DNA from: Candidatus Deianiraeaceae bacterium
GTDB taxonomy: Bacteria > Pseudomonadota > Alphaproteobacteria > Rickettsiales > Deianiraeaceae
Assembly (NCBI GenBank): GCA_044370655.1
Contig: JBILVD010000001.1
Location: 12,385-36,384, forward strand
Direction of reading: 5' to 3'
Length of the DNA stretch: 24,000 bases
This document shows positions 1 through 24,000 of this stretch, piece after piece; positions within the stretch are counted from its first letter, which is position 1, and each line of letters opens with the position of its first letter. The notes below the pieces were generated by a model that saw only the letters and a list, made by a program, of their open reading frames with translations, ran no database searches and was not told the origin of the DNA. The translations under genes were made by a program, and so were the position numbers.

Positions 1-60
1 AATTCTTTGTCTTATATATTCTCTACAATTTCTTATAATAAAAATAAATAAATGATGTTA

Positions 61-118
61 TAAATTTTAAAAATCAATTTTTAATCACTTTTTTCTGCTT
101 TTAAATTTTAAAAATCAA
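61..118. repeat. 17-bp direct repeat TAAATTTTAAAAATCAA (x2, 41-bp period) in the 5' intergenic region
   Basis: Exact copies occur at 61-77 and 102-118. The 3' 9-mer AAAAATCAA recurs inverted at 173-181 and 228-236. Confidence 0.6.
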
Positions 119-286
119 CCAAAAAAATATTAATAAAACTAATTAAGAAAAGTTGTTTTATATATATTTTGCTTGATTTTTAATTTTTTTGTTTTTAAAG
201 TTTATCTATTTTGTTTTAAAATTTTTCTTGATTTTTGGAAACTTTGGATTTAAGATAGAAGTCAAAAGGAAGTTATAGATGAAGAA

Positions 287-1024
287 ATGCCAAAAATCTA
301 CCTTGAAGGTCCGGCTGGGAAGTTGGAAGGGATGTACCACCAAGCAGAAGACTCAAAAGCTCCAACAGCTTTAATTCTTCATCCAAATCCGCTTTATGGT
401 GGCACAATGAATAACAAAATCACATACCATTTATATAAAGCATTTGTGAATAATAATTTTTCGGTTCTTAGAATAAATTTTAGAGGAGTGGGGAATTCGT
501 CAGGAAAGTTTGACAATGGGATAGGGGAGATTGAGGATATAAATGCAACCTTAGATTGGCTTAGGATTCAAAACGAGAAAACCTCTCATTACTGGATTGC
601 AGGCTTTTCTTTTGGAGCATATGTTGGAATGCAAAGCATAATGAGGAGACCAGAAATAGAAGGATTTATAGCGGTTTCTCCTCCTTGCTCGAGATATAAC
701 TTCGGTTTTTTCTCACCTTGTCCTATATCTGGGCTTGTCATTCAAGGAAGTGAAGATGAAATTTCAAAACCAATAGAAACAACTAAATTAGTTCAAATGT
801 GCCACAGGCAGAAGTCCGTTTCTGTTTCATATGAATTAATAGAAGGGGCAGACCACTTTTTTACAGATTATATATCAGATTTAGATTCAAAAATTGATGA
901 ATACATAAAAGAAAGGCTTGACAATAGGACAGTTAAGCCTATTATCAAGCAAAGAAAAAGGTCAAAAAATAAAAAACGCATTTCTACAGTTGCAGTAAAA
1001 ACTAAAATTAGAGTAAGATGTTAG
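287..1024 (+). CDS. alpha/beta-fold hydrolase (COG2945-like) with Lys/Arg-rich C-terminal tail
   Basis: Has the nucleophile elbow GFSFG in 'WIAGFSFGAY', 'LILHPNPLYGG' near the N-terminus and a late 'GADHFF' His motif, which together fit an alpha/beta hydrolase layout. The last ~35 aa are a basic low-complexity tail. The 3' end overlaps the ispD start. Confidence 0.75.
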   Translation: MPKIYLEGPAGKLEGMYHQAEDSKAPTALILHPNPLYGGTMNNKITYHLYKAFVNNNFSVLRINFRGVGNSSGKFDNGIGEIEDINATLDWLRIQNEKTSHYWIAGFSFGAYVGMQSIMRRPEIEGFIAVSPPCSRYNFGFFSPCPISGLVIQGSEDEISKPIETTKLVQMCHRQKSVSVSYELIEGADHFFTDYISDLDSKIDEYIKERLDNRTVKPIIKQRKRSKNKKRISTVAVKTKIRVRC

Positions 1025-1653
1025 CATGCATTATAACAGCTGGTGGGTTTGGTGAAAGATTTTCTTCCCATATCCCAAAACAGTATCATAAAATAGGAGA
1101 TGATTATATCCTACAAAAAACAATCAACATATTCAAAGCATTTACAAGCAATATTGTAACTGTAATAAGGAAGGAAGATGAAGAATTTTTTAAAGAGCAT
1201 TTTATTGGAGAGGAGTATGTTATTGGAGGTAAAACAAGGCAGGCATCTGTTTTGAAAGGTCTTAAATTTTTGGCAGAGCAGGGGGTTAATTATAAGGACG
1301 TTCTCATAACAGATGGAGTAAGACCTTTTGTTTCAAATAAATTAATTAAGGAGGTTATTAGATGTTTGCATGATGGAGAGCTTGGAGTTATCCTTTGTAT
1401 TAAAATTCAAGATACTATAAAAAGAGTGCATAATAATTATGTAATCGAAACAGTTGAAAGAGAAGGTTTGTTTGCAACTCAAACTCCGCAAGGTTTTAAA
1501 TTTAATATAATTTATGGTCTACATATGAAGTATCAAAATTTAAACCTTACAGACGATGCAGGGCTTCTTGAGAAGGAGGGAATTAAGGTGAAGGTTGTTG
1601 AAGGCGAGAAGTCTAATATCAAAATTACCACTAGAGAAGATTTATATTATTAG
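1018..1653 (+). CDS. ispD: 2-C-methyl-D-erythritol 4-phosphate cytidylyltransferase (monofunctional IspD)
   Basis: N-terminal 'IITAGGFGERF...PKQY' matches the IspD nucleotide-binding loop. 'TQTPQGF' and C-terminal 'NIKITTREDL' match IspD signatures. The length (~210 aa) fits a stand-alone IspD. Confidence 0.85.
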   Translation: MLACIITAGGFGERFSSHIPKQYHKIGDDYILQKTINIFKAFTSNIVTVIRKEDEEFFKEHFIGEEYVIGGKTRQASVLKGLKFLAEQGVNYKDVLITDGVRPFVSNKLIKEVIRCLHDGELGVILCIKIQDTIKRVHNNYVIETVEREGLFATQTPQGFKFNIIYGLHMKYQNLNLTDDAGLLEKEGIKVKVVEGEKSNIKITTREDLYY

Positions 1654-3208
1654 AATAACTTGTAAGCCAACTTACCTCATCATCAGTTAAAATTTCATAA
1701 TCAAGTAATTTTGTCTCAATATGGGCTTTTGTTAGAACTTCAAATTCTAAAAACCCTTCTAGCTTACTCTTTTTTACTAAGATTAAATTTTCAAATCTAA
1801 CGCCAAAAAACCCTTCTTTGTAATACCCTGGTTCGTTTGAAAGTATCATCCCTGCCTGTAATGGAGTATTTGAATGTTTTGAGATGGAGCAGGGCTTTTC
1901 GTGAACGGAGAGAAAATAGCCAACTCCATGACCAGTGCCGTGGTTATAAGTTAATCCTTCCTTCCATAGAAATTGCCTTGCTAGAATATCAAGCTCTGCT
2001 CCCGTTGTGCCAAAAGGAAAAACTGCCATACACAATGAAATATGCCCCTTTAAAACCAAAGTGTAAGCTCTTTTTTCTTCTTCGTTTGCATTTTCTCCAA
2101 CCATAAATACACGAGTTATATCTGTTGTTCCGCAAATTTTCTCTGTTTTATGGTAATACTGCCCACCGCTATCCACAAGCAAAAGCCCATTCCCTTTAAT
2201 TTGTTTTGCTGACTCTTTTTTTGCTTTATAATGCACGATTGCACCATTTTCCTTAAATCCAACTATTGGAGCAAAACTTTCCATTACAAATCCTGTTTGC
2301 TTTTTTCTAAATTCGAGTAATTTTTCGCCTAAAGTAAACTCAGTTTCATTTTCTAGCTTTGCCTTTTTAAGCCAATTTGCAAACTCTTTAATCGCTTTTC
2401 CATCTTGAGCGTGTGCTTTTTTTATACATTCTATTTCAAATTCTGTCTTGATTATTTTTTGATTTTGAATAAAATTTTGCTTTTCAAATATAATTTCATT
2501 TTGCTTAGAAAGCTCTAAAAATATAGAATAGGGAGCGGACAATTGAAGTAATATTTTACCATATTTCAAATTTTGCACTTCACTAGGAGAGACAAGTTTT
2601 TGCGTTTCACGTGAAACAATTGCAAAAAATGGAACTACTGGAGAATAATCTAAATATCTTCCACGAATGTTAAGTAGATAGCAAACGTCGTGAGGGTCGC
2701 TTATAAAAAGTGCATCTGCCTCACATTCTTCTATATATTTTAGGGATTTTATGATTTTTTCCTCCTTACTATCCCCTGCAAGTTCAAAATTTGATGTTTC
2801 ACGTGAAACATTTATTTCTCTTTGCCAAATTTTATCTATGGGGCAGTTATCTACTATTTCAAAATTTAAGCCTTTTGCTTTTAAATCTTGAATAAATTGA
2901 TAGGAATAAAATTTTCCGTCAAGTGCGAAGTTTATTTTTTTTAAATGTGTAATTAAAGTTGATACATCTAATATTTCAAACTTTTGACCGCATTCCATTT
3001 GTGCTTGAATTACATATCTTCCATCTATAAAAAGAAGATTTTTATTAGAGTTTTTAAAAATTAATGCAAAGGCTGTAGAGCCTGTAAATCCTGTTAAAAA
3101 CTCTAGTCTTTTTGCATGAGAAGGAGTGTATTCCCCTAAAAATTCATCACTTGTTGTTATTAAAAAAGCTTCAATTGATTGAGGCAGAAAATTAAATATG
3201 TCTTTCAT
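1631..3208 (-). CDS. pepP: Xaa-Pro aminopeptidase, M24B family with creatinase-like N-terminal domains
   Basis: Pita-bread metal-ligand motifs 'HGTGHGVGYFLSVHE' and 'SNEPGYY...GVRFEN' are present, along with 'TDITR'. The ORF is 525 aa. It contains two parS palindromes in the poorly conserved N-terminal half. Confidence 0.8.
   Translation of the reverse strand: MKDIFNFLPQSIEAFLITTSDEFLGEYTPSHAKRLEFLTGFTGSTAFALIFKNSNKNLLFIDGRYVIQAQMECGQKFEILDVSTLITHLKKINFALDGKFYSYQFIQDLKAKGLNFEIVDNCPIDKIWQREINVSRETSNFELAGDSKEEKIIKSLKYIEECEADALFISDPHDVCYLLNIRGRYLDYSPVVPFFAIVSRETQKLVSPSEVQNLKYGKILLQLSAPYSIFLELSKQNEIIFEKQNFIQNQKIIKTEFEIECIKKAHAQDGKAIKEFANWLKKAKLENETEFTLGEKLLEFRKKQTGFVMESFAPIVGFKENGAIVHYKAKKESAKQIKGNGLLLVDSGGQYYHKTEKICGTTDITRVFMVGENANEEEKRAYTLVLKGHISLCMAVFPFGTTGAELDILARQFLWKEGLTYNHGTGHGVGYFLSVHEKPCSISKHSNTPLQAGMILSNEPGYYKEGFFGVRFENLILVKKSKLEGFLEFEVLTKAHIETKLLDYEILTDDEVSWLTSYSNNINLL
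2603..2618. other. parS-like ParB-binding site, 15/16 match (cGTTTCACGTGAAACA)
   Basis: The 14-bp perfect palindrome GTTTCACGTGAAAC is present, and the outer 5' T is replaced by C. The site lies inside pepP and is read as VSRET on the minus strand. Confidence 0.7.
2795..2810. other. parS ParB-binding site, perfect 16/16 (TGTTTCACGTGAAACA)
   Basis: An exact match to the palindromic form of the parS consensus TGTTNCACGTGAAACA. It is inside pepP, 192 bp from the previous site, and is read as VSRET. Confidence 0.8.
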
Positions 3209-3951
3209 TTGATATCAAAATTAAAATATTCGTCTTTAAAAGGTTCGTTTTTTAATGTAAAATGCCACCATTCTCCGTTAATTCCCTTAAATCCATTTTT
3301 CTCCATAATCTTTCGCAAAAACTCCCTTTTTTTGTTAAATTCTTGGCTCATTAAAGGGCTATTCGCCCAACTTTCTGTGCCAAAAAAGTCCCAATGCATT
3401 CCCATATCTTCAGTGCAATCATCAAGAAAGGTAAACTTCCCCCTCTTTACAGACTTTACTTTACAAATTTTTTGCCCTTTTTTTATTATACTCACATCAA
3501 TAGTGCTCCCTCTAGAATGGGTTGATTTTTTTGCAACAAATCCCCTCTTAAAAATTTCATCCTTTGAAAGTTCGGGAAAATAAAAAAATTTTTTCTCTTC
3601 ATTTTCTTCTTTTGCCCATTTAATCATATCTTCACTTGCTTTTCTTGGACGATATCCATCATAAACTACAATTTCAAATCCTTCTCTTAAAAAGTCTTCA
3701 TTTGCTTTTTTAATTGCGAGCCCCGCCTCTTTTGTTAGTATAATTTCTGATTTTAAATAACCAGCCAAAATGCGACCTGTAAAATTTTCCTCCTCCGCAT
3801 ACCTAACTGATTGTTGAATTTCTGGTGCTATATTTTTTAGATACACGAAGCTCTCAGGAATTGCAAAAGAGGTGGTAAAAAATGTCATAAAAAGGTAAAA
3901 AAATATCATAAAACAACATTTATTATTATATATCTCAACCATATTTAACAA
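3205..3951 (-). CDS. ddpX: D-alanyl-D-alanine dipeptidase (M15D, VanX/DdpX-like) with N-terminal hydrophobic signal/anchor
   Basis: Has 'YDGYRP', 'STHSRGSTIDVS' (the SxHxxGxAxD-type zinc motif) and 'GEWWHF', which are typical of VanX/DdpX. The N-terminus 'MIFFYLFMTFFTTSFA' looks like a signal peptide. The true start may be one of the internal Met codons (3942 or 3909). Confidence 0.8.
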   Translation of the reverse strand: MLNMVEIYNNKCCFMIFFYLFMTFFTTSFAIPESFVYLKNIAPEIQQSVRYAEEENFTGRILAGYLKSEIILTKEAGLAIKKANEDFLREGFEIVVYDGYRPRKASEDMIKWAKEENEEKKFFYFPELSKDEIFKRGFVAKKSTHSRGSTIDVSIIKKGQKICKVKSVKRGKFTFLDDCTEDMGMHWDFFGTESWANSPLMSQEFNKKREFLRKIMEKNGFKGINGEWWHFTLKNEPFKDEYFNFDIK

Positions 3952-4031
3952 AATAGCAAGAGAAATTAATTATTTGCTTGCTTTTTGCAAGATTTATCTA
4001 TATTAAATTAAGTAATATTAAGGTTTTAGAT

Positions 4032-6944
4032 ATGAAAGAATTGACTAAATTTTTTGATTACAGGACAAGAGAGAAAGAGATTGCAGAAAAATGGAAAATG
4101 GAAAAATTTTATAAATTTGAAAACGTTGGAACTTCTTTTAAGATAGATACTCCGCCTCCAACTGTTTCAGGCTTGCTTCATATGGGGCATGTTTTTTCAT
4201 ATGTGCAAGCAGACATAATTGCAAGATATAAAAGACAACTTGGTTATGATGTTTTTTACCCCATTGGTTTTGATGATAACGGGCTTCCAACTGAAAGACT
4301 TGTTGAAAAATTGACAGGTAAAAAAGCTTTAAAAAATGCAACAAAAGAAGAATTTATTAAAGAGTGTAATAGAGTTATAGAAGAAGCAGAGAAAGATTTT
4401 GAAGATTTATTTACTAAAATTGGTCTTTCTGTTGATTTTGATCTTAAATATCAAACCATATCTCCAAAAACAGCGGAAATTAGTCAGGATTCTTTTGTAG
4501 ACTTATATAAAAAGGGGCTTGTATATCAAAAGCTTGCCCCTGTTTATTTTGACACGACGGATAAAACTGCCCTTGCACAGGCGGATATTGAAGATAGAGA
4601 AACGGCAGGTTTGCAGGTTGTATATAAAGCTCTTATTGACCTTGGGAATGACAAATTTGAGACAGTTGATATAATGACAACAAGGTCAGAGATGCTTCCC
4701 GCTTGCGTTTGCGTGCTTTACCACCCTGAAGATGAGCGTTATTTAAAATTTGCAGGTAAAAAAATTCTTTTACCTAACAAAGGAGGGGAGTATGACCTTG
4801 AGGTTTGCATGATTGCTGATTTTGACGTTTCTCGTGAAAAGGGAACGGGGCTTGTGATGTGCTGTGCGTTTGGAGATATGCAAGATAAAGTATGGATAGA
4901 AAGGTATAATTTATGGTCTTTAATTCCAATTAGATACGCTTTGCAAAATGGAATGCCAAGCATTGAAAAGACAGAATTTTCTAGCCAAAACTTAATTACA
5001 GATGACGGATTTGTGAATGACAGTCTTTTTGTTAAGGAAGATGGTAAGTTTATGAAAGTTGAGGAAGCGAGAAAATTTATAATAGAAAAGATGGTATCTA
5101 TGGGGCTTGTTGTTGGCTCTAAAATTGGAGATAATTTTGAAGACGCTTTAAATGATGAAGGAATAAAATTAAATAGAATTTCTCATACCGTTAAATGCGG
5201 TGAAAGAAGCGGAAAGCCAGTTGAGATACTTCTTAAAAATCAATGGTATTTAAGTTTATTACCTTTTAAGAGGGATTTTATGGAAGTTGTAAAACGCATA
5301 AATTTTTACCCTAGTCAAATGAAAATTCGCTTAGAGCAATGGATAGAAGGTTTAAATCAAGATTGGTGTATTTCTCGTGATAGATTTTTTGGAATATCAA
5401 TTCCAGTTCGTGAATTTGAATTTATAGATAATGTTTCACGTAAAACAATGGATAATATAAAAAATGATTTTTATAGAGAGACGCTTAGCACTTTAATTCA
5501 AAAATCGGGAGGACTAGCAAAAGAAGATTACTTTGAAATGGAAGCACAAAATTTGCAAGACATGATGGAAAGTCCAGAGTATTTGAGCTTTGAAGATAGT
5601 TTTGTTTTGAGTGGTCTTGACTTAGAAGTTAAAAATATCGGTATTAAGAAGTATGTAATTGAAATTCATAGAAACCTAGATGGCGTGTTTAATGAATTTT
5701 TGTCAGAAGTTGGAGGAGAGAGGTGTGAAGGTGGTAAGTTTATATTGAAAGACGGAAAGTTAGAGTTTTTACAGCAATTGATTAAAGAAAAGTTAAACAT
5801 GCTTGAAGAAGATTTAGGTATTTCTAATTTGCAAGTCAAAACTGAACCTGCGGTTTTTGACACTTGGTTTACAAGCTCCATTAGCCCTCAAGTTGCATTT
5901 GGAAGTTTGATGGAAACTCCCGTTTTTGACCTTCGCCCCCAAGCTCATGAAATAATAAGAACATGGGCGTTTTACACGATGGTAAAGTCTTATCTTCACT
6001 CTCTTGAGTTAAAATCGGAGGAAAAAAAGCCAAATGCAAAATCTCCTTTCAATTCCCGTGAATTTTTTAGAATGAAAGAGAATCCAAATATAATTCCTTG
6101 GAAGAGCGTAATGCTTTCTGGTTGGTGCCTTGCTAGCGATAAAACAAAAATGAGTAAATCTAAAGGCAATGTAATCACACCACTGAAATTAATTGAAGAA
6201 AAAGGAGTGGATACAATACGTCTTTGGTGTGCTTCTGCAAGTTTAGGTATGGATACCGCATATGATGAGAATTTTCTTGAAGAAGGAAAGAGGTTTGTTA
6301 ACAAATTATGGAATGCATTTAAGTTTTTTGCACTAAAAGAGGAATATTTTGATGAAACGGCAAAAATTACAGAAAGTTTTGATAAATGGATAATTGCTCG
6401 TTTAAATGAAGTGTTAATTGAATACAAAATGCAAATGGATATTTTTGAGTATTCTAAAGCAAAAGATATTTTAGATAGCTTTTTTTGGAAAGATGTGTGT
6501 GACAATTATTTAGAGATTATAAAAGTGCGTTATTACGGTCTTGAAGCTTTAATTTATAAAGAAAATCCCTCTCAAAATCCTGACGAGGTTTTAGCAAAAC
6601 AAAAGTCTGCGATTAAAACTTTAAAAATTATTCTTGAAAGTCTCTTAGTGTTGTATGCCCCATTTGCAACATTTATCACAGAAGAGCTTTCAATGAAGTT
6701 TTTTGGTTATTCAATTCACAAGAGAGGTTCGCTTAAAAATCTTTCTATCCCAAGTTTTGAAAACAACCTAACTGCTATTGAAGCATTAAGATTAATTGAA
6801 TTTGTTCGTAAATATAAAAGTGAGAATTCTCTTTCCATGAATGCAAGTATAGATGAATTTAGCTTTACTGCAACTAACAATTTAACATCCTTCGAGGAAG
6901 ATTTGAAAAACGTGACAAGTGTAAAAAATTTTAAGTTTTTATGA
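4032..6944 (+). CDS. valS: valine--tRNA ligase, type-2 (archaeal-like) form with lineage-specific insertions
   Basis: Contains 'PPPTVSGLLHMGHVFSY' (HIGH-type motif), 'WCISRDRFFG', 'DTWFTSS' and 'KMSKSKGN'. The ORF track opens at a TTG at 3978, but ATG 4032 (MKELTKFF...) is the more plausible start. The 3' end overlaps the rlpA start (ATGA). Confidence 0.9.
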   Translation: MKELTKFFDYRTREKEIAEKWKMEKFYKFENVGTSFKIDTPPPTVSGLLHMGHVFSYVQADIIARYKRQLGYDVFYPIGFDDNGLPTERLVEKLTGKKALKNATKEEFIKECNRVIEEAEKDFEDLFTKIGLSVDFDLKYQTISPKTAEISQDSFVDLYKKGLVYQKLAPVYFDTTDKTALAQADIEDRETAGLQVVYKALIDLGNDKFETVDIMTTRSEMLPACVCVLYHPEDERYLKFAGKKILLPNKGGEYDLEVCMIADFDVSREKGTGLVMCCAFGDMQDKVWIERYNLWSLIPIRYALQNGMPSIEKTEFSSQNLITDDGFVNDSLFVKEDGKFMKVEEARKFIIEKMVSMGLVVGSKIGDNFEDALNDEGIKLNRISHTVKCGERSGKPVEILLKNQWYLSLLPFKRDFMEVVKRINFYPSQMKIRLEQWIEGLNQDWCISRDRFFGISIPVREFEFIDNVSRKTMDNIKNDFYRETLSTLIQKSGGLAKEDYFEMEAQNLQDMMESPEYLSFEDSFVLSGLDLEVKNIGIKKYVIEIHRNLDGVFNEFLSEVGGERCEGGKFILKDGKLEFLQQLIKEKLNMLEEDLGISNLQVKTEPAVFDTWFTSSISPQVAFGSLMETPVFDLRPQAHEIIRTWAFYTMVKSYLHSLELKSEEKKPNAKSPFNSREFFRMKENPNIIPWKSVMLSGWCLASDKTKMSKSKGNVITPLKLIEEKGVDTIRLWCASASLGMDTAYDENFLEEGKRFVNKLWNAFKFFALKEEYFDETAKITESFDKWIIARLNEVLIEYKMQMDIFEYSKAKDILDSFFWKDVCDNYLEIIKVRYYGLEALIYKENPSQNPDEVLAKQKSAIKTLKIILESLLVLYAPFATFITEELSMKFFGYSIHKRGSLKNLSIPSFENNLTAIEALRLIEFVRKYKSENSLSMNASIDEFSFTATNNLTSFEEDLKNVTSVKNFKFL
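5432..5447. other. parS-like site, 15/16 match (TGTTTCACGTaAAACA)
   Basis: There is a single G to A change at position 11. The site is inside the lineage-specific insertion of valS and is read as VSRKT. Confidence 0.55.
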
Positions 6945-7765
6945 GAAAGAGCTTTTTTTTGGTTTTAGTTTGTATATTATTAAATTGCAATCTATCTTTT
7001 GCTAGTTATGATAAGTCTAAATTTGGAGACTACAAAGTTGGAAATCCCTACAAAATTGGCAAAAAAGAATATATTCCTAAAAAATACAACTCGCTTGAAG
7101 AAGAAGGTTATATATCTTGGTATGGCCCTGGTTTTCATGCAAAAAAAACAGCAAATGGAGCTAAGTTTAATAAAAACTCTTACACGGTAGCACATAAAAC
7201 TCTTCAAATGCCTGCCGTTATTGAAATTACAAATTTGGAAAATGGTAAAAAATTAATTGCAGTTGTCAACGATAGAGGGCCTTTCTCCGAAACTCAACAT
7301 AGAATTTTAGACGTATCAGAAAAAATCGCTAAAGATTTAGACTTTTTAAAAAAAGGAGTTGTACGTGCTAGAATAAAATTTTTACCAAAAGAGACGCAAA
7401 GATTAATGCAAGGAAAGAGTATAAAATTAGGTTTAGTTTCAAATCCAGTAAAAACAAAGGAATTTACTCCTCAAAAACAAGTTGTTTCACGTGAAACAAC
7501 AAAAACTGATTTCAGTCAAGGATATCTAGTTGGAGTTTATATTCAAGTTGGAGTATTTAAAAATCCCAATAATGCAATAAGTGTATTGAGAAAATTAGAG
7601 AATGATGGCATTAAAGAAGCAAAAATAACAACAGAAAAAACAAAAAGCGGAGATAGTGTTGAGATTGTGAGAATTGGACCTTTAAATGAAGAGATACAAG
7701 AAAAAACCTTGACTAAAGTCAAAAATCTTGGATACTCTAATGCACGAATATTAACTTTAAACTAA
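6941..7765 (+). CDS. rlpA: septal ring lytic transglycosylase RlpA-family protein (DPBB domain + C-terminal SPOR domain)
   Basis: Has a signal peptide, an RlpA DPBB core ('GYISWYGPGFHAKKTANG...AHKTLQMPAVIEITNLENGK...VNDRGPF') and a C-terminal SPOR-like segment ('GVYIQVGVFKNPNNA...IVRIGP'). A perfect parS lies in the inter-domain linker. Confidence 0.85.
   Translation: MRKSFFLVLVCILLNCNLSFASYDKSKFGDYKVGNPYKIGKKEYIPKKYNSLEEEGYISWYGPGFHAKKTANGAKFNKNSYTVAHKTLQMPAVIEITNLENGKKLIAVVNDRGPFSETQHRILDVSEKIAKDLDFLKKGVVRARIKFLPKETQRLMQGKSIKLGLVSNPVKTKEFTPQKQVVSRETTKTDFSQGYLVGVYIQVGVFKNPNNAISVLRKLENDGIKEAKITTEKTKSGDSVEIVRIGPLNEEIQEKTLTKVKNLGYSNARILTLN
7483..7498. other. parS ParB-binding site, perfect 16/16 (TGTTTCACGTGAAACA; palindrome extends to 20 bp)
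   Basis: The sequence gttGTTTCACGTGAAACaac lies inside the rlpA DPBB-SPOR linker and is read as VSRET. Confidence 0.8.
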
Positions 7766-7768
7766 AAT

Positions 7769-8515
7769 ATGAAAATTCTAAAAGCACAAAAACTAAATCA
7801 GGATTTATCTATTACAATTATAACCTTCTATTACTTTGCTACAATTAAGGAAGGTATTCATTTATTTAGGGATAAACTTGAAGACTTTTGCAGAAAGCAT
7901 AATATTTTTGGAACTGTTTTAATTGCAGAAGAGGGCGTTAACGGAACTCTCTCTATTGCGAATGAAGATGTTGAAAAACTATATTCTTTTTTCGAAGTTT
8001 ATGAAGAATTTAAAGACATTACATTTAAAGAAAGTTATTATAAAACCCATGCTTTTGGAAAATTAAAAATTAGAATAAAAAAAGAAGTTGTTTCAAGCGG
8101 GGAAGCAAGGTGTGAATACAACCCTGGATTTTATGTTGAACCTAAAGATTGGGACACTTTTATATCAAGACCAGATGTTATCAACATTGATACAAGAAAC
8201 GATTTTGAATATATAATTGGCACTTTTAAAGGCTCTATAAATCCTAAAACTGATACATTTCGTGAATTTAAAGAATGGTGTGAAATTAATTTAAAAGATA
8301 AAAATCAAATTATAGCAGGCTTTTGCACTGGAGGAGTGAGATGTGAAAAATCTACCTCTTGGTTAAAAAAAGCAGGATACAAAAATGTTTATCACTTAAA
8401 AGGTGGTATCATTGGATATTTCATTGAAACAGGAAATGAAAATGGAATGTGGAGAGGAGATTGTTTTGTTTTTGACGATAGAGTTGTAATTAACGATAAA
8501 CTAGAATCATGTTAA
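7769..8515 (+). CDS. trhO: rhodanese-domain protein, UPF0176/TrhO family (tRNA U34 hydroxylase-like)
   Basis: Has 'GTVLIAEEGVNGT' and the rhodanese active-site loop 'CTGGVRCEKS', followed by 'GGIIGY', as in YceA/TrhO. Confidence 0.8.
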   Translation: MKILKAQKLNQDLSITIITFYYFATIKEGIHLFRDKLEDFCRKHNIFGTVLIAEEGVNGTLSIANEDVEKLYSFFEVYEEFKDITFKESYYKTHAFGKLKIRIKKEVVSSGEARCEYNPGFYVEPKDWDTFISRPDVINIDTRNDFEYIIGTFKGSINPKTDTFREFKEWCEINLKDKNQIIAGFCTGGVRCEKSTSWLKKAGYKNVYHLKGGIIGYFIETGNENGMWRGDCFVFDDRVVINDKLESC

Positions 8516-9258
8516 TTTTGCAAAAATGGCATTCTATTGGAAACGACTTTTTGATTTCAAAGCTTGAATTATCTAAGGAGGAAATAACAAGGCTTTGTGA
8601 TAGAAAATTTGGCATAGGGGCGGATCAGTTTGTTTTAATTCAAGAAGAGGAGAAAAAAGTCATTCGCTTTTTTAATCAAGATGGCACGGAGGCGGAAATG
8701 TGTGGAAATGCACTAAAATGTGTTACTAGCATTTTGCATCAAGAGACTTTAAAAACTGAATTTATCTTAAAAACGAAAAAAGGTTTAATAGAATGCAAAA
8801 TAGAGGAGGATGGTCTTTCCAAGGTGAATTTGGGCAAACCTCTTGAAGTAAGGGCGTTAAAAGAGGGCTTTTATGTGAATTTAGGAAACCCTCACCTTGT
8901 TATTTTTTGCAAACCTAATGACGACTTTATTGAACATAAGGGAAAGGAGATGCAGGTAAAATTTAGCGAAACAAACGGGATTAATGTGTCTTTTGTTGAA
9001 GTTATCGATAAGCAAAAATTATTAGTTAGAACATTTGAAAGAGGGGTAGGGGAGACGCTTTCTTGTGGTAGTGGCTCTTGTGCTTCATTTATTGCATCTT
9101 TTAACAAAGGCTTGGTTGAAGGTGCGGTGCAAGTTTTTAATAAAGGTAGTAAAAAAGTTCTTGCATTTAAAGAAAGTTGTCATCTAATTTCTTTTGAGAG
9201 TGAAAATGTTGTACTTAGAGGAAAAGGAACAAAAGTAGCAGAAATAAAAATTTATTAA
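8509..9258 (+). CDS. dapF: diaminopimelate epimerase
   Basis: Has 'GNDF' near the N-terminus, 'CGNA' (first catalytic Cys), 'GNPH' and 'ERGVGETLSCGSGSCA' (second catalytic Cys). Confidence 0.9.
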   Translation: MLILQKWHSIGNDFLISKLELSKEEITRLCDRKFGIGADQFVLIQEEEKKVIRFFNQDGTEAEMCGNALKCVTSILHQETLKTEFILKTKKGLIECKIEEDGLSKVNLGKPLEVRALKEGFYVNLGNPHLVIFCKPNDDFIEHKGKEMQVKFSETNGINVSFVEVIDKQKLLVRTFERGVGETLSCGSGSCASFIASFNKGLVEGAVQVFNKGSKKVLAFKESCHLISFESENVVLRGKGTKVAEIKIY

Positions 9259-9276
9259 GTAAGTTTAAGTAATGAT

Positions 9277-11013
9277 ATGAAGACTTTTTTTGACTTGTTA
9301 AAAAAAATAGAAGTTAACCACCCAAAGCAGAATTTTCTATCTTTGCTTGCAAATGGAGAATCTTCTAGTTTACAATACGGATTATGCTTAGAGTATATAA
9401 GTAATATAGCCAATTTTTTAGCCATTAAAGGTTTTAAAAAGCAAGATAAGATAGTAATTATAATGGAATCTTCTCCTTTGTGGCTTTGTGTTGATTTGGC
9501 AATAACAAAGTCAGGTTGCATATCCGTCCCTATGTTTTCCAATCTTTCCTTTGATAATATGGTTTATCAATTTGAAAATTGCGAGGCAAAGGCAATCTTT
9601 CTTCAAGATGAAAATGTTTTTAACATAGTAAAAAAAACAGGCTATAAATTTGAATATATATTTATTTTAAATCAGCTTTCTCAAGATTTTATAGAAAAAA
9701 ATCACGAATTTAACATTATTTCAATTGAAGAAATAGCAAAACAGGGGTTTTTGTATAAAATTGAGGCAAGAGATTTGCTTGATGAAATTGAAAAAAATGT
9801 AAATGAAGACGATACAGCAACAATAATTTACACAAGTGGAACATCAGGGAGACCAAAAGGCGTTGAACTAACGCATAAAAACCTTATCTCCCAACTTGGC
9901 ATGATAGATGTAGGTTTTGAAAATGTCTTAAAATCTAGCGAAGATTGCGTGTTTTCCTTTTTACCTTTGGCTCACATTTTTCAAAGAACGGTAACATATT
10001 ATTTTATATCAAAATGTGTTAATTTTTACTTTTCAAACGATATTAAATCTATATCTGACGATTTAGAAAAAGCGAAGCCATCAGCAGTTACGGTTGTTCC
10101 TAGGTTTTTAGAGAAAGTGAAAAATGGATTGAATGAAAAAATCAAAAACAATCCGTCTAAAATACAAAAACTAATTGGAAGGCTTTGCTATAATTACGCA
10201 CTCAATCACGAGCCAACAAAAAGACATAGTTTTTTATATAAAATTTACGATAAAATCTTATACTCTAAAATAAGACAAAAGTTAGGTGGCAAAATTAAAG
10301 CAATGATATGCGGAGGAGCTTCCTTGCCAGATGAAGTCTATCGTTTTTTTATAAATATTGGAATTCCACTTTATCAAGGATATGGTTTGACTGAAACATC
10401 TCCAGTTGTTGCAGTTAATACTCCAGATGAAAGTAAGATTTACACAATTGGTAAGGCAATGAGGGGAATTGAAGTTAAGCTAACCGAAGAAAGAGAGCTT
10501 TTAGTGAGAGGTCCAAATGTAATGAAAGGGTATTATAAAATTGGTAATGATGACGCTAGAGCTATCGATGAGAGCGGGTTTTTATATACAGGTGATTTAG
10601 CGGAGATTGATAGTGAAGGTTACATTAAAATTATAGGACGCAAAAAAGAGCAATTTAAAACATCAAACGGAAAGTTCATTAACCCTATTAAAATAGAAAG
10701 TATGTTAAATGCAATTCCTTACATAGAAACTTCTTGTGTTATTGCAGAAGGTAGACCGTTTGTAACAGTTATACTCTTCCCAAACGATGCAGGAGTTAGT
10801 AGAATATCGGAAGTTCAACTTTCTCTTCCAGCCTATATAAGGCAAATAAACGAGCAGCTTGACAGACACGAAAATATACATTACTTTCATCTAAATTCAA
10901 AGCCAGCTTCAATTGAGGGGGGGCAGATAACTCCATCAATGAAAGTTGTGAGGAGTGCAATTATAAATCAGTTTAAAAAGGTAATTGAAGATTTTTATTC
11001 AAGAATTCATTAA
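9277..11013 (+). CDS. long-chain-fatty-acid--CoA ligase / AMP-dependent synthetase
   Basis: Has the AMP-binding motif 'IIYTSGTSGRPKGVELTHKN', 'GYGLTETS', 'YTGDLAEID.EGYIKIIGRKKE' and a 'K...GKFI.P' C-terminal lid. The ORF is 578 aa. Confidence 0.85.
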   Translation: MKTFFDLLKKIEVNHPKQNFLSLLANGESSSLQYGLCLEYISNIANFLAIKGFKKQDKIVIIMESSPLWLCVDLAITKSGCISVPMFSNLSFDNMVYQFENCEAKAIFLQDENVFNIVKKTGYKFEYIFILNQLSQDFIEKNHEFNIISIEEIAKQGFLYKIEARDLLDEIEKNVNEDDTATIIYTSGTSGRPKGVELTHKNLISQLGMIDVGFENVLKSSEDCVFSFLPLAHIFQRTVTYYFISKCVNFYFSNDIKSISDDLEKAKPSAVTVVPRFLEKVKNGLNEKIKNNPSKIQKLIGRLCYNYALNHEPTKRHSFLYKIYDKILYSKIRQKLGGKIKAMICGGASLPDEVYRFFINIGIPLYQGYGLTETSPVVAVNTPDESKIYTIGKAMRGIEVKLTEERELLVRGPNVMKGYYKIGNDDARAIDESGFLYTGDLAEIDSEGYIKIIGRKKEQFKTSNGKFINPIKIESMLNAIPYIETSCVIAEGRPFVTVILFPNDAGVSRISEVQLSLPAYIRQINEQLDRHENIHYFHLNSKPASIEGGQITPSMKVVRSAIINQFKKVIEDFYSRIH

Positions 11014-11071
11014 ACTTTTTCTAAAAGATATTTTAATTGCTTGTTTCTAACATTATTGCACTTCGTAATTT

Positions 11072-11101
11072 TATAAAAGTTTTAGCAAAACACTTTTTAT
11101 A
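11072..11101. terminator. AT-rich imperfect hairpin between convergent genes (possible bidirectional terminator)
   Basis: In 'tataaaagttttagcaaaacactttttata', the inner stem GTTTT/AAAAC and the outer stem TATAAAAG/CTTTTTATA pair with a small bulge. It lies between the acyl-CoA ligase and prohead protease 3' ends. The stem has low GC, so the call is weak. Confidence 0.3.
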
Positions 11102-11130
11102 ATTTGTTTAAAGTGGTTTTCTTGCAATAA

Positions 11131-11499
11131 TTAAATACATATTGCAAAAGCATTTTTATTTGCCCCTTTTTTGACAACACTTATTTCAAATACTCTCAAA
11201 GAGGGAATATATCTAACACCATCTCTATCTTTAAATGTATTACTAGGAATAAAACCGATGCTTAAATTTATTTTCCTTTTCGCAAATTCAGGAATTATCT
11301 TCCCTTCCACAAAAAGCCCTCTATCGTTTTGAGTTATTCTTTCAATAACTCCTATCTTTTTTTTTGGGTTATGCTCTAATAATAAAGGAAGATGACAGGC
11401 TTTATCCCACTTTGCACCTCCCAATATTACATCTTTATTTAAATCTAATTGATTAAAAATGCTTGCATAACCATAAAAAAACTTGCTATTTTTAAACAT
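11131..11499 (-). CDS. HK97-family phage prohead protease (Peptidase S78/U35), orphan
   Basis: Matches the family pattern with '[22 protein letters not shown]', 'LPLLLEHN...IG', 'DRGLFVEG', 'LSIGF' and '[16 protein letters not shown]'. No portal or capsid gene is adjacent. Confidence 0.7.
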
Positions 11500-11555
11500 T
11501 TTTATTAAGATTTTTCATATTTATAATATATCTATTTATTTTTAGTAAGCAAAAT

Positions 11556-11879
11556 ATGTTAATTAATTTATTAAAATCTAAAATCCACAGAGCAAGCGTT
11601 ACGGGTAGTGATTTAAACTACGAAGGCTCAATTTTTATAGATGAAAGCTTAATGAAAAAGGCAAATATTCTTCCATATGAAAAAGTGGAAGTTTATAACA
11701 TCAATACTGGAGCTAGATTTTCTACATATGCCGTTCCTGTTGAAGTTGAAGGTTCTATTTGTTTAAATGGTGCGGCAGCGAGGCTTGTGCAAAAGGGAGA
11801 CCTAGTTATTATCTGCACTTTTGCAATGATGACAGAAGAAGAGGCGAAGAATTTTAATCCGACTGTAGTTTTAATGTAA
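11556..11879 (+). CDS. panD: aspartate 1-decarboxylase proenzyme
   Basis: '[24 protein letters not shown]' contains the conserved self-cleavage G-S site. 'NGAAARL.QKGD.VII' matches PanD. Confidence 0.9.
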
Positions 11880-12478
11880 ATTTCGGTAATTATTTACTTG
11901 ATAAATCAAAAATGTCAAATTAATCAATCTTTATAATTTGGCATTAACAAACATTAATTACTTATTTAACAATTATCTTATCTCAAAAAAGTGAATTAAG
12001 TGTCCTAAGGAGCGTGGAAGTCGGGATTTATATTTTTCAATCAAAAAAAGAAAGAAGTAATATCAATTTAGCAATAATACAAAAAGAATGAGTTCAAATT
12101 GATAAAATATAATTCATCAAGAAGGGAAGCGTTGGGCTTTTAATTAGAATTAGAAGTGCAAAAGAATGTGATACATTTGAAGATAAAATCAAAGTAATGC
12201 TAAATTAGACAACTATCTAGTTTATAAAGAATTAACAACCAAAAGAAAGCAAAAATATTCAAATTGCATCTTAAAATTGTTCTTTTGGAGTGCTGTTAAT
12301 TAATGTTTTTCAATGCCTTATTATTTATGTAAGAAAAATCTATATTCAATCTAAGATTGTAATTTTAAATATGTAAAAAGCTTTAAAACCTTAATTTATC
12401 TTTAAATAGAATAAAAAATATTGATTAAATAGGTTGTTTTTACTTGACTTTTGATTTTATTTTACTACTTTCTATGAT

Positions 12479-13171
12479 GTGAAATATGCAATTACTATGT
12501 TTATGTCGGAGGAGATTAAAAAAACTTATTTTAGTGGGTTTTCAAGTGCAAAAACCATAACTTTAAAAAAGCCTATAAATCCGCAAACAAAGATTTTTGC
12601 TAAAAATGAGAATACTCAAATAAGCAGTGAAGAGGGCGAGATGCAAGCTTCAAAAAAGCAAAAATTTGAGAGCTTTTTAACGTATAGAAAGCGTCTTTCT
12701 CGCCTTGCAATAGTTCAAGGGCTTTACTTCTACGAGCAATTTTCCGTATTTAGCAAGGTTCCGTTTACAGATGAAGAAAAGGCAAATGAAGTTTACAGAA
12801 CAATCATTTACTTTTACAAAAGAATGTTTTTCTACGAAAAGTATGGAACAAACAAGAAAAATAAAAAACTAGAAGAACGCTTCGTAAGAGGGATTATAAC
12901 ATACTACGTGCTAAACTCCGAAAAAATTGATAACTATATTAAAAAATATTTATCAAAAAAATGGAGAATTAGCCGACTAAACTCTATCTTAAGAGCTGGG
13001 CTTAGAGGGGCAATTTGTGAAGCTTTATTTTCTCATAAAAAGCAATTTAAGCTTATTATTTGTGAGTATACAGACTTAGTCGCAACTACATTTTTAGAAG
13101 AAAAAGAAATTGCTTTTTTTAATGCTATATTAGACAATATAATAAAAGAAATTAAAGAAAATTATGAATAA
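12479..13171 (+). CDS. nusB: transcription antitermination factor NusB (ORF opens at GTG 12479; ATG 12641 is the more likely start)
   Basis: NusB-like helices run from 'RLSRLAIVQGLYFYE' onward, including 'LNSILRAGLRGAICE'. The first ~54 codons have no NusB counterpart. ATG 12641 is preceded by the purine-rich 'gaagagggcgag'. Confidence 0.75.
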   Translation: MKYAITMFMSEEIKKTYFSGFSSAKTITLKKPINPQTKIFAKNENTQISSEEGEMQASKKQKFESFLTYRKRLSRLAIVQGLYFYEQFSVFSKVPFTDEEKANEVYRTIIYFYKRMFFYEKYGTNKKNKKLEERFVRGIITYYVLNSEKIDNYIKKYLSKKWRISRLNSILRAGLRGAICEALFSHKKQFKLIICEYTDLVATTFLEEKEIAFFNAILDNIIKEIKENYE

Positions 13172-14114
13172 AAATCAAATAGCATTGGTTTTTCCCGGTC
13201 AGGGGTCTCAAACTTCTGGCATGGGGAAAGATTTATACAACAATTTCAAGGCATCTAAAGATGTCTTTGATGAAGTGGACGACTCTTTAAGTTTTCCTCT
13301 TTCTAAAATAATTTTTGAAGGCACGGAAGATGATTTAAAAAAAACAGAAAATACACAACCTGCGTTAATGGCAACATCAATTGCAACTCTAAGAGCTTTA
13401 GAGGATTTATCAAACAAAAAAGCTTCTCAGTTTGCAAAAGTTTTAGCTGGACACTCTTTAGGGGAGTACTCCGCACTTGTAGCTTCTGGCTCTCTATCGC
13501 TTAAAAACGCATCAATAATTTTGCGTAAAAGAGGGGAATTTATGTCAAATGCAATGCCAAAAGGAGGAGCTATGCTTGCAATTATCGGTTTAGAGGAGGA
13601 CGGAGTTTTAAAATTAATTCAAGCATCAAAAGGCAATTTAACACTAGTTATTGCAAATGACAACGCAAATGGACAGTTGGTGCTAAGCGGAAACGAGGAG
13701 GCTATTCTTAAGGCTCAATCTATTGCTAAAGACTTTGGTGCAAAAATGGCAGTAAAGCTTGAAGTTAGTGGGGCTTTTCACTCTCCCCTAATTTCAAAAG
13801 CAGCACAGCAAATGAGGGAGGAGCTTTCTAAATATGAAATTAACCTACCAAACATACCTATAATTAATAATTTAAATGCAAATTACTATAAAGAGAAGTC
13901 CGAAATGATAGATATACTGTCAAAACAAATAATCTCAAGAGTTAGATGGAGGGAAACGATGATAAAAATGAAAGAGGATAACATAAAATATGCAATTGAA
14001 TTAGGCTCTGGCAAGGTTCTTTGCGGTTTATTTAAAAGGACAGTAAAAGAAATTGAAACCTTTAATGCGGGTAACAAGACAGAAATAGAAAATCTTCTCA
14101 ATTTAATATCCTAA
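13164..14114 (+). CDS. fabD: malonyl CoA-acyl carrier protein transacylase
   Basis: Has 'ALVFPGQGSQ..GMG', 'NTQPALMATS', the active-site 'GHSLGEYSAL' and 'VSGAFHSPL'. Confidence 0.92.
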   Translation: MNKNQIALVFPGQGSQTSGMGKDLYNNFKASKDVFDEVDDSLSFPLSKIIFEGTEDDLKKTENTQPALMATSIATLRALEDLSNKKASQFAKVLAGHSLGEYSALVASGSLSLKNASIILRKRGEFMSNAMPKGGAMLAIIGLEEDGVLKLIQASKGNLTLVIANDNANGQLVLSGNEEAILKAQSIAKDFGAKMAVKLEVSGAFHSPLISKAAQQMREELSKYEINLPNIPIINNLNANYYKEKSEMIDILSKQIISRVRWRETMIKMKEDNIKYAIELGSGKVLCGLFKRTVKEIETFNAGNKTEIENLLNLIS

Positions 14115-14195
14115 AATATTTTTCCCAATCTAAAACAAATTTTACACAAATCTAAAGCCATTCTTTTCCCACATTTCCAGTTAAATTAATTTAGT

Positions 14196-14214
14196 TTATC
14201 TATTATTTAGATAA
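14196..14214. promoter_or_regulatory. inverted repeat TTATCTA-N5-TAGATAA upstream of the XRE regulator (possible operator)
   Basis: Perfect 7-bp arms (14196-14202 and 14208-14214) lie ~83 bp upstream of the HTH gene start. A 12-bp palindrome TAAATTAATTTA sits just 5' of the repeat. Confidence 0.3.
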
Positions 14215-14296
14215 CTTTTATAAAGTTAAGCGAAATATTATATTTGATTTATCCTCCAAAATATAGTTATATTACTTTTAATTTTAATTACTTGAT

Positions 14297-14515
14297 ATGT
14301 CAAAAGATATAAACAACACTATAGCGTCAAAGATGAAAATGGTGCGAAAAATGAACGGCTTAAACTTAAACGACGTAAGTAAGATTCTCAACGTCTCTCC
14401 TCAGCAGGTTCAAAAATACGAATCAGGGATAACTCGAGTTCCATTTAGTAAGTTATTCTTATTTGCAAGTTATTTTAAAATTTCTCCAGAGTTTTTCTTT
14501 AAAAAAGAAGATTAA
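14297..14515 (+). CDS. small XRE/Cro-C1-type helix-turn-helix transcriptional regulator
   Basis: 'LNLNDVSKILNVSPQQVQKYESGITRVPFSKLFLFASYF' fits the HTH_3 pattern (Q..(s)..E.G). The protein is 72 aa and sits alone between fabD and cydB. Confidence 0.7.
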   Translation: MSKDINNTIASKMKMVRKMNGLNLNDVSKILNVSPQQVQKYESGITRVPFSKLFLFASYFKISPEFFFKKED

Positions 14516-14553
14516 ACTTATAAGAATGGATAAAAATCCCTCATTTTAAGGTT

Positions 14554-15570
14554 TTAACTATAAAATTGATCGCTTTTTTGAAGCTTTCCTTTAAACACGG
14601 TGTAAGTAATTATGCTACAAAGAATAACAACGGGGAGCATAACAATTATTATCCAAAATGTCAATCTCATCGCTGGCTCCGAGTTTGCTGCCTCAAAAAT
14701 TGTATAATTTGGAAACAATAAGTAAGGCCACATAATAAAAACCTTCTTAGTAAGAGATGTTAAAAATATAGATGTAGTTAAAATAAATGTCTTAACTGTG
14801 TGAGATTTTTCTTTTAAAGACTTTAAAAGAAAAATAAAAATAAAAAATGCTAAAATGCTAAGCAATGCATAAACTCCAACTCTTAAGTTTGAATTAAAGA
14901 ACTGCTCTTTTAAACCTTCTTGAGAGTAAAGAAGCCAACCTTCCATCACGAAAGTTCCAATAAAAGAAATCAAAACAAGAGGTTTTATCATTCTAACCGC
15001 ACTCTCCGCAACCTCACCATCCATTTTGTATCTTGCAAAAGAAAGTCCTAAAATTGAATAAACAACAACGGTTAAAATTCCGGAAACGATGTTAAATGGA
15101 GTGATAAAGTCAAGCACACCTCCAAGATAAACCCCATCTTTCATGTTTAAACCTACAAAAGCTCCCGCAAAAAGCACACCTTGAAGAAAAGAGGCAAGAA
15201 AAGAGCCTAAAAAGAATGTGAAGTCCCATATTTTTTTATCCTCTCCTTGAGCTTTTAACCTAAATTCAAAAGAAAGACCGCGAATAAATAGCCCAGCAAC
15301 CATTAAAATTGCCGGAATGTAGAGAGAAGGTAAAACTCCAAAATAAACAACTGGAAAAGCGGCAACACCTATTGTTCCAACATAAATCAACCAAGTCTCG
15401 TTTCCATCCCATAAAGGAGCAATGGTGTCCATTAATTTACCTCTATGTTCTTTTTTAAAGCATAAAAATGTATTCCCTATTCCTAAATCAAAACCATCTA
15501 AAACAGCGTATACCACTAAACCTAAAACTAAAAAAAATGCAAGTATGCAAATTATTGTAATGAGTGTCAT
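14554..15570 (-). CDS. cydB: cytochrome bd ubiquinol oxidase subunit II
   Basis: A polytopic membrane protein with 'LDGFDLGIG' and 'WDGNETWLI' CydB signatures. It lies directly downstream of cydA. Confidence 0.9.
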   Translation of the reverse strand: MTLITIICILAFFLVLGLVVYAVLDGFDLGIGNTFLCFKKEHRGKLMDTIAPLWDGNETWLIYVGTIGVAAFPVVYFGVLPSLYIPAILMVAGLFIRGLSFEFRLKAQGEDKKIWDFTFFLGSFLASFLQGVLFAGAFVGLNMKDGVYLGGVLDFITPFNIVSGILTVVVYSILGLSFARYKMDGEVAESAVRMIKPLVLISFIGTFVMEGWLLYSQEGLKEQFFNSNLRVGVYALLSILAFFIFIFLLKSLKEKSHTVKTFILTTSIFLTSLTKKVFIMWPYLLFPNYTIFEAANSEPAMRLTFWIIIVMLPVVILCSIITYTVFKGKLQKSDQFYS

Positions 15571-15584
15571 ATTAAATGATTAAA

Positions 15585-16940
15585 TTATTTTAACTTTTTT
15601 TCCTGCTCACCATAAACTTCTATTAAGTCTACACTTTCAAGACCTTTAGTAAAGAGTTTTTTGATATAAACATACAAAGGAACTAAAATTAAAATGTAAA
15701 GTATTATTATAGAAATTAAACTAAAGGCAACTTGACCTGATTTTAAATTTGCAGAACCTGCATCCTTAATTCTCATAATGTTGTAGATTATCCAAGGTTG
15801 TCTTCCTATTTCAGTTACAAACCAACCAGCGATCACGGCAATGGGGCCTGTGTATCCAAAAATAGAAACCATGTAAAGAAAAATCTTATTTTCAAATAAG
15901 TTCTTTTTAAACCTTAAATACAAACTAAAAACCGCAATAGCAAGATATAAAAACCCAAGCCCAACCATTACTCTAAAGGAATAAAACACTAGTGCAACGT
16001 TAGGTCTATCTTCTTTTTTCCAATCTTTTAAACCTTGAACTTCTCCATCAAAAGAGTGAGTTAAAATGAAGCTCGTTAATTTTGGTATAGCAATTTCAAA
16101 TAAGTTTTTCTCCTCTTTTTGACTAGGAATTGCAAAAAGAATAAGTGGAACACCAGATTTAGTCTCCCACAAACCTTCCATAGCGGCAACTTTTACAGGT
16201 TGATACTTAAGAGTATTTAAACCGTGCATATCCCCCACAAGTATTTGAAGTGGAGCGAAAATCGTCAAAAGCCACATAGCAACCGAAAAACCTGCCCCAG
16301 CAACGGCAACTTCTTTCTTCTTAATAAGGTAGTAAGCAAGGACGGCAGAAGCAAGAAGAGCTCCTGTTAAGTAAGAGGCAATAAGCATATGAAACAAACG
16401 ATAAGGCATTGAAGGGTTAAATATTATCTCCTTCCAGCTTACAACGTGCAAAACTCCATCTATCAATTCAACTCCAGAAGGTGTATGCATAAATGAATTT
16501 ATAACAATAATCCAAAAAGCAGAATTATGAACTCCAACAAATACAAAGAATGTTGCAAATAAGTGAACCATAGGATGAACCCTCTTCCAACCAAATAACA
16601 TAATACCAATGAATATAGCTTCAAAGAAGAATGCAGTTAATGTTTCTGCAGCAAATAAAGGGCCAACAGCAGGGGCAGCAAATTGAGTGAATTTTGCCCA
16701 GTTCGTTCCAAATTGAAACGCCATTGGAATTCCGGTAACAACTCCAACTGCAAAATTTATCGCAAAAAACTTAGCAAAAAATCTAAACGCCGATATATAG
16801 TTTTTATTTTTTGTCTTAATCCATAAAACTTCTAAAAGTAAAAGTAAAAGTGCAATACCAATGGTAATTGCGGGAAATATTATATGATAGGCAATCGTGA
16901 ACGCAAATTGAATACGAGAAAGCATGTTAGCATCAAACAT
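15585..16940 (-). CDS. cydA: cytochrome bd ubiquinol oxidase subunit I (short Q-loop form)
   Basis: Has 'LSRIQFAFTIAYHIIFPAITIG' (haem-ligand His region), 'AAMEGLWET' and 'GWFVTEIGRQPWIIY'. Confidence 0.92.
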   Translation of the reverse strand: MFDANMLSRIQFAFTIAYHIIFPAITIGIALLLLLLEVLWIKTKNKNYISAFRFFAKFFAINFAVGVVTGIPMAFQFGTNWAKFTQFAAPAVGPLFAAETLTAFFFEAIFIGIMLFGWKRVHPMVHLFATFFVFVGVHNSAFWIIVINSFMHTPSGVELIDGVLHVVSWKEIIFNPSMPYRLFHMLIASYLTGALLASAVLAYYLIKKKEVAVAGAGFSVAMWLLTIFAPLQILVGDMHGLNTLKYQPVKVAAMEGLWETKSGVPLILFAIPSQKEEKNLFEIAIPKLTSFILTHSFDGEVQGLKDWKKEDRPNVALVFYSFRVMVGLGFLYLAIAVFSLYLRFKKNLFENKIFLYMVSIFGYTGPIAVIAGWFVTEIGRQPWIIYNIMRIKDAGSANLKSGQVAFSLISIIILYILILVPLYVYIKKLFTKGLESVDLIEVYGEQEKKLK

Positions 16941-16968
16941 AACTAAAAACTATTTTTCATCTTGTTTA

Positions 16969-16997
16969 TTTATAAAACAAAAAAACAAAAAAGTCAA
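16969..16997 (-). promoter_or_regulatory. candidate sigma70-type promoter for cydAB
   Basis: On the minus strand: TTGACT (16997-16992), an exactly 17-nt spacer, then TATAAA (16974-16969). The -10 ends 28 nt upstream of the cydA ATG. The AT-rich background makes chance matches possible. Confidence 0.4.
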
Positions 16998-17111
16998 TTA
17001 TAAAAATATTCTTTCTTACTTTAGAAACTTAATAAAAATACATATAAATAAATTTGACTTTTAGTAAATTTTATAATACTTAAACATGAAAAATAAGTAT
17101 AAATTTATTTT

Positions 17112-17564
17112 ATGGTAATTAGAAGGATTTTTGGTAATCCAAAAAACCGAAAAAATAGGCAAGAACTATCAAAAATTAACTCTTCAAAGGAAATTTTTGT
17201 AAAAAAAAGAAAAAAGTTAGAAGATGACGAAAGTGGTGATAGCTCTGAATTTAGAGATGGTTTTAACATTTTTGGAGATATGTTCAAGTATGAGTACTTT
17301 AAAGATGTCAAAAAAATTAAAATCTCAAATGCGGAGGAAGGCTCTGACCAAGAAACTTTGAAACATCCTAAATTAAAAAATAAAAAAGTGGATGTAATAT
17401 ACAGCGACTTCACAGGCGGAGTCTTTGACGTAAAAGAAGGGCGTAATCAATCACAAAACGATGAAAATGCAATTTCAAACACAGTAATAACAGACAACGT
17501 AGGTAATAAAATTGTTAAACCTATCAAAAGAAATAAAAACAAAAATTCAATTATAGGGTTTTAA
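17112..17564 (+). CDS. hypothetical Lys/Asn-rich protein, no recognisable domain
   Basis: A 150-aa ORF with purine-rich coding-like skew on the + strand. I recognise no motif. The overlapping antisense ORF (17105-17413) is Ser/Leu/Phe-rich and looks like a shadow ORF. Confidence 0.4.
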   Translation: MVIRRIFGNPKNRKNRQELSKINSSKEIFVKKRKKLEDDESGDSSEFRDGFNIFGDMFKYEYFKDVKKIKISNAEEGSDQETLKHPKLKNKKVDVIYSDFTGGVFDVKEGRNQSQNDENAISNTVITDNVGNKIVKPIKRNKNKNSIIGF

Positions 17565-17756
17565 ATTTATTTAAATATTTTTCTATATATAAAAATTTAA
17601 TAATTATTAATTGTTTAAAAAGTTCAAATCTCAAAAATAATTATTTTTTTTATAATATTTTATTAAAAAAACTTGCAATTTTAAAAATGTTTGTAACTGA
17701 TTATAAATGTTTATAACTTTTAGTTTTGAACAATTTTAAACAATTACAAACAACAT

Positions 17757-18749
17757 ATGAACATGATAAAAAGAATTTTAAACATAGCGTTTTTATTGAT
17801 TATTCTACTTATAGGATTATTCGTATTTTTTTTAAAAAGTGATTATACAAATTTAACAACAAAGGAAGAAGGGTATATACTACTTATTGAAAAGGGGGAT
17901 AATATAAGAAAAATAGCAGAAAAATTGGATATAAATGATATCTACAAAAAACCATTTACCGCCTTTTTTGTAATGAGGTTAATGCTTAAAGGCAAATCAA
18001 TTAATGCTGGAGAGTATGAAATTTTAAAAAATGACTCCCTTTTTGACTTAGTTCATAAAATTAAACACAAAATTCACTATTATCGAAAAATCACATTTAT
18101 AGAAGGAGAAACCGCCTCAAGATACTTAGAGCAAATTAATTACTCCTTTGGTCTTTTAGGAAATGCAACAGAAGAAATCAAAGAAGGTTATTTCATGCCA
18201 GGAACTTACAATTATCTATACGGAGAAACAAAAAACTCATTAATTAAGCGCGCAAGGGAGGATATGATAAACTTCGTCAACACTGAGTTTTCAAAAATAG
18301 AAAACAAAGAAGAATTTTATTTAAAAAACATAAACGAGATAATAAGCCTTGCTTCAGTTGTTGAAAAGGAGAGTGGAATTGGCTTAGAGCGTAAATTAAT
18401 TGCAGGAGTATTCTTAAACAGGCTAAAAAAAGGAATGAGGCTACAGTCAGACCCTACAACAATATACGAAATAACAAAAGGAAAGTATAAACTAGATAGA
18501 CCTTTGACATATGCGGACTTGACAATAAAAGGAGAATATAATACATACTACATAAAAGGTATCCCCGCTTTTCCAATTGCTTCACCAGGTAAGGAATCTA
18601 TAATAGCGGTTTTAAATCCGCAAAAAACAGAAAGCTTATTCTTTGTAGCAGATGGAAACGGAGGGCATAATTTCTCTGATAGTTACGAAGAACATTTAGA
18701 GAACGTTAAAATTTATAAGCAATCTTTAAAAAAAGATGAAACAAAATGA
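17757..18749 (+). CDS. mltG: endolytic murein transglycosylase MltG (YceG family)
   Basis: Has an N-terminal TM anchor, then YceG motifs 'EGYFMPGTY', 'ASVVEKE', 'IAGVFLNRLKKGMRLQSDPT', 'YNTY...G.P..PIASPG' and 'FVADGNGGHNFS'. Confidence 0.9.
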   Translation: MNMIKRILNIAFLLIILLIGLFVFFLKSDYTNLTTKEEGYILLIEKGDNIRKIAEKLDINDIYKKPFTAFFVMRLMLKGKSINAGEYEILKNDSLFDLVHKIKHKIHYYRKITFIEGETASRYLEQINYSFGLLGNATEEIKEGYFMPGTYNYLYGETKNSLIKRAREDMINFVNTEFSKIENKEEFYLKNINEIISLASVVEKESGIGLERKLIAGVFLNRLKKGMRLQSDPTTIYEITKGKYKLDRPLTYADLTIKGEYNTYYIKGIPAFPIASPGKESIIAVLNPQKTESLFFVADGNGGHNFSDSYEEHLENVKIYKQSLKKDETK

Positions 18750-19481
18750 AAACAATAACTCAAGCTCATCAGATTATATATCCTCTCGTGTAAAAAGCGG
18801 AGAGTATTTTAATGATGCAAAAGACTGGCTTTACAAAATTTATATTTCCCCGTACAAAACAAAAATTGATTTACTGATAATAATTATCGTAACCGCAATT
18901 GTTATAGTATTTTTTGTCTTGACATCATTTTTTGGAGTGCAAGCAGTTAAGCAAAAAAATGGAATTGTAACTTTAGAAAGCGACTTTGAAGATGAATACA
19001 TAATTCAAAAAATCCCAAAACATTACATAAACAACGAAAAAAACATAATCCGTTTTGTCTTAGAAAGTTATATAGAATTTTTTGAAAGTTATGAAACAAC
19101 AAGGTATAATATATATGAAATTACAAACAAAATTACAGTCATAAGGCAAAATTCAAGTAAGCAAGTTGGAGATAAGTTTGAAAGAATATTAAGAGAAAAT
19201 TACTTAAATGAAATACTTTCTGGCTTTACTAGAAAGGCTAAAATAGACAAATTTGAATTTATAGAACCAGAAACTTAAACTTCATCTTACCATCAAAATC
19301 TGCAACAAAAGTCCGTGCTTATTTAACTTCCTTTGTTTTTAATGAAGATGGTAAATTTTTAGTAAAAGAAGAAAAGCGAGTAGTTGAAATAGGATACACT
19401 TACAAAGGTATAGAACGAGATAAAGACGGAAATTTAGGTAATTTAAATTTAAAGGTAACGGCTTATAATTACATAATTTGA
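18736..19481 (+). pseudogene. VirB8-like (T4SS inner-membrane, NTF2-fold) gene interrupted by a 1-nt frameshift
   Basis: The 180-aa ORF (18736-19278) has the VirB8 layout: cytoplasmic 'EYFNDAKDW', a single TM, and a periplasmic 'IRFVLESYIEFFESYETTRYN' segment. The homologous C-terminus ('...VVEIGYTYKG...LNLKVTAYNYII*') continues in the -1 frame from 19281 to 19481. One extra A in 'gaaac' (~19270) would restore a ~246-aa protein. Confidence 0.5.
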
Positions 19482-19727
19482 TATACTCTACTTAGAGGCG
19501 AACAGGATTTATGGAGTAAATAAATCTTTACCTCCAGTATTTTTAGGATTTTACTCTTGTAATTTTACCTATCTTTAAACCCCACACAACTTAGTTATCT
19601 ACTATAATTTGTCATATAGTTGTAAGTTTTTTAAGTTATCAAAATATAACTTTATCGTTAAATTATTTATAAGTATAACTTATTATAAATTTTTAATACA
19701 TTATTATAATGCAAACTTAATATTACT

Positions 19728-19756
19728 TTGACATACTAAGGAATATTTTTTATACT
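19728..19756 (+). promoter_or_regulatory. candidate sigma70-type promoter for the SMR gene pair
   Basis: TTGACA (19728-19733), a 17-nt spacer, then TATACT (19751-19756). The -10 ends 22 nt upstream of the ATG at 19779. Confidence 0.5.
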
Positions 19757-19778
19757 TAAGATAAGTTTATTTTAAAAT

Positions 19779-20092
19779 ATGATTGCTTGGGTTTTTCTTG
19801 TTTTTGCCTCTATTTGCGAAGTAGTGTGGACTTATTTTATGAAAGTTTCTGACGGATTTTCTAAGTTAAAGCCCGCTATTTTAATGGTTATTTTTAACAT
19901 ACTTAGCACCATTTTTCTCGCCCTTGCAGTTAAGGACTTACCAATAAGTGTTGCGTATCCAATATGGACTGGCATTGGTGCAATGGGAACTGTTGCAATT
20001 GGAATTTTAGCTTTTAACGAAAGTAAAAGCTTCAAAAATACTTCTTTTTAACAATGATACTTCTTGGAATTATTGGCTTAAAAGTTGTATAA
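19779..20092 (+). pseudogene. SMR-family (SugE/Gdx-like) transporter subunit, frameshifted near the 3' end
   Basis: The 90-aa ORF has SMR TM1 with the essential Glu ('ASICEVVWTYFMK') and 'PISVAYPIWTGIGAMGT'. It stops at 20051. The expected fourth TM ('YFFLTMILLGIIGLKVV*') is in the -1 frame and ends at 20092. Adding one A to the A5 run at 20034-20038 restores a 104-aa protein. Confidence 0.7.
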
Positions 20093-20115
20093 TCTTTATT
20101 ATTTTTTATTTTTTT

Positions 20116-20439
20116 ATGTCAAATTTTATTGTGTGGATGGCTCTTTTAGGTGCTGGAATTTCTGAGGTTATTTGGGCTTATTTCATGAAGCAGTCGGAAG
20201 GTTTAACAAAACTTGTTCCTTCTGCGTTATGTATATTTGTGATGATAATTAGTATGGGACTTTTAACTTTCAGTACTAAGTATTTACCAATTAGCATAGC
20301 TTATCCTGTGTGGGTGGGAATTGGAGCAGCTGGAACCGTAATTGCTGGAGCAATGTTTTTTGAAGAATCTATATCCGTTTTAAAAGTTGTGTTTTTAGCA
20401 ATGATAATTGGGGGAGTTATAGGTATTAAATTATCTTAA
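20116..20439 (+). CDS. SMR-family small multidrug/guanidinium-type exporter subunit (SugE/Gdx-like), intact
   Basis: The 107-aa protein has 4 TMs. It carries 'GAGISEVIWAYFMK' (conserved membrane Glu), 'PISIAYPVWVGIGAAGTV' and a C-terminal 'IIGGVIGIKL'. It is paired with the upstream paralog, as in heterodimeric SMR pairs. Confidence 0.85.
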   Translation: MSNFIVWMALLGAGISEVIWAYFMKQSEGLTKLVPSALCIFVMIISMGLLTFSTKYLPISIAYPVWVGIGAAGTVIAGAMFFEESISVLKVVFLAMIIGGVIGIKLS

Positions 20440-20511
20440 TTTCTCAAATAAAAATATTTGTTTATCTTGTAAAAAGATTGTATAATAATATTTAGATTAA
20501 TCTTTTACGCT

Positions 20512-21237
20512 ATGGATAATGACTTGCAAGACATTGCATTGCAAATTGAGAATTTTAAATCCTTTATCTTGCAATTAATTCAGGCTCAAGGTTTTGAATT
20601 TAAGAGAAAAAAAACCCCAGATGGTTCTATTACTGTTGAAGTGTTTCCTAGGTTTATTACCCCAAAGTTAGATTCTATTCCCAGAATGTTAAGGGCGGTA
20701 AAAATTTTAAGATTAGATACAAGTCCTCTAATTAACAAGATTGCTGCTTCCATGGCAGAAGCTATAAGTAATGCAATAGAAAAGAGAATTTATAGAAACG
20801 AAATAATTGCAAAAGTAGAAACCTTTAATAATGAGATAGAAAAAATTTTTAAAGAATTGTTAAGCCGAAGAAAAGATAGTAAAGTAAATGAAAAAGATGT
20901 CAAAAAGTATATACTTAAAGATAAAAAAGATACTAAATTAGAAAAAATAGTTAAGGATATGGTTGCCAATTTGGAAGCTTTAGAAGATATTAAAGAATAC
21001 AAAAAGAAATGTAAGGAGTACGATTTAGGTTCAAAAATTGCTTTTGATAATTTATTACCTGATTATGCCACCTTCTCATATGTTTTAACCCCAGAAGAGG
21101 TAAAAATTGCTTTTGATAATTTATTACCTGATTATGCCACCCTCTCATATGTTTTAACCCCAGAAGAGGTAAAACCAGAAGATTTAAGTAATAGCAAATA
21201 CAGAAGTCCAACATTTAAAGACCCAAAAAATCGATAA
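20512..21237 (+). CDS. hypothetical coiled-coil/Lys-rich protein with duplicated 23-aa C-terminal module
   Basis: A 241-aa ORF in which I recognise no family. It contains the tandem 'IAFDNLLPDYAT(F/L)SYVLTPEEVK' x2. Its 3' end overlaps the thiD 3' end convergently by 23 nt. Confidence 0.55.
   Translation: MDNDLQDIALQIENFKSFILQLIQAQGFEFKRKKTPDGSITVEVFPRFITPKLDSIPRMLRAVKILRLDTSPLINKIAASMAEAISNAIEKRIYRNEIIAKVETFNNEIEKIFKELLSRRKDSKVNEKDVKKYILKDKKDTKLEKIVKDMVANLEALEDIKEYKKKCKEYDLGSKIAFDNLLPDYATFSYVLTPEEVKIAFDNLLPDYATLSYVLTPEEVKPEDLSNSKYRSPTFKDPKNR
21033..21170. repeat. 69-bp tandem duplication (2 copies, 68/69 identical)
   Basis: 21033-21101 and 21102-21170 are identical except T21073 versus C21142 (Phe to Leu). 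The unit is 23 codons long, so it stays in frame. Confidence 0.95.
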
Positions 21238-21910
21238 ACTTACCACTATACGAATTTTTAATTCCATTATAAATTAAATTTTTTGCCTTTTCTATCGCAT
21301 CTTCCAAGTTATACCCCAAAAACAAAAAGGCACATATGGCGGAGGATAATGAGCAACCAGTGCCCCTAACATTTTTTTTTAAATCAATGCTAGGCAATGA
21401 GAAGTCTCTGATTATGTTTCCATCTTTCATAAGTCTATCCGTGCCACTTTTAAATGATTTTACAAGTATGTAAGAGTGATAGTTTTGTAAATCCAATTCT
21501 TTAAATTCTTCAAGATTGGGTGTTATTAAGAAGCTTTTTTTTGAAAGTTCAAGAACAACCTCTTTGTTTTGCAAAATAGCCCCATTTGTTGCTTTTAAAG
21601 GAGTATCTAAAATAATCTTGATATTTTTTGCCGAAAGTGTTTCGGTCAATTCTTTCGCAAGTTCTAAACTTCCAACCATTCCAATTTTAGCAAATTCTAT
21701 TTCCGCCTCTTCAAATATACTTTCTAAGCTTAATTTTAAGGCTTCTTTTGGTATAACAAAATTACCAAATCCTTTTGAGTTGTTTTGAACCGCAACTCCT
21801 GTTGAAATAAAGTAAGGATTTAAACCAAGGTGTTGTGCAACCCTAAAGTCTGCTAAAATGCCAGCACCACCTGTTCCATCAAAGCCCCCAATTAAAATGA
21901 AGCTTTTCAT
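21215..21910 (-). CDS. thiD: hydroxymethylpyrimidine/phosphomethylpyrimidine kinase
   Basis: 'ILIGGFDGTGGAGILADFRV...GLNPYFISTGVAVQN' and 'VRGTGCSLSSAICAFL' match ThiD/PfkB-type signatures. At 231 aa it is somewhat short. Confidence 0.8.
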   Translation of the reverse strand: MKSFILIGGFDGTGGAGILADFRVAQHLGLNPYFISTGVAVQNNSKGFGNFVIPKEALKLSLESIFEEAEIEFAKIGMVGSLELAKELTETLSAKNIKIILDTPLKATNGAILQNKEVVLELSKKSFLITPNLEEFKELDLQNYHSYILVKSFKSGTDRLMKDGNIIRDFSLPSIDLKKNVRGTGCSLSSAICAFLFLGYNLEDAIEKAKNLIYNGIKNSYSGKFIDFLGL

Positions 21911-22750
21911 TTAACTTTTAATTTGCTTTAAAACAAGTTCCTTGCAATTTTTTATATTCCAACTAGAAGGAACCTCGGATGCAAATATTTCATCAGTGCA
22001 TGTGTTTTTACATTTAAAGTAATCTCTGCTAAAACTTCCTGATATTTCATTGCATGTTATTTCAAGGTTATTATTACAGATCGCAGGTTTTACCACCCCA
22101 ATTTGTTTTGTAAATATGATTTCTGTTCTATCTTTTACTTTAGTGCACTGAGTCTTACCATTAGTTGTTTTTTCTGTAAACATTTCACAACTAGCTCTTG
22201 TACATTCTAGTAAGTCACAATTACTGTTGGTAATTTTGTCTTTCACTTTTTCAAGATTTAAAACGTTTTTAAATCCTATTTTCTGACTCAGATTTTCTGT
22301 CGTTTCAAGGCAAGCAAGTGCTTGATTTTTAGTGCAAAGCCCACTACTTGAGCCTGTTATCTGTATAACCAATTTTTGAGCTCCAATTAAAATTCCAATT
22401 CCAGTAATTATTTGTGCAAAAGTTATAAGACCAAACTTACCAATAAATAAATATATACCAGCAAAACTTGCCGCAAATAAACCTACATACTTGATTATAT
22501 CTGATTGAACAAATGATACAAATCTACATATTGCAATGTTAACCGCATTTGCAACGCAAATTCCAGAATTCGCCTCCCCAACCGAACCTGAGCAATAATA
22601 ACCTGCGGCACAAGGATAATTAACCCCACAGGATTGATATTGTTCATTCCCAAAACTTAGTTTTGTAAAAAAGATTGAAAATATAATTGTAAAAATTGTA
22701 AAACCAGCTTTCATATTAAACTTGACATTCGTTATATAATAAATTAACAC
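21911..22750 (-). CDS. secreted/membrane Cys-rich protein with VirB2/TrbC-like pilin core
   Basis: The likely start is Met at 22714 ('MKAGFTIFTIIFSIFFTKLSFG' signal peptide). The core 'ICRFVSFVQSDIIKYVGLFAASFAGIYLFIGKFGLITFAQIITGIGILIGAQKLVIQITG' follows the two-helix VirB2/TrbC pattern (..G....fGK..; ..G..i..GA......tG). It is followed by a ~150-aa extension carrying 11 of the protein's 16 Cys. It abuts thiD with no gap. Confidence 0.5.
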   Translation of the reverse strand: MLIYYITNVKFNMKAGFTIFTIIFSIFFTKLSFGNEQYQSCGVNYPCAAGYYCSGSVGEANSGICVANAVNIAICRFVSFVQSDIIKYVGLFAASFAGIYLFIGKFGLITFAQIITGIGILIGAQKLVIQITGSSSGLCTKNQALACLETTENLSQKIGFKNVLNLEKVKDKITNSNCDLLECTRASCEMFTEKTTNGKTQCTKVKDRTEIIFTKQIGVVKPAICNNNLEITCNEISGSFSRDYFKCKNTCTDEIFASEVPSSWNIKNCKELVLKQIKS

Positions 22751-22763
22751 TAAAATAAGTTAT

Positions 22764-23015
22764 ATGTCAATTTTTATTTTTATGGCTTTAAAAAAAGAAA
22801 TCTTTGAAGATGTTATAAAGTCTAATTTTAAAGATGTTAAATTTATCTTGACTGATATGGTGGGAGATGAAGACCATTACAGCCTTGAGATATCATCTCC
22901 AGAATTTGACGGGCTTTCAATTTTACAAAGTCATAAATTAATAAACAAAAAATTAAAAGACTATATAGGCAGCAAAGTGCACGCTTTAACAATTTTAAGC
23001 ATTAATGTAATTTAA
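22764..23015 (+). CDS. bolA: BolA-family protein
   Basis: 'GDEDHYSLEISSPEFDGLSILQSHKLINKKL...VHALTI' fits the BolA pattern (H..v.v.S..F.G....RH..V...L....iHAL). The start may be Met at 22782. Confidence 0.8.
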   Translation: MSIFIFMALKKEIFEDVIKSNFKDVKFILTDMVGDEDHYSLEISSPEFDGLSILQSHKLINKKLKDYIGSKVHALTILSINVI

Positions 23016-23020
23016 AAGAT

Positions 23021-23296
23021 ATGGATTTAAAAAGAATGATGTCTCAATTGCAGAACCAATCTGCTATGCTACAAAAAAAGATGGAAAGCCTAGAAATAAA
23101 AGGAGAAGCAGGAGGAGAAAATGGAGTTTTTATTTTAATGAATGGTAAATTTCAAGTTAAGGATATAAAAATTAAGTTTTTACCATCAGAGCAAGGGGAC
23201 CTAGAAATTTTAGAAGACCTAATTAAAAAAGCTCTTGAAACTTGTTATGACCAAATTGAAAAAGAAATAAAAAAATACACGGGAGGAATGTTTTAA
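23021..23296 (+). CDS. ybaB: YbaB/EbfC-family nucleoid-associated protein
   Basis: The 91-aa protein has 'MMSQLQNQSAMLQKKMESLEIKGEAGGENGVFILMNGKFQVKDIKI' and '...DLEILEDLI..A', typical of the YbaB layout. Confidence 0.85.
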   Translation: MDLKRMMSQLQNQSAMLQKKMESLEIKGEAGGENGVFILMNGKFQVKDIKIKFLPSEQGDLEILEDLIKKALETCYDQIEKEIKKYTGGMF

Positions 23297-23299
23297 AAA

Positions 23300-23776
23300 A
23301 TGCAGTCAACATTTAATTTTTACAAACTTTTAGAAAGCTCGCTTTTAACTTCGGCAATTTCAACTATTTCTAGCAAAGTTATGGAATTTGGAGAAAAGAC
23401 AATCGTTTTCTTTGAAACAGACCAAGAAATGAACCAAGTTGACGAAAAATTATGGACTTTTTCTCAAAGTGAATTTATGCCACATTTATGTTTTAATGCA
23501 GAAGAATTTGAGGAATTTAAAGATGAAGTCCCCCTACTTTTAACTACACAAAAACAAAATGATATAGAGGCGGAAAATTTAATTATCTTAAAACCCTTTA
23601 ACGAGGTTGAATTCTTTATAAATTTCAAAAAAATATTCTTTTTATTCTCCTCAGAAAATCAAGAAGAATTAACAAATGCAAGAAATTTTTGGAAGGAAAT
23701 TGCGTCTAAAAAAGATAAATTTGCAAGCAAATTTTACGAACAAGGAGAAGATAAAAAGTGGAAATTAAAAGCCTAA
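23300..23776 (+). CDS. holC: DNA polymerase III subunit chi
   Basis: 'FNFYKL' at the N-terminus, 'KTIVFFETDQEMNQVDEKLWTF.QSEFMPH' and the later 'NARNFWKE' correspond to the HolC pattern (FY.l; rv.v......LD..LW.f....F.PH). The ORF is 158 aa. Confidence 0.75.
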   Translation: MQSTFNFYKLLESSLLTSAISTISSKVMEFGEKTIVFFETDQEMNQVDEKLWTFSQSEFMPHLCFNAEEFEEFKDEVPLLLTTQKQNDIEAENLIILKPFNEVEFFINFKKIFFLFSSENQEELTNARNFWKEIASKKDKFASKFYEQGEDKKWKLKA

Positions 23777-23779
23777 TTT

Positions 23780-24000
23780 ATGAAAGAGAGTTTAAGCTTT
23801 CATGCTAAAAATTTCAATATTATCTTAAAAACCTTTTTAAACGCCCTGCCCTATCATAATTCAGGGGAAAAACTCATTAAAACTGCGATTGAATACTCCC
23901 TACTTGAAGGAAATCCCAAATTTATACGTTCCTTTATTGTCTTTGAAACCGCAAAAATGCTTGGAGGAAAAATAAACAATAACATCACAAATCTTGCAAT
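23780..24000 (+). CDS. ispA: polyprenyl/farnesyl diphosphate synthase, 5' fragment (runs off the window)
   Basis: ATG at 23780. 'LPYHNSGEKLIKTAIEYSLLEGNPKFIRSFIVFETAKMLGG' parallels the IspA N-terminus (...a..Y.ll.gGKR.RP.lv....). The DDxxD motifs lie beyond the window. Confidence 0.65.
   Translation, partial: MKESLSFHAKNFNIILKTFLNALPYHNSGEKLIKTAIEYSLLEGNPKFIRSFIVFETAKMLGGKINNNITNLA

Follow-up and report, generated by a model that had tools for sequence, protein, structure and literature searches.

Four parS-like palindromes inside pepP, valS and rlpA mark a probable centromere cluster of an uncultured Rickettsiales bacterium

Results

Four 16-bp palindromes of the TGTTTCACGTGAAACA type, all lying within 4.9 kb, probably represent working parS sites, which together would make up the centromere, or a centromere cluster among others, of an uncultured Rickettsiales bacterium of low GC content; we put the probability of this reading, which draws on comparative sequence evidence, at roughly 85%. 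With up to three mismatches allowed, these four are the only matches in the window, by which we mean the entire 24,000-nt stretch of DNA analyzed here, and they are the same four, two perfect and two with one mismatch, that the initial annotation had placed at positions 2603, 2795, 5432 and 7483. Its interpretation of the palindromes as parS-type elements is strongly supported by two of our observations: the sites fit TGTTNCACGTGAAACA, the chromosomal parS consensus (PMC7022226), at 16/16 positions in two cases and at 15/16 in the other two, and the same codons carry them in up to five genomes. This consensus is recognized by chromosomal ParB proteins across phyla (PMC7022226), and several parS copies packed into a few kilobases are typical of centromeres (PMC5815017).

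All four copies are intragenic, and the assignment to pepP, valS and rlpA was confirmed. Sites 1 and 2 reside in a pepP, M24 Xaa-Pro aminopeptidase-like gene on the minus strand (1631..3208; Peptidase_M24, 7.5e-52, plus Creatinase_N and Creatinase_N_2 domains). The parS-like site 1 (2603..2618; CGTTTCACGTGAAACA, 15/16 matches), read on the coding strand as I-V-S-R-E-T (residues 197–201), falls at the end of Creatinase_N_2 (residues 142–203), while the perfect site 2 (2795..2810; N-V-S-R-E-T, residues 133–137) lies between that domain and Creatinase_N (residues 11–119). The adjacent gene for a D-Ala-D-Ala dipeptidase (M15, VanX/DdpX-like; 3205..3951, minus strand) is flanked on either side by a site-bearing gene and is itself free of sites. 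Site 3 (5432..5447; TGTTTCACGTAAAACA, 15/16 matches) is hosted by valS on the plus strand (4032..6944), which encodes an archaeal-type valine--tRNA ligase (PRK13208); its ATG start at 4032 fits the homologue N-terminus MKELTKFF, whereas the ORF finder takes a TTG at 3978. The site, read as N-V-S-R-K-T, deviates from the consensus by a G-to-A change at the core position G11, which converts E to K, and it provides the first residues of a clade-specific insertion. This stretch of about 140 residues has only ~43 counterparts in the alignment with a Deianiraeaceae ValRS (break at residue 465, resuming at 608). The perfect site 4 (7483..7498; V-V-S-R-E-T) lies in rlpA on the plus strand (6941..7765; DPBB lytic transglycosylase with SPOR domain), in the linker connecting DPBB (54–143) to SPOR (198–250), and its palindrome extends to 20 bp (GTTGTTTCACGTGAAACAAC). 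A terminator-like hairpin called at 7481–7500 was rejected, as it is this very palindrome within rlpA. The earlier view that all sites occupy change-tolerant segments thus holds for the pepP N-terminal domains, the start of the valS insertion and the rlpA linker. Sites 1 and 3 depart from the consensus, the latter at core G11, and may therefore bind ParB weakly. It had also been pointed out that all copies share one reading frame; V-S-R-E/K-T is indeed encoded by 4/4 sites, but the coincidence is not significant, because only two frames are open, so that three further sites agree with the first at P = 1/8. In relatives, moreover, the second open frame is in use.

The frequency of the palindromes far exceeds expectation. 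At 30.6% GC, the expected number of exact copies is 0.347^10 × 0.153^6 × 24000, or about 8e-6 per window, close to the ~1e-5 per 24 kb originally estimated. Dinucleotide-preserving shuffles gave a mean of 0.15 matches at up to three mismatches, and four matches were reached in 0/100 of them, which bears out the claim that four copies are beyond chance. Neither the 10 kb upstream (L001) nor the other 16.5 kb of the window contained further sites, and the same held for the ~2 kb by which contig L004 continues past the window end; the sites are thus clustered and absent from the other roughly 28 kb seen, and other clusters may exist elsewhere in the genome, for which TGTTNCACGTGNAACA with up to two mismatches is proposed as the pattern for a scan of the whole assembly. 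The motif was almost absent outside the clade among 169 sequences scanned (2.18 Mb in total, about 2.1 Mb of it valS neighborhoods from other, mostly Rickettsiales, genomes): at up to two mismatches, only three such loci carried sites, namely the pair L011/L095 and L052, the latter with a single two-mismatch site.

Related genomes retain the sites at homologous positions. The valS site is found at identical codons in five genomes (the window, L089, L169, L170 and L171) whose ValRS proteins are 63–74% identical; of the four relatives, three have a perfect copy, while that of L169 differs by a single synonymous change. Sites 1 and 2 of pepP likewise occupy identical codons in the window, L169 and L170, with a spacing of 192 bp in 3/3 cases, and a perfect rlpA-linker site is common to the window and L089. 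The rlpA genes of L169 and L170 are without a site. At the protein level, VSRET appears at the valS-site position in the ValRS sequences P0002 to P0007, amid otherwise variable sequence; for the clade members P0004 and P0005, the evidence consists of gene order and this ValRS motif only. Regarding the searches for relatives, a first contig search with the ValRS protein gave no match, a second one using an alignment as query returned L089 as the one member of the clade, along with 79 loci of more distant kinship, and a metagenome search yielded distant relatives only. Single sites have been gained and lost inside the cluster across related genomes. L171 has acquired a new site by conversion of ISPKT to VSRET within a conserved ValRS block. 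In L169, the same variant, TGTTTCTCGTGAAACA, is present at all three sites and on one DNA strand; since the host genes do not all lie on the same strand, this requires distinct synonymous substitutions in them.

Codon usage within the sites strongly supports the view that the DNA itself, beyond any coding need, is under purifying selection across the related genomes, because the same codons, with the same rare codon choices, recur in up to five of them. Given an identical amino acid, codons were identical in 88% of cases (65/74) within the sites, whereas the remainder of these genes reached 56% (3885/6926); the nominal Fisher P is 9e-9, the pairs not being independent. This agrees with the initial proposal that DNA-level selection is accommodated within the open reading frames. 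VSRET can be spelled in 1152 ways by our own count, and the spelling GTT TCA CGT GAA ACA has a probability of 0.006 under local codon usage, CGT accounting for only 13% of Arg codons locally; a VSRI peptide encoded at another place in the window is spelled with ordinary codons (GTT AGT AGA). In L171 and L095, the palindrome is also carried by the other open frame, read as L/F-H-V-K/E-H (LHVKH, MFHVEH). The base 5' of the first codon is T in most copies, the exceptions being site 1 of the window and the far side of the second pepP site of L170. Beyond the palindromes, likeness ceases: 60-nt flanks of the four sites, compared in either orientation, were 0.27–0.33 identical versus 0.29 ± 0.05 for random pairs, and with the repeat finder the family grew to no more than about 25 nt, rich in AT, the palindrome itself comprising 16–20 bp.

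The partition proteins and the origin were sought in the surroundings of the cluster. Neither ParB nor ParA was found in the roughly 36 kb seen (10 kb upstream, the window and ~2 kb past its end) or in the clade loci, and none of the ORFs in the window was annotated as either protein by Pfam or NCBIfam. In a tblastn search of 2.2 Mb with B. subtilis Spo0J/Soj queries, no ParB and one ParA were detected, the latter in L025, a distant relative in which gidA-gidB-parA lie directly upstream of valS with no detectable parB. This gene order is the sole, and indirect, hint that the cluster may be near the origin. Because parAB has been lost in some Rickettsiales, such as Wolbachia wBm and Anaplasma phagocytophilum (PMC1914354), the presence of ParB cannot be assumed. 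The reported absence of parAB, gidAB, dnaA and hemE from the window was confirmed and applies to the 10 kb upstream as well; the ~2 kb of contig overlapping the window end likewise showed no gidAB, parAB, dnaA or DnaA-box cluster. Within the window, DnaA-box-like 9-mers (5 versus 6.8 expected) and CtrA-type TTAA-N7-TTAA sites (5 versus 7.7 expected) were not enriched, cumulative GC skew had no turning point, and searches for tRNA genes and Rfam families provided no informative origin marker.

Discussion

We regard the cluster as a clear but ordinary case of a known element, the chromosomal parS site. The mechanism that we propose follows the established picture of ParABS systems, in which dimers of ParB play the central part. 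These would recognize each palindrome via their helix-turn-helix, bind CTP, close into clamps and slide over several kilobases of flanking DNA, such that the ParB-DNA complex would cover the pepP-ddpX-valS-rlpA block; ParA would then move the complex, which would probably also load SMC. That ParB binds and spreads at the cluster, that SMC is loaded there and that the origin is near is our inference. The cluster seems to go back to the common ancestor of the sub-clade with at least 63% identical ValRS proteins, through point mutations in existing coding sequence. A more far-reaching version, which we advance tentatively and consider rather doubtful, holds that the centromere of this sub-clade was rebuilt by point mutation in pepP-ddpX-valS-rlpA, at a distance from parAB, and that its turnover continues, as suggested by L171, which made over five residues of a conserved ValRS block into a new site, and by L169, where all sites are TGTTTCTCGTGAAACA in one orientation. 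If true, the rebuilding and the shift in L169 would point to co-evolution of ParB specificity or to an orientation-dependent function of parS.

Among other explanations, it appears quite unlikely that the palindromes are conserved sites for some protein that is not a canonical ParB, such as a paralogue resembling ParB or a regulator of unrelated origin, or that parS is kept without ParA-driven segregation, for instance for SMC loading or gene regulation. This idea draws on the failure to find ParB or ParA in about 36 kb and in the clade loci, on the asymmetric variant at every site of L169, on L025, where parA adjoins valS and parB went undetected, and on the existence of Rickettsiales without parAB (PMC1914354). 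The search for ParB, however, covered a small part of the genome. Moreover, we know of no other protein family that uses the parS 16-mer. The sequence is the exact consensus of chromosomal ParB across phyla (PMC7022226), and multi-copy clustering in a few kilobases is typical of centromeres (PMC5815017). A coincidence in AT-rich sequence, with nothing but the low sequence complexity of the genome to recommend it, is refuted by the shuffles, the minute expectation for exact copies and conservation in relatives, and its probability is practically nil.

Selection of a shared V-S-R-E-T peptide, with the DNA palindrome as a by-product, might have been suspected, given that 4/4 copies in the window encode VSRE/KT and that the motif is conserved among ValRS homologues. 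It is nevertheless highly improbable and in effect refuted: the three host proteins are unrelated, and linkers or insertions are where the sites fall, the same codons recur despite the many possible spellings, the T before the first codon is kept in most copies, and VSRI elsewhere does without the special codons. A further argument against a protein motif comes from L171 and L095, where the palindrome is read in the second open frame, so that relatives encode LHVKH or MFHVEH from the same DNA. There is just as slight a chance that each 16-mer is what forms the core of some mobile palindromic element which entered the genes without breaking their frame. Rickettsiales harbor Rickettsia palindromic elements (RPEs), palindromic DNA lying in frame inside protein genes, about 100–150 bp long and alike along their whole length. 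The host thus belongs to the appropriate order, and our sites are in frame and in change-tolerant segments, one of them at the edge of the valS insertion; in contrast to RPEs, they share only 16–20 bp between unrelated flanks, which argues against a mobile element. A repeat of this type (at least ~100 bp, with flanks alike) was rejected, as the shared segment measures 16–25 nt and flank identity is at background; in addition, the sites in pepP and in the conserved block of valS arose via substitution rather than insertion.

A functional parS cluster, which we continue to prefer, has its closest counterpart in Caulobacter crescentus, also an alphaproteobacterium, where several consensus palindromes lie within a few kilobases and perfect sites are mixed with one-mismatch sites as in the window. 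There, the parS cluster adjoins parAB. The window cluster, unlike that of Caulobacter, is without parAB, gidAB or an origin marker from −10 kb to +16.5 kb, and its candidate ParB-binding sites all lie within coding sequence. The distance between cluster and ori in Caulobacter is about 8 kb, and some 10 kb of surrounding DNA are occupied by ParB (PMC5815017). Spo0J of Bacillus subtilis uses the same 16-bp consensus (PMC7022226, Table 1), with 10 sites, 8 of them in the ori domain, spread over a large origin-proximal domain rather than confined to 5 kb like our four. More copies in one origin-proximal region are known from Myxococcus xanthus (22), Corynebacterium glutamicum (10) and Streptomyces coelicolor (21) (PMC7022226, Table 1), arrays that are multi-copy like that of the window but larger and experimentally verified, with the ParB known.

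Placement inside genes has a precedent, as Lin and Grossman are said to have described in 1998 B. subtilis parS sites inside coding sequence, one of them within spo0J itself. Our current understanding of ParABS systems is not changed by the cluster. It would, however, locate a probable centromere for an uncultured freshwater Rickettsiales lineage, and where MAGs of the clade are fragmented, it would be a ready marker of how they are oriented toward the partition complex. We also see in it an unusually clean natural case of what is probably a DNA-binding site limiting synonymous, and sometimes non-synonymous, positions of essential genes. The gain and loss of sites, together with the lineage-wide asymmetric variant, may be viewed as a small natural experiment on ParB-parS specificity. 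The variant of L095 is similar to one known from Myxococcus, TGTTCCACGTGGAACG.

A parS-like cluster within pepP, valS and rlpA

When three mismatches at most were allowed, a search of the 24 kb window for TGTTTCACGTGAAACA returned exactly four matches, the same four that the initial annotation had picked out: CGTTTCACGTGAAACA at 2603-2618 (site 1) and a perfect TGTTTCACGTGAAACA at 2795-2810 (site 2), both in pepP, TGTTTCACGTAAAACA at 5432-5447 in valS (site 3), and a second perfect TGTTTCACGTGAAACA at 7483-7498 in rlpA (site 4). As had been proposed, the 16-mer is the consensus for chromosomal parS, TGTTNCACGTGAAACA, and this consensus is conserved across phyla (PMC7022226). The previous estimate of ~1e-5 exact copies expected per 24 kb is correct at the window's 30.6% GC; shuffled window sequence gave a mean of 0.15 matches at ≤3 mismatches and never reached four, which excludes chance. 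Since neither of the same-genome contigs extending the window (L001, 10 kb upstream; L004, overlapping the window end and continuing ~2 kb beyond) carries a further parS-like site, the four are the only ones in ~36 kb.

According to ORF annotation, the host block comprises an M24 Xaa-Pro aminopeptidase-like gene with two creatinase-type N-terminal domains (pepP; 1631-3208, minus strand), a VanX/DdpX-type D-Ala-D-Ala dipeptidase (3205-3951, minus), an archaeal-type valine--tRNA ligase (ValRS; 3978-6944, plus) and RlpA with DPBB and SPOR domains (6941-7765, plus). The ATG at 4032 fits the N-terminus of homologues and probably marks the true beginning of valS. One pepP site lies between the N-terminal domains and the other at their end, site 3 starts a ~140-residue valS stretch with which only ~43 residues of a Deianiraeaceae ValRS align, and site 4 falls into the linker from DPBB to SPOR, in agreement with the suggestion that the sites occupy tolerant protein segments. 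The valS stretch (window 5430-5860, residues about 466-607) is a clade-specific insertion.

Each site reads V-S-R-E/K-T in the frame of its own gene (4/4). The shared frame noted initially thus stands; the weight attached to it does not, because the palindrome indeed contains TGA in one frame, leaving two usable frames and a 1/8 probability of four-site agreement, which alone is no evidence.

Selection on DNA and turnover of sites

Those ValRS homologues that carry names belong to Rickettsiales and Candidatus Deianiraeaceae. The homologues P0002-P0007 (63-74% identical) all have VSRET at the site 3 position within variable surroundings; it is absent from P0008 and P0009 (55-56% identical). DNA was compared for four of the former relatives. 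L089 has perfect parS copies both in valS and in the linker of rlpA, L169 two pepP sites and one valS site, L170 two pepP sites, a perfect valS site and one weaker site, and L171 four sites, all inside valS. In codon alignments, the valS site occupies an identical codon position in five genomes and both pepP sites do so in three, spaced by 192 bp each time. The next-closest relatives (L007, L172, L173) lack parS sites within 14-22 kb around valS, and hence the cluster appears to have arisen within the sub-clade.

The idea that selection acts on the DNA was borne out by several observations. Where the amino acid is the same, codons are identical in 88% of cases at parS codons versus 56% elsewhere in the same genes, a comparison whose P value is only nominal because the genome pairs are not phylogenetically independent. 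Given the window's own codon usage, the probability of VSRET being spelled GTT TCA CGT GAA ACA is 0.006; CGT makes up just 13% of the codons for Arg, and where a VSRI peptide occurs elsewhere in the window, it is spelled GTT AGT AGA. In L171, a perfect parS (2153-2168) was gained in a conserved ValRS block by the change of ISPKTAE to VSRETSY, and two further valS sites, one with a two-residue insertion, use the other open frame (L-H-V-K-H); both features argue for selection on DNA rather than peptide. In L169, the sites at 3582-3597, 3774-3789 and 5721-5736 all read TGTTTCTCGTGAAACA on one contig strand, with no canonical copy in the 8.7 kb of this locus. The underlying synonymous changes differ between opposite strands (CGT to CGA in pepP, minus; TCA to TCT in valS, plus), so that selection on the DNA seems to act on this lineage-wide asymmetric variant too.

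A VSRE motif also occurs at window 4797-4812 (valS residues 265-270, DVSREKG). It is encoded by GTT TCT CGT GAA AAG in the window (four mismatches to parS) and GTT TCA CGT GAA AAG in L170 (two mismatches), and may represent a decaying or nascent parS site.

A candidate centromere and its reader

We consider it highly probable (about 0.85) that the four sites are ParB-type parS under selection, and a working centromere cluster is their best explanation. Codon and frame evidence exclude a selected protein motif. Mobile palindromes inserted in frame, akin to Rickettsia RPEs, would carry similar flanks along; here, the 60-nt sequences flanking the four sites resemble one another at random level (identity 0.27-0.33 versus 0.29±0.05 for random pairs) and the repeat family extends just to ~25 nt, which excludes this reading as well. 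As in Caulobacter, where at least five parS sites are clustered and ParB coverage spans ~10 kb (PMC5815017), multiple copies are packed within a few kb. By analogy with established ParABS biology, the palindromes would be nucleation points for ParB dimers, which would load as CTP-dependent clamps and then spread across the pepP-rlpA block, and ParA would segregate the ParB-parS complex, which would probably load SMC too.

Less probably, the sites are read by a protein other than canonical ParB; the ParB search spanned ~36 kb of this genome. ParA, ParB, GidA/B, DnaA and HemE genes are missing from the window ORFs, par genes from L001 and L004, and parAB from the DNA seen near the cluster in any genome of the clade (~10 kb per side where contigs reach, several being shorter); loss of parAB has been reported for some Rickettsiales (PMC1914354). 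Neither DnaA-box-like nor CtrA-type motifs are enriched in the window, and GC skew tracks gene orientation, the cumulative curve having no turning point. Clusters of parS, like parS sites that lie inside genes, are already well known, and what a parS centromere would add here is its occurrence in a poorly studied lineage. Of specialist note are the clear codon-level footprint, the turnover of sites, one of which was gained non-synonymously in an essential enzyme, the cluster's apparent separation from parAB, and the asymmetric L169 variant.

parS-like sites near valS in other lineages

Across 2.18 Mb (the window, same-genome contigs and the valS neighbourhoods scanned with them), sites with ≤2 mismatches were confined to this clade, the L011/L095 pair and L052, the latter with a single two-mismatch match. 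L011 and L095 represent one other Rickettsiales/alphaproteobacterial lineage (ValRS 45% identical) whose valS carries a perfect TGTTCCACGTGGAACA within another insertion (L095 2545-2560; L011 2546), read M-F-H-V-E-H; in L095, AGTTCCACGTGTAACA is present as well, 5.3 kb from the valS site at the 3' end of mltG (7824-7839). The arrangement resembles an independent, second instance of parS within valS, with a CC/GG variant. In L025 (ValRS 42% identical), the order at 2264-8161 is gidA-gidB-parA-valS, with parA directly upstream of valS, no detectable parB after parA and a parS-like CGTTCCACGTGAAGCA at the start of gidB (4148). This order is a hint that, in this group, valS may have lain next to the partition locus for a long time.

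Other features of the window

Outside the host block, the window's genes serve ordinary housekeeping functions: an α/β-hydrolase (287-1024), ispD, trhO, dapF, an acyl-CoA ligase, panD, nusB, fabD, cydAB, mltG, two SMR genes, thiD, a VirB2-like protein, bolA, ybaB and holC, without tRNA genes or Rfam families. L001 adds mraY/wecA-like, mlaC, prs, htpG, lepB, gap and a pentapeptide protein. Window proteins also occur on contigs of NCBI MAG GCA_041443065.1, JGI metagenome 3300059473 and Logan assemblies. An isolated 122-aa HK97-type prohead protease fragment (Peptidase_S78; 11131-11499, minus) adjoins panD, a pair also present on a contig of relative P0004; the fragment was probably left behind by a gene-transfer agent or prophage. 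The VirB2-like protein (21911-22750, minus; 279 aa) combines a weak N-terminal TrbC/VirB2 pilin match with a long C-terminal extension rich in Cys; L007, L095 and L173 have VirB2-like genes near valS as well. Within ORF 20512-21237 (241 aa, no family match), a 69-bp tandem duplication at 21033-21174 (2.1 copies, 98% identical) doubles the peptide IAFDNLLPDYAT(F/L)SYVLTPEEVK. The most AT-rich stretch (16941-17756, ~23% GC) contains a Lys-rich 150-aa ORF (17112-17564) without family match, which an antisense ORF overlaps; a short 20-bp tandem repeat lies in the same stretch, at 17681-17718.
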